Source: Escherichia phage vB_EcoM_G2494. Taken from it: DNA of 64,000 nt. Positions 1 to 64,000 of the stretch are shown one piece after another. The translations under genes and the position numbers were made by a program. How positions within the stretch are numbered: position 1 is the stretch's first letter; the number at the start of each line of letters is the position of its first letter. The notes under the pieces are model-generated. The model was not told where the DNA came from, made no database searches, and saw nothing but the letters and a program-made list of their open reading frames with translations. The DNA is taken from sequence record MK327935.1; one strand, 5' to 3'.

Positions 1-98
1 GCGTAGTCCGCTAATTCTGTTTTAGCGGCTTTCTGTGATTCTTTGTCGTCGGACGCCGCAATAGCGCGGAGTTCTTCGAAATATTCTTTATCAAACAT
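1..98 (-). CDS. hypothetical protein, N-terminal part only (gene runs off window start)
   Basis: ATG at 98-96 preceded by AGGAGAATAAC RBS; frame open to window edge. Confidence 0.4.
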   Translation of the reverse strand, partial: MFDKEYFEELRAIAASDDKESQKAAKTELADY

Positions 99-124
99 GT
101 TATTCTCCTGATTGGTGGTGTTTG

Positions 125-132
125 TATAAATA
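125..132 (+). promoter_or_regulatory. T4-type late promoter TATAAATA upstream of uvsW
   Basis: exact TATAAATA about 37 nt upstream of uvsW ATG. Confidence 0.55.
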
Positions 133-168
133 TTTGTATACTGTATTTATTGAGTGAGGCTATTCGCT

Positions 169-1671
169 ATGCAAGATATTAAAATTCACTTTCTGAACTA
201 CTCCCATGTTCAAATTGAATGTAGCGATTCAATTTTATTAGAAATGCGAGATTATTTTAGTTTTGAAGTCGAGGGAGCGCGGTTTCAAAAAAGATTTAAG
301 TATGGTGGATGGGATGGGCGTATTCGTCTTTTAGATTACAACGGAAAGCTGCCAATCGGCCTAACTAAAACCGTGGGAATCTTCGCTAAAAATATGGGCT
401 ATAGCGTATGGGTAGATCCTCGCTTATTCGAAAAAGAACAAGTTACAGAAGAAGAAATTACAAAATGGTGTAATGACTTAGAATTATATTCCGGTGCTAA
501 CAGGATCACCCCGCATTGGTATCAATCAAAGGCTGTCTTTGAAGGTATTCATCATAAACGCCGTATGTTAGTTTTGCCTACGTCCGCTGGTAAATCTGCG
601 ATTGCTTGTATGTTGTCTCGCTGGTACTTAGAGAACTACGAAGGGAAAGTGCTGATCATCGTTCCTACCACGTCGCTAGTGCTGCAAATGCGTGATGACT
701 TTGTTGATTATCGCCAGTTTCCTTATGAAGCAATTCATACTATCATGAGCGGTACTAGTAAACACGTAGGTGATCGCCTGATCGTTGTTAGTACGTGGCA
801 ATCAGCATGTAAACAGCCTCGTGAGTGGTTCCAGCAATTTGGGATGGTTATTGTTGACGAATGTCACAAAGCCACTGCTAAAAACCTGCTAAACATCGTT
901 ACTGATATGGATCATTGCCAATTTAAGATCGGCATGACTGGTTCCCCTCGTGACGGGAAAGCTAACATGATGCAGTATGTCGGGCTTTTCGGTGATATTT
1001 CTAAGATCGTGAGTATTGACCGCCTGATGGAAGAAGGGCAGGTGACAAAACTGAAAATTAACTGTCTTTTCCTTCGTTATACCGATGATGAATGTAGCGC
1101 GGTTAAGGGGCGAGAATATGCGGAAGAGATCAAGTATATTACGTCTAACCCACGACGAAATAAGTTTGCTTGTAATTTGGCGCTAAAACTCGCTAAGAAG
1201 GGCGAAAACGTATTCCTGATGTTCCGCAATACTAAGCACGGAAAACTTATGTATGATGCGTTACAGAAGGTACACGACAAGGTTTATTATATTGACGGTG
1301 GAGTTAAGACAGAAGAACGTGATGAATTTAAGAAATTAGCGGAAGGGGAAACCGGGATCATTTGCGTTGCATCCTATGGTGTGTTCTCTACTGGTGTTTC
1401 AATTAAGAATTTGCATCATGTTATTTTCGGTCATCCAGTGAAGGAATCAACTATCGTTCGTCAGAGTATCGGTCGTGCATTGCGTAAACATGGTTCTAAG
1501 GATATTGCAACGGTCTGGGATCTTATAGATCATCTGGCGGTGAAGACAAAGAGCAAGAATGCTAAGAAACAGTTTAGTCACCTTAATTATGCTCTTAAAC
1601 ATGCCATTGAAAGAATAAAAATTTACAACACCGACCGATTCGAATATGCCACGAAAACCATCGAGATTTAA
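169..1671 (+). CDS. uvsW: UvsW DNA/RNA helicase (SF2)
   Basis: N-terminus MQDIKIHF...GWDGRIRLLDYN and Walker A LPTSAGKS match T4 UvsW; ORF track start at 154 is GTG, ATG at 169 has GAGG RBS. Confidence 0.9.
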   Translation: MQDIKIHFLNYSHVQIECSDSILLEMRDYFSFEVEGARFQKRFKYGGWDGRIRLLDYNGKLPIGLTKTVGIFAKNMGYSVWVDPRLFEKEQVTEEEITKWCNDLELYSGANRITPHWYQSKAVFEGIHHKRRMLVLPTSAGKSAIACMLSRWYLENYEGKVLIIVPTTSLVLQMRDDFVDYRQFPYEAIHTIMSGTSKHVGDRLIVVSTWQSACKQPREWFQQFGMVIVDECHKATAKNLLNIVTDMDHCQFKIGMTGSPRDGKANMMQYVGLFGDISKIVSIDRLMEEGQVTKLKINCLFLRYTDDECSAVKGREYAEEIKYITSNPRRNKFACNLALKLAKKGENVFLMFRNTKHGKLMYDALQKVHDKVYYIDGGVKTEERDEFKKLAEGETGIICVASYGVFSTGVSIKNLHHVIFGHPVKESTIVRQSIGRALRKHGSKDIATVWDLIDHLAVKTKSKNAKKQFSHLNYALKHAIERIKIYNTDRFEYATKTIEI

Positions 1672-1714
1672 TAAATAGGGGATTTAATGCCCCTTTATTC
1701 TACGGAGATTAAAA

Positions 1715-1951
1715 ATGATTAGCTTTAAACGTTTTTTGGTTGAGGCCGCTATTGACGGTTTCATGAGTAAGATTTATTCTTGTAATACTATCGAGGGATT
1801 AAATGAACTTGAGGCATATTATGAGAAGCGCAAGAAAGAAACAGAATTGAAACCTGCTGATGATATTTCGATCCGTGATGCCATCGCTGGACGCCGTAAG
1901 CAATTGGAAGCGGACAACGAGCCAGAAGAGGAGCCGGAAGAGGATTTTTAA
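1715..1951 (+). CDS. small acidic protein, UvsW.1-like
   Basis: 78-aa ORF directly after uvsW with acidic C-terminus; position matches T4 uvsW.1. Confidence 0.5.
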   Translation: MISFKRFLVEAAIDGFMSKIYSCNTIEGLNELEAYYEKRKKETELKPADDISIRDAIAGRRKQLEADNEPEEEPEEDF

Positions 1952-1955
1952 GATA

Positions 1956-1990
1956 TAAAAAAGCCCCATCAATGATGGGGCAAAATAAAC
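1956..1990 (-). terminator. hairpin terminator for minus-strand uvsY transcripts
   Basis: perfect 8-bp stem GCCCCATC/GATGGGGC followed by T-run on minus strand. Confidence 0.5.
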
Positions 1991-2014
1991 CAATTAAAAT
2001 CGGTTATCAACAAA

Positions 2015-2191
2015 TTACATTAACAGCATTGTTTGCTCTACGAGTTGTTCTTGTTCTTCGCCGTTCGCATCTTCACTAATCGAACGTTCTGTTACTAGCT
2101 GTAAGCAGTAGCCAGTGTGAACAACGCCGTTTTCTGTCTGGACGGCTAACGCATCCTCGACAGGTTGTTTACAACAAATACAGATTTTCAT
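2015..2191 (-). CDS. small Cys-rich protein (58 aa), uvsY.-2 position
   Basis: ATG with GGAGGAATTTTT RBS immediately downstream of uvsY; not in ORF track (<60 aa). Confidence 0.5.
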   Translation of the reverse strand: MKICICCKQPVEDALAVQTENGVVHTGYCLQLVTERSISEDANGEEQEQLVEQTMLLM

Positions 2192-2212
2192 AAAAATTCC
2201 TCCTGCATGTAT

Positions 2213-2620
2213 TTAGCGTCCAGATTCCAGCATACGCAATTCTATAGCATTCTTGATCGCAAATCCACGAGATTTAACGATATCAAGTGCGCGACCAGCA
2301 AAATCCATTACCATCTGGTAATATGCAATTTTCGTATCAAGCGGTAAGATCTCGTCGTCTGCTGCCATGACAACTTTCAATTCTGATTTCTCATATTCAG
2401 CGCGACACCAGTCATCACTACGGTTAGTGTAAAAGTCAAGACGATTTTTCATAGCCTTTTTCTTTTTAGCCTCAAGAGCAATCGTCTCTCTTTTCGCCTC
2501 GCTGTAAATCCTTAACCACTTTGAGTATACTACCGGATTATTCAGCGCCTCCCATTGCAACTTAGTCGCATCGATCTTCATGTCAGCTTCTAATTGTTCT
2601 TTCAAATCGTTTAGGTCCAT
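2213..2620 (-). CDS. uvsY: UvsY recombination mediator
   Basis: 135 aa; DATKLQWEA...LDFYTNRSD...KSRGFAIK matches T4 UvsY. Confidence 0.85.
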   Translation of the reverse strand: MDLNDLKEQLEADMKIDATKLQWEALNNPVVYSKWLRIYSEAKRETIALEAKKKKAMKNRLDFYTNRSDDWCRAEYEKSELKVVMAADDEILPLDTKIAYYQMVMDFAGRALDIVKSRGFAIKNAIELRMLESGR

Positions 2621-2667
2621 AATATCCCCTTATTCACACTAAGACCTATATCATATCACACACAAAA

Positions 2668-3066
2668 TCACTTTGCAAGTCTTATGCGTAGTTGTTCAAG
2701 ATCATCTGGGTTATCTATTACTGAAAAGTAGATTGATACTATGATTGAGTTATCGTCGTACTGCGGAGTTACTTCTACTGTCAGGTTTCGGACCCGTGGT
2801 TCATAGTTTCGGATCGCCTCATTGATGTTTTTTGATAAGGTGTCCACTGTCAGTGGGTTCATGTTCTCAAACAGTGATTTATTGAGATCGCATCCAAACA
2901 GTGGATCAAATGGACGAGATCCCTTGCGAGTAGTCACGATCAGTAGAATAGAATCCTTAACCGCTTTAATCCCTATGTTCTTTTTAACGTCGTTATTCCA
3001 CGATCTGGATATATTGAGATCCAAATCAGTATACATCTGATTAATAGTTGCCATGTTATACCTCAA
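2668..3066 (-). CDS. 25: baseplate wedge protein gp25
   Basis: 132 aa; TTRKGSRPFDPLFGCDL and VIDNPDD motifs as in T4 gp25. Confidence 0.9.
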   Translation of the reverse strand: MRYNMATINQMYTDLDLNISRSWNNDVKKNIGIKAVKDSILLIVTTRKGSRPFDPLFGCDLNKSLFENMNPLTVDTLSKNINEAIRNYEPRVRNLTVEVTPQYDDNSIIVSIYFSVIDNPDDLEQLRIRLAK

Positions 3067-3692
3067 AGAATTTTAAGGAAACTGGATAGACCTGATAATG
3101 AATATACACCAGATTCCCCGCATTCGCACTTGATCGGTACTGCCAGCGTGATTTGATTTCTTGTTAGCTCGTCGATCACTTCTTCCACTTTATCCGTGGT
3201 AAGCATATCCAGCACGCGGTCAAAGTCCTGTGCGTTCAGGTCGTCTATATTGAATTGCTGATCGCCGATCACGATATATTCGATACATGCAATTACCATC
3301 TGCATAATATCAACATCTTCTGTAAACTTAGGTTGACGAAATTTGATTTTTACTTGCCCTAAGTCCAGAATATACGGTTCAACTTCTGGTATCTGTGTGC
3401 GTGAAACATCAAGAGAATATACTTTCTCTTTATTGCATACACCACATACCCAAGTAGCATCAATTTTCATCTTATTGAGGCTGTGACACCATAAGAGAAG
3501 AAAAATATATTCTGCTTCGCATTTCTCTAGCTCTAATGCATTGATCCCCGTACATTCATGTATGATCTCTATAACAACCTCTGACAGCTTGCCAGTCTCT
3601 TTTGCTGCTACCAGTTTTTGAAATTCGCCGAAGGTGAAAGCACGGGCGTGTATCAACTTTTCGCCTAATTGGATCTTGAAAAAGTATTGCAT
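3063..3692 (-). CDS. 26: baseplate hub subunit gp26
   Basis: 209 aa, overlaps gp25 start, synteny with T4 26-25. Confidence 0.75.
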   Translation of the reverse strand: MQYFFKIQLGEKLIHARAFTFGEFQKLVAAKETGKLSEVVIEIIHECTGINALELEKCEAEYIFLLLWCHSLNKMKIDATWVCGVCNKEKVYSLDVSRTQIPEVEPYILDLGQVKIKFRQPKFTEDVDIMQMVIACIEYIVIGDQQFNIDDLNAQDFDRVLDMLTTDKVEEVIDELTRNQITLAVPIKCECGESGVYSLSGLSSFLKIL

Positions 3693-3734
3693 AATAAAAC
3701 ACCCTTTATAAACACATAGAATTATTTAGTATTT

Positions 3735-3742
3735 TATAAATA
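3735..3742 (+). promoter_or_regulatory. T4-type late promoter TATAAATA upstream of gene 51
   Basis: exact TATAAATA 21 nt upstream of ATG at 3763. Confidence 0.6.
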
Positions 3743-3762
3743 CCCGAAAGGGGGATTATACC

Positions 3763-4533
3763 ATGAATATTATCCGAATAAAACTACCGGAAGGTGTGCA
3801 GAGATTTAAACCATTCACGGTAAAAGATTATAGAGATTTCCTTCTGGTGTCAACTGAAATTAAGATGAATCCAGAAGAAGAACAAACGATTCTGGATGAG
3901 CTATTAGAAGAAATATATCCAGAAGTAGATCCGGCATTTCGTGAATATATTTTCCTGAATGTCTTTACTAGTTCAATTGGTAAAACAAAGATACCGCTTT
4001 GTTTTACTTGCCCGACTTGCAACAAAGAAAGAAAAATGTTGCTTAACTTACAGGTTGAAGCACTAAAACCAATCGTTCTAGAGGCCGCAGGGCTTAAAAT
4101 AACTTTCCGGTATGTTAAACCATCAACCGACTATGCAAAAACGTTTCTGGATGCGATAGAGCGTGTATCTGATGGTGTTAATGATTATCTATGGACTGAA
4201 TTACCGGAAGAAGTTAGAGAACAGGTTATAGATTCAATCTCATTTGCTGAATTTGAAGAAGTTGTTAAGCAGATGCACACAATCAAGATCGAACAAAAGA
4301 TATCTTGTTGTGAAAGTCATGACCTGAAATACATAGGTCTTCTTCCATTATTCAAATTGTTGTTGAATCCAGATGAGTTATTCATCTTTTATCGAATAAA
4401 CCATCTATTGGCAAAATCAAATTATTCTATCAGTGATCTTATGGATATGTTACCGATTGAGAGAAACATTGCACTGACACTGGTCGAGAAAGACGTAAAA
4501 GAGGCAAATAATGCAAAGAACGGGGTTTCCTAA
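3763..4533 (+). CDS. 51: baseplate hub assembly protein gp51
   Basis: 256 aa, divergent from 26 as in T4; CxxC pair FTCPTCNKE. Confidence 0.7.
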   Translation: MNIIRIKLPEGVQRFKPFTVKDYRDFLLVSTEIKMNPEEEQTILDELLEEIYPEVDPAFREYIFLNVFTSSIGKTKIPLCFTCPTCNKERKMLLNLQVEALKPIVLEAAGLKITFRYVKPSTDYAKTFLDAIERVSDGVNDYLWTELPEEVREQVIDSISFAEFEEVVKQMHTIKIEQKISCCESHDLKYIGLLPLFKLLLNPDELFIFYRINHLLAKSNYSISDLMDMLPIERNIALTLVEKDVKEANNAKNGVS

Positions 4534-5620
4534 TGTCTCAATAAAACTTTATCAGGATTATGAGGCATTTCTAAATCATCGCTTTATAGAATTGGGTGCT
4601 ACCTTTGTTACAATGACTCTGCGTGATTCGATTCGTGGGGTGAACGAAGGATTGTTGCAATTCTATGATAATAAGGCGATGCATACAAAATTAAATGGAC
4701 GAGAGATCATTCAGATTTCGCTATCCACTGCTAATACAGATGAAGTGTTTAACCGAATCTATGGGATCTCTCATAGTAATGTAACAATTGACCAAAAATC
4801 CGACAACATTTTAACATTCCAGTTAAAGAGCTATCACGAAACACTAAACCTTAAATTTTCTCGCTCATTGACAAATAACGCTGTTAATAACGTAACTAGC
4901 ATGATTGATGCCATCTATAAGGAAGTTCCTTTATGGAAACCTACTATAAAGGGTGATAACGTTGTTATTCCTCGTTGTCCGTGGGTTAGTACCATAAATG
5001 ACTATATGGATTTTGTGAGGGCATACGGGCAAAGCGTAGAAACAGAGTCTTTCGTGTATTGCTGGGAAGATTTTGATGGTATAACGATCGCTGGACACGA
5101 TACAATATTAAAAAATGAGCCAATACCAGCTATAATCTGTGAGCCTAGACTCATGGGGCAATTTATTGATATGTCGCCTAATCTGATGGTTTTTAATTTC
5201 GAGTGGCAGACTAAGAGCAATGCTAAAGTTAAAAATTCATTTAGCAATGTGACATACACAACTATTGATTTTGTTACTAAGCAGTATAATAAAATTATTG
5301 TTGGTAATGGAGATAATATTGCACACTTTGCTCATGGTGGCGCTTATGGCGATTTAACTTATAAGAATGCGTTTTTGGAAGGTTCTAAACTTGCCACAAT
5401 AGAACAATATGATTCATATGCTACCGCCGTGTGTCACGGTAATTTCTCGTTGCGCCCCGGTATGGTTATTCGATTCTTTGATGAGAAGCAACAAGCACGC
5501 AATGATTTTATTGTTGACGAAGTGGTGCATGAAATTAGCCGAGAGCAATCATTAACTCACCTGTATATGATCGGTAACAGCGAAGAATTACAGGAAGTCA
5601 AATTTGAAGGTAAGATATAA
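4511..5620 (+). CDS. 27: baseplate hub protein gp27
   Basis: QRTGFPNVSIKLY...NEGLLQFYD...IIQIS matches T4 gp27. Confidence 0.85.
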   Translation: MQRTGFPNVSIKLYQDYEAFLNHRFIELGATFVTMTLRDSIRGVNEGLLQFYDNKAMHTKLNGREIIQISLSTANTDEVFNRIYGISHSNVTIDQKSDNILTFQLKSYHETLNLKFSRSLTNNAVNNVTSMIDAIYKEVPLWKPTIKGDNVVIPRCPWVSTINDYMDFVRAYGQSVETESFVYCWEDFDGITIAGHDTILKNEPIPAIICEPRLMGQFIDMSPNLMVFNFEWQTKSNAKVKNSFSNVTYTTIDFVTKQYNKIIVGNGDNIAHFAHGGAYGDLTYKNAFLEGSKLATIEQYDSYATAVCHGNFSLRPGMVIRFFDEKQQARNDFIVDEVVHEISREQSLTHLYMIGNSEELQEVKFEGKI

Positions 5621-6138
5621 TGACAGAAACTAAACCTATGCTAAAATTTGTTGTTCCTGTAAAAAAATTAGAGATAAACGGGAAACATATCAAGATCCCA
5701 AAAATGGGGATTAAGCAACATCGATTATTAAAAGATGTTCGTAGCTGTGATGAAACATTAAAGATTCTTCTTGATTCAATCTGTCCTGGGTTAAACGCTG
5801 CCGAGTCTGAATTGGTTATGCTTAACCTTTGTGCGTTTAATGGCAAGTGTCTGGAAGAAAAAGATGGTCTTAAGCTGTCTGATGTGTATATTTGTACAGA
5901 GACTGAATTTACTTTAAATGGTAAAGTCTTTAAATTTAAAAATCCAGTGTATACTTCTGACCCCATTATCGATGACGCTGATTTCTTGAGTCATCATTAT
6001 CACGATCCTAGCGTAGACTTCCATGATTTCCCCGCTTTTATTATGGATTGGGCTACAGGATTAAGAAAAACTATTGCACTGGATACACCGGAAGGTACTA
6101 TCTATGGTGGAATTAACATATTGGATCGCCTATCATGA
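5620..6138 (+). CDS. 28: baseplate hub distal subunit gp28
   Basis: 172 aa, size and position as T4 gp28. Confidence 0.7.
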   Translation: MTETKPMLKFVVPVKKLEINGKHIKIPKMGIKQHRLLKDVRSCDETLKILLDSICPGLNAAESELVMLNLCAFNGKCLEEKDGLKLSDVYICTETEFTLNGKVFKFKNPVYTSDPIIDDADFLSHHYHDPSVDFHDFPAFIMDWATGLRKTIALDTPEGTIYGGINILDRLS

Positions 6139-7868
6139 ATAACGCATTAACATCATTTCGCGGGATGCGCAAGGAAGCGGAAGAAAACCCGATTGATAAA
6201 CTTAACAAATTAGATAAACTTGATTCTATTGATAATTTGCAAGCTGCTACCGAATTGGTGGCAGAGACAGTAGAACAAAAATCTAATGAAGTTGTTGGTG
6301 CGGTCGAGGATAACACCGCAGCCAATGAATTGACGGCAGAAAATACACAATCTACCGCTGGCAATACCCAAAAAACTTATGAAGAATTGCAAAAACTCAA
6401 TAATTTCTCTTCTCAGATGAATGAGAAATTACGTGGTTTTGGTGTTATGATGGAACGTAGATTTGGTGTTGTCAGTAAAATGGCTAGCGGTATTGGTGCG
6501 ATTGAAGAAGCATTGAAAAAACCGGAACAACCGCAAACAATGCCATCACCTCAGCCAGTTTTGCCTACTGTACCGGAACAGCCTAACAATGACAACTATC
6601 AAGGTCTTCCAAAGAAAAAACCAGATGCTGATGACCGAAAGAAAAAGAACGTCACAGATAAGCGTAATGCTGATTCTATGGAAAATCTTCTTAAAGTTGT
6701 TCGTGGAGGATTTAAAGAAACCATAGGTATCTCTAATAAGGTCTTAGGGATGTTATTTAAGATCACCTTGACCGCTATGGCAGAAGCCGCAAAATGGGGT
6801 GCCATTTTGATGGGTATTGTTTTTGTCATTGATACCCTGATGGTTCATTTCAGATATTGGAGCGATTTATTCGAGACAAAATTCAGTGAATTTATGGATA
6901 AAGCCGGAGAATGGGCTGGACCAATTAGTGATATTCTAACAACTATTCGTCAAGTTCGAGATTATTGGTCTAAAGGCGAATATGGAGAGTTAATTAAATC
7001 TCTTGTTATGGGTATTGGTGATGCATTCTATAAAACCTTTATCCAACTTGATCGAATTATCACTACTGGTATTGCTAAAATTCTTCGCATGATCCCTGGT
7101 ATGGGTGATTATGCCGATAAGTTAGAATATGGTGCTTTAAAATCTGCTGTCGCTCAAGGCTATACGCCAAATGAAAGAGAACTCGAATTAATGGATAAGG
7201 TCGAGTCTGAACACGAAGAGGACAAATACGGGGAGCGTACTGGTTGGGCCGGAAAAGCCCGTGATATTGGTGAGGCTATCGGTGACTCCATTAAAGATAA
7301 AGTTAATGAAGGACTTGTTAGTCTGGGATGGAGAGATCAAAAGGATGTTGACGCAGAGAAGCGACAAGAAGAATTAAAGCGCGGGGAATATGAGTCTGTT
7401 TCTGCTGAACAACGATCTGCTAGTCGTAAACTTAGAATTAAAAGTGAGGGCGCGATCAATAATATTAATGAAGTTATGGAGAACTTGAGCGGTGACTATG
7501 ACAAAGAAAGAATGGGAGAGTTGAAAAGGGATATTGATGTTTACCGTGAGAAAGTTCAAGATCCTACATTAGTTGAAAGTGATCGTTCTCAGTTAGAGCG
7601 TCTTATTGAAAAATTTGATGAGATGTATGCTGATAAGACTAAGGGTGTTGTGCAAACACAGCCGGTTCCTGCAACTGAAACGGAAACAGCAAAACAAGCG
7701 GAGCGTACTGAACAAATGCAGAAACAAGCTGCAATCCAGCAACAAACGACAAATCAGACCTCAAACGTAAATAATACACAAATTGTAACAAACAATAGAA
7801 CTATTAAACAGGGTGCACCAACAACTAGAATTGATGCCCCCGGTACAATTAATATGGGGAACTTTTAA
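6135..7868 (+). CDS. 29: baseplate hub / tail-length determining protein gp29
   Basis: 577 aa, coiled-coil rich, synteny with T4 gp29. Confidence 0.75.
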   Translation: MNNALTSFRGMRKEAEENPIDKLNKLDKLDSIDNLQAATELVAETVEQKSNEVVGAVEDNTAANELTAENTQSTAGNTQKTYEELQKLNNFSSQMNEKLRGFGVMMERRFGVVSKMASGIGAIEEALKKPEQPQTMPSPQPVLPTVPEQPNNDNYQGLPKKKPDADDRKKKNVTDKRNADSMENLLKVVRGGFKETIGISNKVLGMLFKITLTAMAEAAKWGAILMGIVFVIDTLMVHFRYWSDLFETKFSEFMDKAGEWAGPISDILTTIRQVRDYWSKGEYGELIKSLVMGIGDAFYKTFIQLDRIITTGIAKILRMIPGMGDYADKLEYGALKSAVAQGYTPNERELELMDKVESEHEEDKYGERTGWAGKARDIGEAIGDSIKDKVNEGLVSLGWRDQKDVDAEKRQEELKRGEYESVSAEQRSASRKLRIKSEGAINNINEVMENLSGDYDKERMGELKRDIDVYREKVQDPTLVESDRSQLERLIEKFDEMYADKTKGVVQTQPVPATETETAKQAERTEQMQKQAAIQQQTTNQTSNVNNTQIVTNNRTIKQGAPTTRIDAPGTINMGNF

Positions 7869-8926
7869 TGAAAATTAGTGTTATCAATGATGCCGTTGAT
7901 AGCTTTAAAGCGGGGGTTAAAACCTCCGCTGGTTTTACCTCAAAAAATAAAGGGAAAACATTAACCGCTCAATTCCCCGCTGAACGTGCTAGCGGTAATG
8001 ATGCTAGCGGTTATTATATCAACGACTTATATAATAATGGTCTGTTATTCACTGCATACGATTACACATCTCGTACTACTGGATCGCTGCGTGATTTCAG
8101 GAAAAAGAAAAATGTTGCTAGCGGTTTTGGCGGTAGCGTTAATATCGCTGGTTTTGATTTAAATTTGGGTGGGAGAAATGCTGCATTTGACCGAGAGGCA
8201 ATTGCTAATATTCTTCTTCCTCGTAGTCAATCTGACGTTGACGCTGCCAGCCATAAGTTTAATGATGTTGGTGAATCTGTTATTTCTCGCGGCGGTGGTA
8301 CTTTAGGCGGTGCTCTTTCTAATATGGCATCTACTGCCGTTTTTGGTGGTATCGAAAGTATTACTGGTGGATACCTTGCCGATCACGGTGAACAGATTTA
8401 TAATACTGCGCGAAGCATGTATGCGGGTGCTGACGCACGAACGAAAAACTACGTATGGCATCTAACCCCACGTAGTATTGAAGACCTTCGCAATATTCTG
8501 ATCATATACGAAACGTTTTTAGAATTGTCTTATGGTTCTAGTGGTATTTCCAGCACCGCAAAAGAATTAAAAGCGGAAGTTGATGCGTGGTATAAAAATA
8601 CACTATTGAGAAAATCCACTCCAGAGGAAGCGAAGAGAAATGATACTCTGTTTGAAGGGATCACCGATTTTCTATCAAACGTAATTACTGTATCTAACCC
8701 GACAATATGGATGATCTCTAACTTCGGCAAGCGTACATCGTTTGAAGGGCGTAGCGATGCATTTGGTCCCGCTCAGATCTCAAGTGTACGTCTGGACAAG
8801 TCGCCTGATGGTAAGTTTAATGGCCTTGCTATTTCTCCTAACTTGCCGAGTACCTTTGTTCTGGAAGTAACATTTAGAGAGATCTTGACACTTTCCCGTG
8901 GTACTATATTTGGGAGTGCGGCATAA
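7868..8926 (+). CDS. 48: baseplate tail-tube junction protein gp48
   Basis: 352 aa, synteny. Confidence 0.75.
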   Translation: MKISVINDAVDSFKAGVKTSAGFTSKNKGKTLTAQFPAERASGNDASGYYINDLYNNGLLFTAYDYTSRTTGSLRDFRKKKNVASGFGGSVNIAGFDLNLGGRNAAFDREAIANILLPRSQSDVDAASHKFNDVGESVISRGGGTLGGALSNMASTAVFGGIESITGGYLADHGEQIYNTARSMYAGADARTKNYVWHLTPRSIEDLRNILIIYETFLELSYGSSGISSTAKELKAEVDAWYKNTLLRKSTPEEAKRNDTLFEGITDFLSNVITVSNPTIWMISNFGKRTSFEGRSDAFGPAQISSVRLDKSPDGKFNGLAISPNLPSTFVLEVTFREILTLSRGTIFGSAA

Positions 8927-9858
8927 TGTTTGATTTAAATGACTTTAACGAACAAGCCGCTAACCTTGACTTTCAGCGATCTAACTTATTCAGCGTGGCA
9001 TTTGCCACCACTCCAAGTAATAAGACACAAGCGATCCTAGAAAGTATGGGTGGTGCGGTATATGATATTATACCAAATGCATTAAATGACTATTTCGGGA
9101 TTACTCGTGGTGATTATACTGACGCATTAACAAATCTTGCTGTACAGGGTGTTAGGCGTGCTGTTGATTCATCTGGTGTCAAAAAGTATCTTTTAGGTGC
9201 AATGTCATCCCGCGTAGTTCAATCTCTTCTGGGGCAATTTGATGTTGGTACGTATGCTCTTGACTGGTTCAATATGGCATATAAGACAAGCGGTCTTCTG
9301 GTGTATGCTGTTAAGGTTCCAGAAAACAGATTGAATTATGAAATGGACCGCAACCACAATGCGCCAAACATTCGAATTACCGGACGTGATTTTGATCCGC
9401 TTGTATTGAGCTTTAGAATGGACTCTAGCGCATCAAACTATAGAGCAATGCAGGATTGGGTTAACTCAGTAGAAGACCCCGTTACAGGGCTTCGTGCGCT
9501 TCCTGTTGACGTTGAAGCAGATATTCAGGTTAACTTACATAACCGAATGGGAGTTCCTCACACGATCATGATGTTTAATGGTTGTGTTCCTGTTGGTGTG
9601 AGTGCACCGGAATTAACCTATGAAAATAACAACGAAATTACAACATTCGATGTTACTTTCGCATATCGTTCTATGCAAACTGGTGCTGTAGGAGAGCAAG
9701 CCGCGCGAGAATGGATTGAGGATAAGGCAATAAACGCAATAACAAACACTTTCGGCAATAATTTACTTGATAGTGGGTTATCTGCTGCTGGTAATGCTTT
9801 ATCGCGTCTAAATGGCGTTGGTGGGCGTGTGGTGAATACTGTCACTAACTGGTTCTGA
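8926..9858 (+). CDS. 54: baseplate tail-tube initiator gp54
   Basis: 310 aa, synteny. Confidence 0.75.
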   Translation: MFDLNDFNEQAANLDFQRSNLFSVAFATTPSNKTQAILESMGGAVYDIIPNALNDYFGITRGDYTDALTNLAVQGVRRAVDSSGVKKYLLGAMSSRVVQSLLGQFDVGTYALDWFNMAYKTSGLLVYAVKVPENRLNYEMDRNHNAPNIRITGRDFDPLVLSFRMDSSASNYRAMQDWVNSVEDPVTGLRALPVDVEADIQVNLHNRMGVPHTIMMFNGCVPVGVSAPELTYENNNEITTFDVTFAYRSMQTGAVGEQAAREWIEDKAINAITNTFGNNLLDSGLSAAGNALSRLNGVGGRVVNTVTNWF

Positions 9859-9864
9859 TAAGCG

Positions 9865-9896
9865 AAAGGCGGGGATTATCCCCCGCCTTTTTATTT
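9865..9896. terminator. bidirectional rho-independent terminator
   Basis: stem GGCGGGG/CCCCGCC with loop ATTATC, T-run on plus and A-run upstream; lies between convergent genes 54 and 9891 lipoprotein. Confidence 0.65.
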
Positions 9897-10376
9897 TGCT
9901 AAATCATTGCAATATTTTAGTGCCTTAGTTTGAAATTCTGCGCTGTTAAGTTCTTCATAACGGTCATAATCACCGTTTAATGCTGCCTTTCTTGCTTCTT
10001 GCTCTATCTGCATGTCAGACATGATAATACAGCGATCCCGTGCTTTCATCTTCTCAAGTTGTATAGACTCTTCTTTCTGCTTGCGCAATTCTTCTTGACG
10101 CTTCTTTTCTTCTTGTGCTTTCTCTTCCCGCGCTTCTTTGATTGCATCCTTGAACATCTGCGTTTGTGGTGCTAAACCAACTTTAACGCGATCTACGTCT
10201 CGACGTTCCATTTTAGAAATAAAGCATGATTCGATCTTATCATCACTTGCATATGTTGCTTTACATTCACGAAGCAAGAAAACCGGATCTGATTTAGCAT
10301 TCATCATAGCTTCCATGTTAGCACAACCAGTAAGCATGAATACAGCCGCAAGACCAATTAGTTTAATCATTTTCAT
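9891..10376 (-). CDS. putative lipoprotein with K/E-rich coiled-coil segment
   Basis: signal peptide MKMIKLIGLAAVFMLTGC with lipobox LTGC; start overlaps upstream ART gene stop. Confidence 0.6.
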   Translation of the reverse strand: MKMIKLIGLAAVFMLTGCANMEAMMNAKSDPVFLLRECKATYASDDKIESCFISKMERRDVDRVKVGLAPQTQMFKDAIKEAREEKAQEEKKRQEELRKQKEESIQLEKMKARDRCIIMSDMQIEQEARKAALNGDYDRYEELNSAEFQTKALKYCNDLAK

Positions 10377-11197
10377 TTAGTCACCTCACCGAAAATTGTA
10401 AATTGTCTACGATTCTCATCGCCGAAAGATTCTACTACGTCGTTTACCTTGACGCAAGTCCCGCGCGGTAAAATTACTTCACATTCGCAAGGGTTCCATG
10501 CAATGGACCCAACAACAAAACCTTTATGATCTTTTACATCAATCACCCATGATACATTACAAGAATGTTGCATCTTTCCGGTCATTGATTCATATCGATT
10601 CTCACAATAAAGGCTAGTGCTGTTTGAAAGCCATCCTCCAAAGATGATCGGTGTCATGCTAGTAGATACAAAGTTTTTAAAGGTAAATTCCTTATCTTCA
10701 ATAATACGCTCTATTGTCTGAATGTCAAGATGTTGACCGCGATAAAGAGTACCGTTTAACTTTTCGGTTTTATCCATGACACAATCCATCAAATCAACAA
10801 TCTCTGATATCTCATCGGTCATGTCTTCTTCCCCTAAGAGAGCACCATTTACCCATTCGTATTGTTCAGACACATAATCACAGATTGCATTATATTCTGC
10901 TGGGGTTATGTTGTTATGTTTGTAATGTTTGAATACATTATCTCCAAAGTCTTCGGAGTGTACTTCATACATCACATTAATGATTTTCTTTACAAATCCA
11001 TAATCTTGTGTCTCGCGCTCAAGGAAGCGGATAACCTTCACATAATCATCAAAGTTAATCTGATCGCTGATCATTTCAGTGATCATGTAACCATTAATAC
11101 CATCAATGTCATATGTTTCGATGTAATTATCCATACGTTCCATCATTGATTCGCGTGATTCTTCCGAAAGACGAAAATCCTGTAATTTCTTGAACAT
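10373..11197 (-). CDS. Alt-like mono-ADP-ribosyltransferase paralog (R-S-ExE type)
   Basis: LYRGQ, FVSTSMTP, NPCECEVILPRG motifs parallel the Alt C-terminal catalytic domain. Confidence 0.7.
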   Translation of the reverse strand: MFKKLQDFRLSEESRESMMERMDNYIETYDIDGINGYMITEMISDQINFDDYVKVIRFLERETQDYGFVKKIINVMYEVHSEDFGDNVFKHYKHNNITPAEYNAICDYVSEQYEWVNGALLGEEDMTDEISEIVDLMDCVMDKTEKLNGTLYRGQHLDIQTIERIIEDKEFTFKNFVSTSMTPIIFGGWLSNSTSLYCENRYESMTGKMQHSCNVSWVIDVKDHKGFVVGSIAWNPCECEVILPRGTCVKVNDVVESFGDENRRQFTIFGEVTK

Positions 11198-11220
11198 TTT
11201 AAACCTCCCATATAACAGAA

Positions 11221-11250
11221 AACGGGGCTAGTATAAAACTAGTCCCCGTT
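11221..11250 (-). terminator. hairpin terminator after alt
   Basis: 12-bp stem AACGGGGCTAGT/ACTAGTCCCCGTT, loop ATAAA. Confidence 0.5.
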
Positions 11251-11275
11251 TGAGTCAACCATTATTTCTTAAAAA

Positions 11276-13327
11276 TTACATTTTAAATTTATCTGGCATT
11301 GCGTCTACCGATACCAGATCAGCGATAAGCTGACGTAGAGTTGCCTTATCTGCTTTCTTACGTTCGGTTTTAGCTTCGGTAATAAATCTGGAGAAAGACA
11401 GGTCAGAAGCAGGTTTAACAACACCTTCACGGATGAATGCATCACCGTCCGCGATCATCTCACCAGATTCTTGTAATGCTGCCAGTTCATTTTTGTTCAT
11501 AATATGTGCCTCAATGTAATAAGTTTCTTGTGAATCCGTCGATGCCGTAGCACGAGTTACCGTATCAAAGGATAACACAACACCGCGAGGAAGTAAAATC
11601 TCGCATTCTTTGTAAGCAAATGCTTTGTTACCTACTGGCAACACAGGGATGTTTTCCGCGCCAGCAATGGAGAAAGCAACATTAGCGCCACCTTCACCGC
11701 GAGAGCCAGCCATAGAATCAACACCAGCAACGGCACTAGCCACGTTTGCATTCCAGCCGCCAAAAATGTTAGGTGCAAGGGAAGTGCTCACATAGTTTTT
11801 AAAGTAAAACGCTTTTTGCTTACGTGCAGTTTCCCACATTTGCGACCGGAAGTCCATACCACGATACAGAATAGTACCCGGATCAAGTTTAACGCCATAG
11901 TTGGAGAAGGCATTATCCAGTGCATCACACATCTTGACCAATTCTTCTGGATCTGCGATGCCTTCAAACTCTTCCAGCTTACGGTCGGTTAGGAAGTTGT
12001 TCATATTGATGTATGCTGCATCGGCATATTCGCTCAACACAAAACCTTCCGCGCCTGGCAGATCAAGATCAATATTTGCCATCATTTCACCCATGTTGCT
12101 AGCAATTGCTTCAAACATACCGGAAGCAACATTACGTAGGGCATCGGTTTTAATCTGGGTGATATGACTACGCAGCATTTCAGCTTTTACATCTGCTGGC
12201 ATAGACTGGTCTACTCGATCCATTGCCAGGGCGGTGATCTTGTTTTCGAATACTTCCTCGCTCATGATTTCTTTTAAGCGTTTGATTGATGCTGCGATAA
12301 CTTCCGCAGACAACGGATCATATTGATCCTGAACTTTTACCAGTTCGCTTACTGCGTATTTTGCATCGGCTTCGCTTTCAAAAATAGTACGCATGAAACC
12401 ATAGCGAGTGATAATATCACTTGTCCATTCATTCAGAGAACGGGCGGTTGAACGTTCTAAGGCTTGACGATCAATCAGAGTATTAAACTGTTTCTTAGGT
12501 TCGGCTTCGGTGATATCTTCTTCCGGTTTAAGATTAATTTTTTCTGGATGATTCACATAGTCGCTGTTATAGGTCGCTTGAGTTTTCAGCATTTCTTCTT
12601 TAGTCAAACGAGATTTAGCCGCTACGCGTTGTTCCGCTTCCGCGTTTCGTTCTTCTTCTGACACCAGACTAGCCGCATACGCCTCATCTTTAGTCAGAGA
12701 TTCACCAGTAGCCTTAGATACCCAGCGATCACCTAAATCACTTTCTACTTTAGTGAACAAGGAATCATCAAGTTTAATCCCTTTAATCTTATCAATCGCC
12801 ATACCGCGACGTTTGACAACAACTAAAGCGATCTTTTTGCTGGTCATTACTTCCTGCTGGAATACTTCAAACTTCGGTGTACGACGCACCAAACGCTCTA
12901 TAACGCGCTTAACCAGTTCGGTCTTACCTTTCATGCGGGATACGTTAAAACGGAACATAACAGCGTCTAATTGCGCTTTACGGGCTGTTTCCATAACCAC
13001 ATCAAAAGCACTTGCCATAACTGCAATCGGGTTATCGCCTAGACCATTTTTAAGCTGTACAATACGACCGCTTTTGTTCATTTCGCACAGTACAACATGT
13101 GCGGTCTTGTCACCCATACGAATGATTTTAGGTGTTTTGTTGGTGAAGTTACAAAGACGGACAATCACATCTTTATCGCGTGTCTGTACTGCAAAAAGCT
13201 GTTTAGGATTCTGCTTAGGCTTTAAGCACTGTACCGGAGCAATACTGCCAAAGTTTTCTTCCTCTTCCGTCAACAGCCATTTCTCGAAAGATTCAATCAT
13301 TAGATCGTCGATTTCTAAGTTAAACAT
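11276..13327 (-). CDS. alt: Alt ADP-ribosyltransferase (virion-packaged)
   Basis: 683 aa (T4 Alt 682); ILYRGMDFRS, YVSTSLAP, ECEILLPRG catalytic motifs. Confidence 0.85.
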   Translation of the reverse strand: MFNLEIDDLMIESFEKWLLTEEEENFGSIAPVQCLKPKQNPKQLFAVQTRDKDVIVRLCNFTNKTPKIIRMGDKTAHVVLCEMNKSGRIVQLKNGLGDNPIAVMASAFDVVMETARKAQLDAVMFRFNVSRMKGKTELVKRVIERLVRRTPKFEVFQQEVMTSKKIALVVVKRRGMAIDKIKGIKLDDSLFTKVESDLGDRWVSKATGESLTKDEAYAASLVSEEERNAEAEQRVAAKSRLTKEEMLKTQATYNSDYVNHPEKINLKPEEDITEAEPKKQFNTLIDRQALERSTARSLNEWTSDIITRYGFMRTIFESEADAKYAVSELVKVQDQYDPLSAEVIAASIKRLKEIMSEEVFENKITALAMDRVDQSMPADVKAEMLRSHITQIKTDALRNVASGMFEAIASNMGEMMANIDLDLPGAEGFVLSEYADAAYINMNNFLTDRKLEEFEGIADPEELVKMCDALDNAFSNYGVKLDPGTILYRGMDFRSQMWETARKQKAFYFKNYVSTSLAPNIFGGWNANVASAVAGVDSMAGSRGEGGANVAFSIAGAENIPVLPVGNKAFAYKECEILLPRGVVLSFDTVTRATASTDSQETYYIEAHIMNKNELAALQESGEMIADGDAFIREGVVKPASDLSFSRFITEAKTERKKADKATLRQLIADLVSVDAMPDKFKM

Positions 13328-13369
13328 TTTATATCCTCTAGTTGATAACCTATAAACCTATATTTATGA

Positions 13370-13399
13370 AAACGGGGCTTAACGCCCCCTTTTTATTAT
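13370..13399. terminator. hairpin GGGGCTTAACGCCCC with flanking T-run
   Basis: 5-bp GC stem plus CTTTTTATTAT; same hairpin recurs at 17933-17947. Confidence 0.4.
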
Positions 13400-13608
13400 A
13401 ATGCACCATCGAGCAATTGCTCTAAGGTGTATCCTGAATAGTCTTTTTCAATCAGGATATATTTTCCTACTCGTTTAATACAACCGCGCATTTCAACGTA
13501 TTCTGCGTAGTTGATGGTACGAGTTGTTCCATCTTCCAGTAATGCAGTACCGATTTCGTTAATGCGGTCATAAGTTACGTCGGTAATGATGATTTCGATG
13601 TTAGCCAT
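13396..13608 (-). CDS. hypothetical early protein (70 aa)
   Basis: ORF with RBS, own promoter cassette upstream. Confidence 0.55.
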   Translation of the reverse strand: MANIEIIITDVTYDRINEIGTALLEDGTTRTINYAEYVEMRGCIKRVGKYILIEKDYSGYTLEQLLDGAL

Positions 13609-13644
13609 TTGATACTCCTTAGTAGTTCGTTTCTGTATGTGTGT

Positions 13645-13673
13645 ATTATGATATACACCCTCTGTTATGTCAA
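13645..13673 (-). promoter_or_regulatory. sigma70-like early promoter (TTGACA-17-CATAAT)
   Basis: minus-strand TTGACA at 13673-13668, 17-bp spacer, CATAAT at 13650-13645. Confidence 0.6.
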
Positions 13674-13679
13674 CAACTT

Positions 13680-13859
13680 TTAGAACATTTTTGAAATTAA
13701 TTCTGCTTTGATTTCGCAGAGAACATCTAAAGATTTCTCGTCACCCGCTTTTGCTGCTTCTGCTTGCATTTTTGAAATGGCTTCAATCTCAGTGCAATTA
13801 TAAGCCGCTTGAACTTTAGCGATTGCGAGGATTGCCGATTCGATGGTTAAGTGTTTTAT
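13680..13859 (-). pseudogene. small ORF (~59 codons) with ATA in the start-codon position (decayed start or AUA initiation)
   Basis: cassette RBS GGAGAATCAAAC followed by ATA where paralogous cassettes have ATG; first in-frame ATG leaves only 29 codons. Confidence 0.35.
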
Positions 13860-13891
13860 GTTTGATTCTCCTTTCGTTTCGGTATGTGTGT

Positions 13892-13920
13892 ATTATAGGG
13901 GATCGATGATCCCCTGTCAA
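13892..13920 (-). promoter_or_regulatory. sigma70-like early promoter with palindromic spacer
   Basis: TTGACA, spacer GGGGATCATCGATCCCC (17 bp, inverted repeat), TATAAT. Confidence 0.65.
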
Positions 13921-13928
13921 CAACTTTT

Positions 13929-14447
13929 TTAGTTATTTTTTAATTGCTCATCTTGCAATAGGGCAATCACATGCTGGCGATGTTCTTCCGATTGAGGCAC
14001 ACCGAAAAAGTTTGTTTTGTAGAAATACTCTAATCGGTCTTCTCGTGTGCTCTCTTCCATCATGATCGCGGGTAGTCCGAGATTTCGGAAACGTCGCTTT
14101 TCTGCTGGCGTAAAATCACTGTAATACATCATAGAATCATCATTACCAGCAATGCTAAACTCATCCTTCATGAAGGAGAATATTGCGTTTAAACGCTGTT
14201 TACCGTCCACGATTTCGATCTCATAGCGAGAGCCATCATCAATCTTAGCCATTGCGATAGCACCAACCGGAAAATCATTAATCAGGTTTTCGATAAACAT
14301 ACGTTTGTTTTCGGTGTCCCATACTAAAGGACGCTGATAATCTGGGTTCATGTTGATATAGCCATCTTCTAACCATGCATCATAAACAGAGATGACAAAG
14401 TTTTTAGTATTGGTATAGTAACGGCGTTTAGGCGTTAAACGGTTCAT
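13929..14447 (-). CDS. DUF262 / ParB-like (GmrS-like N-terminal domain) protein
   Basis: NPDYQRPLVW and VDGKQRL motifs; ATG at 14447 with AGGAG RBS (ORF track start 14483 over-extends). Confidence 0.65.
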   Translation of the reverse strand: MNRLTPKRRYYTNTKNFVISVYDAWLEDGYINMNPDYQRPLVWDTENKRMFIENLINDFPVGAIAMAKIDDGSRYEIEIVDGKQRLNAIFSFMKDEFSIAGNDDSMMYYSDFTPAEKRRFRNLGLPAIMMEESTREDRLEYFYKTNFFGVPQSEEHRQHVIALLQDEQLKNN

Positions 14448-14448
14448 G

Positions 14449-14778
14449 TTATAGTCTCCTGAATGGATCATCACGTAAATCAATATCTTTTAAGAACTCA
14501 TCCCATGAATGGCGGATATTGTTCTTAATTCTCCAGATAAGAGCAGGGATTGAACGCTCTCCCATCTGGAAGTATGGATCATATGATCCGTATGCCCAAT
14601 ATGCTACTACAATTCCACAATCAGCGCAATAGTATTCTATTTCACTTGCTGGCGACAAAAGTCCATCAATATGATCGGTGATCTTGCTTTCGATGTTATG
14701 GCTATGACAATCAGGGCAACGGATGCAATGACCTTGTTTATCGTAATTTGATGTTAGTGAATACTTAAACAATCTCAT
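14449..14778 (-). CDS. Zn-ribbon protein
   Basis: CIRCPDCHSH...YYCADCG (two CxxC pairs). Confidence 0.55.
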   Translation of the reverse strand: MRLFKYSLTSNYDKQGHCIRCPDCHSHNIESKITDHIDGLLSPASEIEYYCADCGIVVAYWAYGSYDPYFQMGERSIPALIWRIKNNIRHSWDEFLKDIDLRDDPFRRL

Positions 14779-15494
14779 TATAGATCCTTATTTGCTTCAA
14801 ATACTGCCTTTGCGAATCCTCGCGGGGTAAGTGACCTTATAGTCTTTGTTTTCGTTCCTTTCCCGCCTAGCTTAGAATGCTGTTTACTGTACCCTTTATT
14901 AATCTGCAACGGTTTCTTTTCTGGCATTATAAAGCCTTGTCCGGTCCATAAGCAAGTCTTTTTTGGGTACATATCACGGGCGGCAATATACTCAGGAAAC
15001 GTAGGATGCTTATCATCTTCCGGCAAATAACCGCCATATTCCCACGGATGGAACATATAATCAGGCTTACGCCACATGCTAGAGATAACGCTTACAGGAT
15101 TCTCTATCATGTAGGGAACTCCTAGCCATTCACCCAAATAAGCGGTTATTTTGGCTGCCCTTACATCATGAACTTGAATCAATGGTCCTTGTTCTCGTTT
15201 CTTTCGTTCAAAGTGCGCAGCGCCACTAACAGCTAAATTGGTGCATGGTGGGAATGCAAAGATAATATCCGGTTTCCCCCATTCAAGGTCCATTGCTCTT
15301 TCTAGCCAGTTAAAATCAATCCATGTGTTTACATAGGTAATGTTTGGATGTTCAAATCTGGTATTATACTTTTTGTATGTTCCGTGGTCGCCATCGTCAG
15401 CATTAAAGCAGATCACCTTATGACCTGCTTTAGCCCATTCTAACCCCATTATCCCCGATCCGTCAAAGTTACAGAATATTAATTTTTGTTTCAT
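14778..15494 (-). CDS. DNA cytosine-5 methyltransferase-like protein
   Basis: FDGSG (motif I-like), FPPCT (PC motif IV), IENP (ENV motif VI-like); 238 aa. Confidence 0.45.
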   Translation of the reverse strand: MKQKLIFCNFDGSGIMGLEWAKAGHKVICFNADDGDHGTYKKYNTRFEHPNITYVNTWIDFNWLERAMDLEWGKPDIIFAFPPCTNLAVSGAAHFERKKREQGPLIQVHDVRAAKITAYLGEWLGVPYMIENPVSVISSMWRKPDYMFHPWEYGGYLPEDDKHPTFPEYIAARDMYPKKTCLWTGQGFIMPEKKPLQINKGYSKQHSKLGGKGTKTKTIRSLTPRGFAKAVFEANKDL

Positions 15495-15736
15495 ATACGC
15501 CCCTTTAATCCAACACAGATTTTAGAAGGTTCTTTGCCGTGCCACATTAAGTAAAGTCCGTTAATGCGGCCTTGTTTTGTATATGATTCTTTTCTGATCT
15601 TCTTATAGTGTCGTGCTTCCTCAGCCGATTGTTTAGAATACCAATCATAAAGGAAGAGGCACAAAGGCCACCCATTAGCGGCCTTAATGCAGTTATTAAG
15701 AAATTCCTTATTGCGTTTAATTAATTTTCTTTTCAC
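15491..15736 (-). CDS. hypothetical early protein (81 aa)
   Basis: ORF overlapping neighbours in operon. Confidence 0.5.
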   Translation of the reverse strand: MKRKLIKRNKEFLNNCIKAANGWPLCLFLYDWYSKQSAEEARHYKKIRKESYTKQGRINGLYLMWHGKEPSKICVGLKGRI

Positions 15737-15984
15737 GCTGCCCCCATTGGTTTGATAGTAACAGAATCTAAAAGACCTTTGTTAGCCAGTTCGCGGCAAG
15801 TTTTCAGATCCGCAACTTCCCAGCCAGCCGCAATCAGGTTATCAATGAGGCTGTTAGCAACTTCTTCGCTCATGAAAGAGCACTGTTTGCCGATGGTGTA
15901 GCGTACACGCTGTAATTTCAGTTTACGGAAGCCTTTAACGTTCAGGTCTTTAGCGATTTTCTTTGCGGTTTCGATGTTAGCCAT
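15733..15984 (-). CDS. hypothetical early protein (83 aa)
   Basis: ORF behind promoter cassette; N-terminus MANIE shared with 13396-13608 gene. Confidence 0.55.
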   Translation of the reverse strand: MANIETAKKIAKDLNVKGFRKLKLQRVRYTIGKQCSFMSEEVANSLIDNLIAAGWEVADLKTCRELANKGLLDSVTIKPMGAA

Positions 15985-16024
15985 TGTTTGATTCTCCTAA
16001 GTGGTATCTCGTCTTGATGGTTGT

Positions 16025-16053
16025 ATTGTAGGGGAGTTATCCTCCCCTGTCAA
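16025..16053 (-). promoter_or_regulatory. sigma70-like early promoter
   Basis: TTGACA, spacer GGGGAGGATAACTCCCC, TACAAT. Confidence 0.55.
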
Positions 16054-16067
16054 CACTTTTTATAAAA

Positions 16068-16235
16068 TTATTTGTTAATTTCCGGTGCGTTGCTTGGATA
16101 GTAACCTTCTTTAACACCCAGGTATTTCGCAACCATCCCTACAATCTTCTGTGCTACTACAATGTCAAATTTCAGATAATCTTCGCCGTGGGTTTCAATG
16201 ATATATGCTTCACATGCTGCTTTAGTCTCGAACAT
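16068..16235 (-). CDS. small early protein (55 aa), copy 1 of duplicated gene
   Basis: ATG with cassette RBS; about 85 percent nt identity by eye to 19861-20028. Confidence 0.55.
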   Translation of the reverse strand: MFETKAACEAYIIETHGEDYLKFDIVVAQKIVGMVAKYLGVKEGYYPSNAPEINK

Positions 16236-16268
16236 TTTGATTCTCCTATTTCGTTTCGTTATGTGTGT

Positions 16269-16297
16269 ATTATAGGGGATCTCCCGATCCCCGTCAA
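16269..16297 (-). promoter_or_regulatory. sigma70-like early promoter
   Basis: TTGACG, 17-bp palindromic spacer, TATAAT. Confidence 0.55.
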
Positions 16298-16310
16298 CAA
16301 CTTTTTAAAA

Positions 16311-16784
16311 TTATTTGCACCAAATTCGAATGATTTCGTCTCGTTCAAATTTTTGCCAGATTACTCGGTCGCCCGCTGCCATAATCCTGACAAATCCAGT
16401 TATATTTCCGGTGTACTTGCTTTTAGTTTCTGCATCATATTCAAAGAATGGAGCTTTAAGATCGCTAAACTCATCTTTTCCCACAAACTTCATAACATGA
16501 CGGTGTGCGTAATATTCGCTTCTTAGTGTTGTTGTGATAGTTCCGTCATCATTTGATTTCAGATGCAATTCGGCATCTTCATAAAGACTTGCATCTCGTT
16601 GTTTACTTTCGATACCATCATTATATGTTGATTTGGTTGCACTCCAACATTGATATGTCTTATCTACATTTTCGATCTTTTCCTGTGTCATGTCAAAAAG
16701 CGGCGCAACCTTTTTCTTAGCCGCGTGCGCAACGTTGGTCATAGACAGTGCCGCAACAACCGCAATAGCAATAATTTTCTTCAT
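16311..16784 (-). CDS. secreted/periplasmic protein (157 aa)
   Basis: N-terminal signal peptide MKKIIAIAVVAALSMTNVAHA. Confidence 0.6.
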   Translation of the reverse strand: MKKIIAIAVVAALSMTNVAHAAKKKVAPLFDMTQEKIENVDKTYQCWSATKSTYNDGIESKQRDASLYEDAELHLKSNDDGTITTTLRSEYYAHRHVMKFVGKDEFSDLKAPFFEYDAETKSKYTGNITGFVRIMAAGDRVIWQKFERDEIIRIWCK

Positions 16785-16845
16785 AATATCATCTCCTTTG
16801 GTTTATATGGCGGGAGTATCTTAGCAATACTCCCTTAATACTATA

Positions 16846-17127
16846 TTATTCGTGATTAGTTTCGATGTTGTGCATTTTGCACCAGTTCAGCCAATCGCCC
16901 AGATCTTGATAGTTGATGCTTTTATCTGCTGCCATCGTTTTTGTCTTGATACCCATATGTGCGTTATGAGTAAGCATTTTTACAGTGAACTCAATTTTAT
17001 CACCTTTAGCTTTAACATCAACCAGTTTGGTCCACTGGCTACCAGCGCCGCGAATGTTCATACCAACGATGTTTCCGATGTATGCTTCTTTGTTTTTCAG
17101 GATTTCGGTTGCTTTGATGAATTTCAT
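16846..17127 (-). CDS. hypothetical early protein (93 aa)
   Basis: ORF with cassette RBS and promoter. Confidence 0.55.
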   Translation of the reverse strand: MKFIKATEILKNKEAYIGNIVGMNIRGAGSQWTKLVDVKAKGDKIEFTVKMLTHNAHMGIKTKTMAADKSINYQDLGDWLNWCKMHNIETNHE

Positions 17128-17160
17128 TTTTGATTCTCCAGTTCGTTTCGGTATGGGTGT

Positions 17161-17189
17161 ATTATGCTATGTTCTTACTTTGGTGTCAA
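17161..17189 (-). promoter_or_regulatory. sigma70-like early promoter
   Basis: TTGACA-17-CATAAT. Confidence 0.55.
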
Positions 17190-17197
17190 CAACTTTT

Positions 17198-17467
17198 TTA
17201 GATATTTTCAGAAATAAATTTTAAAACTTGACGTAAATGTTTCTCGTCTTTGATAGTCGCCGGAAGTTCTTCTTTTACTTCCTGTGCAAGATAGATATTT
17301 CCGTTCCAAGTGAAAGATCCGTCTTCGTTTACGCGATAGCTGAACATCCACTCGCAATCATTTTCGATTTCATATACACACAGAAGGGTGTAATCTTCAA
17401 AGCTATTGATTTCAAGGTCGAAGCCGTGACGTTTTGCAAAGTTGGTAGTGGTTTTAGTCAGTGCCAT
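17198..17467 (-). CDS. hypothetical early protein (89 aa)
   Basis: ORF; 32-bp upstream leader identical to that of 15733-15984. Confidence 0.55.
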   Translation of the reverse strand: MALTKTTTNFAKRHGFDLEINSFEDYTLLCVYEIENDCEWMFSYRVNEDGSFTWNGNIYLAQEVKEELPATIKDEKHLRQVLKFISENI

Positions 17468-17507
17468 TGTTTGATTCTCCTAAGTGGTATCTCGTTTCGA
17501 TGTGTGT

Positions 17508-17536
17508 ATTATGCTATAGGCGTGATCTGGTGTCAA
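17508..17536 (-). promoter_or_regulatory. sigma70-like early promoter
   Basis: TTGACA-17-CATAAT. Confidence 0.55.
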
Positions 17537-17559
17537 TGCCTTTTTTAAAATTTTATGCA

Positions 17560-17592
17560 ATAAAAAAGCCGACACTAAGGTCGGCTAATAAA
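17560..17592 (-). terminator. rho-independent terminator
   Basis: stem GCCGAC/GTCGGC flanked by A6 and T-run. Confidence 0.55.
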
Positions 17593-17593
17593 A

Positions 17594-17902
17594 TCATTTA
17601 GACAAATAATCATTCTGTGCAATCCGGTCGGCGTATGCTGGTGTTATGTCAATCGCCAGCACTTTAACGCGTGCTTTCTTGCGACCTGGGTTTTCTCGTA
17701 ACCAGTGCTCATGACCGTGAACATTTTTATACTGCGATGCTTCTTCGAAGGTACGGATCGGACCTGGGTAATCAGCGTAAAGGATCTCTAGATCTTCGGT
17801 GATGTAAAAATATACATCGTAATTGCTGTTCTCTAGCTTAAGCAGAGACTTTCGGAACATTGGGAGATTTTCGCGGGTAAATTCAAAGATATTATCTTTC
17901 AT
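17594..17902 (-). CDS. HxHW-motif small protein family member a
   Basis: YDVYFYITEDLEILYADY...HGHEHW...VLAIDI. Confidence 0.6.
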   Translation of the reverse strand: MKDNIFEFTRENLPMFRKSLLKLENSNYDVYFYITEDLEILYADYPGPIRTFEEASQYKNVHGHEHWLRENPGRKKARVKVLAIDITPAYADRIAQNDYLSK

Positions 17903-17926
17903 AGTATTATCCTCAATAGTTGGATG

Positions 17927-17950
17927 AAAAGGGGGGCTTAACGCCCCGTA
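17927..17950 (-). terminator. hairpin GGGGCTTAACGCCCC (copy 2)
   Basis: same stem-loop as 13374-13388; follows stop of 17953 gene. Confidence 0.4.
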
Positions 17951-17952
17951 TA

Positions 17953-18240
17953 TTAAAACAGTCCTTCCTGTACACCGTAGTAGAGTTCATCGCTGATAAT
18001 TTCATTAATGCGACGGTGTGCATATTCCTGATTTGCGAAGTTGTCAGCAAGTTCTACTTTAGTTTCGCCGTCATGAGTCCATTTAGTGATAACTTTACCA
18101 TCTGCAAATTTGAAGTTGAACTCTTTAGCTACCGCATCGCGTACCAGACGTGCAAACTTATTGTTGCGGATTGCATTGTCGGTTTCGTGTTCAGCGTGAG
18201 CGAATTTGTTAACTTTCAGAGTGATAGTAATGTATGCCAT
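17953..18240 (-). CDS. hypothetical early protein (95 aa), paralog of 21518-21829
   Basis: shared VAKEFNFKF / LAKEFNTKI segment. Confidence 0.55.
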   Translation of the reverse strand: MAYITITLKVNKFAHAEHETDNAIRNNKFARLVRDAVAKEFNFKFADGKVITKWTHDGETKVELADNFANQEYAHRRINEIISDELYYGVQEGLF

Positions 18241-18286
18241 AATTTGATTCTCCTAGTTAGAAAGTGTATCTCGTTTCGATGGGTGT

Positions 18287-18315
18287 ATTATGCTATACAC
18301 CCGATCTTATGTCAA
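18287..18315 (-). promoter_or_regulatory. sigma70-like early promoter
   Basis: TTGACA-17-CATAAT. Confidence 0.55.
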
Positions 18316-18321
18316 CACTTT

Positions 18322-18600
18322 TTATAAAATAATTTTTTGATATTTTTCTATGATGTTTGTGTAGGTCACATCAACCGCGAGCACCGTTGCTTCGAATCCA
18401 CCGTTTAGCCAATGGCTATGATCGTGATCGTTAAAGAAACCGAGGCCAGTGCGAAGACCTTCTTTATATTCGGCGCGTACATTCAGTTTGTCGTCGATAA
18501 ACAGATAAAACCATGAATTTTTACTAGGATTGATGATACAACCTTTCAGATTAGGGAGAATATCACGACTAAGAATAAACTTATCACCTACTTTGAACAT
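18322..18600 (-). CDS. HxHW-motif family member b
   Basis: WFYLFIDDKLNV...DHDHSHW...VLAVDV; ATG at 18600 with GAGGA RBS. Confidence 0.6.
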   Translation of the reverse strand: MFKVGDKFILSRDILPNLKGCIINPSKNSWFYLFIDDKLNVRAEYKEGLRTGLGFFNDHDHSHWLNGGFEATVLAVDVTYTNIIEKYQKIIL

Positions 18601-18604
18601 AATA

Positions 18605-18925
18605 TTAGTCCTCACTTATAAGGTCAAACCAATTGTTTTTCGCATAATGCTTAATGCGTGCTTGATCTGCTTCCGCTGGTGATAGATTCCATGCGATCAC
18701 TACAACTTCTGACGCATCGTCATCCGTTTCTGATATCCAATGATTGTGATTCATACAGTTATTTGCTATCGCGTGAGCAAATGATCTCATTACTGGAGAC
18801 GTATAATCATAGTAACGGATTTTCAGATTTTCATCAACGTACAAATAGATCGTATAAGGTTTATATTCAGTAACCAGTAACAGACAGTTACGCAATTCTG
18901 GGAAAATCTTTTTAGTTAATTTCAT
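18605..18925 (-). CDS. HxHW-motif family member c
   Basis: YTIYLYVDENL...NHNHW...VVIAWN. Confidence 0.6.
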   Translation of the reverse strand: MKLTKKIFPELRNCLLLVTEYKPYTIYLYVDENLKIRYYDYTSPVMRSFAHAIANNCMNHNHWISETDDDASEVVVIAWNLSPAEADQARIKHYAKNNWFDLISED

Positions 18926-19127
18926 AGTCTATTTCTCCGTAATACACGGTAATCCATTTTTCTTCATACTTTGTATCTTTCCAACACACAATCCCGTTTA
19001 CTGTGCAATCTTTGGAATTGACGAATGATTCATATTGTTCTGCGTCTTCCATCATTGCATGAGCGGTCTTTTCATCGAATATATCGCAGATCGCTTTATA
19101 TGCTCAATAATCTTTAAATTTGCTCAT
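18912..19127 (-). pseudogene. paralog of 19130-19339 interrupted by in-frame TGA at codon 8
   Basis: MSKFKDY-TGA-AYKAI...; TGA at 19106-19104 where intact copy has AAA; frame otherwise open for 71 codons. Confidence 0.45.
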
Positions 19128-19129
19128 AA

Positions 19130-19339
19130 TTAAGACCACTCAAGAGTTTTTGAAAACACATCTATCCATTGTTGAGTATATGCGGTTTCTTTCCATGATA
19201 CAATACCAGTAGAATAATGGTTTTTGTTTCCAGAAAAGGACGGGCATTTTGATGCGTCTTCCATCATCTTTTCGGCGAACTCTGGTTCGTATACTCGCAA
19301 GATCTGTTGATATGCTTTGTAGTCTTTAAATTTGCTCAT
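19130..19339 (-). CDS. hypothetical early protein (69 aa)
   Basis: intact copy MSKFKDYKAYQQ... Confidence 0.55.
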   Translation of the reverse strand: MSKFKDYKAYQQILRVYEPEFAEKMMEDASKCPSFSGNKNHYSTGIVSWKETAYTQQWIDVFSKTLEWS

Positions 19340-19604
19340 AATCGTTAACTACCTTATCAGCTTCTTTTATTGTTTTTACATCAACTGCGATAACCCGTAA
19401 AGGTTCGTCATGGTTCCACCAATGATCGTGAATATCGGCTTGTGATTTATCACCAAAGGAATCACGAATATCATTTTTACATTTATAGCTAATGTGACCT
19501 TCATAGTCAACATAAAGGTAATTATCGAAAATCGGCGTTTTTAAGATCATACCGAAAAATCTTTCTTTGTGTGTCTTATCCAGTGTTGCAGTAATTCGCA
19601 TCAT
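19326..19604 (-). CDS. HxHW-motif family member d
   Basis: YLYVDYEGHISY...HDHWW...VIAVDV. Confidence 0.6.
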   Translation of the reverse strand: MMRITATLDKTHKERFFGMILKTPIFDNYLYVDYEGHISYKCKNDIRDSFGDKSQADIHDHWWNHDEPLRVIAVDVKTIKEADKVVNDYEQI

Positions 19605-19616
19605 AATATATTCCTC

Positions 19617-19796
19617 TTAGAAAGGGATGGTCATTTCTTGAGCTTGTACATTCTCGTTAGGATTAAACTTCATCCAACCGATATTGTCTACCAGCATATG
19701 CACATTTTTATCATATCCTACGTGAGTAGTCAACACTAAATGTGATTTACCTTCAACGATGATTTCCATGTACTTCTGAACTTCGATAGCTTTCAT
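19617..19796 (-). CDS. small early protein (59 aa)
   Basis: ATG with cassette RBS GGAGAATCAAA; not in ORF track. Confidence 0.5.
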   Translation of the reverse strand: MKAIEVQKYMEIIVEGKSHLVLTTHVGYDKNVHMLVDNIGWMKFNPNENVQAQEMTIPF

Positions 19797-19860
19797 TTTG
19801 ATTCTCCGTTTGTTGTCTTGATGGGAGTATCTTACTACTCCCTTTAATCATTGTCAACGA

Positions 19861-20028
19861 TTATTTGTTAATTTCCGGTGCGTTGCTTGGATAGTAGCCT
19901 TCTTTAACACCCAGATATTTTGCAACCATTCCGGTGATCTTCTGTGCTACTACGATATCGAATTTCAGGTAGTCTTCACCGTGGTTTGCTACAATGTATG
20001 CTTCGCATTCTGCTTTAGTCTGGAACAT
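19861..20028 (-). CDS. small early protein (55 aa), copy 2 of duplicated gene
   Basis: ORF track 86-aa call over-extends through promoter; true ATG at 20028 behind cassette RBS. Confidence 0.55.
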   Translation of the reverse strand: MFQTKAECEAYIVANHGEDYLKFDIVVAQKITGMVAKYLGVKEGYYPSNAPEINK

Positions 20029-20062
20029 TTTTGATTCTCCTATATCTCGTTGGTATGTGTGT

Positions 20063-20091
20063 AGTATAGGGGATCGGTGATCCCCTGTCAA
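20063..20091 (-). promoter_or_regulatory. sigma70-like early promoter
   Basis: TTGACA, palindromic 17-bp spacer GGGGATCACCGATCCCC, TATACT. Confidence 0.55.
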
Positions 20092-20101
20092 CAACTTTTT
20101 T

Positions 20102-20410
20102 TTATTCTTCATCTTCATCATTATCTTTATATGCGTACTTCATAAATTTGTCTGCTACTTCGTCCGCGTTTTCAGGTTCTACGTCTGACGCTAGGACAAC
20201 AGCTAGTTCGGTTTTGTCGTTTCCATCATACCAATGATTATGAGTGTCGTTTTCTTCGATATAAAACGAATCAGTTGGAGTTGTGCGACAATATACGTCT
20301 AAATTCCCATCGATATAAAAGATCCAATCCGAATACAAAATGATTGTTTTAGCAAGATTTTTATTGTCTCTCACAAAAGGTTCTGAGACAAATAGCTTAG
20401 TTTGTTCCAT
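20102..20410 (-). CDS. HxHW-motif family member e
   Basis: WIFYIDGNLDVY...HNHWY...AVVLASDV; ATG at 20410 with GAGGAAAA RBS. Confidence 0.6.
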   Translation of the reverse strand: MEQTKLFVSEPFVRDNKNLAKTIILYSDWIFYIDGNLDVYCRTTPTDSFYIEENDTHNHWYDGNDKTELAVVLASDVEPENADEVADKFMKYAYKDNDEDEE

Positions 20411-20426
20411 AACATTTTCCTCAAAA

Positions 20427-20618
20427 TTATACAGCTTCGTAAACTTCCCAATGTCCAGCGCCAACACGCTTAACGAAAAGGTTTTCTTTGATGTTATTCA
20501 TAAACGTCTGGATGGATTTAATGCGGTTTGAAGGTTTCCAGTCTTCGTTGGAATTGCGTCGATACATCATAACATTACCAGTTCGCTTATATTCAGCAAC
20601 CATTTTAAGACCATACAT
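20427..20618 (-). CDS. hypothetical protein (63 aa)
   Basis: ORF fills gap between family members e and f; no clear RBS. Confidence 0.4.
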   Translation of the reverse strand: MYGLKMVAEYKRTGNVMMYRRNSNEDWKPSNRIKSIQTFMNNIKENLFVKRVGAGHWEVYEAV

Positions 20619-20669
20619 AATATTATCATCAATTTGTGGGAGAGTATTACCCTCCCGATTATTGTTATA

Positions 20670-20978
20670 CTACATTACGCAAAATGGCGTGTCAATACTT
20701 CTTTTTGCTGTTCCGCTAAGATTCTCGATCTCTCCTGGCATAACATCAACCGCCAGAACTTCTACAACATCCTCTGATCCTAACCAGTGAGTATGACCTT
20801 TGTAGAACTTGATATCCCATTTATCGCTATCGCTAGCCCACCACACATCACCGTCTATAAAGTTGATGTAAAGCACACTACGACACATTGAATTAGTTAC
20901 TTTCAATACTGCGCCTTTCATCTCTTCCACGGTATGGTCTTCCATTTTGAAGACCTCGCCTACCTTAACTTTTGCCAT
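20670..20978 (-). CDS. HxHW-motif family member f
   Basis: LYINFIDGDVWW...HTHWL...VLAVDV; start coupled to stop of member g (TAACATG). Confidence 0.6.
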   Translation of the reverse strand: MAKVKVGEVFKMEDHTVEEMKGAVLKVTNSMCRSVLYINFIDGDVWWASDSDKWDIKFYKGHTHWLGSEDVVEVLAVDVMPGEIENLSGTAKRSIDTPFCVM

Positions 20979-20979
20979 G

Positions 20980-21246
20980 TTACATGTTCCGAATATGTTT
21001 AGATGCATCTTCCAGTTCGTCGATAGTGACACTGTGAGCCAGTAAGTGTACTGGTTGTGGTTCTTCACCTTCCATAGTATTGATCAGATGACCGTTTCCT
21101 GGGTGGAATGTATCGTTGCCGTTCCAAATAGCATACACATCATCTTCTGTTACGTAGATAATAAGTCCAATCGGTGATTCTGGTAATTGAAAAATTTTAC
21201 CCACTGCATCTTTGCGATTGTCTACGATATCTTTGACTGTCTTCAT
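20980..21246 (-). CDS. HxHW-family-related protein g (divergent)
   Basis: LIIYVTEDDVYAIW...HPGNGHL...HLLAHSV. Confidence 0.5.
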   Translation of the reverse strand: MKTVKDIVDNRKDAVGKIFQLPESPIGLIIYVTEDDVYAIWNGNDTFHPGNGHLINTMEGEEPQPVHLLAHSVTIDELEDASKHIRNM

Positions 21247-21265
21247 TTAGTTACCTCTCTTTAAA

Positions 21266-21445
21266 TTACATCACAATCACGCCAGCCGTAGAAAGTTGAT
21301 GTTTCAACTGAGCATTTTCTGCTACTGTCAAATCAATAATTTCTTGTGACGCTGCAATCATATAGCCATTGGTGATATTGTTTTGCATCAGTTCAATGGT
21401 TTCTTCGTTGTAGCGGATTTTAGCGATGATTTCGTTGAAGTTCAT
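21266..21445 (-). CDS. small early protein (59 aa)
   Basis: ATG behind cassette RBS; not in ORF track. Confidence 0.5.
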   Translation of the reverse strand: MNFNEIIAKIRYNEETIELMQNNITNGYMIAASQEIIDLTVAENAQLKHQLSTAGVIVM

Positions 21446-21479
21446 AATTGATTCTCCTAGTTCGTTTCGGTATGTGTGT

Positions 21480-21509
21480 ATTATAGGGGAGTTTAACCTC
21501 CCCTGTCAA
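21480..21509 (-). promoter_or_regulatory. sigma70-like early promoter
   Basis: TTGACA, palindromic spacer (18 bp), TATAAT. Confidence 0.5.
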
Positions 21510-21517
21510 CAACTTTT

Positions 21518-21829
21518 TTAAAGTTTTTCCATGATAACGGTCATAATTACATCTTCTGCGCGAGCGGTCAGATTATCAGCGTCAGCATGTGGGCGGTTGG
21601 TTGTTACAGAGATAACACCGTTGCGCACTGGTTTGATATTGATATCAAGATGATCCGCGAAACGTTCGCCAGTTACAGAATGAATTTTGGTGTTAAATTC
21701 TTTTGCCAGTGCCTTGCGAACTTCACGAATCAGGATAGCGTTTTTCAGTTGGTTCTCCGCGCTCATGGTCTTCTGGGTGTTCATGGTTCCGTCGAAGTCA
21801 ATCATTGGCAGCGTTACGATGTATTTCAT
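21518..21829 (-). CDS. hypothetical early protein (103 aa), paralog of 17953-18240
   Basis: shared LAKEFNTKI segment. Confidence 0.55.
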   Translation of the reverse strand: MKYIVTLPMIDFDGTMNTQKTMSAENQLKNAILIREVRKALAKEFNTKIHSVTGERFADHLDINIKPVRNGVISVTTNRPHADADNLTARAEDVIMTVIMEKL

Positions 21830-21874
21830 TTTTGATTCTCCGTTTAAGAAAGTGTGTTTCGTTTTGATGTGTGT

Positions 21875-21903
21875 AGTATAGGGGATACGTGATCCCCTGT
21901 CAA
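21875..21903 (-). promoter_or_regulatory. sigma70-like early promoter
   Basis: TTGACA, spacer GGGGATCACGTATCCCC, TATACT. Confidence 0.55.
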
Positions 21904-21996
21904 CAACTTTTTTGAATTATTTTTTCATGAGCTTAATGGCTTCTTCCATAGCCAGCACATTTCGATAGTTAGGGTATCGTGTTAGATCGTCATACA

Positions 21997-22028
21997 TTCG
22001 CTTAAGGGTGGATTCGCTTAAGGGTGGA
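21997..22028. repeat. perfect 16-bp tandem duplication (TTCGCTTAAGGGTGGA x2)
   Basis: two adjacent identical 16-mers at 21997-22012 and 22013-22028; creates the stop of the 22002-22262 ORF. Confidence 0.9.
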
Positions 22029-22262
22029 AACTTCCTCAAACTCTGGGTTTTCTAGATACAGTTGAACAAATTGTTTCTCTACCATCTCGGCTTTTAGCTT
22101 GTCTGCTTGTTCCTGTTCATATGATTTAGTTGGACCCAACACCAACAAAATGATAAAGGTGATCAACGATAGGAGAACATAACCGATAACGCTACGGTTT
22201 AAACGGCTTGCGTACATGCCTACCAGGAAAACAAAAAGGATATAGATAAACAGAAAGAACAT
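22002..22262 (-). CDS. small membrane protein (86 aa), apparently C-terminally truncated
   Basis: two hydrophobic helices; stop generated by 16-bp duplication, old frame stays open 26 further codons. Confidence 0.5.
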   Translation of the reverse strand: MFFLFIYILFVFLVGMYASRLNRSVIGYVLLSLITFIILLVLGPTKSYEQEQADKLKAEMVEKQFVQLYLENPEFEEVSTLKRIHP

Positions 22263-22269
22263 ATAATGG

Positions 22270-22743
22270 TTACTCCTTATTTTCGCGCTCGTACTTTTCG
22301 AAATAAAATTCTACTGGCTGGTCGTGGATTGACAGTAAGCCAAAGCGTTTAGCCGCTCGCAATCCCATATTGCGCTGAATGTACTTCTGGAAGTTCTCGC
22401 GTATACACTTACGCCAGTATTCTAAGCCCATACAGCTTTTGTAAAGATTGCATTGCACACAAGCCGGATTCATATTATCAAGTATATCGTGCTCCGGTTT
22501 ATGCATTCCTACAACCTTATACTTCCACGATCCATCATCATTACGGGCAATTCGTCCATTTTCATCATAGACTACCTTTGAGCGTCGCAATACTGGTTTG
22601 ATGTGGTCTGCGTGCCATCGGTCCCCTAGTTCCTCGCCACAATAGGCACAACGCCCACCGTATTTCATTTTCAGGATCTGGCGTTGCTCTTTCTTTGACA
22701 ATTTTTTAGGTTTAGGGGCTTTCGCCCCTTCATTATCACACAT
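22270..22743 (-). CDS. HNH endonuclease (157 aa)
   Basis: CAYCGEEL...WHADHIKP...CVQCN HNH zinc-finger motif. Confidence 0.65.
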   Translation of the reverse strand: MCDNEGAKAPKPKKLSKKEQRQILKMKYGGRCAYCGEELGDRWHADHIKPVLRRSKVVYDENGRIARNDDGSWKYKVVGMHKPEHDILDNMNPACVQCNLYKSCMGLEYWRKCIRENFQKYIQRNMGLRAAKRFGLLSIHDQPVEFYFEKYERENKE

Positions 22744-24238
22744 CGAATACCTCTTTTACTGTATTTGCAGTGGTCTTGTCGTAGCGAATACGTTTGATGA
22801 TCGGGAGAAATAAAGAGAACTCCGGTTCATCTTCTTTACGTGATTTGCTGCGGATATACCCGTTGCATGTCATCTCAATGACTTTTCCAATCAGGTTATG
22901 ACGGTCAGCCCATAACATTTCTCGGTCGAGTTCATTTCGACGATCGAACGGAATTACACGTTCAGTACCATCATCACCTTTTTCGGTTGTAGTGTCGGTT
23001 AATCCCGATCCGGTGTTAGTCATCATTCGTCCGCACGCACTACGGACAGTAAAACCGCCTACCTTATTGGGGTCTTTACTATGCGGATATGCATCAACAA
23101 TTTCCGCGTCGAAGTCAATCACTTCTTTAAATTTAACCTGATCTTTACTACGGCGATCTTCAAATACACCATGTAAATTTTTAAGGATAATACCTTCTAA
23201 GCCCATGTTTACATAGCGATGATATACTTCGCGAGCTTCATCGATATTGTTAACTACAGTGTTTTCGATTATCTGAACACGAGGATCGTTAAGTTCTTCA
23301 ACAATCTGTTTTAGTTCTTCGAATCGATCTTTATATTGCTTCGTTGCTTTCTCGTTTCCGTAATACACATCACGGTCGATAACATCCCAGACAGTGTAAA
23401 CAATACATTGGGCTTCTTCTTTTGGAATAGTTCCTTTAAGTGATTTGTTGAGGATACCATTTCCGGTCTGACGATCTGCAACAACGGATTCTTTCACTGC
23501 TTCCGCTACTGGCGTTAATGGCATTTCCTCTTCTTCAAATATCCATGACAGAGTACCATCATAAACGCTTTCAACGAAGTTCTGCGCTGGTGTTTGCGAA
23601 AGGGTAGGCATATATACCAATTCGCCATCTAGAACAATTCCACGGCCTCGTAGACGCTCTAAAACCGCAAACAAATCATCAAGTCCTTGATAGGTATTAC
23701 CTGAGCGGGTATAGATTGCTAATGTTTCCCCGTCAATATCAGCCATACCACGAGCGCCATCGCTTTTAAGTTGTGCATACGCCGGATACTTGATATTAGC
23801 AATAGTCTTATCAGAACATGACGATGCAAGGTGGCACGGCTGCTGGGGGATCAGTTTCTTCCATACCTTGTTTGCAGTGGTAGCGGAACAACCGCATTCC
23901 AGGTCACGATTCAGGACCATCATTGCAACTTTAGCATCATCTTCTGACAAGCAAGTCAGAGTATCGGTAACTAGCTGTAATGCTGCATTACCAGTTACTT
24001 GACGCGTGGCAAGTTTATTTTTAAAGACCTGCAATGCACCGGATAAAGACAATACAGACGAATAACGCGATGGTTTATCGTATTTCTTTACGCCAAACGT
24101 AACCTGTTTGCAATATGCCAGATAAAAGCATTCTTTCAGCGTTTCATTGCTCGCGGATTCTTTCAGAATCTTTTCTTTCAGCGATGTTTTGTCTGTTGTT
24201 GCAAGCTGATTAATGATATTAAGAATTGACATTTTCAC
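22736..24238 (-). CDS. 30: ATP-dependent DNA ligase gp30
   Basis: 500 aa; adenylation motif LKSDGAR; VMMxRDLECG and LIDGELVY segments match T4 ligase. Confidence 0.85.
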   Translation of the reverse strand: MKMSILNIINQLATTDKTSLKEKILKESASNETLKECFYLAYCKQVTFGVKKYDKPSRYSSVLSLSGALQVFKNKLATRQVTGNAALQLVTDTLTCLSEDDAKVAMMVLNRDLECGCSATTANKVWKKLIPQQPCHLASSCSDKTIANIKYPAYAQLKSDGARGMADIDGETLAIYTRSGNTYQGLDDLFAVLERLRGRGIVLDGELVYMPTLSQTPAQNFVESVYDGTLSWIFEEEEMPLTPVAEAVKESVVADRQTGNGILNKSLKGTIPKEEAQCIVYTVWDVIDRDVYYGNEKATKQYKDRFEELKQIVEELNDPRVQIIENTVVNNIDEAREVYHRYVNMGLEGIILKNLHGVFEDRRSKDQVKFKEVIDFDAEIVDAYPHSKDPNKVGGFTVRSACGRMMTNTGSGLTDTTTEKGDDGTERVIPFDRRNELDREMLWADRHNLIGKVIEMTCNGYIRSKSRKEDEPEFSLFLPIIKRIRYDKTTANTVKEVFDV

Positions 24239-24698
24239 CTCGTTTTGTTAAACGTTCACGAATATCATTGAGGATACTACAAAATTCCGATTCAGTCAAT
24301 ATAGTCTTTAACGGATCTGTTCCACCTATACTATGACGCAATTTCTTATTTCCTGTAGCGAGTAATGCTTTACAAAATTCTGGGTTATTCCGTGCCATCG
24401 TAACAAATGCCAGATGTACCAGTCTGTAATAATGCTCACTCATTCGATGAATCGGGCGACCCTGAAAATATAACATGTGATTCTCAGTCTTTTCAGTTCT
24501 TCCGGTTCTTTTTGCTTTGCCACCGTGCATCAAAAAGATTTCTCTTTGTCTCTGAGGGTTCTTAAATCTTAGCCCCTGTAAAAATCCTTCTGTGCTGTTA
24601 ATATCGCAACCAAATAGACGGAATGGTCTTTTATTGAAGTTACTCAATTCACCAGATGGATAAGGTCCACCCGCATAGATATCAATTTCAGAAGTCAT
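24219..24698 (-). CDS. NADAR / YbiA-like domain protein
   Basis: IYAGGPYPSGELSNF, STEGFLQGLRF segments resemble the E. coli YbiA NADAR fold. Confidence 0.6.
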   Translation of the reverse strand: MTSEIDIYAGGPYPSGELSNFNKRPFRLFGCDINSTEGFLQGLRFKNPQRQREIFLMHGGKAKRTGRTEKTENHMLYFQGRPIHRMSEHYYRLVHLAFVTMARNNPEFCKALLATGNKKLRHSIGGTDPLKTILTESEFCSILNDIRERLTKRGENVNS

Positions 24699-24852
24699 TG
24701 AAACTAATCTCGCTAATCAGAGAGAACGGATCATAATCGTCATTAGGAATATCGATAGTAATCGAATGAGGATTTACCCATACACCAAAGTGGTCTTCTT
24801 CGGTGAATACTTCGGTATGGATTTCGTGGATGTTTACATTCATAGTTTTCAT
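24688..24852 (-). CDS. small acidic protein (54 aa)
   Basis: ATG with AAGGA RBS; stop overlaps NADAR gene start; not in ORF track. Confidence 0.45.
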   Translation of the reverse strand: MKTMNVNIHEIHTEVFTEEDHFGVWVNPHSITIDIPNDDYDPFSLISEISFNDF

Positions 24853-24934
24853 AATAAAATTCCTTAATAATCAATAACTTACAAAATCATATAGCCAAAA
24901 TATAGGCGGGATTATTTCCCGCCGTTTAAAATCA

Positions 24935-25258
24935 TTAACCGTAAACTACCACAATATTCTGTTTGTGCGTTACAGTCCATTTCAGGTCGATCTCTTCTTC
25001 CTTCTTAACGCCGTTAATAACGTCTGGATGAGGAACTTTATTAAGTTTCCCATGAGGAAGCAATACAGTCTTGCCCAGCAATTCTTTATCAACGTTATCA
25101 CCGATATCAATAATCTTACCGACTAAAGGAATCTCTCCCATAGTTCGTTTTTGCTCGATGATAATACCAAAATCGCTCTTTACTTCGGTCCCTGCGCTTT
25201 CCGCTTTAGCTTCAATGATCACATAGTCACCAAGTGCTTTAGGAGTTTTAACGGTCAT
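24935..25258 (-). CDS. 31: co-chaperonin gp31 (GroES-like)
   Basis: 107 aa; position between ligase and cd as in T4; GroES-like glycine-rich pattern. Confidence 0.6.
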   Translation of the reverse strand: MTVKTPKALGDYVIIEAKAESAGTEVKSDFGIIIEQKRTMGEIPLVGKIIDIGDNVDKELLGKTVLLPHGKLNKVPHPDVINGVKKEEEIDLKWTVTHKQNIVVVYG

Positions 25259-25294
25259 AATTTTCTTACCTCTTCAATTCATCTCAATAGTAAA

Positions 25295-25912
25295 TTATTT
25301 ATATTTCGCGACCTTTGGATTTCGCCGCAGACCGGAATGTATTTGCGCTATACAACAATAAGAAACATTAAACATATCAGCTATAATTTGCTTCTTAACT
25401 TTTCCTTTAAGCCGCATTATTTCTTCGACTTGCGCATTTGTCAGTTTTGCCCGTGAGTGGTTTTCACCGACATTGTTATTGAGTCCAGTTCTAAATGAAT
25501 GTCTCATATTTTCTAGTAAGGTTACTATTTCTAGATTCCACACATAATTGCAGGTTTTTACACCATTGATGTGATTAACCTCAAGTCCGGTAACGTCTCC
25601 TAGAAATGCATTTGCTACAAGTCGATGTATCTTTTCGGCTTTAACTGAGATTTTACCATTGTCGTTTTGTTTTGACAATGTTGAATAATAATATCCATAT
25701 CGGTCTAAAATTGGTTTTATTATTTTACCAGCACGTTTTTGCTTTACGAGCTTAATATTACCGGGAGAAACTTCTCTATAAAATTCGATACTTCGGTCAA
25801 TAGATCTCAATCTACCATAATTAGAGATTTCATACCACGGATAACCTACAGCTTGTCTCCATTCTTCCGGCGCTGGTAATATGATATTATCATCTTTTGT
25901 TTCCATTGTCAA
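25295..25912 (-). mobile_element. HNH homing endonuclease (NUMOD4 + HNH, mob-type)
   Basis: GYPWYEISNYGRLRS (NUMOD4), HINGVKTCNYVWNLE (HNH); inserted between 31 and cd. Confidence 0.65.
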
Positions 25913-26235
25913 CTGCCACCATGAATTTCGACGATCTGCGCTGGTGTTAAACCGTCTACATTAATCAGACTATCAAGCCCAAAACTACAGAAACCTTCAA
26001 CTGCAATTTCATATACTGGCAAAGATGTTTCTGATTCTTTACGCGGTTTTTCAACATTAGGAACTAACCACTTTTCGTATGTTTCGAAAGGCATCAGTGC
26101 CGGATCTCGCGTGGCGATCATCTCACGGACAGTACCATCTTTCTTAGTAAACTGCAAAGAGTGAGTACCGACCGAAAACATTTTCTTTAGTGCTTCACGA
26201 AGTGCGATATTATCAACTTGTTCAGTCATTATCAA
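25909..26235 (-). CDS. hypothetical protein (108 aa)
   Basis: ORF in operon, overlaps cd stop. Confidence 0.5.
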   Translation of the reverse strand: MIMTEQVDNIALREALKKMFSVGTHSLQFTKKDGTVREMIATRDPALMPFETYEKWLVPNVEKPRKESETSLPVYEIAVEGFCSFGLDSLINVDGLTPAQIVEIHGGS

Positions 26236-26728
26236 TACCCTTCAAATCAGTCAATAATGCTTTTGGAATACGCGTGATCGTAATATCTGCATTATTCAGA
26301 ATATCAGCCCAATCACGCCCACCATTTCGATCATATGTGTCGCAATAGTATAAATGTTTAATTCCACTGTTTGCAATTGCTTTAGCGCAATCTGGACACG
26401 GTGAAGCAGTACACCACATACTAGCGCCTTCAATCGATACACCGCTACGGGCAGCAAACAAAATAGCATTTAATTCAGCGTGGATCTCGTTTTTCTGTGA
26501 CCATGCACTATGCTCTGGTCGTTTTTCTGGGATCATTTTTCCTTCATCATCCAGCCAACCGCTTTTATGTGCATGACAGCTACAGTTTTCTTGTCCTGCT
26601 GGAGTGCCGTTAAATCCAGTAGAAATGATTCGCCCGTCTTTTTCGATCAGTGCGCCTACCTTCCACGAAACGCATTTAGAGTTCTTTGCGATTAGATAGG
26701 CGATCTGCATGTAAGTTTGTGACAACAT
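26222..26728 (-). CDS. cd: dCMP deaminase
   Basis: HAE and PCPDC zinc-binding motifs of the CDA fold; synteny. Confidence 0.8.
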   Translation of the reverse strand: MLSQTYMQIAYLIAKNSKCVSWKVGALIEKDGRIISTGFNGTPAGQENCSCHAHKSGWLDDEGKMIPEKRPEHSAWSQKNEIHAELNAILFAARSGVSIEGASMWCTASPCPDCAKAIANSGIKHLYYCDTYDRNGGRDWADILNNADITITRIPKALLTDLKGIDND

Positions 26729-26749
26729 AATATAATCCTCACATATTAA

Positions 26750-26953
26750 TTAACCGTATACGCGAAAGTATTCTACTGATCCGTCGCTATACTGTTTTAC
26801 ATTGAATGTATTCACACCATGATCATTGCTCATAATGACATACACACTGCGACGCTCATCACTAAACGGGTTAACTGGTGCGGGTTCAATTTCAACATTA
26901 AAACCACGTTTAGCAAGTGCTTCGCCTAATTGCTTGAGTTTATCGGTAAACAT
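26750..26953 (-). CDS. hypothetical protein (67 aa)
   Basis: ORF between cd and pseT. Confidence 0.45.
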   Translation of the reverse strand: MFTDKLKQLGEALAKRGFNVEIEPAPVNPFSDERRSVYVIMSNDHGVNTFNVKQYSDGSVEYFRVYG

Positions 26954-27852
26954 TAAAAGTCTCCGTAGTTAACCTGAAAACATTCTACACCAATTGAGCG
27001 GTACATGTCAACCACTTGATCACGGTCATCTACTGCCAACACAACATGATAACGCGGTGCAATTTCAGAGAAGAAAATCTCTTTCTTCACTTCATGATCA
27101 GGACGACGATCATTAGTTTCACGTTGAAAGTGATCGCTAGGTTCAATACCCTGTTCACGCAACCATTGCAGAGTATCTTCTTCGCAAACATCCTCACGCC
27201 CTGAGCATGTAATGATACGATAACCATTATCACGATACAGTTTAAGCATTTCGATCACTTGCGGACGCGGTTTATCTTCTTTGACCTTTGTCCAGTCAAA
27301 CGGATGACGACCGCCCTTATCCGCTAATGTTCCATCAATATCAAAGATCACTGCCTTCGGCAGCATGGTATTCGGTTTGTATACTTCTTGACCCATATAT
27401 TCCTGCATCAGATAAAATTGGTTACGCAAATGAGAAAGTGGAATTGCTTTCTCGCCTCGATAGAAATTACGTTTCTTTAGTGTCTCAAATGATTCATTGA
27501 ACACTTGTTCAGTATACACCGCGTTAAATTCTTTTGCAAGTTCTTTGTAGAATACACGATGTTTTTCTTTCAGGTTAGTATCAGAGATAATGATACTTAA
27601 TCCGCGTGATAGAGTCTCACGAGCAATCATTCTCTGAATAGACTCTACCAGCTTTTCTTTTTCCTTAGTATACTTGTATTTCAAATGTGAGTCAACACCA
27701 AACAACATAAGACGAAGATCATCACGATTCACATTACGATAATTACTAAACCGGTTACATGTTTCCATAGCCCATGTAGTTTTACCAGACCTAGAACAAC
27801 CAACGGTTAAAATCACTTCACATTTCGGCATTATTTCTCCTTCGGTTTGCAC
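26953..27852 (-). CDS. pseT: polynucleotide 5'-kinase / 3'-phosphatase
   Basis: Walker A GCSRSGKTT, RDD motif, HAD motif DIDGTLA; 299 aa (T4 PseT 301). Confidence 0.85.
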   Translation of the reverse strand: MQTEGEIMPKCEVILTVGCSRSGKTTWAMETCNRFSNYRNVNRDDLRLMLFGVDSHLKYKYTKEKEKLVESIQRMIARETLSRGLSIIISDTNLKEKHRVFYKELAKEFNAVYTEQVFNESFETLKKRNFYRGEKAIPLSHLRNQFYLMQEYMGQEVYKPNTMLPKAVIFDIDGTLADKGGRHPFDWTKVKEDKPRPQVIEMLKLYRDNGYRIITCSGREDVCEEDTLQWLREQGIEPSDHFQRETNDRRPDHEVKKEIFFSEIAPRYHVVLAVDDRDQVVDMYRSIGVECFQVNYGDF

Positions 27853-28286
27853 CGTTCCTCATTAAGTTCTTTTCGATAATAACACATGATCAACTTACTT
27901 TCAAGTGTATATCTCTTAATATCCGCAAGCCAGACTCTGAATTTTTGGGAGTCCTCCCACGACATAGAAACTCTAGGTTTACCGTCTATTGTATCCACTT
28001 TCAGGTCAATGTCAACTTTTTCTATTGGTGCTGGTAGTTGAGGATGTAATTTCGGTTCCTGTGAATACTGGTCCATTGTACACGAAGAAAGAGCAAATAC
28101 AATAGGCACAGCGAAGACATGGATTATGGCGGTCTGAAAATTCTTATGTGCTTTCTTAAACATCCGGTGTATCACGAAAATTGAAAACACCATCAGGATA
28201 ATAATAATGCTTGCCCCTATCCCCAGATAATCAACCAGATTAAAATTGCTTATCTGCTCTTGCGTAGGCAATATTTCTATGCTCAT
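27831..28286 (-). CDS. putative outer-membrane spanin-like lipoprotein (o-spanin position)
   Basis: hydrophobic segment with lipobox LSSC; start ATGA-coupled to i-spanin stop with AAGGAGG RBS; alternative internal start at 28163. Confidence 0.4.
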   Translation of the reverse strand: MSIEILPTQEQISNFNLVDYLGIGASIIIILMVFSIFVIHRMFKKAHKNFQTAIIHVFAVPIVFALSSCTMDQYSQEPKLHPQLPAPIEKVDIDLKVDTIDGKPRVSMSWEDSQKFRVWLADIKRYTLESKLIMCYYRKELNEERCKPKEK

Positions 28287-28606
28287 TTAGTAGCCTCCTT
28301 TAATTCTTCGGTAAACTCCTTAAATGAATCATTAAGCTGTTTCTCTACCAACTTGGGTTTTTGTGCTACTACATAGCCTCGTGTAGCGTCTTTCATTGCT
28401 TTGTTTTGTTCTTCTGCAAACTTAGTTCTTATTCCGTACATCTCCTTTTGTAGTGAGTCTACGACCTTCATCTTTTCATCGGTCTTTTTCTTATACTCTG
28501 TAAATTCCCGATTCAGTCGATCTACCTCCTTTTTATTTTCCCACCACATATTGCCACCTACCCCTAGCAACACAGAGATGATAACAATGTATATCAGCTT
28601 TGACAT
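28283..28606 (-). CDS. putative inner-membrane spanin (Rz-like)
   Basis: N-terminal TM LIYIVIISVLLGVGG then coiled-coil; ORF track start 28657 over-extends into terminator hairpin. Confidence 0.5.
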   Translation of the reverse strand: MSKLIYIVIISVLLGVGGNMWWENKKEVDRLNREFTEYKKKTDEKMKVVDSLQKEMYGIRTKFAEEQNKAMKDATRGYVVAQKPKLVEKQLNDSFKEFTEELKEATK

Positions 28607-28650
28607 ATTACCCCCAACGACAAAAGGCGGGGAACTAGCCCCGCTTATTA

Positions 28651-29820
28651 TTACCAATCAATCTTATCAGCCGGAATCAGTTTCTTATAATTCCGTAGAT
28701 AGTAAGTTTTCATTGAATCCAGAATACGGTCATAATCAAGACCATCAAATGCAATCATCAGACACATGAAAATATATGCTTGTGCATCACCATGTTTACG
28801 TGATTCGATAGTCGCATTTGATGCATATGTCTTTCTGTCTTCTCCCGCGTGTGCGTTATAAAATTCTGTTGCTGTAGTGAAGGCATTGCGAAGAATAGAC
28901 CTGAATGCTTCCTCGAATAACTCGATTCGTTCCAGTGCTTCCGGTTCGCCTTCATATGCAGCACGCAAATCATCGGTTTCGCTTTCTACGACATAGTAGA
29001 TCAGGTTATTAGGAAACATCGATGTGTTTTTAATGTTATGCACACCAATATACCATTCACTCTTCACTTTGAACATTTGACCGTCTTTAGTGCGTGCAAC
29101 AATTCCTTCGATACCTTCTGCGGTCCGAACTTCATCAAGAATATTGCTAAAATGCGCTGAATCAACCTGTAACGCATTTACCAGATGAGGACGTAGGATT
29201 GCGTCAGCAAATAGCATTTGATGCGGTACGTACTCTCCTGTGACGTTATGGCGTACATTCAGAAGTGTTAGCGACGGTTCAGAATATTCTACAACAATTC
29301 GGTTGCTGGGTGCTGTATATTCAAAGTTGAAAGTATAATCAGACCCAATATCAGCAATCTTAGCGCGTAGATCCGCATACTTCTCTGAATACAGAAGACC
29401 GTTTGCTCTCTCTGCCTGGCTTGAGTACAAGGCCGCTTTAGACTTCAACTGAACATAGCCGTTATCAATGTAGGTGCTTACTAGACTACCGTCCATTTTG
29501 TCCATGACCATTTCCACATCTTCCGGCTTAAAGCGAGCGCGATCATTCTCACCCAAATTAAAAAACTTCTCCATAGGACGAGATGCGATGCGGACCGGAC
29601 GACCTTTATCGTCAATTTCAAACATGATCCCGCGACACTCTAACGCATCTGGTTTATTCCACATTTCCGGTTTGCTCAAGTACAGATAGCTAAAAATGCG
29701 CATACGGGTTTGCATCGCCGTAATTTCATCTTTGTAATAGAACGTATCAGATCCGTCACACAGTGCCATCAGATTTTTGAACAATGCTAAAACTTTTTTG
29801 TTGTTTTCTTTTGTTGACAT
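28651..29820 (-). CDS. rnlA: RNA ligase 1
   Basis: KxDG adenylation motif DKMDGSL; ALECRGIMFE and RIASRPMEKFFNL match T4 Rnl1; start may be an internal Met (overlap with denA). Confidence 0.8.
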   Translation of the reverse strand: MSTKENNKKVLALFKNLMALCDGSDTFYYKDEITAMQTRMRIFSYLYLSKPEMWNKPDALECRGIMFEIDDKGRPVRIASRPMEKFFNLGENDRARFKPEDVEMVMDKMDGSLVSTYIDNGYVQLKSKAALYSSQAERANGLLYSEKYADLRAKIADIGSDYTFNFEYTAPSNRIVVEYSEPSLTLLNVRHNVTGEYVPHQMLFADAILRPHLVNALQVDSAHFSNILDEVRTAEGIEGIVARTKDGQMFKVKSEWYIGVHNIKNTSMFPNNLIYYVVESETDDLRAAYEGEPEALERIELFEEAFRSILRNAFTTATEFYNAHAGEDRKTYASNATIESRKHGDAQAYIFMCLMIAFDGLDYDRILDSMKTYYLRNYKKLIPADKIDW

Positions 29821-30217
29821 AATTTGTGTTCCATTCTGGTTTAAATTTGGTGATCAAAACAGGTTCTTCGATATCGGCAGTGCTTATAATATCCTTACCC
29901 GTTGGATTCTCGATGTACAACTCAAAACACTGGCGGTAATAGAATGTTACTGTCTTACCTTCCTCTAGCGCCTTATGAATATTCTTACTCTTGCGAGTAT
30001 CCGCTGTTGGTGTTTGTCTGTTAATGCTGGTCCGGTAATAATTGATCCGCTTTCTGAGATTGACAGTCTGACCAATGTATACCAGTTCATCATCAACCAC
30101 AATAGCATAAAGAACATTTAAACGGTTCTTCTGAGGAGGTAGAATCACATCACCATCTTTACACTCTAAACATGAATATTTAACGAATCCATAGTTTTCT
30201 ATTAGCTCATTAATCAT
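29756..30217 (-). CDS. denA: endonuclease II (GIY-YIG-like)
   Basis: NVLYAIVVDDELVYIGQTVNLRKRINYYRT matches T4 DenA. Confidence 0.8.
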   Translation of the reverse strand: MINELIENYGFVKYSCLECKDGDVILPPQKNRLNVLYAIVVDDELVYIGQTVNLRKRINYYRTSINRQTPTADTRKSKNIHKALEEGKTVTFYYRQCFELYIENPTGKDIISTADIEEPVLITKFKPEWNTNYVNKRKQQKSFSIVQKSDGTV

Positions 30218-30267
30218 TATCCTTTCCTCACGTCACAACAAAGGCGGGATTTCTCCCGCCCACCTTA

Positions 30268-30666
30268 TTAACTTTCCAGAATATCGCGAGCTTCGTTACG
30301 CTCCTTGATGATTTTCAGGACAAATTCCAGTTTTTCTTTGTTTAGTGTTCCGTTTTCCATTGCTTCTTTGACGGTAAACACTCCGCCACCTTGCCCGTAT
30401 ACAGTGACAGTGATTTCACCTAACATCGTGGTATGAAAACCTCCAATTTTCGGTGATTCGAAAGAAACAATTACCTCGCGGACAGTATTACCGTCGTTGA
30501 TTTCTGAGAGGGTAATGTCGTTTTTGTAGGCGGTTGCTTTAACCATACGGATCAGCATAGTCTGATCTGGGGAGATGGTCATTTTGTCCATTGCATGTTG
30601 CAATGCAGCGTAACCGAAAACTTTAACGAAGTCCAGAACATCTTTGCGAGTTTGAAATTTAATCAT
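30268..30666 (-). CDS. hypothetical protein (132 aa)
   Basis: ORF with cassette promoter upstream. Confidence 0.5.
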   Translation of the reverse strand: MIKFQTRKDVLDFVKVFGYAALQHAMDKMTISPDQTMLIRMVKATAYKNDITLSEINDGNTVREVIVSFESPKIGGFHTTMLGEITVTVYGQGGGVFTVKEAMENGTLNKEKLEFVLKIIKERNEARDILES

Positions 30667-30736
30667 CTTGATACTCCTTAGTAAGTTAGTTTCGTTTCGA
30701 TGGGGGTATATTACTACCCCCGTTTCATGCTGTCAA

Positions 30737-30955
30737 CTACTTTTTAATGACAAGTTCGAATTTTGCTACCTTGCGTCCTCGTTTATTGAAAGCAACCCAC
30801 GGACGGTTTTCAATGTAGAACAATTCTTCGCCAATAATGAATACTGGCTGATTGTAAAGGCGACCCATCAGGTCACGCTGGCGAATGGTAGTAGATTCGT
30901 ATACTTCGCCTACTACAAAGTGCTTGCTGATAGAGTCGGTGCAAGTAAATTTCAT
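30737..30955 (-). CDS. hypothetical protein (72 aa), VAKFE-family
   Basis: C-terminus VAKFELVIKK resembles 59493-59699 protein. Confidence 0.5.
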   Translation of the reverse strand: MKFTCTDSISKHFVVGEVYESTTIRQRDLMGRLYNQPVFIIGEELFYIENRPWVAFNKRGRKVAKFELVIKK

Positions 30956-31024
30956 TTTGATTCTCCTTTGTTTCGTTTCGATGGGGGTATATTACTACCC
31001 CCGTTATTCAGTGTCAACTACTTT

Positions 31025-31243
31025 TTACTTGTTGTATTCATTCCACCATTGGGTTAGCTTATCAATTATTTTTGTGTTTCTATCCAACTTCTCCCACCGT
31101 TTTCTAGGGTTTATCAACCGGAATAGGTAAGGTGTACTTGTTAAGTGGACTCGGTCAATGCAGTGATTGATGTACTGCTTTTCAATTCTAAGTTTCATCT
31201 TTTTACGATGAAAATATGCAATGACTTGTTCTTCTGTTTCCAT
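31025..31243 (-). CDS. hypothetical protein (72 aa)
   Basis: ORF. Confidence 0.45.
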   Translation of the reverse strand: METEEQVIAYFHRKKMKLRIEKQYINHCIDRVHLTSTPYLFRLINPRKRWEKLDRNTKIIDKLTQWWNEYNK

Positions 31244-31343
31244 ATGTTCCTCCGTTTAGATGTGCGTATTATGCTATGGCAAGATCAGATTGTCAACACC
31301 CAATAACAAAAAAGTCGCCACTATGGGCGACTTTGAACAAACA

Positions 31344-31820
31344 TTAATCATGACCGTGATTTGCAATATCCGCTCGCGTCTTATCTTTGTGATTTCCTAC
31401 GTCAAAGACACGATAACCATTTTCACGCAAAACTTTAATCACTTCTGGGTTATCCTCAAAGACTCCGACAACTTCATCCTTATCAAAGGATTTAATTACC
31501 TCTAATTTGATGTGATAGTCTTTACGGGAATCGGTACGGCCTCTCATAAAGATTTTATCAAAACACACCCCGTTAGAAATTAACCAATCAATTGTTTCCA
31601 TGTAAGCATGTGAACTTCGTCCGGTGAGGATGTAAATCAAATGCCCGTTGTCGGAAAGAGCATTAATAACACGAATTACATCGTAAATGGGGGAATCTCC
31701 CCCACATGCCTTGTTATATTCGATCCATGACTCGACTTTATCAAGATTTTCGGTTGGCATCTTTGCTAGTCGATGTGTTGGATCTGTAATCGTAAAATCT
31801 AAATCGACAAAATATATCAT
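31344..31820 (-). CDS. HAD-superfamily phosphatase-like protein
   Basis: N-terminal DxDxT motif FVDLDFTIT. Confidence 0.55.
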   Translation of the reverse strand: MIYFVDLDFTITDPTHRLAKMPTENLDKVESWIEYNKACGGDSPIYDVIRVINALSDNGHLIYILTGRSSHAYMETIDWLISNGVCFDKIFMRGRTDSRKDYHIKLEVIKSFDKDEVVGVFEDNPEVIKVLRENGYRVFDVGNHKDKTRADIANHGHD

Positions 31821-33007
31821 AGATATTTCCCGAATCGGTTGTAGTCATCGTCTGTTAAATCGGTATTAACCTGAGATACCAGATACATGATCTCTACTTC
31901 TTGCGCCGCGTTTTGAACTTCGTCAGAGTTTAACCACTTACGCATCCACGGTAAAGGATGACGACGAACACTAAACGGGCTTTTCAGTCCGGCAGCACGC
32001 ATACGGGAATCTGCCAGGTATTCTACATAGGTTTTCAGAATTTCCGGTGACAGGTTAGGAATTGCCCCCATTGCGAATAGGTGGTCTACCCATTCTTTTT
32101 CTTGCTCGACAACATCCAGAAAGATTTTCGTTGCTTCGCCTTCAAGTTCTTCCGCAATCTGTTTCCACTCATCACCATCAACCCCAGTTTGCCATTGACG
32201 AATAATGTATTGTGTGCCTTTTAAGTGAAGTTGTTCATCACGCGCAATAAATTTCATGATCTTCGCGTTACCTTCCAGTAAACCACGTTCGGCAAAGCTG
32301 AAAGTACATGCAAAGGACACATAAAAACGGATTGCTTCCAGTGCATTTACGCAGTGTGCACACAGATAAATCGAAGCCATCAGATCTCGTTTTGTGTCTT
32401 CAAAAAATCTTCTTGCATCATCTAATTCTGTCTGATCGTCTCGTTCTTCCCAATAGTGGTGGAGAACTTCTTCTTCCCAATAGCGGAGATCTTCTTTTGC
32501 ATTCTCATACTTACGAATCCAATAGAGAACATCATCATAATATTTCCCGATAGATTCCGCTCGCTTCATGATAGAAGGGTTATCGATGATCTGGTCGAAC
32601 TCACTAGCAGGATCAATAAAACAGTTACGCATAATGTGTGTATAGCTTCTGCTATGAATCGTTTCGCTGAATGTCCATGTTTGCAACCATGTATCGAGAG
32701 TTGGATCAGATACAATTGGACCAAATACACGGGCTGGCGCTCTGCCTTGAATCGAATCTAGCAAAGTTTGATAACGTAAGTTCTCGGTGAAGAAACGCTT
32801 TTCAACATCGCTCATATTCAGATATTGAATGCGGTCAGTTGCAAGTGAAATCTCTTCTGGACGCCAGAAAAATGACAACTGCTTCTCGATCAACTCTTCA
32901 AATACTTGATGACGCTGAATATCATAACGGGCAATCCCTAAATCACTACCAAAAAACATCGGTTCGGTCATAATATCAACATGTTCACGATTAAATACGC
33001 TCATCAC
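31817..33007 (-). CDS. nrdB: ribonucleotide reductase small subunit
   Basis: 396 aa; diiron ligand region LEGEATKIFLD...; uninterrupted (no intron). Confidence 0.85.
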   Translation of the reverse strand: MMSVFNREHVDIMTEPMFFGSDLGIARYDIQRHQVFEELIEKQLSFFWRPEEISLATDRIQYLNMSDVEKRFFTENLRYQTLLDSIQGRAPARVFGPIVSDPTLDTWLQTWTFSETIHSRSYTHIMRNCFIDPASEFDQIIDNPSIMKRAESIGKYYDDVLYWIRKYENAKEDLRYWEEEVLHHYWEERDDQTELDDARRFFEDTKRDLMASIYLCAHCVNALEAIRFYVSFACTFSFAERGLLEGNAKIMKFIARDEQLHLKGTQYIIRQWQTGVDGDEWKQIAEELEGEATKIFLDVVEQEKEWVDHLFAMGAIPNLSPEILKTYVEYLADSRMRAAGLKSPFSVRRHPLPWMRKWLNSDEVQNAAQEVEIMYLVSQVNTDLTDDDYNRFGKYL

Positions 33008-33546
33008 TATTCTCCATCAATTTTGTTTATATTGTAGCCCATGTTGCCTTTTTCTATTTCTCTCAACGCAACTGAATTAAACGCTCTTGCCGCATCTTGT
33101 TCGCTATCAAATCTCCCTATATGAACACTCTTTCCTTGTATATTAATATGAACTAGCCATCTATTTGTGTACTTACACCAACTTACCCCGTTATATTTTG
33201 ATGATGCACCTTTAAATTTAGTTCTGTTTCTATTATTGACAGAATAATCAGTACCTCGTAAATTTTCTATATGATTGTTCAGCTTGTTTCGGTCGATGTG
33301 ATCTATAACTTTAGGCTTATGCCCGTGAAACATATGATAAATCACATGATGTATTAACTTCTTTCTATTGTCTACTGTTAGTTGAAGATATCCCCCATTA
33401 TGTGGACTTCCAACCTCATCACCAACTTTAACTTTATTGCTTGTTGAAACCTTTCTGAAAAGTTTACCATCTTCGTATTTAAATAGATAATGATACCTTT
33501 CGTAAAGTATTCGGTCCTCTTCCGTATAATGTATTACCTCATACAT
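33007..33546 (-). mobile_element. HNH-AP2 homing endonuclease (mobE position between nrdB and nrdA)
   Basis: HNH region HHVIYHMFHG...HIDRNKLNN plus AP2-like YNGVSWCKYTNRWLVHI...GRFDSEQDAARAFN. Confidence 0.7.
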
Positions 33547-33556
33547 AATATTTTAC

Positions 33557-33724
33557 TCACTTTTTAACACAAAATAACTTAGTATTTCTGTTTACTTCGC
33601 TATCCCGCTGCAATTCCTGCACAGCTTCAAAACAATTTTGATATGATGAAAACTCTACGCTGGTAACAGTTCCTTTATTATATACGCCTACGCTAACGGA
33701 AAGCAATAACCATAATGTAGCCAT
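33557..33724 (-). CDS. small hydrophobic protein (55 aa)
   Basis: MATLWLLLSVSVG...; tandem paralog of next gene; not in ORF track. Confidence 0.45.
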   Translation of the reverse strand: MATLWLLLSVSVGVYNKGTVTSVEFSSYQNCFEAVQELQRDSEVNRNTKLFCVKK

Positions 33725-33897
33725 TAGTTCACCTTTTGTTTTTCAACGCAATATAGATTCATAAAGCGTTTATTGTCTTCGCTGATAATCTCGCGAGCTT
33801 TAACGCAATCCTGCTTTGTTGCAAACTCAATGCTTGACATATTTCCGTAATTATACATTGAATTGCTTATTGCAATCAATAACCATACAGTAGCCAT
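33724..33897 (-). CDS. small hydrophobic protein (57 aa)
   Basis: MATVWLLIAISNS...; start overlaps upstream stop. Confidence 0.45.
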   Translation of the reverse strand: MATVWLLIAISNSMYNYGNMSSIEFATKQDCVKAREIISEDNKRFMNLYCVEKQKVN

Positions 33898-34064
33898 TAT
33901 CCGACAACCTCAAAACATTTATCATCAGGAAGAATCGCCCATTCTACACCGTATTCATCCTCGACGTAGTAGCAAGTCCCATCATGTCGAGCATCATATT
34001 CATCACCAACAACAAAGCTATCAGCTAGTTCAAAATCTACAGCAACACATTTTAATTTGGTCAT
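33897..34064 (-). CDS. small acidic protein (55 aa)
   Basis: ATG at 34064 with GAGGA RBS; ORF track 76-aa call over-extends into promoter. Confidence 0.5.
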   Translation of the reverse strand: MTKLKCVAVDFELADSFVVGDEYDARHDGTCYYVEDEYGVEWAILPDDKCFEVVG

Positions 34065-34095
34065 AATAAAATCCTCACTTGTTTTTGATGGTTGT

Positions 34096-34124
34096 ATTAT
34101 AGCGGGGATTTCTCCCCGCGTCAA
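34096..34124 (-). promoter_or_regulatory. sigma70-like early promoter
   Basis: TTGACG, palindromic spacer CGGGGAGAAATCCCCGC, TATAAT. Confidence 0.55.
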
Positions 34125-34132
34125 CACTTATT

Positions 34133-36376
34133 TTACAGCTTGCAAGATGAGCACTCGCTAGCGTCTTCCGTACCATCTGCACCGTCGCGAACGTTCGCAT
34201 AATACAGGGTTTTCAGACCGTAATATTGAGCAAACAACATATCATCTAATACATCAGCAATATCGACTTTACCAGTCTTATAAGTGCTTGGATCGTAGGA
34301 TGTGTTGGAACTAATCGCCTGATCTACAAACTTCTGCATGATCGCTGCCAGTGTCAGATAAGGCTTGTTACCTTTCTTGATCAGTGTCCAAAGCAGGTCA
34401 ATAACATCAGCATTATTCTCTACGTTCGGAATAACCTGATTAAATTGCCCTTCTTTCGATCCTTTAACCGATACAATACCGCGAGGCGGTTCAATACCGT
34501 TTGTGCTGTTAGATACCTGAGAAGACGACTCACAAGGCATCAGAGCCGAAAGCGTACTGTTACGAATGCCATATTTTTTCAGGTCTTCGCGCAGTTCTTC
34601 CCAATCCATCTCATATACCGGATCAACCAGTTCATCTACTGTCTTTTTGTACCAGTCGATAGGCAGTTCACCGCGTCCATAACGTGTTTCGTGCATCAGT
34701 TCGCAAGCACCCTTCTCTTTAGCCAGTTGCACACTAGCCTTAATCAGAGCATATTGCAAGCGTTCAAACGTTTTATGCGTAAACTCGTTAGCGTCTTCAT
34801 ATGTGAAGAAATTATCCGCGAGATACGATGCAAAGTTAGTCACCCCAACACCCAGAGAGCGACGTTTTTTGGCTGTCAGAGCTTGCTCTACAGGATAATC
34901 CTGGTAATCTAACAGGTTGTCAAGTGCACGCACCATAACCATAGCAATGCGTTCTACTTCTTCCATATTTTCGATATCAAAGTTTCCTAAAACATATGCT
35001 GCCAAAGTACATAGGCTGATCTCTGAATCATCACGACCCATCGGTTTTGTAGGCAGAGCAATTTCACAACACAGGTTGGATTGTTTAATCGGTGCTACAT
35101 TACGAATAAACGCCCCGTGATTGTTCATGTTGTCTGTGAACGTTGGGTAGATTCGACCAGTGTTAAAACGTTCAATTGCCACCGCTAAAAACAGGTCTTC
35201 GGCTTTAACACGAGTTTTACGAACACTCGGATCTTTTTCCAGTTTTTCGTAAAGCTGGCGGAAACCTTCCTCATCTCGGAAGTATAGATCCCACAACAAG
35301 CCACCTGCAACATCTGGACTAAACAGAGTAATGTAATCCCGTTTAAGGAATCGCTCTACCATCAGGTTATTAATCTGTACGCCGTAATCAAGATGACGAA
35401 TGCGGTTATCTTCCACCCCCTTATTGTTCTTTAACACAATCAGACTTTCAAACTCTAAATGCCACATTGGGTAATAGAGAGTCGCCGCCCCGCCACGAAT
35501 ACCGCCTTGTGAGCATGACTTAACGGCAGTCTGAAAATGTTTCCAGAATGGGATAACGCCAGTATGACGAACTTCACCATGCCCGATCTTAGATCCTTCC
35601 GCGCGAATCATGCCAGCGTTGATACCGATACCAGCACGCTTGCTAATATACTTGATGATTGCATTTGCTGTTTCGTTGATGCCCTGCAATGAGTCATCAC
35701 TTTCAATCACCACACACGAACTAAATTGGCGTGTTGGGGTACGCACACCTGCCATAATCGGAGTAGGCAGAGAGATTTGCTTATTCGCAACAGCATTATA
35801 AAAATCAATCACATGTTCAAGTCGATTTTCGGTCTCTTCTTGATGCAAGCACATACCGATCAGCATATACGCAAATTGCGGTGTTTCGATGATTTTCTTA
35901 GTGCTGCGATCCTGAACAAGATATTTCTCTTTTAACTGCATCGCACCAGCATAGGTCATTTTAAAATCAAGTTTATGGTCGATGAATTTCTCCAGATATT
36001 CCACTTCTTCACGGGAATACTTTTGCAGAATTTCGCGATCATATTTTCCGATTGCAATATTACGCTCAATATGGCTATAAAAATCAATAGGTTGGAATTG
36101 ACCGTATACTGATTTACGAAGCGCGAACATTGCAAGGTTACTTGCTACATATTGATAATCGGGTGTTTCTACCGTGATGTTATCTGCGGCGACCTTAATC
36201 AATACTTTCTGGATATCATTGGTAGACATACCTTCTGTCAGAAGTGGTTCAACCATATCAAACAATTCATATGGATCAACGTTATGACCTTCGGCTGCCG
36301 CTTCCAGAATTTTCATTACTTTTTCTTTTTCAAACGGAACAGTCAGACCGGAAGACTTAACAACATTTTTAATCAT
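34133..36376 (-). CDS. nrdA: ribonucleotide reductase large subunit
   Basis: 747 aa; class Ia catalytic Cys region and C-terminal CxxC; ATP-cone N-terminus. Confidence 0.9.
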   Translation of the reverse strand: MIKNVVKSSGLTVPFEKEKVMKILEAAAEGHNVDPYELFDMVEPLLTEGMSTNDIQKVLIKVAADNITVETPDYQYVASNLAMFALRKSVYGQFQPIDFYSHIERNIAIGKYDREILQKYSREEVEYLEKFIDHKLDFKMTYAGAMQLKEKYLVQDRSTKKIIETPQFAYMLIGMCLHQEETENRLEHVIDFYNAVANKQISLPTPIMAGVRTPTRQFSSCVVIESDDSLQGINETANAIIKYISKRAGIGINAGMIRAEGSKIGHGEVRHTGVIPFWKHFQTAVKSCSQGGIRGGAATLYYPMWHLEFESLIVLKNNKGVEDNRIRHLDYGVQINNLMVERFLKRDYITLFSPDVAGGLLWDLYFRDEEGFRQLYEKLEKDPSVRKTRVKAEDLFLAVAIERFNTGRIYPTFTDNMNNHGAFIRNVAPIKQSNLCCEIALPTKPMGRDDSEISLCTLAAYVLGNFDIENMEEVERIAMVMVRALDNLLDYQDYPVEQALTAKKRRSLGVGVTNFASYLADNFFTYEDANEFTHKTFERLQYALIKASVQLAKEKGACELMHETRYGRGELPIDWYKKTVDELVDPVYEMDWEELREDLKKYGIRNSTLSALMPCESSSQVSNSTNGIEPPRGIVSVKGSKEGQFNQVIPNVENNADVIDLLWTLIKKGNKPYLTLAAIMQKFVDQAISSNTSYDPSTYKTGKVDIADVLDDMLFAQYYGLKTLYYANVRDGADGTEDASECSSCKL

Positions 36377-36444
36377 ATTACCTCACTTCATATTTTAGCA
36401 GGAACAAGTTTATCCTCCATATTGGGGGCTTTCGCCCCCTTTGT

Positions 36445-37665
36445 TTATACTGCCATTTGAGCGGTGATCGCTGGATGGCTTTGATAGTTGTGAATTTTAA
36501 AGTCTTTCGGAGTCTTTGTCAATACCTCATCTAAAGATTTAAATTCCGGCAACTCAATTGTTGGTTTATCAAACGGAACACGGCTTAACTGTTCCATAAC
36601 TTGATCAAAGTGGTTTTTGTAAATGTGAGTATCTCCACCAGAGAAAATCAGTTCTCCTACCTCAAGATCACACATTTTCGCTATGATGTGAGTTAACAGC
36701 GCATAGCTGGCAACATTAAAGGGCAAGCCCAAAAAGCTGTCTACGCTTCGCTGAAACCACATACAAGACAGTTTACCTTCATTGACGTAGAATTGCACGA
36801 AAGGATGACATACACCTAATACAGCATTATGTGTTCCTTGTACGTTCCATGAGTCAATAATGATCCGGCGATCCGTTGGATTATTTTTAATTTGTTCAAT
36901 CACGTTTTGTAACTGGTCTTCCCAAATCTTCGGGCGATAGACATATTCTTCATCGTCTTTAGGGCTTGATGTGTCTACATCCATACTAACAAAGATCGTG
37001 GTATCAGGTGCTAAAATGTCACCGCCCAGATATTCATTATCAAACAGATAACCGAAATAACCATCATCTACCCATTCCTGGAATCCCCACAAGCAATATG
37101 CATCATTAACAAAATTAGATTGAGTCTTCCAGTGATCTGCTACCAGAATATAATCAAACTCTTCATAACGCATACCACGCCAGATAGCACATAAACGGTC
37201 TTCTGTTTCATTGGTTGGCGTAAAGTCTTCTACCCACGGGTGTTTAAATGTATGTGTATATTTGCTCTTAACGCGCTTAATTTTGATTTCACCGTGTGGA
37301 TGAATCGGTTTGCGTCGCCATGCCATACCATACATATTGCCGACATTATAACCATTGAATCGCAAAGGATTCTTTTCTTTCATATCAAGACAGTTGCCGC
37401 GCCAAATGTCGAAGGCTTCTTCGTCAAACTTACCGCGTGTAATTTCCTGTAAGCGACGGCGGTCAAGTGATCCCTCCATAAACCATAGCAATTCACCAAT
37501 TACAGAGGCTGTAGCCATCTTTTTAGTGGTCAGTAAGGGGAAACCCTTGCTTAAGTCAATTCGCATTTCTGCACCGAATTTAGAGAGCGTACCTATCCCC
37601 GTTCGGTCTTCACGAGGCCAGCCATTATCAAGAACATCACGCAACAGTTTCAAATATTCTTTCAT
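36445..37665 (-). CDS. td: thymidylate synthase with ~120-aa in-frame insertion
   Basis: ThyA motifs DRTGIGT, catalytic Cys in LGVCHPF, MWFQRSVDSFLGLPFN; 406 aa versus T4 Td 286 aa. Confidence 0.8.
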   Translation of the reverse strand: MKEYLKLLRDVLDNGWPREDRTGIGTLSKFGAEMRIDLSKGFPLLTTKKMATASVIGELLWFMEGSLDRRRLQEITRGKFDEEAFDIWRGNCLDMKEKNPLRFNGYNVGNMYGMAWRRKPIHPHGEIKIKRVKSKYTHTFKHPWVEDFTPTNETEDRLCAIWRGMRYEEFDYILVADHWKTQSNFVNDAYCLWGFQEWVDDGYFGYLFDNEYLGGDILAPDTTIFVSMDVDTSSPKDDEEYVYRPKIWEDQLQNVIEQIKNNPTDRRIIIDSWNVQGTHNAVLGVCHPFVQFYVNEGKLSCMWFQRSVDSFLGLPFNVASYALLTHIIAKMCDLEVGELIFSGGDTHIYKNHFDQVMEQLSRVPFDKPTIELPEFKSLDEVLTKTPKDFKIHNYQSHPAITAQMAV

Positions 37666-37999
37666 CCCACATCACCTTTTTCTTATTGATTGCTTTCTTA
37701 CGCAGTTTTGCTACTGTCTCGTCAATATCGATAAAGACAACGCCACGGTCGAATACAGTAGCAGGTCTTGAGATATCGCTATTTTCTTGCACAGGAAGCC
37801 ATGATGCGCTCGCTTCATCATAGAGATATTATAAACCGTAATAATCTACGGCTACTGCGTAGTTTTCACTGGTAGCCGTCCATAATTGAATAATACCGAC
37901 TTTCATTATTGTTCCCGTCCGCAATGTAAGCACCGACTACCAGCAAACATTAAAGATTCACCACAATGTTTGCACTCATAATCTGTCAGAATTTTCATG

Positions 38000-38581
38000 T
38001 TACGCCTTCTTACGTTCTAAAATTTGTTCGCTGATCAGGTAATTATCAAGGAAGTAATTATGTTCTTCTTTGGTTACAAAGTCAAAATACAATTCCTGAA
38101 TCATTTCCTTAGATATACCAACATCATATTCAAATGGATCGTTGATCCCTGAACGTTGAACATACGTTAACACAATACGGTCCGCAAAGTCAACTGCTTT
38201 TTCAATCAGGGAAGGTCCGCCAATAACGCTTACCAAACCTTGCAATTTCTCTATGACTTCTAATAATTCCTTCAATCCACCATCATTAGTAATCGCGGTA
38301 TACACATCTGGTTGGTCGCCGTTTTTTGCTTTCGGTGCTGGCTTACTGGTATCGGTGCTAACAACCACATTCACACGGCCTTCCAGTGCTTTAGGTAGAC
38401 TTTCAAAGGTATTACGTCCCATTACAACCGCCGCAAGATCAACATCTCCCATAGTGCGCATTTTAAAGTTTTCCATGTCTTTTTTGATTGGACGTCCCCA
38501 CGGTAAACCGCCTTTAAAACCAAAAGCCCAATTTTCATCTGACATTTTAGTATCACCAATCGCAAATACACATTGAATCAT
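38000..38581 (-). CDS. frd: dihydrofolate reductase
   Basis: 193 aa; FGFKGGLPWGRP and GRNTF motifs of DHFR. Confidence 0.8.
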   Translation of the reverse strand: MIQCVFAIGDTKMSDENWAFGFKGGLPWGRPIKKDMENFKMRTMGDVDLAAVVMGRNTFESLPKALEGRVNVVVSTDTSKPAPKAKNGDQPDVYTAITNDGGLKELLEVIEKLQGLVSVIGGPSLIEKAVDFADRIVLTYVQRSGINDPFEYDVGISKEMIQELYFDFVTKEEHNYFLDNYLISEQILERKKA

Positions 38582-38596
38582 AATATAAATCTCCCA

Positions 38597-38926
38597 TCAA
38601 ATCAGTTTGAAATAGTTTTCATTTACATTTTCTTCTGTGATTGCTGTCTTAAATTCTTGACCGTTATCCGGTGTGATGAAATAACGGTCTGAATAATCAC
38701 GAAAACGTTTTAAGTGAGATACCCCAACATTAACACCATGTTCCCAAAAACGAAAGGTAATCATTTTTGGTTCATATCGATAGTCGCTGGTCAACACAGT
38801 ACCATCACCGCGACGGGCTTCATAAACCGTAATACATTCACGATTGGCGGCTTTTAGGCATTCTTCAATAGTGCCGCACGAGATAATACTTACTTTTTCA
38901 TCTACGATTTGTTCTACAGTCCACAT
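38597..38926 (-). CDS. hypothetical protein (109 aa)
   Basis: ORF downstream of frd. Confidence 0.5.
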   Translation of the reverse strand: MWTVEQIVDEKVSIISCGTIEECLKAANRECITVYEARRGDGTVLTSDYRYEPKMITFRFWEHGVNVGVSHLKRFRDYSDRYFITPDNGQEFKTAITEENVNENYFKLI

Positions 38927-38981
38927 AATATAATCCTCTCTTTGTTTCGATGTTTGTATTATACATCATCTGTGTTCGGCG

Positions 38982-39311
38982 TCAACCTTTTTGTTCCATG
39001 AAAAGCGGTGCTGTTTCTTCTTTCAGTTTAATAACTAGCGCGGAAACTTCATCAAGAAAATCTTTTTCCATATGAGCAAGCATTGATTTAGAATCTTTGA
39101 TGACTTTCAAAGAATATTCACTTAGATTTCCTTTTCCTAACAATAATGCAGGATACACACTATGTGGGATCTCGATTTCATGATATTCACTCATAGTATA
39201 ATATTTGTGAATTTTTAAATCTATATTTCTTCGTTGTACGTCTACATCAGCAATGACATACAGACGTTCGATTTTATCACTTTTTTGAGAAAGGGTAGCA
39301 TTCAAAAACAT
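38982..39311 (-). CDS. hypothetical protein (109 aa)
   Basis: ORF with cassette promoter upstream. Confidence 0.5.
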   Translation of the reverse strand: MFLNATLSQKSDKIERLYVIADVDVQRRNIDLKIHKYYTMSEYHEIEIPHSVYPALLLGKGNLSEYSLKVIKDSKSMLAHMEKDFLDEVSALVIKLKEETAPLFMEQKG

Positions 39312-39429
39312 TGTTAATCCTCCGTTGTTTCGATGTGTGTATTATACATTACCGCGCCAGCATGTCAATATATTTTTCATAAAAATTTAGGTAATAAAAA
39401 AGCCCCCCGAAGGAAGGCTTTAAAATTCA

Positions 39430-40404
39430 TTACATCCCTAACAGAGCGTCAAGATCATCCAGATCAGAAGCGGAGGAAGTACCGCCACCCAGATCCAGCG
39501 ATGCCATCAGGTCATCAGCGGAAGAATCTAACGCCGTGCTAGCTGCGTTAATACCAACTACAGTGCTAGCTGCGTTAATACCAGCATCGAATGCATTCAT
39601 CTGTGCGTCAAAATCGTCAAGCTGGCTGTTAATCGCTGCCGCAGCACTGAAAGCCACAGCACCAGCTACCATAGAAACGCCCATAGTTTTCTTAAATTTG
39701 GTTTCCAGTTCATCGAACGGTTTAAACTGGCTAGGTGCTACAATCTCACTCAGATCAACCATGTTTTCCATCAGATATTTCTGATATGCTTCGTCTTCAA
39801 TTTTCGGAAGCTGTGATTGCTGCATGAAACGAGAATCATCATAGTTCTGGTGTTTATCAACCTTCTTAGCTTTCAGGAGGAAGTTAGCACCGGAGAACAC
39901 ACAAGTTACATCTACCGGAACTTCGCCCATGTCGGTATTCACGTTCACCATTGCAACGATCTTATCATAAATTTTCTGACCGAAGCGGAATTTGAATACC
40001 TTACCTTCATTTTCTGGTGCTTGAGGATCTTTCAGTACCAGAATATTTGCGTAGTAAGACGCTTTACGCTTAATCAGTTGCCATTCGGTTTTATCGGTAT
40101 TGTACAGGTCTTTTTCGTTAATATATTTGCACACAGGGCAAGAATCAAAATCACCGTGGGTGCTGGAGCAGTTTTCCCAATACCATTTGCCATTAACTTT
40201 GAAGGAATGGTTTACCAGTTTCACAATCGGCAGACCGTCTTCTGTCTTAGGCGGCAGGAAGCGAATCAGGGCTTCACCGTTACCTGCTGCATCAGTCTTA
40301 ATCTTCCACTCTTTCGGATCTTCTTTGGAGAAACCGTTGCCACCTTTCAGTGCGGCCAGTTGAGCTTGCAGTTTGGAGCTATCTTGACGACGAAACATGT
40401 TCAT
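39430..40404 (-). CDS. 32: single-stranded DNA-binding protein gp32
   Basis: KGGNGFSKEDPKEWKIK, GNGEALIRFLP, CSSTHGDFDSCPVCKY Zn site match T4 gp32. Confidence 0.9.
   Translation of the reverse strand: MNMFRRQDSSKLQAQLAALKGGNGFSKEDPKEWKIKTDAAGNGEALIRFLPPKTEDGLPIVKLVNHSFKVNGKWYWENCSSTHGDFDSCPVCKYINEKDLYNTDKTEWQLIKRKASYYANILVLKDPQAPENEGKVFKFRFGQKIYDKIVAMVNVNTDMGEVPVDVTCVFSGANFLLKAKKVDKHQNYDDSRFMQQSQLPKIEDEAYQKYLMENMVDLSEIVAPSQFKPFDELETKFKKTMGVSMVAGAVAFSAAAAINSQLDDFDAQMNAFDAGINAASTVVGINAASTALDSSADDLMASLDLGGGTSSASDLDDLDALLGM
39536..39589. repeat. in-frame 27-bp tandem duplication within gene 32 C-terminal region
   Basis: GTGCTAGCTGCGTTAATACCA repeated with 27-bp period (encodes GINAAST twice). 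Confidence 0.8.
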
Positions 40405-40464
40405 AATTATACCTCTTTATACATTAACTATTGATTAATTTACGTTTTATACTATATCAGATAC

Positions 40465-41061
40465 TTAATTGCTTGTCAATACTTTATCAATTATATCTAA
40501 CAGTTTTGGCTTTCTATTTTCAAATTCTAACATCTCTTCGGGAGAAATGTCAACTACTTCTGTTTTGTTGAAAAAGTTTGGGTCTATAGCATCAGCAACA
40601 AAGTTTCTCGCAAGTGCTGCCGCTTTCTCATGAACATATATTCCCAAATATATCAACTTCTTTCTTTCGACCTGAATATTGGCAACATATTTACCATCTC
40701 GTTTATAAAGACTAACACCGATATATTCAGACGATCGACCTTTCTGTTTACCCATATTTCTTGAGTTTTGTTGCTCGTTCGCATCTCTCAAGTTTTCAAT
40801 CCGATTATCTGTTATAATTCGGTTAACATGGTCAACGTATTTTGGCATGTATCCATGATGCATAAAGAAAATTATTCTATGCTCTTTATGATGTTTACCA
40901 TCGATACACACCAATCTGTATCCATGACTAGGATTAACTCCACCCGCTCTAGATCCGACTTTATGCTTTCTGTTTGTCGATATCTTGCGAATCAGCTTAC
41001 CGTTATCATATTTAAAGAGTTCATGACAACGAGCATACAATTCAGGATCATATGTTTTCAC
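40465..41061 (-). mobile_element. HNH-AP2 homing endonuclease between genes 32 and 59
   Basis: HNH region HRIIFFMHHG...HVNRIITDN plus AP2-like EYIGVSLYKRDGKYVANI...GIYVHEKAAALARN. Confidence 0.7.
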
Positions 41062-41725
41062 CTTTTAACCTCGATATTTCTTTACACTCTTTAACTACTT
41101 TAACAAATAATGCTCTTGCTTTTGCGGCGTCAATAACAAGTAGTTTCTTGTACGCCTTCATTTTAACACTATAAGTTTGCCAAATCAAGTCTTTGGCTAC
41201 CTTGTCGTGTTCGTCGATTATATTTAGAAAGCTATCTAACAACATAAACGACTCAAACGATATAATCCGATTTTGCAGTAGTTTAAAGATACCGCTAGTT
41301 TCGGTTGCGGGATTGTATGTAATTAGCTCTTTAAGAGTAACCCCGCGTTTCTCGGAGAAGTATACCAGACTTTTAATGTCATCGTCAAATCGTGTTGCTG
41401 CATCGGTTATCTTTCCTATGTATTCCATATAAAAGCCGTATGCGTCAACATCAGTGATTTCACCTACCCATGCATCGGTATTAGCTACCAGATTGCTTAG
41501 GAATAGGAAGTATAATTCTCTTAGATTGTACTTTTCCGCTAATTTTGCGAAATAATACTTATCTCTGCGTTTATTGAATGCGGCATCAGACAACCGCATC
41601 CTCCAATTGTATTTTACGCAATCATAACGCCCGTTCATATGAGCTTTCATCATGCAATATAACATATACACAGATTTAGCATTAATTCGCATATCTGGTT
41701 CTGGAGGAAGACGGTTTCTGATCAT
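41048..41725 (-). CDS. 59: helicase loader gp59
   Basis: KSVYMLYCMMKAHMNGRYDCVKYNWRMRLSDAAFNKRRDKYYF matches T4 gp59. Confidence 0.9.
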   Translation of the reverse strand: MIRNRLPPEPDMRINAKSVYMLYCMMKAHMNGRYDCVKYNWRMRLSDAAFNKRRDKYYFAKLAEKYNLRELYFLFLSNLVANTDAWVGEITDVDAYGFYMEYIGKITDAATRFDDDIKSLVYFSEKRGVTLKELITYNPATETSGIFKLLQNRIISFESFMLLDSFLNIIDEHDKVAKDLIWQTYSVKMKAYKKLLVIDAAKARALFVKVVKECKEISRLKGENI

Positions 41726-41734
41726 ACATACCCC

Positions 41735-42004
41735 TTAAATATCGAGAGTGTTGGTCGGTTCGTCGATCACTCCCTTCCTGAGTGTTCTATTTACTATACA
41801 TTCTTGTGTGATCTTGTCAATAATGGACACCGGAATATACTTCTGATAGTGACCATATTCTATAGAGTTTTCCTCTACAAACTGAGTGGTCGCTTCAAGA
41901 TAAGTCAATCCCTCTTCAACAACCAGTTTTTCGATTGCAAGACCGTTTGCTGTTTTGTTCGCGGCTTTTACCGCATGTTCATTAAGCATTGAACACCCGA
42001 TCAT
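41735..42004 (-). CDS. 33: late transcription accessory protein gp33
   Basis: LTYLEATTQFVEENSIE...NTLD matches T4 gp33. Confidence 0.8.
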   Translation of the reverse strand: MIGCSMLNEHAVKAANKTANGLAIEKLVVEEGLTYLEATTQFVEENSIEYGHYQKYIPVSIIDKITQECIVNRTLRKGVIDEPTNTLDI

Positions 42005-42257
42005 AGAGTTCTACCGCTTCGTCGCGTTCTGCTTCGAAGGTTTCGCGCTGTTGCTGGTGATACAGTTTAAACAGAATGCCCCACATTTTACCATCTACGC
42101 CTAATTCTTCTTTAGCACGCTGTTTGATCTCTTTGATCTTATCGCCGTATGCTTCTTGAATGGTTTTCTGATCGCTGGCTTCTTTAATCAGTTGTGCCAG
42201 GGTATTTCCGTGTACATTTTCATCGAATACTACTTTTTCTTTTTTCTGTTCAGTCAT
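41982..42257 (-). CDS. dsbA: dsDNA-binding protein DsbA-like
   Basis: 91 aa, position between 33 and rnh. Confidence 0.55.
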   Translation of the reverse strand: MTEQKKEKVVFDENVHGNTLAQLIKEASDQKTIQEAYGDKIKEIKQRAKEELGVDGKMWGILFKLYHQQQRETFEAERDEAVELYDRVFNA

Positions 42258-42262
42258 AATAT

Positions 42263-42661
42263 TTAACCCTCTTTCGTCATTAATTGAAAACCACGTTCAG
42301 CTTTTGAGATTTCGCTAGGACTTAAATCGTCACCCACATATTCTAGCATCATTTCTCGGATAATGTCAAGTGCTTTTTCATCACCTGATTTTAACTCGAA
42401 CTCAAGTTCATAGTGAGCATCTCCCATGACTTCGCCGACTTTGCAATAATAGAAAGTGTCTTTGCACATTTCCACTATAGCACCCTCAAGGTCAAGTGTC
42501 AATGACTTGCGGTATGTCCTTACTTGCAATAAAGGAACGATAAGGTCGGAGTTTACGCCTAGACTATCAACATAATGATAGAAATCATCCATTGTTGAAA
42601 AAGTGATTTCTTCTCGGTTGAATAGTCCAGATTCACGATCACCTATTTTGAGCATGATCAA
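42263..42661 (-). CDS. hypothetical protein (132 aa)
   Basis: ORF. Confidence 0.5.
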   Translation of the reverse strand: MIMLKIGDRESGLFNREEITFSTMDDFYHYVDSLGVNSDLIVPLLQVRTYRKSLTLDLEGAIVEMCKDTFYYCKVGEVMGDAHYELEFELKSGDEKALDIIREMMLEYVGDDLSPSEISKAERGFQLMTKEG

Positions 42662-42858
42662 TGATCTATTAACGTCAAGTCTAGATAAATTCCTTTTCGA
42701 CGCAGTGCATGATCTTCGTTATCATAATAAAATTCGTGTTTTAGTGTGTTAGCATGATCTACGATATTGTACCCGTCATACATTGCTACCCACAAATCAC
42801 AGATTGTTTCGACGCCAATTTGTGAGTGTGCATAGTATTTTAATTCAAGTTCTTTCAT
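42658..42858 (-). CDS. hypothetical protein (66 aa)
   Basis: ORF. Confidence 0.45.
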   Translation of the reverse strand: MKELELKYYAHSQIGVETICDLWVAMYDGYNIVDHANTLKHEFYYDNEDHALRRKGIYLDLTLIDH

Positions 42859-42868
42859 ATGTCAACCC

Positions 42869-43816
42869 TTAGAACTCACCAATTTTCTGCAACATTTTAA
42901 CTAACGCATTTGTTACAAAATAGTTATAAATTTTACCGCGTGGTGCTGGTTTAGATTTTTCCCATGCTAACAAAATTTCATATTCGATGTTATCAGGAAT
43001 AAATTCAAAATCAATAAGTTCGCGGTTTTCGTCAAAGCGTCGTGCTTCTTCCTCTGTCATCAAAGACTTTGGATCTTCGGCATCGAAAATTTGCTCTAAC
43101 CATTTGGTTGCAATTGGTTTAGCTCGTTCCCCTTCCAGTCGTGAGATAATGAAATCACTACGGCACTTGATCGAAGCTACACCGTCTTTTGCGTCACCCT
43201 TAACACATTTTACCATCAGGTCTTTGTAAGGGCTACCATATTTGCATTTCTTCCATGCTTTCTGTACTGGCGCCCACTGTTTCACGTTTTTGTATTTGTG
43301 CAACTGTGTGTAGTCACCATCACCTGAGTTGATCAGCACCTGGCGACCTTCGACAGAAAACTTTTTAGTTAATACAGCGATTATATCATCTGCTTCAACT
43401 TTGTCAACCTTAATAACGTGATAAGGCATGTTCTCTTTAAACTCTTCGGTGATCTTATTGATCGCAGCAAAGATCATCTCCCAATCACGCGGATCTGCGT
43501 CTCGTTTTTCCTTACGGTTGCGTTTATAGTAAGGGGCGATATCACGTCGCCAGTAACCTTTACTTGAATCAAAGGCAAGTACCGTAATTGGGTATTGCTC
43601 TTTGAATTTTGTCATATTATAACGCATGGTGTCAAGGATAAGATGACGGATCATGCCTTCATTAATAGGGTCTTCCGGTTTAAAGGTATGCGAGATAGTA
43701 GCAATCATAAGCTGCGACATATCAATCAAATGCACACCTTCCGGTAGTTTATCTTCTGGATCATCAAAGAAATCATTAAGTGTAGCGATAGTTTTTGTAA
43801 ACGGGTTATACGTCAT
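42869..43816 (-). CDS. rnh: RNase H (5'-3' flap exonuclease)
   Basis: GYWRRD, YKRNRKEKR, EADDIIAVL, KGDAKDGVASIKCRSDF match T4 RNase H. Confidence 0.9.
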   Translation of the reverse strand: MTYNPFTKTIATLNDFFDDPEDKLPEGVHLIDMSQLMIATISHTFKPEDPINEGMIRHLILDTMRYNMTKFKEQYPITVLAFDSSKGYWRRDIAPYYKRNRKEKRDADPRDWEMIFAAINKITEEFKENMPYHVIKVDKVEADDIIAVLTKKFSVEGRQVLINSGDGDYTQLHKYKNVKQWAPVQKAWKKCKYGSPYKDLMVKCVKGDAKDGVASIKCRSDFIISRLEGERAKPIATKWLEQIFDAEDPKSLMTEEEARRFDENRELIDFEFIPDNIEYEILLAWEKSKPAPRGKIYNYFVTNALVKMLQKIGEF

Positions 43817-43818
43817 AA

Positions 43819-44004
43819 TTAAGTTCTCTCCACTCTCACAACAACAGACTCATCAAACGAGCTAGATACTTCACGATCATACCCGTATTTCTCCATAACT
43901 CGCAGAATTGCATTGTTTAATTCGGCACGGAAATAATTGTAATCCTTATCTGGGATTCTGTCAACTACCCATTTTGCACCATCTGACAAATCAACTTTAA
44001 CCAT
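43819..44004 (-). CDS. hypothetical protein (61 aa)
   Basis: ORF. Confidence 0.45.
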   Translation of the reverse strand: MVKVDLSDGAKWVVDRIPDKDYNYFRAELNNAILRVMEKYGYDREVSSSFDESVVVRVERT

Positions 44005-44042
44005 AATATATCATCCTCTTTTGTTTCTATCAAGCCTTATTT

Positions 44043-44050
44043 TATAAATA
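44043..44050 (+). promoter_or_regulatory. T4-type late promoter TATAAATA upstream of gene 34
   Basis: exact TATAAATA 29 nt upstream of ATG; AAGGAG RBS. Confidence 0.65.
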
Positions 44051-44078
44051 TGAACATACTATAAAAGGAGACCCAATA

Positions 44079-47000
44079 ATGGCAGATTTTTCTCAACATT
44101 TCAAGGCCACATTTGGCTTTGACGCTGGTAATGAAAAGGTCGTCAATGTAGCATTGGCTGATAAGAATGTCAACACCGATGCGGTCAACGTTGAATTTTT
44201 CAATTACCATAATGGTATTACTCAGTATGACACAACTCGCGGTTATGATCAATACGGAACTACAATCTATCAAAACCGCCCGTATTATGCAAAAGAAGAT
44301 ATCGCAAAACCAGCAGGTGACTTTGACCCGACTAAATGGCAAGCACTGCGCACGGACCCACGTTGGGATTATGTTGCAGCAACTTCCGGCGATACTCCTT
44401 TAAAGTCCGGTGATTATATCGCAGCGGACTGTCAGTTTGCAAACTTGACATTCTCAATGCCTACTAATCCGGCAGAGGGCGACACTATAACAGTAAAAGA
44501 TATCGGTGGCAAGTGTGGTGTTAATGAGTTATCGTTCCTTGCGGCTGGTCATGAGTTCTATCATAACGGTAATGTGTATAACCGCAAATGGTATTGCACT
44601 ACCCCGTATGCAATGAACTATTTCATCTTTGTTCGTAATCGTTGGCATGTTTATCAGACAGGAACAGAGCCACGCGGTGTGTACGCACAGCCAGCGATTG
44701 ATGCTATTCAAATGCAGAATGGTGATCAGGTATTCCGCCGTAGTTCTTTGGGTAACATTGTTTTGATGCTTCCTAAGTTTGCTAATAACGGTGATATGAT
44801 CCAGACTACCGATCTTGACGGATTGACTGCAACCAACCATGTTACGGTAAAAGTGCATGAAGGTGCGCAAGAACAATCGATCGGTACTTTCGGGGTAAAA
44901 GAAATTGTTGGTAAGCGTAGCGGTCATGGTGTATTCATATTTGACAAACCGGAAAACTTATGGCGTTTGTGGGATGGTGATCAGTCTGTTCGCTTGAATC
45001 CTATCATTAGTGATACTCGCTTATCCCCTAATAGCTATGTTGCAGTATTTGGTGATCGTGATGTTACCTTGACTTTACCGACCAATGTCGAGCCGGGTGA
45101 TCGCATTCAAGTTTCTATGCAGTATATGCACGGAAACCAGACTTGCCGAATCATTACCTCAGAAGAGGATACAAAAATCCTTATGCAGAAAAACATGGTT
45201 CAGTTTCCTAAGCGTAGCGAGTACCCATTCAATGGGACCGATACATGGAGTGGAGTGTCTGAATTGTCTTTCAACGCTGCAAATGATTATGTACCTTATC
45301 TGGAGTTCTCTTATTCAGAAGGTGATGATGGTAAGAAATACTGGTTGGTGGCACATGCTCACCCGATTGTAGAACGAGTAGATCCGACTCGTAAAGATCG
45401 TGTTGGTGTAATTGCACTGGCTACCCAGGATGAAACAAACAAAAACCATGAAGATAATCCTAGCGACGAAGTTGCGGTGACTCCAAAGGTTCTGGCTAAT
45501 AAAACAGCCAACGAAACTCGACGCGGTATTGCTCGCATTGCAACTCAAGCGGAAACGCATCAAGATACTGGTTCCAGCTTCCTGGATGATGTTATCGTTA
45601 CGCCTAAAAAGTTAAATGATTGTGTTGCTACCGAAGCCCGTCGTGGTGTAATGGAAATTGCAACTCAACATGAAACCAACGAAGGTTTAGACGATACTCG
45701 CGCAATAACTCCTAAGAAGTTAGAAGAACGTCGCGCTTCCGAAGATCTCGCTGGTATTGCTGAAATTGTTCAGGTTGGCGGTAGTGCTTCCGCTCGACGT
45801 GGCGAAGCTGGTACAGGGATCTATAACATCAACGACCATGCTAAAATTGTTACGCCACAAAACATCAACGAAGTCAAGGCGACCGAAACTTCCCGTGGTG
45901 TTGGCTATCTGGCAACTGACGCGGAAGTGCAAGGGGCTACAGAATCAACCCCGCAAGATGCTTTACTAATCACGACTCGCACGCTAACGAAGCGTACTGC
46001 TACAGAATCGCGTACTGGTATCGCTGAAATTGCAACTCAGGAAGAAACAAACTTAGGTCAAAGTGATAACCATATCATCACGCCTAAAAAGCTGCATAAT
46101 CGCCGCGCAACGGAAACTTTACACGGTTTAGCAGAAATTGCAACTCAGTCGGAATTTGACGCAGGTCGTGACGATGCTCGCATTTCTACCCCATTGAAGA
46201 TTAAAACCTTCTTTGAGAATGCACAGCGTTTGAAAGTAGATCCGACTCAGGGGCTTAACCTTACGGGTGACTTGTGGCAAGGTATCATGATCAGCGGTCT
46301 TGATGCAACCGAAGACACAAAAGGTGTCGCTAAAGTTGCTACTACTCAGCTTACGGATGTTGGTCAAGATGATACTACAATCATCACTCCTAAAAAGCTG
46401 CAAGGCAAAAAGGCCACCGAAGGTAAAGAAGGTATTATCCGAGTTGGTACTCAAGCCGAAACCGTGGCTGGTACACTGGCTAATGTAGCAATTTCTCCGA
46501 AGAACTTCAAATATGTTGTTCAGACAGAGGATACATGGAAAGCAACCGAAGCGCGTCGTGGATTCTTGAAAGTTGCTACTCAGGAAAACTGTTTTGTTGG
46601 TGATAATCTGCAAGGTTCTACTCAAGAACTAGGAAACTACCAGCATGACGGAATTGCTGTTACTCCGAAAGGATTAAACTACGCACTTGCTAATTTCTTA
46701 CCTAAGATGGCAACCGCTCAGAATAGTTTGAAATTGGGTAACGTAGAGGCCGCTAAATGGGCGCGTAGAGACATTGACCAGATCATAGAGAGCAATTACA
46801 CGTTTAATAAAAACGTTAACGTGAAGGGCGATTTAGAGTGCTTAAAATCTGGTTCCTTTGAAACTCTGTCTGTGACTAAGAACTCTACTGATGATCTGAG
46901 TAATGGTCATCTGGTGTTGGGTGAGCGTGGAGTTGACGGTCACACCGGAATTACTCTGCATGGCACAACCGCATCGGAAGGTATGGAAAACTCATGGTCT

Positions 47001-47819
47001 ATTATCGTTGGTGGTACTGGAACAGCGCAAGTCGTTGATAGTGATGCTATCGCTTTCGGTAAAATCAGTGATGGTGGAGTCGTCGAGCATTACTCCTTTG
47101 CTATGGAACATGACGGCGATGCGTTAGCCTATAGAGACTTTATTGCAGGTCGTAACCTGTATGCGAAACAAGGCGGTTTATACATTGTTGACCAGTCTAA
47201 TCCGGCAATGACTCGTTCCCCAGATGGTATGCTGAATATCGGTCACGGTGGAAGTGTTAACATCAAGGCAGGTCATCAAACGTTAACTACAGAGATCGCC
47301 GGACAGAAATATCAGATCGTCCACGCAGGAAACGCAGACGAAGTTCTTAACCGTCAGTTTGTTAAGAATGCTGGCGATACAATGGTCGGTAAGCTGACTA
47401 TGGATAATGCGCCTATTGTTTCTGTTAAGCATGAAGCTAGCGCGGCAACCGCTCCGGCAATCGGTAACATCGGTTTCTGGAACATGCGAGTAACTACCCA
47501 AAACATCAAAGAAACCTATCCAGAGAAGAAAAACGGCACATTGATGCAATGGGGTACTGATGAAAACGGCCTTACCCAAATCTGGTCACCTGATGGTACT
47601 CATAAACATTATATCCGTTCCGGTACTGGTGGTCAATGGACCGCATGGGGTGAAATTTACACCAAACAGAATAAGCCTACCGCTCAGGAAATCGGGGCAG
47701 TAGTTGCAGAAGGTGGTTTAATGAACTCTATGACGGTTCGTGATTGGATCAAAGTTGGTAATGTTAAAATCATCGCCAATAATCTGACTCGTACCGTAGA
47801 CTTTATCTGGGAAGACTAA
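44079..47819 (+). CDS. 34: long tail fibre proximal subunit gp34
   Basis: 1246 aa; repeated ...ETRRGIAEIATQ.E... units and C-terminal VRDWIKVGNV...DFIWED match T4 gp34. Confidence 0.9.
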   Translation: MADFSQHFKATFGFDAGNEKVVNVALADKNVNTDAVNVEFFNYHNGITQYDTTRGYDQYGTTIYQNRPYYAKEDIAKPAGDFDPTKWQALRTDPRWDYVAATSGDTPLKSGDYIAADCQFANLTFSMPTNPAEGDTITVKDIGGKCGVNELSFLAAGHEFYHNGNVYNRKWYCTTPYAMNYFIFVRNRWHVYQTGTEPRGVYAQPAIDAIQMQNGDQVFRRSSLGNIVLMLPKFANNGDMIQTTDLDGLTATNHVTVKVHEGAQEQSIGTFGVKEIVGKRSGHGVFIFDKPENLWRLWDGDQSVRLNPIISDTRLSPNSYVAVFGDRDVTLTLPTNVEPGDRIQVSMQYMHGNQTCRIITSEEDTKILMQKNMVQFPKRSEYPFNGTDTWSGVSELSFNAANDYVPYLEFSYSEGDDGKKYWLVAHAHPIVERVDPTRKDRVGVIALATQDETNKNHEDNPSDEVAVTPKVLANKTANETRRGIARIATQAETHQDTGSSFLDDVIVTPKKLNDCVATEARRGVMEIATQHETNEGLDDTRAITPKKLEERRASEDLAGIAEIVQVGGSASARRGEAGTGIYNINDHAKIVTPQNINEVKATETSRGVGYLATDAEVQGATESTPQDALLITTRTLTKRTATESRTGIAEIATQEETNLGQSDNHIITPKKLHNRRATETLHGLAEIATQSEFDAGRDDARISTPLKIKTFFENAQRLKVDPTQGLNLTGDLWQGIMISGLDATEDTKGVAKVATTQLTDVGQDDTTIITPKKLQGKKATEGKEGIIRVGTQAETVAGTLANVAISPKNFKYVVQTEDTWKATEARRGFLKVATQENCFVGDNLQGSTQELGNYQHDGIAVTPKGLNYALANFLPKMATAQNSLKLGNVEAAKWARRDIDQIIESNYTFNKNVNVKGDLECLKSGSFETLSVTKNSTDDLSNGHLVLGERGVDGHTGITLHGTTASEGMENSWSIIVGGTGTAQVVDSDAIAFGKISDGGVVEHYSFAMEHDGDALAYRDFIAGRNLYAKQGGLYIVDQSNPAMTRSPDGMLNIGHGGSVNIKAGHQTLTTEIAGQKYQIVHAGNADEVLNRQFVKNAGDTMVGKLTMDNAPIVSVKHEASAATAPAIGNIGFWNMRVTTQNIKETYPEKKNGTLMQWGTDENGLTQIWSPDGTHKHYIRSGTGGQWTAWGEIYTKQNKPTAQEIGAVVAEGGLMNSMTVRDWIKVGNVKIIANNLTRTVDFIWED

Positions 47820-47852
47820 TTAAAGGGGGCGAAAGCCCCCTATGGGGTTATT

Positions 47853-48992
47853 ATGACACAAGAGATAGAATTACGCAACACTGGAATTAAGTTTGCGCAT
47901 TTCGACGAAGACTCCGCGACATTTACAAGCATTTCAGAAAACAACTCTGTGATGTATAAGCTGGAAGTGCGCGGATCTAATGCGGATTCTACCAAACCAG
48001 CAAGAATTAGATTTAATGGAGTGGAGATCGTTGGCGCTGGCTATGAAAATGGCCTAAATTTTAAAGTTCTTACTCCAACTGGACAACTACACGAAGAAAA
48101 GGTATTCTATGGTCGCGGTGCTGTTTTGGCGATGCGTGATTATCTTTCTTTGCTGAAAGGTGATTATATCATTGCGATGGCAACGCATGGAGAATTGTTT
48201 GCAGATCCGATAAGTGATGTTGTATTTTCTAAGATGGGATCTGTATCATTCCCGAATCACATTTTGCTACAGCAAATGCCTCGTGTATCCTATGCAGCAA
48301 TTTATTCTACTAAAATGGGTAAAATTGTGTGCGAAGGGATGCAAGCAACGCACGGAGAAGGTCAAGATTCGTCTATACAAATTGAGAAAGTTTATGATAC
48401 TATAGACGATCTTGCAATAACAGGAACACCACAACGATTTTTAGATTATCCGGTTGAGTATGTTAGCGAAGATGCCGAACATTTCGAGCTAATACAATGG
48501 CCTCATGATGAGATCAGCGCACCACTTGAATATTTTAACATAAAGGCAGGTGACAAACTATCAATATCCTTTGAATTGTTCCGTGATAGTGCCGCAGCCG
48601 CAGCCAACGTAACAGCGCGTTTCTATCACAACTACTTCACCGATGGACAATATCAAACTGGTGTTCGATACAATGCCAGCAAAAAAGACCAATGGGAAAA
48701 GTTTGAAGCCGTCTATACCGTACCGGAAGGAGTTGATAGTGTAGTAACTGGTTGTATCAGATATCCAACCAACTCCAATGAAGGTATTGTTAAAATTAGA
48801 AACATACTAATAACGCCGATCAGTGGAGTCGTCAAAACTACTGGTCCTACTTCATTTGGTGTTAATGGTGTTAGAACAACTCATATTCAGGATAACGGTG
48901 ATTTTACTAACCCTGTAATGAGTCTTCTTAAACTGCCTAGAGATAATAAACACATCACATCCAACAACTTTAAAGAGTTCGATGTTGATTAA
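47853..48992 (+). CDS. 35: long tail fibre hinge protein gp35
   Basis: 379 aa, synteny. Confidence 0.75.
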   Translation: MTQEIELRNTGIKFAHFDEDSATFTSISENNSVMYKLEVRGSNADSTKPARIRFNGVEIVGAGYENGLNFKVLTPTGQLHEEKVFYGRGAVLAMRDYLSLLKGDYIIAMATHGELFADPISDVVFSKMGSVSFPNHILLQQMPRVSYAAIYSTKMGKIVCEGMQATHGEGQDSSIQIEKVYDTIDDLAITGTPQRFLDYPVEYVSEDAEHFELIQWPHDEISAPLEYFNIKAGDKLSISFELFRDSAAAAANVTARFYHNYFTDGQYQTGVRYNASKKDQWEKFEAVYTVPEGVDSVVTGCIRYPTNSNEGIVKIRNILITPISGVVKTTGPTSFGVNGVRTTHIQDNGDFTNPVMSLLKLPRDNKHITSNNFKEFDVD

Positions 48993-49003
48993 CATTTTTA
49001 ACA

Positions 49004-49034
49004 AGCCGATCCATGTGGTCGGCTTTATTTTTAT
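49004..49034 (+). terminator. rho-independent terminator after gene 35
   Basis: stem AGCCGA.../...TCGGCT followed by TTATTTTTAT. Confidence 0.55.
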
Positions 49035-49142
49035 ACAGTTGGTTAAATTGTAACCAAAACGAAGAAAGATCTTTAGAATAATAGAAAATTTGTTTCGGTT
49101 AAAAATTAGTCAGTGCCTACGGCACGTCGCGAAGCGATATTT

Positions 49143-49150
49143 TGTTAACA
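49143..49150 (+). promoter_or_regulatory. T4-type late promoter TATAAATA upstream of gene 36
   Basis: exact TATAAATA about 47 nt upstream of ATG. Confidence 0.65.
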
Positions 49151-49196
49151 TTCTATAAATACTCGGAACTATAACTAATTTTTTTGAGGTTACTTT

Positions 49197-50687
49197 ATGG
49201 CAGATTTGAAATATGGATCTACTGTAGGCGGATCTCCCATTTGGACGCAAGGAAACTTGACGATCCAGCCAGCGGGGGATCAGCTTTTCTACAAAGGTCA
49301 TAAAATCTATACCGCTTTTGATAGACCTTCGGCTACCGATTTTGATGCTGTTAGTGCATCCGAAGGTGGCACATTTCAAAAGCAAGTTCATTTCGAGGAA
49401 GGTTTAAGCGTAGGTAGCGCATCGGCTGGAGAAACCAAAAAGAACGGGATCTTTAAAGGAAAGAGCGATGCTGCTAACTTTGATGGTGTAAGTTGGGGTC
49501 TGCATTCGTGGAAATCCATTGGTTTTGTTAATGCTCGTGATGATGTTATCATGGCTTATATTGACACTACCACAGGTGATTTTAAAACTAAAGGGACCAT
49601 CGAAGGGACAACCATTAAAGACACTGGTCAACGCGTCTATAGTCCTGTTAATAAGCCGACAAACAATGATTTGGATTTGGTGTCTCGTCGCGGTGATACT
49701 CTCACGGGAACGTATAATTTAAACACGGCTACATTTAAACTTGATGTTAATTCGAAAATACTTGCGCGGGATCGTGGTTTCATTGCTTTCGATTCTAATG
49801 CCATTTATTTTGGAAATAGTCTTGATACTTTGGCATTCAGTAGCAAAAACGAGCCGACAATTTCTGTTAATGGCAAGGCAGGTAGATTCTACCACACCAA
49901 CAATAAACCGACTAAAGCCGATGTTGGACTAGGTAATGTCACCAATGATGCACAGGTTAAACGTGCTGGTGATATTATGGAAGGCAACTTGCAAGCGCCT
50001 AGAATGTTGGCGACAAACGATCCTGCTGGTCCTAATGAATTGGTTCGTTTGAGCTACTTTGAGAGAAAATCAATGGTAGCAAATCCAACAATCATTGGAA
50101 ACGTTGATTGGAACACTCTTATTAATCGCGGTATCTATCGTGTGGAAAATGCTGGATCAGGTACTAATAAACCGTCTGATAGCTATTATAACGGCGTTTT
50201 GATGGTATATCGCCCAGAAGATGCGGTCGGTACTCGTCGAATTGTTCAGGTATACTATCCTGAATCTATTGATCATCCGATGTGCTGGCGTTCTTGTTCT
50301 AATGAATCATGGACTGCATGGAACTATGTAGATCACCGTAAATTGGCTGATATTCGCTATGTTAACGTCACTGGCGATACCATGACAGGACCGTTAACTG
50401 TTCCGGCGGCAAATGGCGTTCATACCGCAGAAGCTAACTATAATGGTGATAATTGCTACGCTGGACTTAATAGCTTAAATGGCACAGCAATGATTCATCG
50501 TGTTAGTGATATTAAAGCGCACGAGAAACTAGGCATCACACATGATTCTAAAATTATTTTCGTTAAATCACGCAACAATACTCAGGACACCGATACATTT
50601 GAATTATACCACGAAGGACACAAACCAACTCCTGATGATGTTGGCGCTGTTCCGCTTAATGCGGTAATTGATTTTGGTACTTTCTAA
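49197..50687 (+). CDS. 36: long tail fibre distal connector gp36 (enlarged, 496 aa)
   Basis: N-terminus MADLKYGSTVGGSPIWTQGN matches T4 gp36 but protein is more than twice as long. Confidence 0.75.
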   Translation: MADLKYGSTVGGSPIWTQGNLTIQPAGDQLFYKGHKIYTAFDRPSATDFDAVSASEGGTFQKQVHFEEGLSVGSASAGETKKNGIFKGKSDAANFDGVSWGLHSWKSIGFVNARDDVIMAYIDTTTGDFKTKGTIEGTTIKDTGQRVYSPVNKPTNNDLDLVSRRGDTLTGTYNLNTATFKLDVNSKILARDRGFIAFDSNAIYFGNSLDTLAFSSKNEPTISVNGKAGRFYHTNNKPTKADVGLGNVTNDAQVKRAGDIMEGNLQAPRMLATNDPAGPNELVRLSYFERKSMVANPTIIGNVDWNTLINRGIYRVENAGSGTNKPSDSYYNGVLMVYRPEDAVGTRRIVQVYYPESIDHPMCWRSCSNESWTAWNYVDHRKLADIRYVNVTGDTMTGPLTVPAANGVHTAEANYNGDNCYAGLNSLNGTAMIHRVSDIKAHEKLGITHDSKIIFVKSRNNTQDTDTFELYHEGHKPTPDDVGAVPLNAVIDFGTF

Positions 50688-50754
50688 TTCTAGCGGGGAT
50701 TATCCCCGCTTTTCTAAATAATATTATTCTAACAACCGTTAAGGATTTTATAAA

Positions 50755-53535
50755 ATGGCAGATTTACAGAGAATCCAATTTAAAAGAACAAGTACGGCAG
50801 GTCGCAAGCCGGATGCGAATATTCTAACTCCGGGTGAACTTGCTATTAACCTAGCGGATCGAGAACTATATACAAAAGATGACAGCAATAATGTAATTAC
50901 TTTGGGACACTTTCGCGGTGAGTTGCCATCTGATGCAAATTTAGATAATTATGGACCTACTGGTAAATTTACTGGCGTTTGGTCTAAATCAACTTCAACA
51001 AATGCGCAGCCAGCAAATAAATTCCCAGAAGAGAATGCTGTAGGTGTATTAGAAGTATTTGTGGCTGGTCAATTTGCTGGCACTCAGCGTTATACTGTTC
51101 GGTCTGGTAACGTTTATATCCGTTCTTTGTCTGCGAAATGGAATGGCGTAGATGGTCCATGGGGTCCGTGGCGCAATATTCAAACTGGCACACGTCCACT
51201 ATCAACTACACTAGACTTGAATACTTTAGGTGATGCTTCTCATTTTGGGTTATGGCGAAATAGTTCAAGTTCCATTGCATCATTTTCTCGAAATTACCCA
51301 GAAGAAGGTGGTCTCGCGCAAGGTCTTTTAGAAATTTATGAAGGTGGTAACTATTCTCGCACGCAACGTTATACTACCCGAATGGGTGTTGTATATGTTC
51401 GTTGTCTTGCTGGTGCATGGGATCCAGAAGCTCCGAATTGGGGACCGTGGCAACAAGTAGGTATGGTTACTCCCAACACATTCTATGACGGGGATCTTAA
51501 TAATTTTCGTTCTCCTGGCTTATATAATATTTTAGGCACTGATGCCGTTATTAACCGTCCAGTTGCAGAAGGTGTTCCGGTTGAGATGACCGGATTGCTT
51601 GAGGTTAAACAGCGTGCTTCCGGTGGCGCTATTTTCCAACGTTTCACTACCGCAGGAACGGGATCTACTACCCGTGGTCGTGTTTTTGAACGTGCAATGA
51701 CAAATAATATCTGGGGAAATTGGCATGAAGTATATACATCTTATTCTCTGCCAATTACTTTGGGTATGGGTGGTATTAAAACTCAATTAGCGGAGCTAGA
51801 TTGGCAAACATTTGATTTTGTTCCTGGTAGTATGTTTAGCGTTCCTTTGAACAAAATAAAGAACATGCCAGCAAATATGGATTGGGGTGCGATTGACGGA
51901 AACTTGGTTATGTTTTCTGTCGGTCCTAGCGAACACACTAGCACAGGGCGTACTGTTCAGGTTTGGCGTGGTACTGTATCCCAGACAAACTACCGTTATT
52001 TTGTCGTTCGTGTGTTCGGTAATTCTGGAAATAGAACTTGTACAGTTCGCCGTGTTGTTCTTGAAGACGGATCACATACTTGGACTGCTAAACAAGATTT
52101 TAATGGTGCTGTCAACTTTGGTGGTTCGACAACTTTTAAGTCCACTACAACTTTTAACACAGAAGTTAAATTCCGTTCATCCAATGCATTTAAAATGTAT
52201 GGCGGTAATTTTGGCACAATTTTCCGTAATGATGGTGAAAGTCTTTATATTCTTTCCACCGACGAAAATGATCAAGATGGAAACTTTAATACAAATAGAC
52301 CTTTCCGCTATCAATTAAAAACTGGCGATGTTACTTTGGGTGGCACTAGCGGTGCTAACGCTTTAGTATTAAAAGGCGGTTCTCTTGCTGCTACCTTTAG
52401 CGGTGATGTTAATTTAAGTAAAGGTACGCTGACGTTTGAAGCGGGTGGTAAGCAATCACGCGATTATTTCCGGTTTAATCATTGGGGTGATAGCAATAAC
52501 GCTCGTGATAACATTATTCAGTTAGAAGATAGTAAAGGCGCTCATTTTTCCACTGAACGTACTTTAGCGACTGGTGCAATTAAAACTAAATTCTTTGGTG
52601 AAGTTGAATCAACTGGTCGATTGACTATTAAACGTCCGGGTGGTGCTATTGTATTATCGACTACAGCCAGCAACGCTTTGCATATTCGCGGTGACGTAGA
52701 CGGGAATGGTAACTGGTATATTGGTAAAGGTGGTGCTGATAATTCGCTAGCATTTTATAGCTATGCTACTCAGGCGGCAGTACATATAACAAACAATGGT
52801 GAGATTGCGTTAAACCCGCAAAATACCTTAATGGTTAACGTTAACCGCGATCGTATGTATATCAATGGTGCAAGTTGGGTTGCCAGACAACCAGGTGATT
52901 GGGGCAACCAATGGCGAGTAGAAGCTCCATTATTCGTTGATCATGGTTATGTTGGTCAAGATAGTTATTATCCTATTCTTAAAGCAAGAAGCGTTATAAC
53001 CAATCAAGGATATAGCACCGCTGTTGACTTTGGTATGCGTCGTATTCCATCACAGTGGGGGCAAGCAATCATTCGTGTCGGATCCACGGAGGCTTCTCCT
53101 GATGCTGGACACCCACAAGCTGTGTTTGAATTCCATCATGATGGGTTCTTTTATACACCAGGAAATGGTAGCTTTAGCGATGTGTATATTCGTTCTGACT
53201 CCCGTCTTAAGATTAATAAAGAAGAGTTAGAAAACGGAGCACTTGAAAAAGTATGCCGTCTGAAAGTTTATACTTACGATAAAGTTAAGTCTATTAAAGA
53301 TCGTAGTGTGATTAAACGTGAAGCTGGTATTATTGCTCAGGATCTTGAAAAAGAATTGCCGGAAGCTGTATCTAAAGTTGAAGTTGATGGATCTGATGTT
53401 CTGACAATTTCTAACTCGGCAGTGAATGCTCTTTTAATTAAGGCTATTCAGGAAATGAGTGAAGAAATTAAAGAATTGAAAACTCCTTTCTTTACTAAAA
53501 TTGCTCGCAAAATTAGTAAATATTTTAAATTCTAA
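50755..53535 (+). CDS. 37: long tail fibre distal subunit gp37 with C-terminal intramolecular chaperone domain
   Basis: N-terminus IQFKRTSTAGRKPDANILTPGELAINL matches gp37; last ~113 aa SDSRLK...GIIAQDLEKELPEAV...LLIKAIQEM resemble the S74 self-cleaving chaperone domain. Confidence 0.8.
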   Translation: MADLQRIQFKRTSTAGRKPDANILTPGELAINLADRELYTKDDSNNVITLGHFRGELPSDANLDNYGPTGKFTGVWSKSTSTNAQPANKFPEENAVGVLEVFVAGQFAGTQRYTVRSGNVYIRSLSAKWNGVDGPWGPWRNIQTGTRPLSTTLDLNTLGDASHFGLWRNSSSSIASFSRNYPEEGGLAQGLLEIYEGGNYSRTQRYTTRMGVVYVRCLAGAWDPEAPNWGPWQQVGMVTPNTFYDGDLNNFRSPGLYNILGTDAVINRPVAEGVPVEMTGLLEVKQRASGGAIFQRFTTAGTGSTTRGRVFERAMTNNIWGNWHEVYTSYSLPITLGMGGIKTQLAELDWQTFDFVPGSMFSVPLNKIKNMPANMDWGAIDGNLVMFSVGPSEHTSTGRTVQVWRGTVSQTNYRYFVVRVFGNSGNRTCTVRRVVLEDGSHTWTAKQDFNGAVNFGGSTTFKSTTTFNTEVKFRSSNAFKMYGGNFGTIFRNDGESLYILSTDENDQDGNFNTNRPFRYQLKTGDVTLGGTSGANALVLKGGSLAATFSGDVNLSKGTLTFEAGGKQSRDYFRFNHWGDSNNARDNIIQLEDSKGAHFSTERTLATGAIKTKFFGEVESTGRLTIKRPGGAIVLSTTASNALHIRGDVDGNGNWYIGKGGADNSLAFYSYATQAAVHITNNGEIALNPQNTLMVNVNRDRMYINGASWVARQPGDWGNQWRVEAPLFVDHGYVGQDSYYPILKARSVITNQGYSTAVDFGMRRIPSQWGQAIIRVGSTEASPDAGHPQAVFEFHHDGFFYTPGNGSFSDVYIRSDSRLKINKEELENGALEKVCRLKVYTYDKVKSIKDRSVIKREAGIIAQDLEKELPEAVSKVEVDGSDVLTISNSAVNALLIKAIQEMSEEIKELKTPFFTKIARKISKYFKF

Positions 53536-53571
53536 CAACAAGGGGGCGTTGCCCCCTTTGGAGTATAAATT

Positions 53572-54372
53572 ATGGCAGTAGTTGGTGTTCCTGGTTGGAT
53601 TGGAAGTTCAGCCGCAAATGAAACAGGACAACGATGGATGAGTCAAGCGGCTGGTCAATTAAGATTGGGTGTTCCTTGCTGGATGAGTCAATTTGCAGGT
53701 CGCTCGCGAGAAATTATTCATACTGTAGGAGCAAACCACAATTTTAATGGTCAGTGGTTCCGTGATAGATGCTTTGAAGCTGGCGGTGCACCTATTGTAT
53801 TCAATATTGTTGGTGATATCGTTTCTTATTCTAAAGATGTACCGCTTTTCTTTATGTATGGTGACACTCCTAACGAATACGTTGTCCTTAATATTCATGG
53901 TGGTGTCCATATGTGGGGTCGAGGTGGTAATGGTGGATACACTCACTCAGGTGGAGATGGTAACGGTACACAAGGCGGTCATGTTATTCAAAATGATATC
54001 GGTGGACGGCTTCGTATTTGGAACTACGGTGTTATAGCTGCTGGCGGTGGTGGCGGTGGTGGTATTGCATATCGTCCACACTCAGGGGCAAACTGGCAAG
54101 ATATCGGTGGCGGTGGCGGTCGACCTTTCGGTGGTGCTGGCGGTGGCGGTTATTCCGGTGGTGCTGCTTCTTATGAAGGTCCGGGTGGTGGTTACAACTA
54201 TGGTAACGCACACTCCGGCGCGGGTGGTAATGCTGGCGCTGCTGGTCAGAATGCATGGTCTGATGGCGGTAAAGTTCTTAAAGTTGGTGTTGGTGGTGCT
54301 TCTGGTCATGCCGTGTTTGGATCTTCTCCAACTTGGGGCGCTGTAGGGACAATTTATGGACCTTACATTTAA
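53572..54372 (+). CDS. 38: gp38 receptor-recognising adhesin (T2-type, glycine-rich motifs)
   Basis: N-terminus [45 protein letters not shown]; several GGGGGG motifs separating variable segments. Confidence 0.8.
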
Positions 54373-54431
54373 CCGTTAAAAAAGAATTAAGGAAAAATCC
54401 CAGGGAAGGGAACTACTAAGGAGAAACGGCT

Positions 54432-54671
54432 ATGGTCTATAATATCGTCATTGGTGCTTTGTCTAATTTCGGAATGAAATTATTGTCAAAGTTAATTAGT
54501 GAAAAGATGCTCACTAAAATTTTCTTCTATTGCGCTCGTCGTCTTGCGGCTTATACCAATACGCCAATTGATGATCGTTTTGTGGAAGAACTTTATAAGG
54601 AGTTTAATAAAGATCAGTCAGAAGATAGTAACGAGCAAGATAAACCTAGTGATAGTCAACTACCTAAATAA
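54432..54671 (+). CDS. hypothetical protein (79 aa) between adhesin and holin
   Basis: strong RBS AAGGAG; amphipathic N-terminus, acidic C-terminus. Confidence 0.5.
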   Translation: MVYNIVIGALSNFGMKLLSKLISEKMLTKIFFYCARRLAAYTNTPIDDRFVEELYKEFNKDQSEDSNEQDKPSDSQLPK

Positions 54672-54704
54672 GAGTACACTGTCATAGTTATCTTAGGGCA
54701 TTAT

Positions 54705-55361
54705 ATGCAAGTTTCTGAAAAAGGGAAAGACTTTGCTATCTCAAATGTCCTGCGCGCTATTTTCACAACTAAAAGCACGGAGTTGCTCGTACTTCGTGTT
54801 TTTGCTGCCGTCGTGTTGTCCATATTAGCATTTGTCGTTTATAGTAAAAACGAGTTATTTGCGCTTTATAAAGAGACTCGTTATGAGACTTATGCTCACA
54901 TTCTCCAGGTAGAGAAAGACCGCAATTTTGATAATGCAGCACAGGAGCAGTTACAGATAGTTCATGTGTCGGCTGATGCCGATTTTTCTGCTGTTTTTAG
55001 TTTTCGTCCGAAAAACCTAAACTATTTTGTTGATTTGGTGGCATATGAAGGAAAGCTACCTCACACAATCGATGAAAAAAATTTAGGCGGATTCCCTATC
55101 AATAAAACGAGTGAAGAATATCGTAGGCATCTTTTAGGTAAATCATATTTTACCGATAAAGATTTCCAGTATATTCCATCAAGAGAAAAGAAATTAGAGA
55201 ATATCGATATAGGGTTTATGTATTCTTGCCCTATATTCAATCTCGATAATGTCTATTCTGGTAGTATCGCCATTGCATGGAAGAATAAACCGGATATTGA
55301 CATTGAGAATTTAGATACTCTTTGCAATCAATCTGCCAGAATCCTCGGAAGGATTAGATAA
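54705..55361 (+). CDS. t: holin t
   Basis: 218 aa; LQIVHVSADADFSAVFSFRPKNLNYFVDLVAYEGKLP and YSCPIFNLDN match T4 holin. Confidence 0.9.
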   Translation: MQVSEKGKDFAISNVLRAIFTTKSTELLVLRVFAAVVLSILAFVVYSKNELFALYKETRYETYAHILQVEKDRNFDNAAQEQLQIVHVSADADFSAVFSFRPKNLNYFVDLVAYEGKLPHTIDEKNLGGFPINKTSEEYRRHLLGKSYFTDKDFQYIPSREKKLENIDIGFMYSCPIFNLDNVYSGSIAIAWKNKPDIDIENLDTLCNQSARILGRIR

Positions 55362-55365
55362 CTTA

Positions 55366-55399
55366 AAGGGGAAGCCTTTCGGCCTCCCCTTCTTTTTAT
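55366..55399. terminator. bidirectional rho-independent terminator
   Basis: long GC-rich stem AGGGGAAGCC/GGCCTCCCCT followed by CTTTTTATT; between convergent t and 55396 gene. Confidence 0.65.
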
Positions 55400-55644
55400 T
55401 GGCGCATAGAAGCCCCTGAATCACATTTTGACGCTGTATGATGAAAACAGGTAGCGTACCAGTCATCGGCTTGTTTGTCTTCGTCAGAAAACGCGTAATT
55501 GCGTTGTATGCCGTTTTCTACTTTGACCAGTGCAATAGCTGTTTCTGGAAGATCAATCAATCGGACAAAATCACCATCTTCCCACTCTACACGAGCAATA
55601 TCATAGCCCATCTCAAAGTATACAATCGCTTGTTCTAATTTCAT
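55396..55644 (-). CDS. hypothetical protein (82 aa)
   Basis: ORF. Confidence 0.5.
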   Translation of the reverse strand: MKLEQAIVYFEMGYDIARVEWEDGDFVRLIDLPETAIALVKVENGIQRNYAFSDEDKQADDWYATCFHHTASKCDSGASMRQ

Positions 55645-55970
55645 TCTGGAAACTTCCCGTAAACATTCTCTGCCAGCTTACGTGCATCTTTTACAATATC
55701 TTTCATGTAATGACTATAATTTTTAGCTAGATCAATGATACAATCAACAAAGAAGTAATAGCGTCGCAGTGCTACCAGCTCAACATCTTCAAGATGACCA
55801 TTTTCTCCAATCGCTGAAATATGTTTAAATTCCTTTCGGATCGCGTCCATCGCTACATTAACTTCTTTTATAATATCTTTCGTATTATATGCACCTCGAC
55901 TAATCAAAATTTTGGTTAGGTCTTCTGCTTTTTCGTGAAAGTTGTCAATTTCAAACTCGATCATAATCAC
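55641..55970 (-). CDS. hypothetical protein (109 aa), paralog of 56079-56411
   Basis: shared C-terminal ...ENVYGKFPE / ...ENIFGKF. Confidence 0.5.
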   Translation of the reverse strand: MIMIEFEIDNFHEKAEDLTKILISRGAYNTKDIIKEVNVAMDAIRKEFKHISAIGENGHLEDVELVALRRYYFFVDCIIDLAKNYSHYMKDIVKDARKLAENVYGKFPE

Positions 55971-56078
55971 CTCTCATAGTTTCACGCTGTTGTTTCAACA
56001 TTTTTTCGTGGTTTGCTAATTCTATACCTTGTAATAGCATAACCAGTGCAATTTTCAATGATTCATCATCTTTCATAA

Positions 56079-56411
56079 TCAAAATTTACCGAAAATATTC
56101 TCTGTCATAATTCTTGCTTCGTCGATTATTTTCGTCATGTTCATGGTGTAGTTATGATCATTTAGTGCCTTAATGACAACGAGCAAGGAATCTAAAAACA
56201 CTCGATACCGTGTATATTCTACGCTATTTGTGAATACCGATGTTTTCTCTACTTTATCGATCAGATAGCCTAAAGCCGATAGCGCCTCGTTTACTTCCCT
56301 TGTTACTTTATCGGCGCTAAACAACACCGGATAAAGACGCGGTGTGATTAACCGCGCTGCCTCTTTCAATTCGGTCGCTTTCCATGATTCATATTTGTCA
56401 TAATTAAACAT
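56079..56411 (-). CDS. hypothetical protein (110 aa), paralog of 55641-55970
   Basis: as above. Confidence 0.5.
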   Translation of the reverse strand: MFNYDKYESWKATELKEAARLITPRLYPVLFSADKVTREVNEALSALGYLIDKVEKTSVFTNSVEYTRYRVFLDSLLVVIKALNDHNYTMNMTKIIDEARIMTENIFGKF

Positions 56412-56423
56412 TGTATAATGTCC

Positions 56424-56756
56424 TTACAGATGAAAACCTGTTACAATCACCGCATCGATCATACCGCTAGGAATAAACGGTTCACCCTCTTTTATTTCAA
56501 CTTTGAATTGATGCCATTTCGCTAATACTTCTTCCGGTACACCCAGCGATTCGGCGTCTGCTTTAGTTTCATCCATAATCCAACTAGGCTGCATGAGAGC
56601 ATAGTTTACATAGTCCATTTCTGGGGTCATGTCATCAATGTTAATATATTTGCAGTTGACGCGTTTCAGAATTTCAAATTCTTTATTGTCAACCTGTACC
56701 ATGTATAATTCAGTAGTTTCTGGAATCAGTTCCCACACAATCAGTACATTTTTCAT
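56424..56756 (-). CDS. hypothetical protein (110 aa)
   Basis: ORF. Confidence 0.5.
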   Translation of the reverse strand: MKNVLIVWELIPETTELYMVQVDNKEFEILKRVNCKYINIDDMTPEMDYVNYALMQPSWIMDETKADAESLGVPEEVLAKWHQFKVEIKEGEPFIPSGMIDAVIVTGFHL

Positions 56757-56764
56757 AGTTCACC

Positions 56765-57133
56765 TCACTTAACAAAGATTTTCTTTAATGCTTTCAGGAT
56801 CGTTGCTTCCGGCGCTTCTTCCGGTGGAGGAAGCAATTCTACCACTTCCTCTTCCAACTCGATATAGTCTACCAGATATTCTACATAGAATGCAAGTGCT
56901 TCCATGAAATTAGATGCTACATCCGATTCACCACACGCGCCTACATGCATTGTATAAACATCACTGCGATCAAGTTTGTGAATACTCCCCAGATAGTTCC
57001 GGTTATACCAGACTTCCCACACTTTCAGCTTTCCGGTTTTGGTTGATGTTTTATAATCGGTTTCGTAATGATGCAATTGACGTTGCAAATCATTGATAAT
57101 AACACATTTTTCGTAATTGTTTTGAATTTCCAT
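56765..57133 (-). CDS. hypothetical protein (122 aa)
   Basis: ORF. Confidence 0.5.
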   Translation of the reverse strand: MEIQNNYEKCVIINDLQRQLHHYETDYKTSTKTGKLKVWEVWYNRNYLGSIHKLDRSDVYTMHVGACGESDVASNFMEALAFYVEYLVDYIELEEEVVELLPPPEEAPEATILKALKKIFVK

Positions 57134-57143
57134 GATGTAATCC

Positions 57144-57335
57144 TCACTTATCGTTAAGAAGTTCTAAAACTTTCTGTCGTACTTTGTCAATATTAGTTGA
57201 TTCAAAAACTGTACGGTATCCCCAGCTTTGACCGTATGAGCGGTTGCAATCTCCATATCCCCATTGTTCAACCTGATAGTATTCAAGGAATGGATGCTGC
57301 CGAACTATGATACCATCGCGATTAAAAATTACCAT
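57144..57335 (-). CDS. hypothetical protein (63 aa)
   Basis: ORF. Confidence 0.45.
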   Translation of the reverse strand: MVIFNRDGIIVRQHPFLEYYQVEQWGYGDCNRSYGQSWGYRTVFESTNIDKVRQKVLELLNDK

Positions 57336-57358
57336 AATATAATCCTCACGTCAACAAC

Positions 57359-57646
57359 TTATTTTCGGTTGTGGTCACGATATGTTTTAAAATATCCCTT
57401 GTACCACGGTAAAACATCTGGATTTTTACCACTATACAGACCTTTAACCATCATGTCAATAAGACCGTCCGGTGTTTGATAATTACCAGCTTTTATAAGC
57501 TCTCTGATTAAAATTTCCCTGTATATGTCTTTCGGATCTTCGTAATCAACTTGTATCGTGGTTGTAGTCTCATTCAATTTGGTTTCTGGAGTATCTTGCA
57601 TCGCCTCCCACCAATCTTTTGTAATCTTCATGTTATTGAATTGCAT
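57359..57646 (-). CDS. hypothetical protein (95 aa)
   Basis: ORF. Confidence 0.5.
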   Translation of the reverse strand: MQFNNMKITKDWWEAMQDTPETKLNETTTTIQVDYEDPKDIYREILIRELIKAGNYQTPDGLIDMMVKGLYSGKNPDVLPWYKGYFKTYRDHNRK

Positions 57647-57657
57647 AATTTAACCTC

Positions 57658-58416
57658 TTACTTGCAAACGTATTGATCTACATCAATTGCGCCACCGAAT
57701 GTAGGATGACGTTTTTCAAATCGAATAGTTCCGTCGTTTGGTTCGAAAACGGAGTATTCATATAGATCTTTCTTGCCAACATTCTTATAAAACCCGCCTT
57801 TAGTCATAACGGTTTCTTGTACGTTTGCTTTGTGTACGTTGTATTCGTCAATGTATACAAAATCAACCATCTTCCCATTTTTAATGGTTACTTTAAGATC
57901 TCCTGGCTGGTTTCCATATTTGGCATACATTGGCGCTTCTTTAATTTTGGTAGAAATTCCATCTTTCATACTCCACTCATAACGAACGGTGCATTGATAG
58001 GTAAAAGTTTCGACCTTCGGTTCTTCTACCACTTTTTCTTCCTGTTTCGGTTGTTCTTCTTCAACCTTCACAGAAGTCTCTGAATCGCTTTCTGACGCGG
58101 TTTCTTCTTTAGGTAATACATTCATCAAGTTTTGGATTTGAGCGTTATATACAGCCTCCAGTGGCTGAATCTGCCCGATATTGATCATAGTATCACGAAC
58201 AGTTTTATTCCAGTTGCGTTGCTCTTGTTTAAGCGACGGGTCAATCTTAACAGCCTTAACATATACTTCATGAAGTTTAGAATCAAGTGTGGAGATTGAC
58301 TCATTAGCACAAATAAACTTCTCTGATTTGGTAGTAGCTTTAGCGCAATCAAAGGACGCAGCGTTAGCACCGAAAGCAGTAGCAGAAAGAACGATAGCAG
58401 CGATAATGTTTTTCAT
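57658..58416 (-). CDS. periplasmic protein with LprI/DUF1311-like N-terminal domain
   Basis: signal peptide MKNIIAAIVLSATAFGANA; DCAKATT..E.FIC....LD..L...Y......QRNW pattern; own promoter cassette. Confidence 0.55.
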   Translation of the reverse strand: MKNIIAAIVLSATAFGANAASFDCAKATTKSEKFICANESISTLDSKLHEVYVKAVKIDPSLKQEQRNWNKTVRDTMINIGQIQPLEAVYNAQIQNLMNVLPKEETASESDSETSVKVEEEQPKQEEKVVEEPKVETFTYQCTVRYEWSMKDGISTKIKEAPMYAKYGNQPGDLKVTIKNGKMVDFVYIDEYNVHKANVQETVMTKGGFYKNVGKKDLYEYSVFEPNDGTIRFEKRHPTFGGAIDVDQYVCK

Positions 58417-58487
58417 AATATATTCCTCAATGTTTTGTCTTGATGGGAGTATCTTACTACTCCCTTAATCCAGTGTCAACTACTTTT

Positions 58488-58643
58488 TTAAATTTCTTCT
58501 ACAGTAAAGTCTTCAATGTTGTTGTGCTCGGCGAACGTTGCCAGACCAGCATTCCATGCATCATCCTCAGAGAAGAATACACCGTAACGTTCATATCCTT
58601 TAGCGCCTTCAAATTTAACCATTAATTTGTGAGTATGTTTCAT
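58488..58643 (-). CDS. small early protein (51 aa)
   Basis: ATG at 58643 behind cassette RBS; ORF track call over-extends through promoter. Confidence 0.5.
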   Translation of the reverse strand: MKHTHKLMVKFEGAKGYERYGVFFSEDDAWNAGLATFAEHNNIEDFTVEEI

Positions 58644-58674
58644 TTTGATTCTCCTTCGTTGTCTTGATGAGTTT

Positions 58675-58703
58675 AGTATAGGGGATCGCCGATCCCCTGT
58701 CAA
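58675..58703 (-). promoter_or_regulatory. sigma70-like early promoter
   Basis: TTGACA, spacer GGGGATCGGCGATCCCC, TATACT. Confidence 0.55.
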
Positions 58704-58713
58704 CAACTATTTT

Positions 58714-58926
58714 TTATTTTTTACCCGCTCGTGCATTAATACGCATTTTCTGCATAGCCATGATCTGGCTTACTGCTTCTTCTTTACGTTCTTGCGTGAT
58801 AACGTGACCAGATTCCGCAAACTCTCCAGCAACTTCTTCTACGATCTCGCGAACTTGAGAACGTCCAAAGATGCGGTTTCCTTCGTAGCTCATAAATTCA
58901 GTCACTACTTGCTCAATAGATTTCAT
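58714..58926 (-). CDS. small early protein (70 aa)
   Basis: ATG at 58926 with GGAGAATCAC RBS. Confidence 0.5.
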   Translation of the reverse strand: MKSIEQVVTEFMSYEGNRIFGRSQVREIVEEVAGEFAESGHVITQERKEEAVSQIMAMQKMRINARAGKK

Positions 58927-58987
58927 GTGATTCTCCTTTCGTTTGGTATGGGAGTATAATACTACTCCCATTTCTTTACGTCAACAA

Positions 58988-59149
58988 CTATTTTAAATTA
59001 TTTTCGACCTTCATCCATTCCGCGTATTCTTGCGCAGCTACTTTCGGATTTAGTCCGTCTTCGTACATTGCATCAAGTAATTCTTCGTCGGTGGGCTTAT
59101 ACCCTAGATAAGCCTCCATCTGATTTTTCCAAATTTTATAACAGTTCAT
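58988..59149 (-). CDS. small early protein (53 aa)
   Basis: ATG at 59149 with GGTGA RBS 5 nt after upstream stop. Confidence 0.45.
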   Translation of the reverse strand: MNCYKIWKNQMEAYLGYKPTDEELLDAMYEDGLNPKVAAQEYAEWMKVENNLK

Positions 59150-59153
59150 ATTA

Positions 59154-59426
59154 TCACCAGTCAAGAGCGCGTGTCTCTGCGTCTTCCCATGCTTGATCCA
59201 TAACAGCCTTGAAAACATATTCTAAAGTATCATCTTTAGAGAATCCGAAGACCTTAGACGGAATATCTTCAATTGCTACTCCCGCAACTTCTGCATTACG
59301 CGCTTGGCAATAATGCAACTCTAAGTTATCGAGATAGCGACCGCCTAATTTCTCCATATCATCCCAGCATTTCCAGTAACCTACTTTATTTGCAATTGCT
59401 AACACTTTGCTGTTTTCGTTGCTCAT
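59154..59426 (-). CDS. small early protein (90 aa)
   Basis: ATG at 59426 behind cassette RBS. Confidence 0.5.
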   Translation of the reverse strand: MSNENSKVLAIANKVGYWKCWDDMEKLGGRYLDNLELHYCQARNAEVAGVAIEDIPSKVFGFSKDDTLEYVFKAVMDQAWEDAETRALDW

Positions 59427-59492
59427 CTTTGATTCTCCTTTTGTTTGGAATGGGAGTATATTACTACTCCCATTATTCAGTGTCAATAGATT

Positions 59493-59699
59493 TTATTCGA
59501 TTATTTCAAATTTTGCTACCGGATCACCGTTTCGTTTGGTTGCAGTAAGTTGTTGTTTGTCAAAGTAAAACCAAATATAGTCACCATGAACTACATCAAA
59601 TGTGTTTCCGCTATTGTCCGTGGATACATCAACATCATAATCACAACCGACACTAAAGCTATAATTGATGTGATCGGTTTCAATGCAACGTACTTTCAT
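59493..59699 (-). CDS. small early protein (68 aa), VAKFE-family
   Basis: ATG at 59699 behind cassette; C-terminus VAKFEIIE. Confidence 0.5.
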   Translation of the reverse strand: MKVRCIETDHINYSFSVGCDYDVDVSTDNSGNTFDVVHGDYIWFYFDKQQLTATKRNGDPVAKFEIIE

Positions 59700-59730
59700 T
59701 TTTGAATCTCCTTTTTGTTTCACTGTGTGT

Positions 59731-59759
59731 ATTATGCAATGCTGGATTATGGAAGTCAA
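59731..59759 (-). promoter_or_regulatory. sigma70-like early promoter
   Basis: TTGACT-17-CATAAT. Confidence 0.5.
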
Positions 59760-59773
59760 ACAACTTTTCAAAT

Positions 59774-59802
59774 AAAAAAGCCGACCACAAGGATCGGCTT
59801 AA
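59774..59802 (-). terminator. rho-independent terminator
   Basis: A-run, stem GCCGACC/GATCGGC, T-run on minus strand. Confidence 0.5.
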
Positions 59803-59809
59803 TAATCAG

Positions 59810-60205
59810 TTACTTACTAAATTTCTTTTTGGCTTCGTCTACTGCATGAGATGCTAGTACCGCTGCCGCATGTGCACTTTTATCTGTGTTGCAGAGAACG
59901 CCCAGATAAACATCACGCCAAAGTTTAATCATCTCGTAGATCATATCAATATCATTTTCTTGTTTGTTGGCGATGCTATTCGTCGTTATCTGGTAAGGTA
60001 ACGGCTTGATCTGTACTGGTTCCGCCATCGGGCTAATCGGTTTCGGATCAGTCATAATAGGTGCTGTTGTGGGTGGTGTTTTCCACACACCATTAATCCA
60101 CGGTTTAATTGTTGTATCGTAAAGTTTATAAGGATTTTTGTCTGGGTCAACCATCCATGCATGATGAGTACCCAAACCATTTGAAGTGATGCGTCGTTCA
60201 GTCAT
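59810..60205 (-). CDS. hypothetical protein (131 aa)
   Basis: ORF. Confidence 0.5.
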   Translation of the reverse strand: MTERRITSNGLGTHHAWMVDPDKNPYKLYDTTIKPWINGVWKTPPTTAPIMTDPKPISPMAEPVQIKPLPYQITTNSIANKQENDIDMIYEMIKLWRDVYLGVLCNTDKSAHAAAVLASHAVDEAKKKFSK

Positions 60206-60407
60206 ACTTTCCCTCCAAAAATTCTTTCATCAAATAGTCTATCGTTGCTCTGTGTTCTGGTGTGTTTGTTATCTCTGCTAACTTATTCAGAGATTCAATA
60301 GTGATCCGGTTGGCTTCTTCCATAGTCTCAACGACCATTGGCACAATCTTTTTATTGTTGTACACGAAAGCCACATAACCGCCTTCTGGATATTCTTTCA
60401 TAATCAA
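60198..60407 (-). CDS. hypothetical protein (69 aa)
   Basis: ORF overlapping neighbours. Confidence 0.45.
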   Translation of the reverse strand: MIMKEYPEGGYVAFVYNNKKIVPMVVETMEEANRITIESLNKLAEITNTPEHRATIDYLMKEFLEGKYD

Positions 60408-61765
60408 CCCTTCTTAAGTTCTTTAAGATCTTTCTTATATTCCTTCATTGCGGTCGTCTTTGTCCAATACTCATATTCACTATGATGTTTATCGGCATCT
60501 TTGACCAGTCGATCATATTCTTCTTGGGTAACGCTGTACAATGGCATAGAAACGAGCTTATCGGCGTATGGACGCAGTTTTTCATGTCCATTGATGGATT
60601 GCATTACCTCGGCCTTTTTCTTGCCCTGTAGCTCGATTTCGCCCTTAATTACGCGATCGATAAATTCGGCTTTAGCCATTGCATAATTGTATGCTTCCAG
60701 CGTTTCCGCTTGCATCAATTCAATGCGTTTATCGACATACCCTAATCGGATTTCGACGAATCGACGGATCAGATCGCTCGCTTTCTCGAATACTTCTACT
60801 AAACCACGTTCGTTAACTACTACGATATTCTGGGCTACTAACTGCGTTAGTTTAAAATCCTTCATGATTTGCTCATGTCGAGCGGATTCATCTTCGCTTT
60901 TGAAATAATCGCGTTTCAGTGTTACTTCAAATCTGAATCCGTCCTTAGAGCAACGGTCATTATATGATACAATCAGATCTTTTTCTTCCAGTGCATCCAG
61001 TACCGCTACATATTCTTCACGGTCGAACTTATAAGGAACTTCTGATATTGTCAGTTTAGTCTTGCCGTTTAGTTCATATGTACCCTCAAGAATCACACCA
61101 TCGCGATCATCTCGCGGGATAACTTTACCCGTGAATTTCGGGAATTGAACACTAGGTTCTTTATCCAGTTTTCCGGCAAGTGCTAGCTCTGTGCATTCAA
61201 TAAGGCTTTCCAGTGAATGCGGTAAAATGTCAGTTTTATACCCTGTAGCAATACCACTAATACCATTAGCCAATACCATTGGCACAACTGGCAAGTAGAA
61301 CGCTGGCGGGATGTGTTCCATATCTTCGTGCTTAGGTGCGCAATTCATATCTTTATAGATTTTAAAGAAGTTTTCATGCACACGAGCAAAGATATAACGT
61401 GCTGCACCTGCTTTCTGGACTAAACGAGATCCGAAGTTACCTTGACCGTCAAGCAGTGGAGTATTATTGCTCCATGTATTCGCCATGAGTGATCCGGCTT
61501 CTACGGCATTAGTTTCGCCGTGGTGATACCCCAATTCAGCAACACCAGATCCAATATCTGCCATCTTACGGAATTTCTTACGGTCGCCTTTACTCTTTTG
61601 AAGTGCGCACTCCATAACAAAGCGTTGCACTGGTTTAAGCCCATCCACTAATTGAGGAATCCCGCGTTCCTCGGCAGAATAGATCGCATATTCCTTAGCT
61701 TCATTATGTACAATGCTTTCAAGGCTGCGGTAAGTAACTGATTTATTCATCTTCACCTCATACAC
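60404..61765 (-). CDS. 52: DNA topoisomerase II medium subunit gp52
   Basis: 453 aa; DGLKPVQRF and active-site Tyr region AGAARYIFAR (GyrA-like). Confidence 0.85.
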   Translation of the reverse strand: MYEVKMNKSVTYRSLESIVHNEAKEYAIYSAEERGIPQLVDGLKPVQRFVMECALQKSKGDRKKFRKMADIGSGVAELGYHHGETNAVEAGSLMANTWSNNTPLLDGQGNFGSRLVQKAGAARYIFARVHENFFKIYKDMNCAPKHEDMEHIPPAFYLPVVPMVLANGISGIATGYKTDILPHSLESLIECTELALAGKLDKEPSVQFPKFTGKVIPRDDRDGVILEGTYELNGKTKLTISEVPYKFDREEYVAVLDALEEKDLIVSYNDRCSKDGFRFEVTLKRDYFKSEDESARHEQIMKDFKLTQLVAQNIVVVNERGLVEVFEKASDLIRRFVEIRLGYVDKRIELMQAETLEAYNYAMAKAEFIDRVIKGEIELQGKKKAEVMQSINGHEKLRPYADKLVSMPLYSVTQEEYDRLVKDADKHHSEYEYWTKTTAMKEYKKDLKELKKG

Positions 61766-62120
61766 GCTTACAAATCACATTCTTTACTTTATCAGATTTA
61801 TCAGCCCAATCCAATAGCCATTTTAACGGAAGGATTGAAACAATAAACGGGGCAGCAATCAAAGAAAACATGATACACCTGATAATCAGGAAAACGCAAG
61901 TGACAAAACTAGCGATAGTGATCCCGACAAAACAAAATACCATAGAAAACAGAGTAATGATATAGAAAGGCCAGAATACCCACTCCCGCATCTTAACGCC
62001 TTTGTATTCTCTGAATTGCTTAAAATCTACAAACAACTCTCGGATAGACGCGTACAGGACCGAAAAATCATCTTTCATTGCTCTGAATGAGCAATCTTCT
62101 ATTTTAGAATGACCTAGCAT
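61758..62120 (-). CDS. small membrane protein (120 aa)
   Basis: two or three hydrophobic helices. Confidence 0.5.
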   Translation of the reverse strand: MLGHSKIEDCSFRAMKDDFSVLYASIRELFVDFKQFREYKGVKMREWVFWPFYIITLFSMVFCFVGITIASFVTCVFLIIRCIMFSLIAAPFIVSILPLKWLLDWADKSDKVKNVICKRV

Positions 62121-62122
62121 TA

Positions 62123-62416
62123 TTAACCGCCTTTAACCATTAATACAGGAATTGTTTTCTGATTTGTGTATAATTGACCTACTTCAATTTTTTCTTGAAT
62201 CACCACAACGTTACAATATCCACTGTCTTTAAGTTTTCTGATAATGACTCGCTTTTGTTCGTCGGTGATAGGATTGACTGTTCTCACCAATTCACCGCAA
62301 ATAATAGCACCATCTTTACAATTACCAGTAACTTTCATGCTACGACCGTGAACAACAACCACATCACCGTAAATCACATTTTCGTCGTCGTATTTGGTAA
62401 TAACCGTGACTGTCAT
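62123..62416 (-). CDS. hypothetical protein (97 aa)
   Basis: ORF. Confidence 0.5.
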   Translation of the reverse strand: MTVTVITKYDDENVIYGDVVVVHGRSMKVTGNCKDGAIICGELVRTVNPITDEQKRVIIRKLKDSGYCNVVVIQEKIEVGQLYTNQKTIPVLMVKGG

Positions 62417-62461
62417 AATGTATTCCCTCTAAGAAAGGCCGCGCAAAGCGGCCTATGTTGA

Positions 62462-62788
62462 TTATTGTTCTACAGTATAACCGTTGTTTTCAAGCCATGC
62501 AATAACAATCTTTTCGCCAATTTCATCGAGCATTTCATCGGCGCCGTATTCTTTAATGAAAGTCGATGGATCATTATTGCTTACTACGTGCTGGATCACA
62601 ACATGCTCAGGAATTGCGTCTAGCAGTTCACTATGATCATACTCATTAACGATATCTTCAACACTAACATTATTAACCAAATCAACATCATCCATAGTCA
62701 CAGTAACGCGGCCTGACGGACGCAATGAATATTGGCTACTTTCAACTTCAACATGTGCACTTTCGCAAGTAACTTTCATATCAATCAT
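62462..62788 (-). CDS. hypothetical acidic protein (108 aa)
   Basis: ORF. Confidence 0.5.
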   Translation of the reverse strand: MIDMKVTCESAHVEVESSQYSLRPSGRVTVTMDDVDLVNNVSVEDIVNEYDHSELLDAIPEHVVIQHVVSNNDPSTFIKEYGADEMLDEIGEKIVIAWLENNGYTVEQ

Positions 62789-62802
62789 AATTAATTCCTC
62801 TG

Positions 62803-63804
62803 TTAGTAATGGCTAAACCCTTCGGTCACATCTTCAACCACATAGTAACGATGACAGCGCATTTTGGCATTCGCATAATCTTTCGGGATACTTACAACGT
62901 GACGCGGATCAACTTTACATTTAATGATTCGGCCTCGTCCACCGCCATAGTGCGGAATATAGTGTTTCGCTGCAACGTGGAGGCCATTAGAGCAAGTGCG
63001 ATCATCATCTGGGTCCACGTCTTTACGCTTCATTTTAACCGTGCGACCTGGGCTATTATCAAACGTATGCGTAAAGAAATCTTTATAATCAACATCAACA
63101 CGTTTCCATGCATAGAAACAACCATCTTCCACGATCTCAATGTCGTTGTGCTCTAAGAAGTCAAACAGACGATCTACGGCCTTACGGCTAGGGTTTTTCT
63201 TGCACTTCTCAAAGAAGTTCAGATAGTGCGTATATGGCTTATTCTCTTTAATCGACTCCACAACTCGACGAGTCAGATTATTATCAAGAACAATATTATG
63301 ATAATACACAATACCATTTTCGATACGGAAAGCGCCGTGATAATATACTTCAACCGCTTTCTTAATGTCAATCAGCGTAATAGCTTTGATGAAATCATTA
63401 TGTTTAATCGCTTCCAGTGCTTCATTAAAGTTAACATGCGACGGATCAGCAGTATAAACAATGTCACCACATGTAATAGTAATAAACTTAGTTGAGGCTA
63501 TTGCTACGATTTTTGAGGAAGTAGTCACGGGCTTTTTTGCGCGTTCACCGCCTTTTCCTTTACTGGTTTTACGGCGTGCTTTACGTTTTTCTAGTGCCTT
63601 GCGACCTTCCGCTACTGCGTCTTTCTGAATCAGTAATACACGGGAAGCAGTACGACGAGATACACCAAATGCTGCCGCAAGTGCTTCGCGGGTAGTAAAC
63701 TTACCTTCGCCCCACTGTTTAGCCAGTTTGATTTGTTTCGCAGAATCCAGGCATTGAACGTTACGGTCAGAGACGGTGATTTTTGCTTTAGTCATAGTAT
63801 TCAT
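62803..63804 (-). CDS. rIIB: rIIB membrane-associated protein
   Basis: ENGIVYYHNIVLDNNL, NPSRKAVDRLFDFL, TFDNSPG, CSNGLHV, VVSIPKDYANAKMR, YVVEDVTE match T4 rIIB. Confidence 0.85.
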   Translation of the reverse strand: MNTMTKAKITVSDRNVQCLDSAKQIKLAKQWGEGKFTTREALAAAFGVSRRTASRVLLIQKDAVAEGRKALEKRKARRKTSKGKGGERAKKPVTTSSKIVAIASTKFITITCGDIVYTADPSHVNFNEALEAIKHNDFIKAITLIDIKKAVEVYYHGAFRIENGIVYYHNIVLDNNLTRRVVESIKENKPYTHYLNFFEKCKKNPSRKAVDRLFDFLEHNDIEIVEDGCFYAWKRVDVDYKDFFTHTFDNSPGRTVKMKRKDVDPDDDRTCSNGLHVAAKHYIPHYGGGRGRIIKCKVDPRHVVSIPKDYANAKMRCHRYYVVEDVTEGFSHY

Positions 63805-63857
63805 TCCTCTATTAGTTGGGCGACTATCGCCGCCCGATTCACATCATTATACCAGAA

Positions 63858-63989
63858 TTATTTTGCTTCTACAACCTTGCGGATTGTGCGGTCTGATACA
63901 TTATAGATTCGTGCCAGTTCGCCTTTAGTCAAGCCGCGAGCGTATTGTTTACGGATGGTTTCTTTCTGGATAGCGGTCAGTTTAGTCAT
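63858..63989 (-). CDS. small HTH protein (43 aa)
   Basis: ATG with GAGGTGA RBS; ...GLTKGELARIYNVSDRTIRKVVEAK helix-turn-helix-like; frame also open to window end. Confidence 0.4.
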   Translation of the reverse strand: MTKLTAIQKETIRKQYARGLTKGELARIYNVSDRTIRKVVEAK

Positions 63990-64000
63990 AGTATCACCTC

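Follow-up and report, generated by a model that had tools for sequence, protein, structure and literature searches.

The Krischvirus gene 30.3 probably encodes an AdfN-type NADAR ADP-ribosylglycohydrolase directed against DarTG1

The NADARs characterised to date cleave N-glycosidic linkages between ADP-ribose and a base, namely guanine and, for some of them, cytosine, but not thymine (PMC11543638, PMC12945103). Among the phage members, gp30.3 of T4 hydrolyses guanine-linked but not thymine-linked ADP-ribose on DNA in vitro (PMC11125620), and it was later assayed on cytosine-ADP-ribose too (PMC12945103). [quoted passage not shown] The E36A and K43A variants of T4 AdfN are inactive and E36A abolishes counter-defence, while RB69 owes its sensitivity to DarTG1 to a frameshift that deletes from its AdfN the final 15 residues, which form the C-terminal helix (PMC11257639). 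AdfN does not counter DarTG2 (PMC11257639, PMC11825919). An independent transposon screen showed that T4 depends on 30.3 only when the host carries DarTG1 (10.1101/2025.11.20.689424), and a T4 delta-adfN phage likewise shows a phenotype on no other hosts (PMC11825919; 10.1101/2025.11.20.689424). T4 AdfN does not detoxify DarT1 outside T-even infection, so context may matter. Within the gp30.3/AdfN family, guanine-ADPr hydrolysis on DNA and protection from DarTG1 are documented for the T4 and T2 alleles only (PMC11125620, PMC11825919). The DarTG1 experiments of the AdfN study, conducted with Bas35-47, T2, T4, T6 and RB69, included no Krischvirus phage or allele, and our literature search returned no paper linking Krischvirus to DarTG.

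We analyzed a window of 64,000 nucleotides, the whole stretch of DNA considered here, starting from a sequence-only reading that had proposed a 159-aa ORF with a GGPYP..LSNF string at 24219-24698 as a NADAR protein and candidate anti-DarTG factor. The ORF and the string were both confirmed: the N-terminus reads YAGGPYPSGELSNFNKRPF, AGGPYPSGELSNF is present there, and GGPYP..LSNF corresponds to residues 10-21. The ORF and its surroundings are as follows.

22270-22743, minus strand: HNH homing endonuclease
22736..24232, minus strand: gene 30, ATP-dependent DNA ligase (PF01068 and phrog_114; start as annotated in RB49 and ECD7)
24219..24698, minus strand: gene 30.3 / adfN ortholog, 159 aa, predicted phage-type NADAR ADP-ribosylglycohydrolase (ATG at 24698, TAA ending at 24219)
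24688..24852, minus strand: gene 31.-1, an ORF of 54 aa (phrog_15277, E=7e-41; annotated 31.-1 in RB49)
24905..24923, minus strand: terminator-like hairpin, 7 bp stem with 6 G-C pairs, then a T-run (pattern match only)
25295-25912, minus strand: HNH homing endonuclease

The minus-strand order is gene 31 (co-chaperonin), 31.-1, 30.3 and gene 30 (DNA ligase), with 31.1, cd and pseT farther out in a T4-type order. Gene 30.3 had been placed immediately downstream of the ligase. The adjacency is correct but the direction is not: since both genes are on the minus strand, 30.3 lies upstream (5') of the ligase, and "downstream" is true only in plus-strand coordinates. The last 14 nt of 30.3 overlap the ligase ATG at 24232; were the GTG at 24238 the start, the overlap would be 20 nt. 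On the other side, 31.-1 lies directly upstream of 30.3 and its stop overlaps the 30.3 start by 11 nt. This small gene is translationally coupled to 30.3 and is kept in Krischvirus and in a divergent, 68%-identical relative (L009), so that it is paired with 30.3 throughout the lineage; no gene named 31.-1 occurs in the T4 31-30.3 interval, a comparison made by gene names. The hairpin GGCGGGAAATAATCCCGCC at 24905-24923, with a T-rich tail after it, is found directly past gene 31 and before 31.-1, and could possibly be the upstream boundary of a 31.-1/30.3/30 transcription unit. Scanning from this hairpin to 31.-1 gave no convincing sigma-70-like site, the regional counts being those expected from shuffled sequence. 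The pair of homing endonuclease genes flanking the ligase/30.3/31 block, one HNH/EndoVII-like and the other NUMOD4+HNH_3, are mobile insertions, because related Krischvirus genomes cover only 84-93% of the 4-kb stretch and L009 is without the 31/31.1 copy. Inside 30.3 itself we found no same-strand ORF of at least 40 aa, the only internal ORF being one of 52 aa on the opposite strand; the T4 annotation places an out-of-frame ORF, 30.3', inside gene 30.3 (L002 (T4) 4403-4630).

The identity of the gene is established by its family matches. The protein matches PF08010 (Phage_30_3) with 133.3 bits and E=6.7e-39 over profile positions 2-138 of 138, for a cut-off of 36, and phrog_652 with E=7e-45; from these matches, far beyond chance, it is clearly a real gene. 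The generic NADAR family PF08719 behaved differently. With the 30.3 sequence alone it scored 15.5 bits against a cut-off of 35.1 (E=0.021), that is, below threshold, so the GGPYP..LSNF signature is real yet insufficient by sequence alone. At the level of the family the profiles concur, if weakly: the 75 relatives that we aligned all match PF08010, 18 of them individually match PF08719 at E<0.01, and the profile built from the 75 sequences reaches YbiA with E=0.0011 and 8bau with E=0.42. Only such family profiles reached YbiA and 8bau among our PDB searches. Searching PDB sequences with the 30.3 protein by itself brought up no NADAR, and the top match, a D-alanyl carrier protein ligase (E=7e-4), was rejected as spurious. 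The relationship to the NADAR superfamily is thus remote in sequence and clear in fold, and the NADAR assignment rests on fold and profile comparisons, not on a PF08719 match.

The number of relatives recovered depended on the search. A word-indexed protein search gave just 13, and an exhaustive search of representatives gave 988 cluster representatives at E<=0.001; conservation was read from the best ~160 matches of both protein searches (161-168 aligned rows). A scan of viral contigs with the single 30.3 protein returned two near-identical loci only, nothing beyond GenBank phages. In the representative library, gp30.3-type domains also occur in larger proteins, as tandem duplications (P0018, P0020), fused to a calcineurin-like phosphoesterase (P0058) or to BspA-type leucine-rich repeats (P0060), or with an N-terminal region of ~320 aa without Pfam match (P0024, P0041, P0074). 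P0062 and P0113, with two matched stretches each, have an aligned copy without the catalytic Glu.

Absence of a NADAR fold had been named beforehand as the result that would speak against the assignment. What we found is a core-only NADAR (YbiA-like) fold that starts at residue 5 and has no N-terminal extension, and in which the LSNF, E-x6-K/R and A-K-x-x-G-R ADP-ribose-binding motifs of the YbiA fold are all present. The positions concerned are listed below; the equivalences with the P. nicotianae protein PnNADAR (E37=E43, R44=K50, K63=K75, R67=R79) come from hhalign of the family profile A3 against the 8bau sequence.

24225..24293, minus strand: C-terminal helix, residues 136-158, intact (helix H136-158 in the model)
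24333..24335, minus strand: H122, codon CAT, last-strand histidine of phage (gp30.3-type) NADARs (H in 161/168 rows, invariant in A3)
24498..24512, minus strand: K63-R64-T65-G66-R67, A-K-x-x-G-R motif (K63 = PnNADAR K75, R67 = PnNADAR R79)
24567..24569, minus strand: R44, codon AGA, at the essential-lysine position (= T4 K43, PnNADAR K50, E. coli C7 K95, YbiA K55)
24588..24590, minus strand: E37, codon GAA, predicted catalytic glutamate (= T4 AdfN E36, PnNADAR E43, E. coli C7 NADAR E88)
24636..24647, minus strand: L18-S19-N20-F21, LSNF motif of NADAR/YbiA (aligns to LSNF of 8bau and SNF of YbiA)

Conservation of these key residues is high. In 168 rows the LSNF positions are L in 156, S in 159, N in 161 and F in 123 (L in 35 more); E37, which also aligns to YbiA E48, is E in 162, and the K63 column has K in 137 and R in 15. 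The PnNADAR equivalents are said to keep the distal ribose, adenine/phosphate and pyrophosphate in place, the last of these being shielded by K75 and R79 (PMC11543638). H122 belongs to strand E119-121/122 of the model, and the histidine of this last strand is the phage-family counterpart of a catalytic Glu/Asp (PMC11125620, PMC12945103). Across the best ~160 matches, the window protein agrees with the majority at practically all positions that are nearly invariant, including L18, S19, N20, F26, S35, E37, Q41, Q51, G59, A62, K63, G80, R85, L112, H122, G125, T132, L134, T135, E138, F139, L143 and R147.

Compared with T4 gp30.3 (AdfN), the window protein shares PF08010, 40% identity over the full length, the core-only fold, the catalytic Glu, the phage-type His, the intact C-terminal helix and the slot between genes 31 and 30. 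It differs by R44 in place of K43 and by a C-terminus 9 residues longer; in addition, 30.1 and 30.2, which separate 30.3 from the ligase in T4, do not stand between the two genes here, and the DNA of the host phage has unmodified cytosine (PMC4041780). From the DarG1 NADARs of DarTG1 (G. lovleyi 8bat; E. coli C7) the window protein differs in that it is without their N-terminal fold extension and carries a last-strand His where they have the catalytic Asp (DarG1 features per PMC11543638, PMC11125620). Unlike DarG1, it shares no operon with a DarT1 toxin, its neighbours being 31.-1 and the DNA ligase, and it is a phage gene used against a host system. With the P. nicotianae NADAR (8bau) and E. 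coli YbiA (2b3w) the identity is only ~22%, and the window protein has His where their last strand has Glu; the riboflavin-metabolism role of YbiA is not expected for the window protein. Finally, AdfN(Bas32) and AdfN(Bas60), from T5-like and Vequintavirinae phages, are likewise phage orphan NADARs against DarTG1 with guanine specificity, but they belong to other, independently acquired NADAR clades, whereas the window protein falls in the T4-type clade, and these two need no T-even infection as context in order to detoxify DarT1 (PMC11825919).

The lineage is that of Krischvirus (Straboviridae, RB49-type). The 4-kb region around the gene is 95-99% identical to all 59 matching Krischvirus records and 96.7-98.3% identical to the 15 listed, among which vB_EcoM_G37-3, ECD7 and KFS-EC, and RB49 gp30.3, deposited as "unknown", is 99.4% identical to the window protein. 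Six Krischvirus alleles of 30.3 are all full length with no frameshift, and they differ by 27 synonymous and 7 non-synonymous changes (pN/pS ~0.07). The gene is under purifying selection in Krischvirus. At codon 71 (24486-24488), the window allele has Thr and the five others Ile or Val; this variation, sited in a variable loop, is probably neutral.

One residue stands against a plain equivalence with AdfN: the counterpart of T4 K43 is Arg, while K43A is dead in T4. Among 161 representatives the R44 column has K in 147, R in 10 and another residue in 4. A neighbour-joining tree gives K as the root state and about 10 changes, one of them common to Krischvirus and a 68%-identical metagenomic relative with the same gene order (P0002 / L009); R44 is invariant in the six Krischvirus genes and in P0002. 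As Arg recurs with Glu and His kept (Krischvirus+P0002, P0019, P0035, P0126, P0128, P0142), the K->R exchange is, on the alignment, a conservative and recurrent natural substitution. An instructive precedent is the K95R variant of the DarG1-type NADAR of E. coli C7, which keeps hydrolysis in vitro and loses the DarT1 rescue of cells (PMC11543638). Because the Arg-bearing members keep Glu and His and C7 K95R is active in vitro, we expect the Krischvirus enzyme to be catalytically active; its potency against DarT1 in vivo is presumed. The nature of the DNA should be irrelevant here: RB49 DNA carries unmodified cytosine (PMC4041780), but so does T4-GT7, and since unmodified T4-GT7 is still DarTG1-resistant (PMC11825919), a difference in resistance would not be anticipated on this account.

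The same residue is the starting point of the only rival explanation to which we give some weight, although we consider it unlikely. The fold and chemistry would be unchanged and the K->R exchange would have retuned efficiency or substrate range, leaving a weak or ineffective anti-DarT1 factor that would mainly serve other nucleic-acid ADP-ribosylation, such as G-ADPr on RNA or the products of pierisin/ScARP/YarT-type guanine ARTs. The replaced lysine is by far the commonest residue and inferred to be ancestral, C7 K95R fails in vivo, and NADAR subtypes are known to differ in in-vivo specificity despite a common in-vitro activity (PMC11543638, PMC11125620). However, the repeated origins of Arg with E37 and H122 kept argue that Arg is tolerated, R44 has been fixed under strong purifying selection in relatives down to 68% identity, and the remaining active-site positions are all canonical. 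Should Arg nevertheless retune the enzyme, the gp30.3 of RB49-type phages would represent a natural variant of AdfN with altered specificity and not a plain ortholog, with unmodified-cytosine DNA, RNA G-ADPr or a guanine ART other than DarT1 as possible targets.

The genomic setting raises other ideas. The sequence-only reading had pointed to two ARTs in the genome, and both were indeed found within the window, about 11-14 kb from 30.3:

10373-11197, minus strand: shorter ADP-ribosyltransferase paralog, 274 aa (PF03496 above cut-off; directly downstream of the 683-aa gene)
11276-13327, minus strand: Alt-sized ADP-ribosyltransferase, 683 aa (PF03496 above cut-off)

The 274-aa gene is followed by a 161-aa ORF without Pfam match (9891-10376). 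Farther along, a 184-aa ORF with a TTG start (13929-14483, minus strand) matches DUF262, the domain found N-terminally in GmrSD type IV restriction enzymes (PF03235, E=6.5e-20), which is odd in a phage with unmodified-cytosine DNA; a fragment of a nuclease and a decoy are two possible readings. Both ART genes are of the PF03496 Alt-like kind and not DarT. One may wonder whether 30.3 reverses or edits the ADP-ribosylation performed by these enzymes, as a self-regulatory eraser, all the more so as the 30.3-30-alt neighbourhood is common to T4 and an Acinetobacter phage. We regard this as very improbable. Alt modifies host RNA polymerase and other proteins, as the T4 record annotation also states, whereas NADARs cleave base-linked ADP-ribose; T4 delta-adfN has no phenotype in the absence of DarTG1, and the neighbourhood reflects nothing more than the core gene order of T4. 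Indeed, T4 has 31 ... 30.3, 30.2, 30.1, 30, alt and the Acinetobacter T4-like phage has 31 ... 30.3, one ORF, ligase, ART, so that 30.3 occupies an orthologous position between genes 31 and 30, and its proximity to the ligase and the ARTs is inherited gene order, both phages keeping the same order.

A housekeeping role as in YbiA, in which the protein would be an N-glycosidase for intermediates of the riboflavin pathway or other small molecules and have no part in defence, appears a shade more improbable still: the last-strand residue is the phage-type His and not the YbiA-type Glu (PMC11125620), the protein groups with PF08010 and not PF08719, and the T4 ortholog clearly de-ADP-ribosylates DNA. 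We lend the least credence of all to 30.3 being an accessory factor of the adjoining ligase, in which translational coupling would reflect joint DNA repair. The 14-nt overlap with the ligase start and the fact that both proteins act on DNA would fit such a role, but 30.1 and 30.2 intervene in T4 and one ORF does in the Acinetobacter phage, therefore the direct abutment of 30.3 and 30 is a feature of the Krischvirus lineage and not a conserved pairing; start/stop overlaps are moreover found at the 31.-1/30.3 and 30/HNH junctions of the same gene string. From the T4 and Acinetobacter phage orders, a functional link of 30.3 to the ligase and to the Alt-like ARTs was rejected in favour of inherited synteny.

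We thus propose, with good though not full confidence, that the window ORF is the Krischvirus ortholog of T4 gene 30.3 adfN and encodes a core-only NADAR ADP-ribosylglycohydrolase active against DarTG1. The anti-DarTG role put forward by the sequence-only reading is supported, and the mechanism it had proposed is the published function of the T4 ortholog. In a host with DarTG1, the DarT1 toxin would ADP-ribosylate guanine N2 in phage DNA and block replication. The phage 30.3 enzyme would bind the ADP-ribose, through R44, K63 and R67 at the phosphates and adenine, and would cut the ribose-guanine bond by means of E37 and H122 around the distal ribose, which would yield clean DNA and let replication resume. 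It would act as an orphan antitoxin, with neither toxin binding nor action on the thymine-linked ADP-ribose that DarT2 produces. It is for T4 only that the activity of the enzyme and its DarTG1 phenotype are established, and the Arg-bearing Krischvirus allele would presumably play the same part.

The anti-DarT function is already known from the T4 ortholog and the phage lineage has long been sequenced. The main value of this analysis is hence one of annotation: the related phage records that we examined label the gene "hypothetical protein" or "gp30.3", and it can now be named a predicted AdfN-type anti-DarTG1 ADP-ribosylglycohydrolase. As a minor point, the natural K->R variant could serve to probe, on a small scale, how structure relates to function in the NADAR active site. 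A prediction also follows, namely resistance to the DarTG1 of E. coli hosts in RB49-like phages, a group in use in phage-therapy collections.

Follow-up and report, generated by a model that had tools for sequence, protein, structure and literature searches.

A T4-type spanin pair in an RB49-like phage whose o-spanin is predicted to carry a two-helix leader ahead of its lipobox

The DNA analysed here, a 64-kb stretch referred to below as the window, contains a two-component spanin pair in which the o-spanin is probably made as a long precursor with a hairpin leader that is removed by LspA. Sequence comparison shows the homology and gene order of the pair, the conservation of the leader as coding sequence and, for several relatives, the want of a usable internal start; from these we infer the topology of the leader, its cleavage and any role that it may have. 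The window is 98–99% identical to RB49 and to 57 other Krischvirus records, and the source phage is, judged by its sequence, a Krischvirus (an RB49-like, T4-type coliphage). As the pair is listed by Kongari et al. 2018 (PMC6139136), where RB49, Phi1 and JSE appear in the T4 i- and o-spanin families, and as it is annotated in RefSeq, it was already known. As such the pair adds nothing new, being the RB49 counterpart of the T4 spanins.

The pair lies at its T4 position, between rnlA and pseT (Table 1). The annotated gene order in RB49 is rnlA-pseT.3-pseT.2-pseT, which the order in the window matches, and both spanin genes carry a spanin annotation in the RB49 RefSeq record. The 44-nt gap between rnlA and the i-spanin gene contains only a terminator-like hairpin, a counterpart of which is present in the metagenomic relative L016. 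At the other end of the pair, the TAA of the o-spanin gene overlaps the ATG of pseT (TAATG), and pseT is translationally coupled to the o-spanin gene. In T2 and JS98 the pair is flanked by alc and pseT.1, whereas both of these are missing here: tblastn with T2 Alc gave no match at E<=10 in the 64-kb window, and T2 PseT.1 had no tblastn match there either. A first-pass annotation of the same DNA had recognised no alc-like gene from rnlA to the pair, and the tblastn search extends this observation to the whole window.

Table 1. Features of the spanin locus, with positions in the window.
Feature	Position	Strand	Basis or remark
pseT, polynucleotide kinase/phosphatase	26953..27831	-	Pfam HAD_PNKP 1.1e-52; phrog_505 1.4e-113; RB49 annotation
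o-spanin precursor gene, 151 aa	27831..28286	-	phrog_812; T2 PseT.2; pseT.2 in RB49
Predicted mature o-spanin, residues 69-151, 83 aa	27834..28082	-	T2 PseT.2 length, Cys alignment, AlphaFold2
Leader part 4: h-region and lipobox, residues 49-68 (NFQTAIIHVFAVPIVFALSS)	28083..28142	-	PS51257 core, alignment
Leader part 3: basic loop, residues 41-48 (RMFKKAHK; +4/-0)	28143..28166	-	charge count
Leader part 2: transmembrane helix TM1, residues 21-40 (LGIGASIIIILMVFSIFVIH)	28167..28226	-	KD mean 2.56
Leader part 1: acidic tail, residues 1-20 (MSIEILPTQEQISNFNLVDY)	28227..28286	-	alignments, charge counts
i-spanin gene, 107 aa	28283..28606	-	phrog_739 'Rz-like spanin'; T2 PseT.3 similarity
Shine-Dalgarno AAGGAGG, inside 3' end of i-spanin gene	28294..28300	-	7 nt before long ATG
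i-spanin transmembrane anchor, about residues 4-22	28541-28597	-	hydropathy
Terminator-like GC hairpin and T-run, between rnlA and i-spanin gene	28627..28644	-	
rnlA (RNA ligase 1), directly upstream of the pair	28651..29820	-	Pfam T4_Rnl1_C, RNA_lig_T4_1; phrog_562

The first gene of the pair is the homologue of pseT.3. Its product, which begins with MSKLIYIVIISVLLGVGGNMWW..., matches phrog_739 'Rz-like spanin' over profile positions 4–122 of 122 (E 1.8e-26), and a full-length BLASTP alignment with T2 PseT.3 shows 32% identity (E 2e-14). There is a single hydrophobic segment, with the best 19-residue Kyte-Doolittle window starting at residue 4 (mean 1.86), and the layout of MSK as a short basic end, hydrophobic residues 4–22 and then WWENKK fits a type II topology. 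Beyond the hydrophobic segment about 45% of the residues are charged, and Cys is absent. The transmembrane domain is present only if translation starts at 28606, where the ATG is preceded by a GGGGG Shine-Dalgarno sequence; the 88-aa RefSeq version in RB49 and JSE lacks it. The protein differs by one residue from the JSE i-spanin in the supplement of Kongari et al. 2018 (PMC6139136), which gives 70 of the 85 periplasmic residues as helical in JSE and 71 of 85 in RB49, with a coiled coil at 25–56 in each.

The second gene is the homologue of pseT.2. Residues 54–151 of its product match phrog_812 'Rz-like spanin' (E 2.8e-32, profile positions 2–101 of 102), and the protein is 48% identical to T2 PseT.2 (BLASTP, E 7e-24). 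Homologues of this protein bear the precomputed Pfam family PF26831, Phage_T4_Spanin; a Pfam-A scan of both spanin proteins gave sub-threshold noise only. The two genes meet in an ATGA at 28283–28286, where the TGA of the i-spanin gene (28285–28283) overlaps the ATG of the o-spanin gene (28286–28284), and the same arrangement is found in RB49, T2, JS98 and every metagenomic relative. The first-pass annotation had described an overlapping spanin pair, with an i-spanin-like transmembrane protein whose stop codon overlaps the start of a 151-aa ORF through an ATGA. The identity of the pair is borne out by the two PHROG families, the similarity to T2, the T4 position of the genes and the annotation of RB49, and that of the i-spanin also by its hydropathy; the ATGA is read directly on the minus strand. 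The word 'overlapping' stands for the 4 nt that are shared, but not in spanin nomenclature, where such a pair is 'separated' and not 'overlapped': the RB49 pair is listed as 'separated', -4 (Kongari et al. 2018, PMC6139136).

The mature part of the o-spanin is predicted to consist of Cys69, which would be lipidated, a Pro-rich linker, a beta hairpin and a C-terminal helix (AlphaFold2 secondary structure). Its predicted length is 83 aa in all representatives, equal to that of T2 PseT.2. The residue at +2 is Thr70 in the window and Thr or Ser across the relatives, with no Asp. Cys135 and Cys146, which are invariant in the alignment of the relatives, align with Cys87 and Cys98 of T4/T2, both of which are essential in T4 PseT.2 (PMC6139136).

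In the long ORF the lipobox Cys is found at residue 69, outside the family norm of about 15–35 residues from the start. This long-leader position is the one feature that sets the Krischvirus clade apart from the PseT.2 family. The tail of the leader contains three acidic residues and no basic ones and has the conserved motif LP..(7–8 residues)..FNL. It is followed by TM1, the hydrophobicity and LG(I/V)G motif of which are kept down to 62% identity, and by a basic loop that holds Met42 (28161–28163) and also serves as n-region for the lipoprotein signal. The last part has an uncharged h-region, and AVPIVFALSSC (lipobox ALSS, Cys69) matches the PROSITE pattern PS51257 in its core; L66 and C69 are invariant in the relatives, and S67 and S68 nearly so. 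Across seven representatives the tail has a net charge of -1 to -3, and the loop one of +2 to +4 with no acidic residue. AlphaFold2, run on a 10-sequence alignment and used for secondary structure only, placed a helix at 22–45, a break at 46–47 and a second helix at 48–69, with low confidence (pLDDT 66.6, pTM 0.31). The only hydrophobic segments of the 151-aa protein are residues 15–44 and 50–71, and none is C-terminal. Two features that had been pointed out from the sequence at first reading, a hydrophobic helix near the N-terminus of the ORF and a lipoprotein-type motif (VFALSSC) inside it, thus correspond to residues 21–40 (KD 2.56) and to the PS51257 core match ending in Cys69.

Two options had been offered for this ORF, namely an unusual architecture or internal initiation of the o-spanin at a Met at 28163, and such a codon is indeed present at 28163–28161. 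If initiation were internal, the long ORF would be an annotation artefact: the real o-spanin would start at Met42 as a 110-aa prolipoprotein with a 27-residue signal, and the 41 preceding codons would be an untranslated spacer that is open by chance. The Met42 form fits all lipoprotein rules, with a K/R among residues 1–7, its Cys at position 28 and a match to the PS51257 core, and other T4-type o-spanins are all 92–100 aa. From composition alone, a stop-free run of 41 codons ahead of Met42 would arise with a p of about 0.06. The curators in Kongari et al. 2018 (PMC6139136) observed that LipoP calls a lipoprotein only from the MFKKA start and not from the full ORF; they suspected that the annotated o-spanin start was wrong and could not fix it.

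The comparison of start sites argues against such an artefact. At each of the eight loci compared (the window, RB49, two contigs of IMG/VR and four divergent relatives from metagenomes), the long ATG has a near-perfect Shine-Dalgarno sequence (AAGGAGG, AAGGAGA or AGAGAGG) 7–8 nt ahead of it, whereas no SD-like sequence precedes Met42 in any of the eight. The Met42 codon is itself replaced by ATT in L006 and ATA in L008, two relatives with 62% identity, and by TTG in JSE. The full ORF is retained in 58/58 phage records. In eight clusters formed at 90% identity, the most distant of which are 62% identical, the frame stays open despite saturated synonymous sites, and all indels are multiples of three. 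An IMG/VR scan returned two near-identical Krischvirus contigs only, so the divergent relatives were taken from a protein collection. The stretch moreover encodes a conserved hydrophobic helix, motif and charge layout, with L6, P7, F15, N16, L17, G22, G24 and M32 conserved, and an untranslated gap of 120 nt would be out of keeping with genes that are so tightly coupled. The dN/dS of the extension was 0.13–0.35 where computable (about 0.2–0.35 for most of these pairs), like that of the signal-peptide segment, with an exception of 0.89 (L012 vs L008). As the extension is short, these selection estimates are noisy, and dS was saturated in several pairs; the constraint on the extension is weaker than that on the mature domain.

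Kept in 58 records and in metagenomic relatives to 62% identity, the open extension is, on these alignments, more than chance. The comparison favours a long form made from the overlapping ATG rather than internal initiation at Met42, and we consider it very unlikely that the extension is an annotation artefact. Of the two options offered at first reading, the unusual architecture is therefore preferred, and initiation at 28163 loses ground with a Met that lacks a Shine-Dalgarno sequence and is replaced in relatives. In the window phage, where Met42 is an ATG, some internal initiation may occur there.

Both forms might also be made, or the long form might be poorly cleaved, so that a TM-tethered 'anti-spanin' would modulate the activity or timing of the spanin, as in holin/antiholin pairs made from two in-frame starts. 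This would agree with the in-frame ATGs 41 codons apart in the window and in most Krischvirus genomes; the extra transmembrane helix would anchor an uncleaved form in the inner membrane, and the conservation of the leader suggests some function. However, Met42 is not conserved and has no Shine-Dalgarno sequence, and a dual start is therefore not the conserved function of the clade. The near-invariant lipobox, and a charge layout that would place it for LspA, argue for cleavage, and we know of no spanin regulator of this tethered kind. We regard a regulatory role of this sort as quite unlikely.

The reading that we prefer is thus a pair of separate spanins with a cleaved o-spanin precursor. PseT.3 would be the i-spanin in the inner membrane and PseT.2 the o-spanin, a lipoprotein of the outer membrane; together they would span the periplasm and disrupt the outer membrane at the final step of lysis, as the T4 proteins do. 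The o-spanin would be translated from the ATGA-overlapped ATG with its strong Shine-Dalgarno sequence, probably in translational coupling with the i-spanin gene, as a 151-aa precursor with a bipartite leader of 68 residues (tail, TM1, basic loop, and h-region with lipobox). According to the positive-inside rule the leader would insert as a helical hairpin, in which the tail lies outside, the loop is cytoplasmic and the lipobox reaches the periplasmic face. Processing at Cys69 by Lgt, LspA and Lnt would yield the 83-residue mature lipoprotein, as in T4. As the residue at +2 is Thr and not Asp, Lol would deliver the mature o-spanin to the outer membrane. Cleavage would leave a two-helix peptide of 68 residues in the inner membrane.

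A literature search found no published case in which a lipobox behind a transmembrane hairpin is processed, and nothing specific on experiments with Krischvirus spanins. Conceptual precedents, with no sequence relationship to the leader described here, are bacteriocin release proteins, whose cleaved lipoprotein signal peptide persists in the inner membrane, and M13 procoat, a precursor that enters the membrane as a hairpin of two helices. Procoat has its cleaved signal in the first helix of the hairpin; in the o-spanin leader the second helix would take this part.

Among known spanins, the T4/T2 PseT.3-PseT.2 pair is alike in its PHROG families, its position upstream of pseT and its 4-nt ATGA overlap, as well as in an i-spanin with one N-terminal transmembrane domain and no Cys and an o-spanin with 83 mature residues and two Cys that are 11 apart. 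It differs in the length of the i-spanin (117 aa, and 107 aa here) and in the o-spanin leader: T4/T2 PseT.2 has a 16-residue signal with Cys17, whereas the leader here has 68 residues and an additional transmembrane helix. T4 PseT.3/PseT.2 are reported to complement a lambda Rz/Rz1 defect (PMC6139136). Lambda Rz/Rz1, the prototype of two-component spanins, likewise pair an inner-membrane protein of type II topology, helical in its periplasmic domain, with a small outer-membrane lipoprotein, but they give only weak profile matches here (phrog_214, phrog_89, E about 0.02–0.03). The lambda genes are 'embedded', which those in the window are not, and Rz1 is Pro-rich and unstructured, whereas the o-spanin here is predicted to contain a beta hairpin and a helix; the disulfide patterns differ as well. 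The u-spanin of T1, gp11, also has both a transmembrane helix and a lipoprotein signal within a single polypeptide. Its lipobox is N-terminal and its transmembrane domain C-terminal, and the mature protein bridges both membranes; in the protein described here, by contrast, the transmembrane domain precedes the lipobox and would leave with the signal.

Several candidates were rejected. The absence of a C-terminal transmembrane domain and the presence of a separate i-spanin gene rule out a unimolecular spanin. A dual start of the lambda S105/S107 type is ruled out by a second start that has no Shine-Dalgarno sequence and that reads ATT, ATA or TTG in three lineages. Apart from the o-spanin, the window encodes just one clear lipoprotein (9891–10376); it belongs to a function-unassigned family and has no i-spanin partner, and was discarded as a second spanin.

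The closest outgroup, a metagenomic sister lineage (P0010/L016), bears on the origin of the extension. Its mature domain is 64% identical, its i-spanin also has 107 aa, the two genes share the ATGA overlap, and rnlA with a terminator hairpin lies upstream. In contrast to the Krischvirus clade, its o-spanin has an ordinary 21-residue signal (MIWRGLLKMLSTLLTPAVLTG followed by Cys22) and no transmembrane extension, and no pseT lies downstream. As the sister lineage uses the same ATGA start with an ordinary signal, TM1 is a clade-specific insertion into a normal leader. A source in a neighbouring T4 gene was dismissed (T2 PseT.1 and the next ORF are soluble and unrelated), as was duplication (tblastn and blastn against the whole window gave chance matches only). 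When a profile built only from the extension was run against 1.84 billion representative proteins, it found the o-spanin clade and the repeat protein P0011 only; P0011 was rejected as a homologue, the short FNL..LG.GA motif being shared by chance.

The leader may also be viewed as a second gene product, a 68-residue peptide that stays in the inner membrane at 1:1 with the o-spanin and has its own role. The motifs LP..FNL and LG(I/V)G of its tail, which would face the periplasm, are conserved beyond the needs of hydrophobicity, and the bacteriocin release lipoprotein of pCloDF13 has a signal peptide that is stable once cleaved and adds to membrane damage. On the other hand, no free-standing homologue of the leader was found among the 1.84 billion representatives or in the window, no such leader is present in the sister lineage or in any other T4-type phage, and the leader is under weaker constraint than the mature domain. 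We consider such a product, with a role such as membrane perturbation, contact with the i-spanin anchor, or control of superinfection or of lysis timing, highly improbable. Somewhat less remote, although still unlikely, is that the leader is a conserved two-helix inner-membrane module released by LspA, in which either the peptide or a delay in maturation serves lysis timing or spanin assembly in Krischvirus. If so, a lipobox need not be N-terminal to be processed and could instead come after a transmembrane hairpin.

What remains of value in this pair is the leader of its o-spanin, as the comparative evidence argues that it is real and conserved and not a start-codon error. If this is true, the Krischvirus clade would be systematically mis-scored by gene callers and by tools for finding spanins or lipoproteins that need a lipobox near the N-terminus. 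The o-spanins of these phages would also offer a natural test case for the action of Lgt and LspA on a lipobox that lies behind a transmembrane hairpin.

The gene pair consists of two overlapping minus-strand ORFs that the first-pass annotation had described as spanin-like, and each of the sequence elements it listed was found at its coordinates (see table). The i-spanin carries a single N-terminal hydrophobic segment, is otherwise highly charged and contains no cysteine. Its TGA shares the tetranucleotide ATGA with the o-spanin start codon, and the o-spanin TAA overlaps the ATG of pseT as TAATG. In the RefSeq entries of RB49 and JSE (locus L001, 2852-3118, and locus L015, 796-1062), pseT.3 is annotated as 267 bp encoding 88 aa from an internal Met start, a version without the transmembrane anchor. 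Reading the gene as 324 bp (ATG at 28606, GGGGG Shine–Dalgarno sequence (SD)) recovers the anchor; this longer version also occurs in Sf20 and FL38 and was adopted by the Kongari curators.

Coordinates and properties of the spanin gene pair and of the o-spanin leader segments
Feature	Position	Strand	Properties
i-spanin gene (pseT.3)	28606-28283	minus	107 aa, begins MSKLIYIVIISVLLGVGGNMWWENKK
o-spanin ORF (pseT.2)	28286-27831	minus	151 aa
o-spanin acidic tail	residues 1-20	minus	0 basic, 3 acidic
o-spanin hydrophobic helix	residues 21-40 (20 residues)	minus	Kyte-Doolittle mean 2.56
o-spanin basic loop	includes Met42 (28163-28161)	minus	RMFKKAHK (+4)
o-spanin second hydrophobic stretch	ends at lipobox A-L-S-S, then Cys69	minus	

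The interpretation of these genes as spanins is supported by family matches, T2 homology and the RB49 annotation. Over ~3 kb surrounding the pair, 58 phage records match at 98-99% identity, and every one of them is a Krischvirus (RB49, Phi1, JSE and relatives). RB49 has the gene order denA, rnlA, pseT.3, pseT.2, pseT, cd.2, cd, and RefSeq names the products of both pseT.3 and pseT.2 'Rz-like spanin'. This is also the label of the families matched by the 107-aa protein (phrog_739, E 1.8e-26) and the 151-aa protein (phrog_812, E 2.8e-32). T2 PseT.3 is 32% identical to the former over its full length, and T2 PseT.2 is 48% identical to the latter across the mature domain, with o-spanin Cys135/Cys146 aligned to T2 Cys87/Cys98. 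The T4 PseT.3/PseT.2 pair complements a lambda Rz/Rz1 defect, Cys87 and Cys98 of T4 PseT.2 are both essential, and RB49, Phi1 and JSE are counted in the T4 i-spanin and o-spanin families (Kongari et al. 2018, PMC6139136). Together, the family matches, the T2 homology and the published listing show that the pair belongs to an established family, is already catalogued there and lies in the canonical T4 position. A u-spanin-like reading was rejected: the o-spanin has no C-terminal TMD, and the i-spanin gene is separate.

The o-spanin leader is much longer than in other T4-type phages. T2 and JS98 PseT.2 have 99 and 96 aa, respectively, with the lipobox cysteine at position 17 in both, and the PHROG profile (102 positions) covers only residues 54-151 of the protein studied here. 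With the 151-aa protein as query, tblastn matched 1,132 of 50,697 phage records, among which the first ~40 residues were covered in the 58 Krischvirus records only; in T4-type genera outside Krischvirus, the alignment began at ~residue 38 at the earliest. Like the pair itself, the odd leader is already known as an observation. In the supplement of the spanin census, the o-spanin of RB49, JSE and Phi1 is given a length of 150 aa (mature 83, signal 67) and the flag 'Too long signal sequence'. The census curators noted that only the MFKKA start gave a good LipoP result but lacked a good SD, whereas the annotated start 'has the perfect one'; the leader receives no discussion in the main text (PMC6139136). 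Our analysis adds comparative evidence for a translated, conserved long leader and a testable topological model.

The long ATG is preceded at 7 nt by the SD AAGGAGG. Across RB49, two IMG/VR contigs and four divergent loci from metagenomes, the equivalent site reads AAGGAGG, AAGGAGA or AGAGAGG. If the long ORF were an annotation artefact, the o-spanin would be made purely by internal initiation at Met42, an alternative raised in the first-pass annotation. However, no SD-like sequence was found in the 22 nt preceding Met42 in any locus compared, and this codon is ATT and ATA in two divergent lineages (L006 and L008, 62% identity) and TTG in phage JSE. The frame is kept as well: a single ORF of 150-155 aa is retained in 58/58 phage records and in eight clusters formed at 90% identity, the most distant at 62%, with in-frame indels only, and all of these share the 107-aa i-spanin and the ATGA overlap. 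As 41 open codons are expected from composition alone with p ~0.06, the argument rests on conservation rather than on openness. Synonymous sites in the extension upstream of Met42 are saturated in several comparisons; where dS is estimable, dN/dS is 0.13-0.35 (0.89 in one pair), similar to the signal-peptide segment, while the mature domain is tighter (0.06-0.21). The leader conserves the motif LP..(7-8 residues)..FNL..(3)..LG(I/V)G, a hydrophobic helix of 19-20 residues, a tail whose net charge is -1 to -3 and, without acidic residues, a loop at +2 to +4. These independent lines from sequence comparison (SD, Met42 codon, frame, selection and protein features) agree in indicating that the long form is real. 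Thus, the unusual long-leader architecture is favoured and purely internal initiation is disfavoured, although Met42 may see some use in phages that retain that ATG. The lack of conservation of the second start also excludes a conserved dual-start regulator operating across the whole clade. One o-spanin homologue (P0009, ENA, 108 aa) has the same style up to ~residue 78 and unrelated sequence afterwards; the probable cause is a frameshift or chimera in the metagenomic contig, not real variation.

The metagenomic sister locus L016 shares rnlA, the hairpin downstream of it, the 107-aa i-spanin and the ATGA arrangement with the window, whereas its o-spanin (P0010) has 98 aa and an ordinary 21-residue signal with Cys22. 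This suggests that the extra helix is a clade-specific insertion into a normal leader. In L016 (ena:ERZ27235406:k119_4708, 2192-3200), pseT is missing between the spanins and cd, and beyond the o-spanin lies an AT-rich spacer of 170 nt that contains promoter-like TTGAC/TATA elements.

These comparisons show homology to the T4 spanins and a leader that is coding; we infer the remaining steps from the positive-inside rule, the Lgt/LspA/Lnt pathway and the Lol +2 rule. As the tail is acidic and lysine-free and the loop strongly basic, the leader should insert as a hairpin, with the tail toward the periplasm and the loop toward the cytoplasm. The second helix would then run from inside to outside, the orientation required by a lipoprotein signal. 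Cys69 would be diacylglycerylated and LspA would cut at Ser68|Cys69, leaving a predicted mature o-spanin of 83 residues, the T2 length. With Thr at +2, this lipoprotein would be sorted to the outer membrane, pairing with the i-spanin C-terminus. A low-confidence AlphaFold2 model (pLDDT 66.6) places helices at 22-45 and 48-69 around a break at 46-47, followed by a disordered Pro-rich linker, a beta hairpin (95-108) and a helix (110-145). This layout is consistent with the proposed hairpin, and it resembles, without exactly matching, the beta-alpha-beta organisation predicted for T4 PseT.2 (PMC6139136). The added helix could slow or gate maturation, help to keep the precursor close to the i-spanin anchor, or persist in a stable two-helix peptide that has its own role. 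That the leader is a functional product in its own right is conceivable but unsupported: searching 1.84 billion representative proteins with a profile built from just the extension found no free-standing homologue, and the window contains no paralogue.

In T2 and JS98, alc sits between rnlA and pseT.3. Its absence here, already noted in the first-pass annotation, was borne out: the only element in the 44-nt gap (28607-28650) is a terminator-like hairpin (28644-28627), and a tblastn search using T2 Alc found no homologue in the whole 64-kb window. This is consistent with unmodified cytosine, which RB49-like phages are reported to carry. There is no pseT.1 homologue in the window either. The longest rnlA ORF (389 aa) overlaps the denA end by 65 nt (29756-29820, minus), an overlap that the RB49 annotation also has. 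In relatives, RnlA is called at 354, 372 or 389 aa, so the true rnlA start may be further downstream. Within the mature o-spanin part, an 11/12 sigma-70-like match (TTGACA, 16-nt spacer, TACAAT; 27988-28015, minus) is directed at pseT and may serve as an early promoter within the gene; with 12 matches overall, the scan stood barely above the shuffle expectation of 8.0 ± 3.2. Elsewhere in the window, a 161-aa ORF (9891-10376, minus; phrog_16112, labelled unknown function) combines a textbook lipoprotein signal (MKMIKLIGLAAVFMLTG|C) with a charged C-terminal part. This ORF runs into the end of an Alt-like ADP-ribosyltransferase gene (274 aa, 10373-11197, phrog_15144), with which it overlaps, and no i-spanin-like partner was found for it.

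The long leader is not a new type of system and is a curiosity for specialists in spanins and lipoprotein biogenesis. It calls for caution in annotation based on start codons and lipoboxes.

Follow-up and report, generated by a model that had tools for sequence, protein, structure and literature searches.

The 179-aa open reading frame (ORF) that abuts nrdB in Escherichia phage vB_EcoM_G2494 is, in our view, a free-standing homing endonuclease gene of the HNH-AP2 class that is active now or was so until recently. We give this reading a probability of about 0.8; the nuclease activity itself is deduced from the sequence. The target of the enzyme would quite likely lie within nt 1-280 of nrdB. 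The analysed stretch (hereafter the window) comprises 64,000 nt of record MK327935.1 and belongs to a Krischvirus, an RB49-like T4 relative of the family Straboviridae. Sporadic presence of a gene at one site, together with a divergent tract linked to it, is the pattern that homing with co-conversion would be expected to leave, and we regard this interpretation of the locus as supported. The HNH-AP2 class was reportedly defined by Magnani et al. in 2004, and plant AP2/ERF transcription factors are presumed to descend from enzymes of this class. The ORF and the parts of its predicted product are the following:

33007-33546, minus strand: ORF of the proposed free-standing HNH-AP2 homing endonuclease (179 aa; ATG at 33546, TAG stop at 33009-33007; from the ORF list, Pfam and PHROG)
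33358-33546, minus strand: N-terminal region, residues 1-63 (one helix and a four-stranded sheet; together with the HNH motif it superposes on I-HmuI)
33226-33357, minus strand: predicted HNH (His-Me finger) catalytic motif, residues 64-107 (Pfam HNH_3 and homologue alignment)
33052-33201, minus strand: predicted C-terminal AP2 DNA-binding domain, residues 116-165 (three strands and a helix)

The original prediction described a free-standing protein composed of an HNH nuclease and an AP2-like DNA-binding part at 33007-33546, and both parts are recovered. The HNH_3 family of Pfam (PF13392) matches residues 64-98 with 38.2 bits, above the cut-off of 24.8 (E=1.1e-9), and the protein matches phrog_99, 'HNH endonuclease', in PHROGs (E=2.9e-48). 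The AP2 match (PF00847, residues 116-155, 30.8 bits, E=3.8e-7) lies 2.5 bits under the gathering cut-off of 33.3. This sub-threshold score is offset by evidence from the fold, a three-stranded sheet against a C-terminal helix that is superposable on solved AP2 domains. Further, PF00847 matches are precomputed for most homologues of the endonuclease, and a PDB sequence search matched the protein to the AP2 repeats of Arabidopsis WRI1 (E=3e-6). Its sequence is identical (100% of amino acids) to QBO66467.1, annotated as 'putative HNH endonuclease' of phage G5211.

Residue conservation was assessed in 39 aligned sequences, the window protein and 38 homologues drawn from a search of 5.8 billion proteins. 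D82, H83, N91, N95 and R97 are invariant among them, H66, N90, N104 and N107 are conserved in at least 90%, and the window protein has every one of these residues. The beta-beta-alpha-metal fold is present and zinc-binding cysteines are absent from the active-site region. The DH...N...N residues without zinc-binding cysteines presumably resemble the motif of I-HmuI. We infer that the endonuclease is a small monomer, in which a predicted I-HmuI-like sheet and His-Me finger occupy the first ~107 residues and the AP2 domain the last ~60.

The nearest non-identical relative (P0002, 53% identity) is found between baseplate genes gp7 and gp8 on a 170-kb T4-like contig, and no other sampled member of the class is more than 53% identical. 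The position of P0002 between gp7 and gp8 thus indicates that the family moves between junctions of conserved genes. More distant relatives in Krischviruses (41-47% identity) adjoin dam or lie between gene 59 and gene 32, and the window itself harbors a 41%-identical HNH-AP2 paralogue at 40465-41061.

Over the 4.6 kb surrounding the ORF, identity is 99.0% with Escherichia phage vB_EcoM_G5211 and 95-97% with RB49 and dozens of further phages. All genes here lie on the minus strand and follow each other in the order td, nrdA, three small ORFs, the endonuclease gene, nrdB and a gene for a PseT-like phosphatase:

36445-37665, minus strand: td
34133-36376, minus strand: nrdA (747 aa, uninterrupted; one continuous Pfam match)
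34096-34124, minus strand: sigma-70-like promoter candidate just downstream of nrdA (TTGACG, 17-nt spacer, TATAAT; 11 of 12 matches in a consensus scan only)
33557-34064, minus strand: three small ORFs of 55, 57 and 55 aa, upstream of the endonuclease gene and codirectional with it; two are tandem paralogues (phrog_5579)
33005-33556, no strand assigned: inserted cassette of 552 nt, including a 10-nt leader at 33547-33556; it stands in place of the 15-nt empty-site spacer TAGTGAGGTGAATTA (gene strand)
31817-33004, minus strand: nrdB (395 aa from ATG at 33004, uninterrupted; continuous Pfam match), the presumed target gene

Both nrd genes had been described as uninterrupted and free of group I introns. 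Their continuous Pfam matches bear this out, and an Rfam search of positions 31000-38600 yielded no group I intron in nrdA, nrdB or td at E<=1. The td product contains an insertion of ~145 aa that has no Pfam match.

The endonuclease gene was also foreseen as an insert, and alignment with RB49, kvi, MIZ6 and Delraymugoa, which defines the cassette borders, reveals it as such: the 15-nt empty site of these relatives is replaced by the 552-nt cassette. The ATG of the endonuclease follows 10 nt past the stop of the last small ORF (55 aa), and a single base separates its TAG from the ATG of nrdB (TAGTGATG). The GGAG in the last endonuclease codons is the new ribosome-binding site of nrdB, the original one being GAGGTG. 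GC content of the cassette is 33%, as compared to 40-47% in the nrd genes.

No T4-type late promoter (TATAAATA) was found near the endonuclease gene, and the consensus scan gave no strong sigma-70-like site directly upstream of it. Because the sole strong site of this kind lies just after nrdA, the gene looks like a promoterless cassette. The site at 34124-34096 is a candidate for the nearest promoter of the small ORFs, the endonuclease gene and nrdB. In T4, mobE and six further free-standing endonuclease genes were also described as promoterless cassettes (PMC2988022). The RNA around the translation start of the endonuclease folds with z=-2.2 into a weak 6-bp AU hairpin over the AUG, which is too weak to claim translational control.

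To describe the distribution of the gene, we used 58 Krischvirus records matching the nrdB-proximal region. The gene is present in two of them, G5211 and G37-3, each with 100% amino acid identity. An empty site with the 15-nt spacer occurs in about 48, and a different, 215-aa 'homing endonuclease' abuts the start of nrdB in the other eight (JSE twice, AV108, FL15, PTE-Eco09, phiS, SSG23 and SFHK24). Roughly 83% of the sampled relatives thus have no gene at the site and a working nrdB with its own ribosome-binding site. Presence of the ORF at this site in all relatives would speak against the homing endonuclease reading that the original prediction put forward; two carriers and about 48 empty sites fit it, and the occurrence of another endonuclease gene at the same spot in JSE, PTE-Eco09, phiS and others agrees with its designation of the locus as a homing hotspot.

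Beyond these records, a protein cluster of the endonuclease at 90% identity is represented on several dozen assembly contigs. In all 11 metagenome/SRA loci (L011, L019-L028), the cassette is again at this site, with the third small ORF on one side and nrdB on the other. The upstream junction (AAAAAGTGA followed directly by GTAAAATATT-ATG) is identical in the eight metagenomic loci compared and also in G5211 and G37-3, and the 70 nt further upstream vary among these eight loci. Such combination of a variable flank and an identical junction fits a single origin with subsequent recombination into different backgrounds. As all carriers share one junction and one nrdB tract, no more than one acquisition with later recombination is proven. 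The same picture could in principle also arise from linkage and ordinary homologous recombination, without an active enzyme.

An unlikely alternative is to be considered here: the gene might be a defunct or nearly defunct passenger, which homed in the past and now persists only through its linkage to nrdB or is mobilised in trans by other endonucleases. The single junction to which all carriers trace would be in line with this. So would the frameshifted copies (1-nt deletion at nt 208, TTT to TT) in at least 14 contigs from several samples, in which the reading frame breaks shortly before the HNH motif into parts of 80 and 108 aa. Trans-homing also has a precedent at this locus in T4, where I-TevIII is moved by MobE (PMC2790892). 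However, the window copy is full length with every invariant or near-invariant residue of the family intact, no more than one to three residues separate it from the named 179-aa variants in the cluster, and none of the carriers examined has a second endonuclease gene between nrdA and nrdB. The frameshifted copies show that the gene is dispensable and able to decay, and they equally represent the expected decay phase of a selfish cycle. 

Part of nrdB travels with the gene:

32727-33004, minus strand: nrdB 5´ tract travelling with the endonuclease gene (nrdB nt 1-278; ~15% divergent, with an abrupt end)
32726-32746, minus strand: densest endonuclease-linked cluster of differences, at the distal edge of the tract (nrdB nt 259-279; 10 of 21 bases differ; A91S, R92A, V93A)

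Differences per 100 nt were counted between the window and G5211, G37-3, RB49, kvi, MIZ6, Delraymugoa, PTE-Eco09 and phiS. Background divergence mostly amounts to 0-3 per 100 nt, apart from a few local mosaic patches. The bins at 32700-33004, beside the cassette, contain 22, 11 and 13 differences from every gene-less genome and 0-1 from the two carriers. At nucleotide resolution the tract spans nrdB nt 15-278 and differs from RB49-type alleles at 46 sites, which translate into 30 synonymous and 8 non-synonymous codons. In the densest cluster (nt 259-279), the carrier allele reads GGCAGAGCGCCAGCCCGTGTA and the non-carrier allele GGTCGCGCACCGTCCGCAGCA; past nt 279 hardly any difference remains between them. 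Beyond the opposite end of the cassette, the window and G5211 have three SNPs within 60 nt and G37-3 has none.

The association of the allele with the gene is strict: all 14 carriers examined have the endonuclease-type nrdB allele, and it is missing from the eight non-carriers aligned. Ten of the 11 metagenomic loci were typable at the 46 diagnostic sites (L021 is limited to the first 18 sites by a contig end), and each of the ten has the carrier-type allele. Patches of the common type interrupt it in L024 and L025 (nrdB nt 186-198, 237, 246-252 and 267) and in L028 (nt 112-168). When the target is sought among the positions that are carrier-type throughout, three clusters are left (nt 52-78, 216-231 and 261-278), so that this approach does not pinpoint a single one. 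Retention of these clusters fits selection that keeps particular nrdB positions carrier-type, alongside one insertion and recombinational spread.

A donor of the tract was sought in several ways. Sensitive blastn against the phage collection returned nothing above 87% identity across the full tract besides the two carriers, a 26-nt carrier-type cluster had no exact match in IMG/VR, and a protein-based IMG/VR scan for the donor lineage gave relatives of at most 45% identity only. As no phage exceeds 87% across the tract, the donor would be an unsampled lineage with ~15% divergence in nrdB. We read nt 1-278 of nrdB as a putative co-conversion tract.

The shape of this tract provides a hint about position of the cleavage site. 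In double-strand-break repair, conversion has to include the whole stretch from the cut to the cassette and may or may not extend past the cut. A cut in nrdB near the distal end of the tract would therefore best explain why the tract on the nrdB side has a constant length of 278 nt and that on the opposite side is short and variable. Among the three candidate recognition/immunity sites we favour nrdB nt 259-279, as a tentative choice with somewhat less than even odds.

A possible course of homing is as follows. In a mixed infection with a gene-less RB49-like phage, the enzyme would nick or cut the endonuclease-free nrdB within its first ~280 nt, perhaps around nt 259-279. Sequence recognition would be the task of the AP2 domain and probably also of the N-terminal sheet. 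In the repair that follows, the endonuclease-bearing genome would serve as template, and the cassette would be copied along with all of nrdB between it and the cut. The promoterless cassette would replace the 15-nt spacer before nrdB and, with its 3´ end, provide nrdB with a new Shine-Dalgarno sequence. Because the carrier nrdB allele would differ at the recognition sequence, it would be protected. Expression is probably achieved by read-through from transcripts that start upstream, either in the nrdA unit or at the sigma-70-like promoter at 34124-34096. As for the chemistry, MobE, MobA and I-HmuI each nick one strand of their targets (PMC2790892, PMC2988022). Taken with the I-HmuI-like residues of the window protein, this makes a strand-specific nick, turned into a recombinogenic break, the most likely mode of action.

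The same nuclease could instead mainly serve the phage, as a marker-exclusion weapon against competing Krischviruses or as an AP2-type regulator of nrdB, with homing as a side effect. We consider this slightly less probable than the decayed passenger. Free-standing phage endonucleases such as SegG are established agents of marker exclusion, nuclease genes are known to bound genetic exchange between phages (PMC2988022, PMC10448857), and AP2 domains elsewhere are modules of transcription factors. On the other hand, the ~83% of relatives without the gene manage with a working nrdB, and the conserved HNH residues favour catalysis over binding alone. Moreover, exclusion and homing are mechanistically one event, so this proposal shifts the emphasis rather than the mechanism. 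A non-mobile, general-purpose HNH nuclease that is located here by chance, with a role for instance in packaging or repair, is hardly credible: although many phage HNH proteins assist terminases (PMC3592412), terminase genes are not nearby, the gene is absent from most close relatives, and it combines a site-specific DNA-binding domain with a link to a co-conversion-like tract.

The gene was originally placed at the position of T4 mobE. This is right with respect to the interval, between nrdA and nrdB, and needs to be amended in two respects, since three small ORFs separate nrdA from the gene and the protein has no sequence similarity to MobE. We compared proteins of the T4 nrdA-nrdB region with the window protein and with the alternative occupant of the site by BLASTP. 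The window protein gave no alignment better than E=3.8 with T4 MobE, T4 NrdB.1 or the MobE-like protein of PTE-Eco09, and no match with I-TevIII. The absent BLASTP similarity and different Pfam domains rule out that it is a MobE homologue; its likeness to mobE is thus positional, not genealogical. In the alternative occupant in JSE, PTE-Eco09 and phiS, the first 140 residues are 45% identical to T4 MobE and the last 81 are 56% identical to T4 NrdB.1, and its Pfam content is HNH (PF01844-type, weak) and NUMOD3. By these sequence matches it is a true MobE homologue.

The MobE-bearing Krischviruses provide an internal control: their nrdB is of the common type over most of the tract and has a cluster of its own at nt ~109-129 (...GAATTAATTGAAAAATCTCTG..., Q42S). 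MobE nicks T2 nrdB at nt 122-126 with co-conversion of the flanks, and T-even phages with and without mobE are polymorphic at the nicking region of nrdB (Wilson & Edgell 2009, PMC2790892). The MobE-linked cluster of Krischviruses coincides with this nick region. Phage LF73P4 has the MobE-type cluster and no endonuclease gene, and in the HNH-AP2 carrier L028 the MobE-type cluster is embedded in the HNH-AP2-linked tract. These two alleles indicate that recombinant, possibly 'immune', nrdB alleles circulate. Unrelated endonucleases are known to replace each other in the nrdA-nrdB interval, where both MobE and Hef target nrdB (PMC2988022). We suggest, at a little under even odds, that the 5´ boundary of nrdB in Krischviruses is a contested landing pad. 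MobE-like (HNH-NUMOD3-zinc finger) and HNH-AP2 genes would exclude each other there, each with its own recognition stretch in the first ~280 nt and its own 'immune' nrdB allele.

If our assumptions are true, MobE and Hef are joined by a third, unrelated family of endonucleases that resides beside nrdB and apparently targets it, which strengthens the notion that selfish nucleases are drawn to ribonucleotide reductase genes. We know of no HNH-AP2 member from T4-like phages with a mapped cleavage site. The sharply bounded tract, a neat natural case of putative co-conversion, narrows the search for the target of this uncharacterised enzyme to less than 280 nt, and G5211 or G37-3 versus RB49 form a convenient experimental pair for studying HNH-AP2 target specificity. 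The contested landing pad, if real, would offer a natural and easily crossed system for competition of homing endonucleases and would yield the first mapped HNH-AP2 target in a T4-like phage. For genome annotation, the lesson is that a 'mobE position' does not equal a 'mobE homologue'. Both the HNH-AP2 class and the swapping of genes in this interval are already known, so the gene at the nrdB site is a tidy and unsurprising example of modest practical value. In the literature searched, we found no description of an HNH-AP2 member at the nrdB site, of the linked tract or of the alternation with MobE.

One parallel is T4 MobE. The two genes share the interval and the nrdB side of it, both are promoterless cassettes, and in both cases nrdB polymorphisms are co-inherited. 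MobE targets the 5´ part of nrdB, and the HNH-AP2 enzyme would do the same. The proteins themselves are different, MobE being composed of a PF01844-type HNH, NUMOD3 repeats and a zinc-finger tail, and the window protein of HNH_3 and AP2. The MobE-linked nrdB cluster (nt ~109-129) is distinct from the clusters linked to the HNH-AP2 gene. Further, T4 mobE overlaps the stop codon of nrdA, whereas the window gene is three small ORFs away from it.

Hef of phage U5 reportedly goes back to a study by Sandegren et al. from 2005. It provides a precedent for unrelated endonuclease genes that swap in the nrdA-nrdB interval and all target nrdB. The account of the interval in PMC2988022 has Hef in place of mobE between nrdA and nrdB, with nrdB as its target, and calls it a 'unique endonuclease'; 'hef-like' genes are also tabulated separately from HNH-AP2 (PMC2993671). 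By these descriptions Hef would differ from the window protein.

I-HmuI of Bacillus phage SPO1 (PDB 1U3E), an HNH nicking enzyme, has 19% sequence identity with the window endonuclease. It is encoded in an intron and binds DNA with a helical C-terminal part (helix-turn-helix), whereas the window protein is free-standing and carries AP2. The architecture is that of the HNH-AP2 genes of T4-related phages, which were tabulated for RB49, JSE, RB43 and RB16 (Petrov et al. 2010, PMC2993671); RB49ORF040c, for example, is listed as an HNH-AP2 endonuclease gene (Nolan et al. 2006, PMC1524935). They likewise have an N-terminal HNH_3 and a C-terminal AP2 and are free-standing, sporadic and situated between conserved genes. 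From these genes the window gene is distinguished by its own locus abutting nrdB and by identity of at most 53% to any sampled member.

Three pieces of the T4 genome, namely mobE (141 aa), a NUMOD3-like stretch in a second frame that carries no annotation, and nrdB.1 (83 aa, labelled 'hypothetical'), match in three frames one 215-aa MobE-like protein, the homologue encoded at the nrdB start in JSE and PTE-Eco09.

T4 (L009, NC_000866) 5717-6417: mobE to nrdB.1 locus
L004 1685-2332 and L012 1885-2532: comparison loci for this T4 stretch

Because a single protein is matched in three frames, T4 mobE looks as if two frameshifts had broken it up, with its zinc-finger DNA-binding tail now listed under the name nrdB.1. 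The one paper found to mention nrdB.1 is silent on this. MobE activity could reportedly not be detected in vitro (PMC2790892), a result on which the frameshifts may bear.

The HNH-AP2 gene, the free-standing endonuclease gene abutting nrdB in the window, also exists in frameshifted form. A 1-nt deletion in the TTT run at nt 208 leaves ORFs of 80 and 108 aa instead of one. Contigs with such a copy number at least 14 and come from several samples.

L019 2789-3327 (also L020-L022): frameshifted copy of the HNH-AP2 gene

The MobE-associated cluster of nrdB (nt ~109-129, Q42S; window equivalent 32876-32896) is present without MobE in LF73P4 (L013), and in the metagenomic genome L028 (3543-3840) it sits within the HNH-AP2-linked tract, the divergent nt 1-278 of nrdB found in carriers of the HNH-AP2 gene. 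Both alleles are recombinant and, possibly, doubly 'immune'.

Further features of nrdB are the following.

window 32444-32470: 27-nt in-frame indel (NrdB of 395 vs 386 aa)
window 32852-32872, minus strand: terminator-like hairpin with 9-bp stem and weak T tail

Among Krischviruses the indel is polymorphic, and it does not follow the endonuclease gene: in G37-3 the gene is present and the 27 nt are absent. A local divergent nrdB patch, at window 32300-32600, is seen in MIZ6-type phages. The hairpin, which overlies the conserved FFWRPEE codons, is probably just coding sequence; in T-even phages, this block was proposed as the MobE binding site by Wilson & Edgell (PMC2790892).

The interval between nrdA and nrdB varies as well.

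window 33557-33724, minus strand: small ORF, 55 aa, phrog_5579
window 33724-33897, minus strand: small ORF, 57 aa, phrog_5579
L006 (Delraymugoa) 2270-3109: DNA (cytosine) methyltransferase gene, ~840 nt, directly downstream of nrdA

The tandem small ORFs are paralogous, their products sharing 40% identity, a hydrophobic N-terminus and conserved cysteines. One unit was lost from G37-3 through a 173-nt deletion, and a single small ORF is left in JSE. The methyltransferase insertion, found in some Krischviruses (Delraymugoa, Aragogtheria, LF73P4, KMB43), marks a second variable spot of the interval. In LF73P4 the gene appears disrupted, the longest ORF matching the N-terminus having 198 aa vs 279 aa in Delraymugoa.

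Two other loci of the window deserve mention.

window 36445-37665, minus strand: td, thymidylate synthase, 406 aa
window 39430-40404: gene 32, ssDNA-binding protein
window 40465-41061, minus strand: second HNH_3-AP2 gene, 198 aa
window 41048-41725: gene 59, helicase loader

The length of td is due to an in-frame insertion of ~145 aa (residues ~105-250) that separates the Pfam domain halves; the insert itself gave no match in a Pfam search, and no intron was detected in td. Similar lengths (1221-1233 nt) are seen in RB49 and other Krischviruses. The second HNH_3-AP2 protein is 41% identical to the HNH-AP2 protein beside nrdB, and its gene, lying between gene 59 and gene 32, is found in some Krischviruses only. 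In T4, segG, an unrelated GIY-YIG endonuclease gene, lies in the same interval.

Follow-up and report, generated by a model that had tools for sequence, protein, structure and literature searches.

The open reading frame (ORF) between genes 59 and 32 of Escherichia phage vB_EcoM_G2494 (MK327935.1) is best read, with a probability of roughly 0.8, as a free-standing HNH-AP2 homing endonuclease gene that was inserted right at the 3' end of gene 59 and is carried by a minority of Krischvirus phages. Judging by the features described below, the gene is intact and probably active. Coordinates refer to the window, i.e. the whole 64,000-nt stretch of phage DNA that was analysed, and are collected in Table 1.

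Gene neighbourhood and protein architecture

The ORF occupies positions 40465..41061 of the − strand, exactly where the first-pass annotation had placed it, and encodes 198 aa between a GTG start and a TAA stop. The GTG is the earliest possible start past an in-frame TAA and has a GAGG ribosome-binding site 7 nt on its 5' side. The same or a nearly identical ORF with the same start is annotated in the GenBank records of MIZ4, Skers and Makalu_002, where it is labeled either 'HNH endonuclease' or 'putative HNH homing endonuclease'. The 59-32 region as a whole is up to 98.7% identical to that of Krischvirus phages, T4-type coliphages of the RB49/Phi1/JSE group. All genes here lie on the − strand, in the order rnh – dsbA – 33 – 59 – ORF – 32 – two small ORFs – frd – td, and the ORF has the orientation of both its neighbours. 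Its first 14 nt lie within gene 59, and 60 nt separate it from gene 32. An RNA hairpin masking the ribosome-binding site and start, as in some T4 endonuclease genes, was looked for and not supported (MFE −12.7 kcal/mol, z=+1.2).

Table 1. Coordinates of the features discussed in the text
Feature	Position in window	Strand	Evidence or remarks
Gene 59 (helicase loader), upstream neighbour	41048..41725	−	Pfam T4_Gp59_N, T4_Gp59_C (4e-41 and 6e-29)
Gene 32 (ssDNA-binding protein), downstream neighbour	39430..40404	−	Pfam gp32 4.3e-51
HNH_3 (I-HmuI-type ββα-Me) nuclease domain, residues 61-101	40759..40881	−	Pfam E=2.2e-11, above curated cut-off
AP2 DNA-binding domain, residues 112-153	40603..40728	−	Pfam E=7.4e-5 and family profile
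Long C-terminal helix, residues 174-197	40471..40542	−	Alignment and AlphaFold secondary structure
Carrier-only block, ~594 nt	40480..41073	−	Junctions vs JSE, Phi1, RB49, GEC-3S, MIZ6, ELT3, phiS
Remodelled gene 59 3' end	41048..41073	−	Holds GAGG (41069-41072) and GTG (41059-41061) of the endonuclease
Gene-32 promoter-like site TTGACA-17-TATAGT	40451..40479	−	Scan, 11/12
Second promoter-like site TTGACA-18-TAGAAT, extended TG, in 3' part of ORF	40524..40553	−	Scan; consensus match only
Weaker promoter matches in gene 59	41188..41160 (9/12); 41388..41359 (10/12)	−	Consensus scan
39-nt segment 3' of the −35 box, private to type-A carriers including the window	40433..40471	−	Genome comparison
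Diversity trough	41304..40505		Six type-A genomes
Gene 32 start/leader	40383..40432	−	Two 5' alleles
Gene 32 C-terminal region	~39500..39620	−	Short repeat
frd-32 interval	38597..39311	−	109-aa ORFs in the window
Thymidylate synthase	36445..37665	−	406 aa
Adjacent ORFs of 55 and 57 aa	33557..33897	−	Between the other HNH-AP2 gene and nrdA
Other HNH-AP2 gene, 179 aa, between nrdB and nrdA	33007..33546	−	HNH_3 + AP2 architecture
Third HNH endonuclease ORF, 205 aa	25295..25912	−	phrog_59, 1.4e-35

The best PHROG match of the 198-aa protein is phrog_99, 'HNH endonuclease' (E=1.5e-50). For a closer look at its domains we used a family alignment and profile of 40 sequences, the protein itself and 39 relatives retrieved from a search of 5.8 billion proteins. 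The family profile matches I-HmuI (PDB 1u3e) with E=1.5e-7 over the HNH core and the preceding β-hairpin, and the motif of the family aligns with 'VVDHKDGNKDNN...NLR' of I-HmuI. Taken alone, the Pfam match to AP2 scores 23.4 bits, under the curated cut-off of 33.3 bits; comparison of the family profile with the plant AP2 structures WRI1 (4.5e-9) and TEM1 (1.7e-5) confirmed the AP2 domain, which sits C-terminal to the HNH domain. Residues D77, H78, N86, E89, N90, R92 and N102 are invariant in the 40-sequence alignment, and at least 90% of the sequences retain N99. The catalytic motif of the subgroup, an Asp-His general-base pair plus the conserved Asn residues of the ββα-metal fold, is complete. 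The first-pass annotation had named missing catalytic HNH residues as the observation that would count against it; since the alignment has all of them in place, this objection falls away. The protein also has the ββα fold that defines the HNH_3/I-HmuI subgroup. From these features we infer an HNH endonuclease of that subgroup, with a presumed nuclease activity and DNA target.

The overall layout is thus an N-terminal β-hairpin region, an I-HmuI-type HNH domain, the AP2 domain and a lineage-specific C-terminal helix. The helix belongs to an extension of ~40 aa (residues ~160-198) that other family members do not have. The nearest relatives outside Krischvirus are at most 49% identical to the protein. 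The nearest metagenomic ones (43-49% identity) reside in unrelated phage-like contigs and therefore say nothing about the donor.

AP2 domains also occur in transcription regulators of plants and in the phage CasPR anti-CRISPRs (bioRxiv 10.64898/2026.02.23.707548), and the allele found in E26 and 011D4 is labeled a 'Fis family transcriptional regulator'. It might be argued, then, that the protein is an AP2-based sequence-specific DNA-binding regulator without any nuclease role, which might, for example, modulate the expression of gene 32 or 59 or, like CasPR, silence a host or competitor gene. We regard this as very improbable. CasPRs consist of CapR and AP2, lack HNH and come from Bacillota phages (bioRxiv 10.64898/2026.02.23.707548), whereas the HNH motif considered here is complete and does not vary among the 40 family members. 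The Fis label itself was rejected, as it is not supported by any domain search and Pfam reveals no Fis-like domain.

Occurrence, boundaries and alleles of the gene in Krischvirus

To see how the homing endonuclease gene is distributed, we considered ~58 Krischvirus phage records, defined as those with gp59 at 95% identity or more to that of the window, and counted a record as a carrier if it covered at least 80% of a 59-HNH-32 query. The ORF is present in 11 of them. The non-carriers align to the query in two pieces (72-74% coverage), and in RB49, Phi1, JSE and GEC-3S the site is empty, with gene 59 directly adjoining gene 32. Presence and absence with exact boundaries are thus seen among otherwise near-identical genomes.

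This distribution bears on another possible function. In some phages HNH proteins help the terminase, and HNH proteins encoded beside terminases act in packaging in cos-type phages. An accessory role in DNA packaging, or some other housekeeping nuclease role, is nevertheless scarcely credible for the present gene. It is located in the replication cluster and not beside the terminase genes, and its absence from ~80% of Krischvirus genomes means that it is dispensable; phages with naturally empty sites are viable. In addition, the family combines an I-HmuI-like HNH_3 domain with AP2, i.e. it is of the homing class.

Comparison of carriers with empty-site genomes defined the boundaries of the insert. 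The carrier-only block of ~594 nt stands in place of the final 25 nt of empty-site gene 59 (CTCAATTAAAAGCCGAAACAAATAG). In empty genomes the end of gene 59 reads …GAAATAT CTCAATTAAAAGCCGAAACAAATAG TTGACAAG…, whereas the carrier block starts with CGAGGTTAAAAGGTGAAAAC, which supplies the endonuclease start codon and ribosome-binding site along with a new end for gp59, and extends to the same TTGACAAG. As a result, gp59 ends in ...SRLKGENI* in carriers and in ...SQLK(A/T)ETNS* otherwise. This remodelled tail is the sole flanking sequence strictly linked to the presence of the endonuclease gene. The backbone around the site is extremely mosaic, and no SNP column splits carriers from non-carriers within 2.2 kb upstream and 1.1 kb downstream. 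Over these same intervals, neither a co-conversion tract nor an immunity SNP common to all carriers was found in gene 59 or 32. We also considered the 5' end that gene 32 has in the window (MNMFRRQ with its own ribosome-binding site) as a part of the element. However, ELT3 and phiS share it despite their empty sites, which makes it an independent polymorphism. Gene 32 has two 5' alleles, MNMFRRQ… and MFKRQ…, the former preceded by an AT-rich leader and a ribosome-binding site of its own; they may matter for translational autoregulation of gp32.

At the 3' end of the insert, the TTGACA that directly follows the carrier block is the −35 box of the gene-32 promoter, and so the last sense codons of the endonuclease ORF form part of this promoter; a matching TTGACA...TATAAT is annotated as a promoter in GEC-3S. 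A scan directly 5' of the endonuclease start gave no strong (≥11/12) match, and the weaker matches lie within gene 59, 127 and 327 nt 5' of the start. Because the GTG and the GAGG are both inside the rewritten last 25 nt of gene 59, the arrangement suggests that the endonuclease gene is co-transcribed, and possibly translationally coupled, with gene 59.

For the population comparison 15 genomes were used out of the ~58. The carriers fall into two allelic types. Type A is found in the window phage, MIZ4/5, Skers, Cognac, ELT4, kvi, FL20, pEJ01 and Makalu_002, and type B in E26 and 011D4. Each type spans Krischvirus species: of the type-A phages, kvi is assigned to species RB49 and Makalu_002 to species gec3s, and of the type-B phages, 011D4 is assigned to RB49 and E26 to gec3s. 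The type strains of both species (RB49 and GEC-3S) are empty. The two proteins are 85% identical, and their genes differ with dN=0.10 and dS=0.71 (ω≈0.14). The divergence is uneven: dS reaches ≈1.25 in the central part, but the alleles are almost identical over ~105 nt at the 5' end and ~100 nt at the 3' end. Amino acid changes cluster at positions 41-57 (the N-terminal hairpin) and 118-144 (the AP2 sheet) and spare the HNH core. The pattern is that of two diverged endonuclease alleles under purifying selection. Among six type-A genomes, nucleotide diversity (π) is 0.006 in the endonuclease gene, 0.018 in gene 59 and 0.029 in gene 32, so that diversity dips to a trough at the gene; the surrounding background is highly mosaic. 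These allele and diversity features fit a functional, recently spread gene; they are not in themselves proof of homing.

One alternative deserves more attention than the others. The gene might encode an endonuclease that has been retired or domesticated and has lost homing, the gene being kept for the gene-32 promoter(s) in its 3' end and its patchiness being produced by ordinary recombination among co-infecting Krischviruses. Promoter-like sites within and at the end of the ORF, the extremely mosaic flanks and the lack of a flank SNP linked to the gene are all in agreement with this. However, a dN/dS of ≈0.14 over the full length of the protein and a strictly conserved catalytic motif show that selection acts on the protein as well, beyond the ~90 nt of promoter DNA. 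Moreover, empty sites have a functional promoter without the gene, and diversity is lowest over the gene. We therefore consider this alternative unlikely. As for the spread of the gene, the flanks contain no visible co-conversion tract common to all carriers, and ordinary recombination could also have distributed it.

If the gene is indeed a homing endonuclease gene, its propagation would proceed as follows. When a carrier and an empty-site phage infect the same cell, the enzyme would nick or cut the empty allele, most likely at the gene 59 tail, that is, at the insertion point. The cut is placed there because no other flank sequence is linked to the gene. The recognition site presumably spans the insertion point, as in classical homing, and cleavage is predicted within ~30 bp of the gene 59 stop (…GAAATATCTCAATTAAAAGCCGAAACAAATAGTTGACAAG…). 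Recombination-dependent repair of the T4 type would then copy the gene with a short flank into the recipient. Once in place, the embedded promoter of the essential gene 32 would make clean deletion costly, as described for T4 segG. Our literature search found no paper on the 198-aa protein, nor biochemical or genetic evidence of its cleavage or homing.

The nrdB-nrdA copy and other features of the window

The window contains another HNH-AP2 gene, located between nrdB and nrdA and separated from nrdA by three small ORFs. The first-pass annotation had pointed out the similar architecture of the two, and this is borne out: both have HNH_3 followed by AP2, and the proteins are 41% identical over 152 aa. 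It had further suggested that the two copies provide dispersed homology for recombination and had proposed an alignment of the proteins and their flanking DNA as a check. The outcome of the alignment does not agree with this suggestion. The genes are 56% identical at the nucleotide level, no exact match between them exceeds 11 nt, a length also reached in the opposite-strand control and hence at chance level, and their flanks share nothing. With such values recombination homology is not possible. Sequence comparison identifies the nrdB-nrdA gene as a paralogue of the 59/32 gene, not a DNA repeat. It is also the rarer one, being found in 2/58 Krischvirus records, and the two genes assort independently across the 58 records. 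One of the two records, vB_EcoM_G5211, has a 100% identical nrdB-nrdA copy and an empty 59/32 site.

Several other features of the window and of related genomes were noted in the course of the analysis. Other Krischvirus records have different inserts at the nrdB-nrdA junction. The adjacent ORFs of 55 and 57 aa (MATLWLLLSVS… and MATVWLLIAIS…) resemble a tandem duplication. The third HNH endonuclease ORF of the window is without AP2. In thymidylate synthase the Pfam match is split into two separate stretches, which points to an in-frame insertion of ~120 aa relative to an ordinary enzyme; td of JSE has the same length.

The frd-32 interval is another hot spot, with pairwise diversity of ~0.4. 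A 1.2-1.4 kb gene is present there in Skers, GEC-3S, Cognac, phiS and Phi1; the records of Skers, GEC-3S and Phi1 label its product a GIY-YIG/endonuclease, those of Cognac and phiS a hypothetical protein. The C-terminal region of gene 32 encodes a short repeat (…INAASTVVGINAASTALD…), from which 27 nt are missing in 011D4 and in phiS, indicating that the acidic tail of gp32 contains a repeat prone to indels.

Comparison with T4 segG and related endonucleases

According to the first-pass annotation, the same junction is occupied in T4 by segG, a GIY-YIG enzyme gene. Both the RefSeq annotation of T4 (59, 148543-149196; SegG, 147909-148541; 32, 146948-147853) and a review (PMC2988022) agree. Pfam gives no match for T4 SegG at E≤0.01; its assignment to GIY-YIG is based on RefSeq, on the review and on an IVY...YIG motif visible in the sequence. 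The two genes are placed alike. They share the junction and the orientation, and segG is separated from the gene 59 stop by 1 nt and from gene 32 by 55 nt, compared with the 14-nt overlap and 60-nt gap of the Krischvirus gene. Like the HNH-AP2 gene, segG is absent from close relatives. It has been described as a promoter-less cassette located between 59 and 32, with gene-32 promoters embedded in its 3' part (PMC2988022), and the embedded gene-32 promoter is common to both genes. In contrast, the proteins are unrelated (BLASTP E=11; PHROG 7504/314 for SegG vs 99). The HNH-AP2 protein is not a Seg protein, as it has neither a GIY-YIG domain nor homology to SegG. The targets may differ as well: the review gives gene 32 as the target of SegG, and the title of its SegG reference speaks of a 'distant cleavage site' (PMC2988022), whereas for the Krischvirus gene, whose carrier-linked sequence is confined to the gene 59 tail, the insertion point is the suggested target.

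Gene 59 directly adjoins gene 32 in the sampled Winklervirus, Lazarusvirus and Mosigvirus and in the unclassified Klebsiella T4-type phage phi1_146010. With the site empty in these sampled phages and in most Krischvirus phages, and with SegG unrelated to the HNH-AP2 protein, independent GIY-YIG and HNH-AP2 fillings are supported, as the first-pass annotation had proposed. In the Mosigvirus Shigella phage SHSML-52-1 a seg-like gene (L020 1525..2208; phrog_314, 4.5e-55) is present between 33 and 59, one junction upstream of the 59/32 site.

The parallel with segG is thus correct, and the principle that one site may be taken by different families is already established. The documented case is mobE/hef at nrdB (PMC2988022): T4 MobE and Hef of phage U5 (nrdA/nrdB junction) are a precedent for different families that occupy or target one locus in T4-type phages. 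Their locus differs from the 59/32 site; the other HNH-AP2 copy of the window sits at nrdB-nrdA. A bolder reading, which we put forward only tentatively and which is more likely wrong than right, takes the gene 59 stop and the gene-32 promoter as a convergent landing pad. Here GIY-YIG genes in T4 and HNH-AP2 genes in Krischvirus would have inserted at one position, matching to the nucleotide level, and each would have captured the promoter of the essential gene 32 and thereby become hard to delete. Types A and B might then represent a natural switch in specificity, given that their ends are nearly identical, their centres have diverged (dS≈1.25) and the changes are concentrated in two DNA-binding modules; type A may have co-evolved with its private 39-nt segment.

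If our main reading is true, the 59/32 gene adds one more uncharacterised, probably active HNH-AP2 homing endonuclease, whose empty target is well defined, the site being intact in many sequenced Krischvirus genomes. It would also provide a clean natural case of two unrelated endonuclease families at the 59/32 junction in different T4-type genera, and the A/B allele pair could help to study how the specificity of HNH-AP2 enzymes evolves. The general view of phage mobile elements would stay unchanged; several GenBank records already label the gene an HNH (homing) endonuclease.

The HNH-AP2 class was defined by Magnani et al. 2004, as cited in PMC2993671, and has already been recognised in RB49, RB43 and JSE (PMC1524935; PMC2993671). 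RB49ORF040c, RB43ORF027c, the JSE copies and IPA-HNH of ICP1 all have the same order of domains as the 59/32 protein, with HNH_3 at the N-terminus and AP2 at the C-terminus. They also share its small size, free-standing position and sporadic distribution. They differ in being located at other genomic sites, and the extra C-terminal helix of ~40 aa is found only in the 59/32 protein. I-HmuI of SPO1 (PDB 1U3E), an HNH nicking endonuclease, shows 19% identity. It is encoded within an intron, whereas the 59/32 gene is free-standing, and it uses a C-terminal helix-turn-helix module where the 59/32 protein has AP2.
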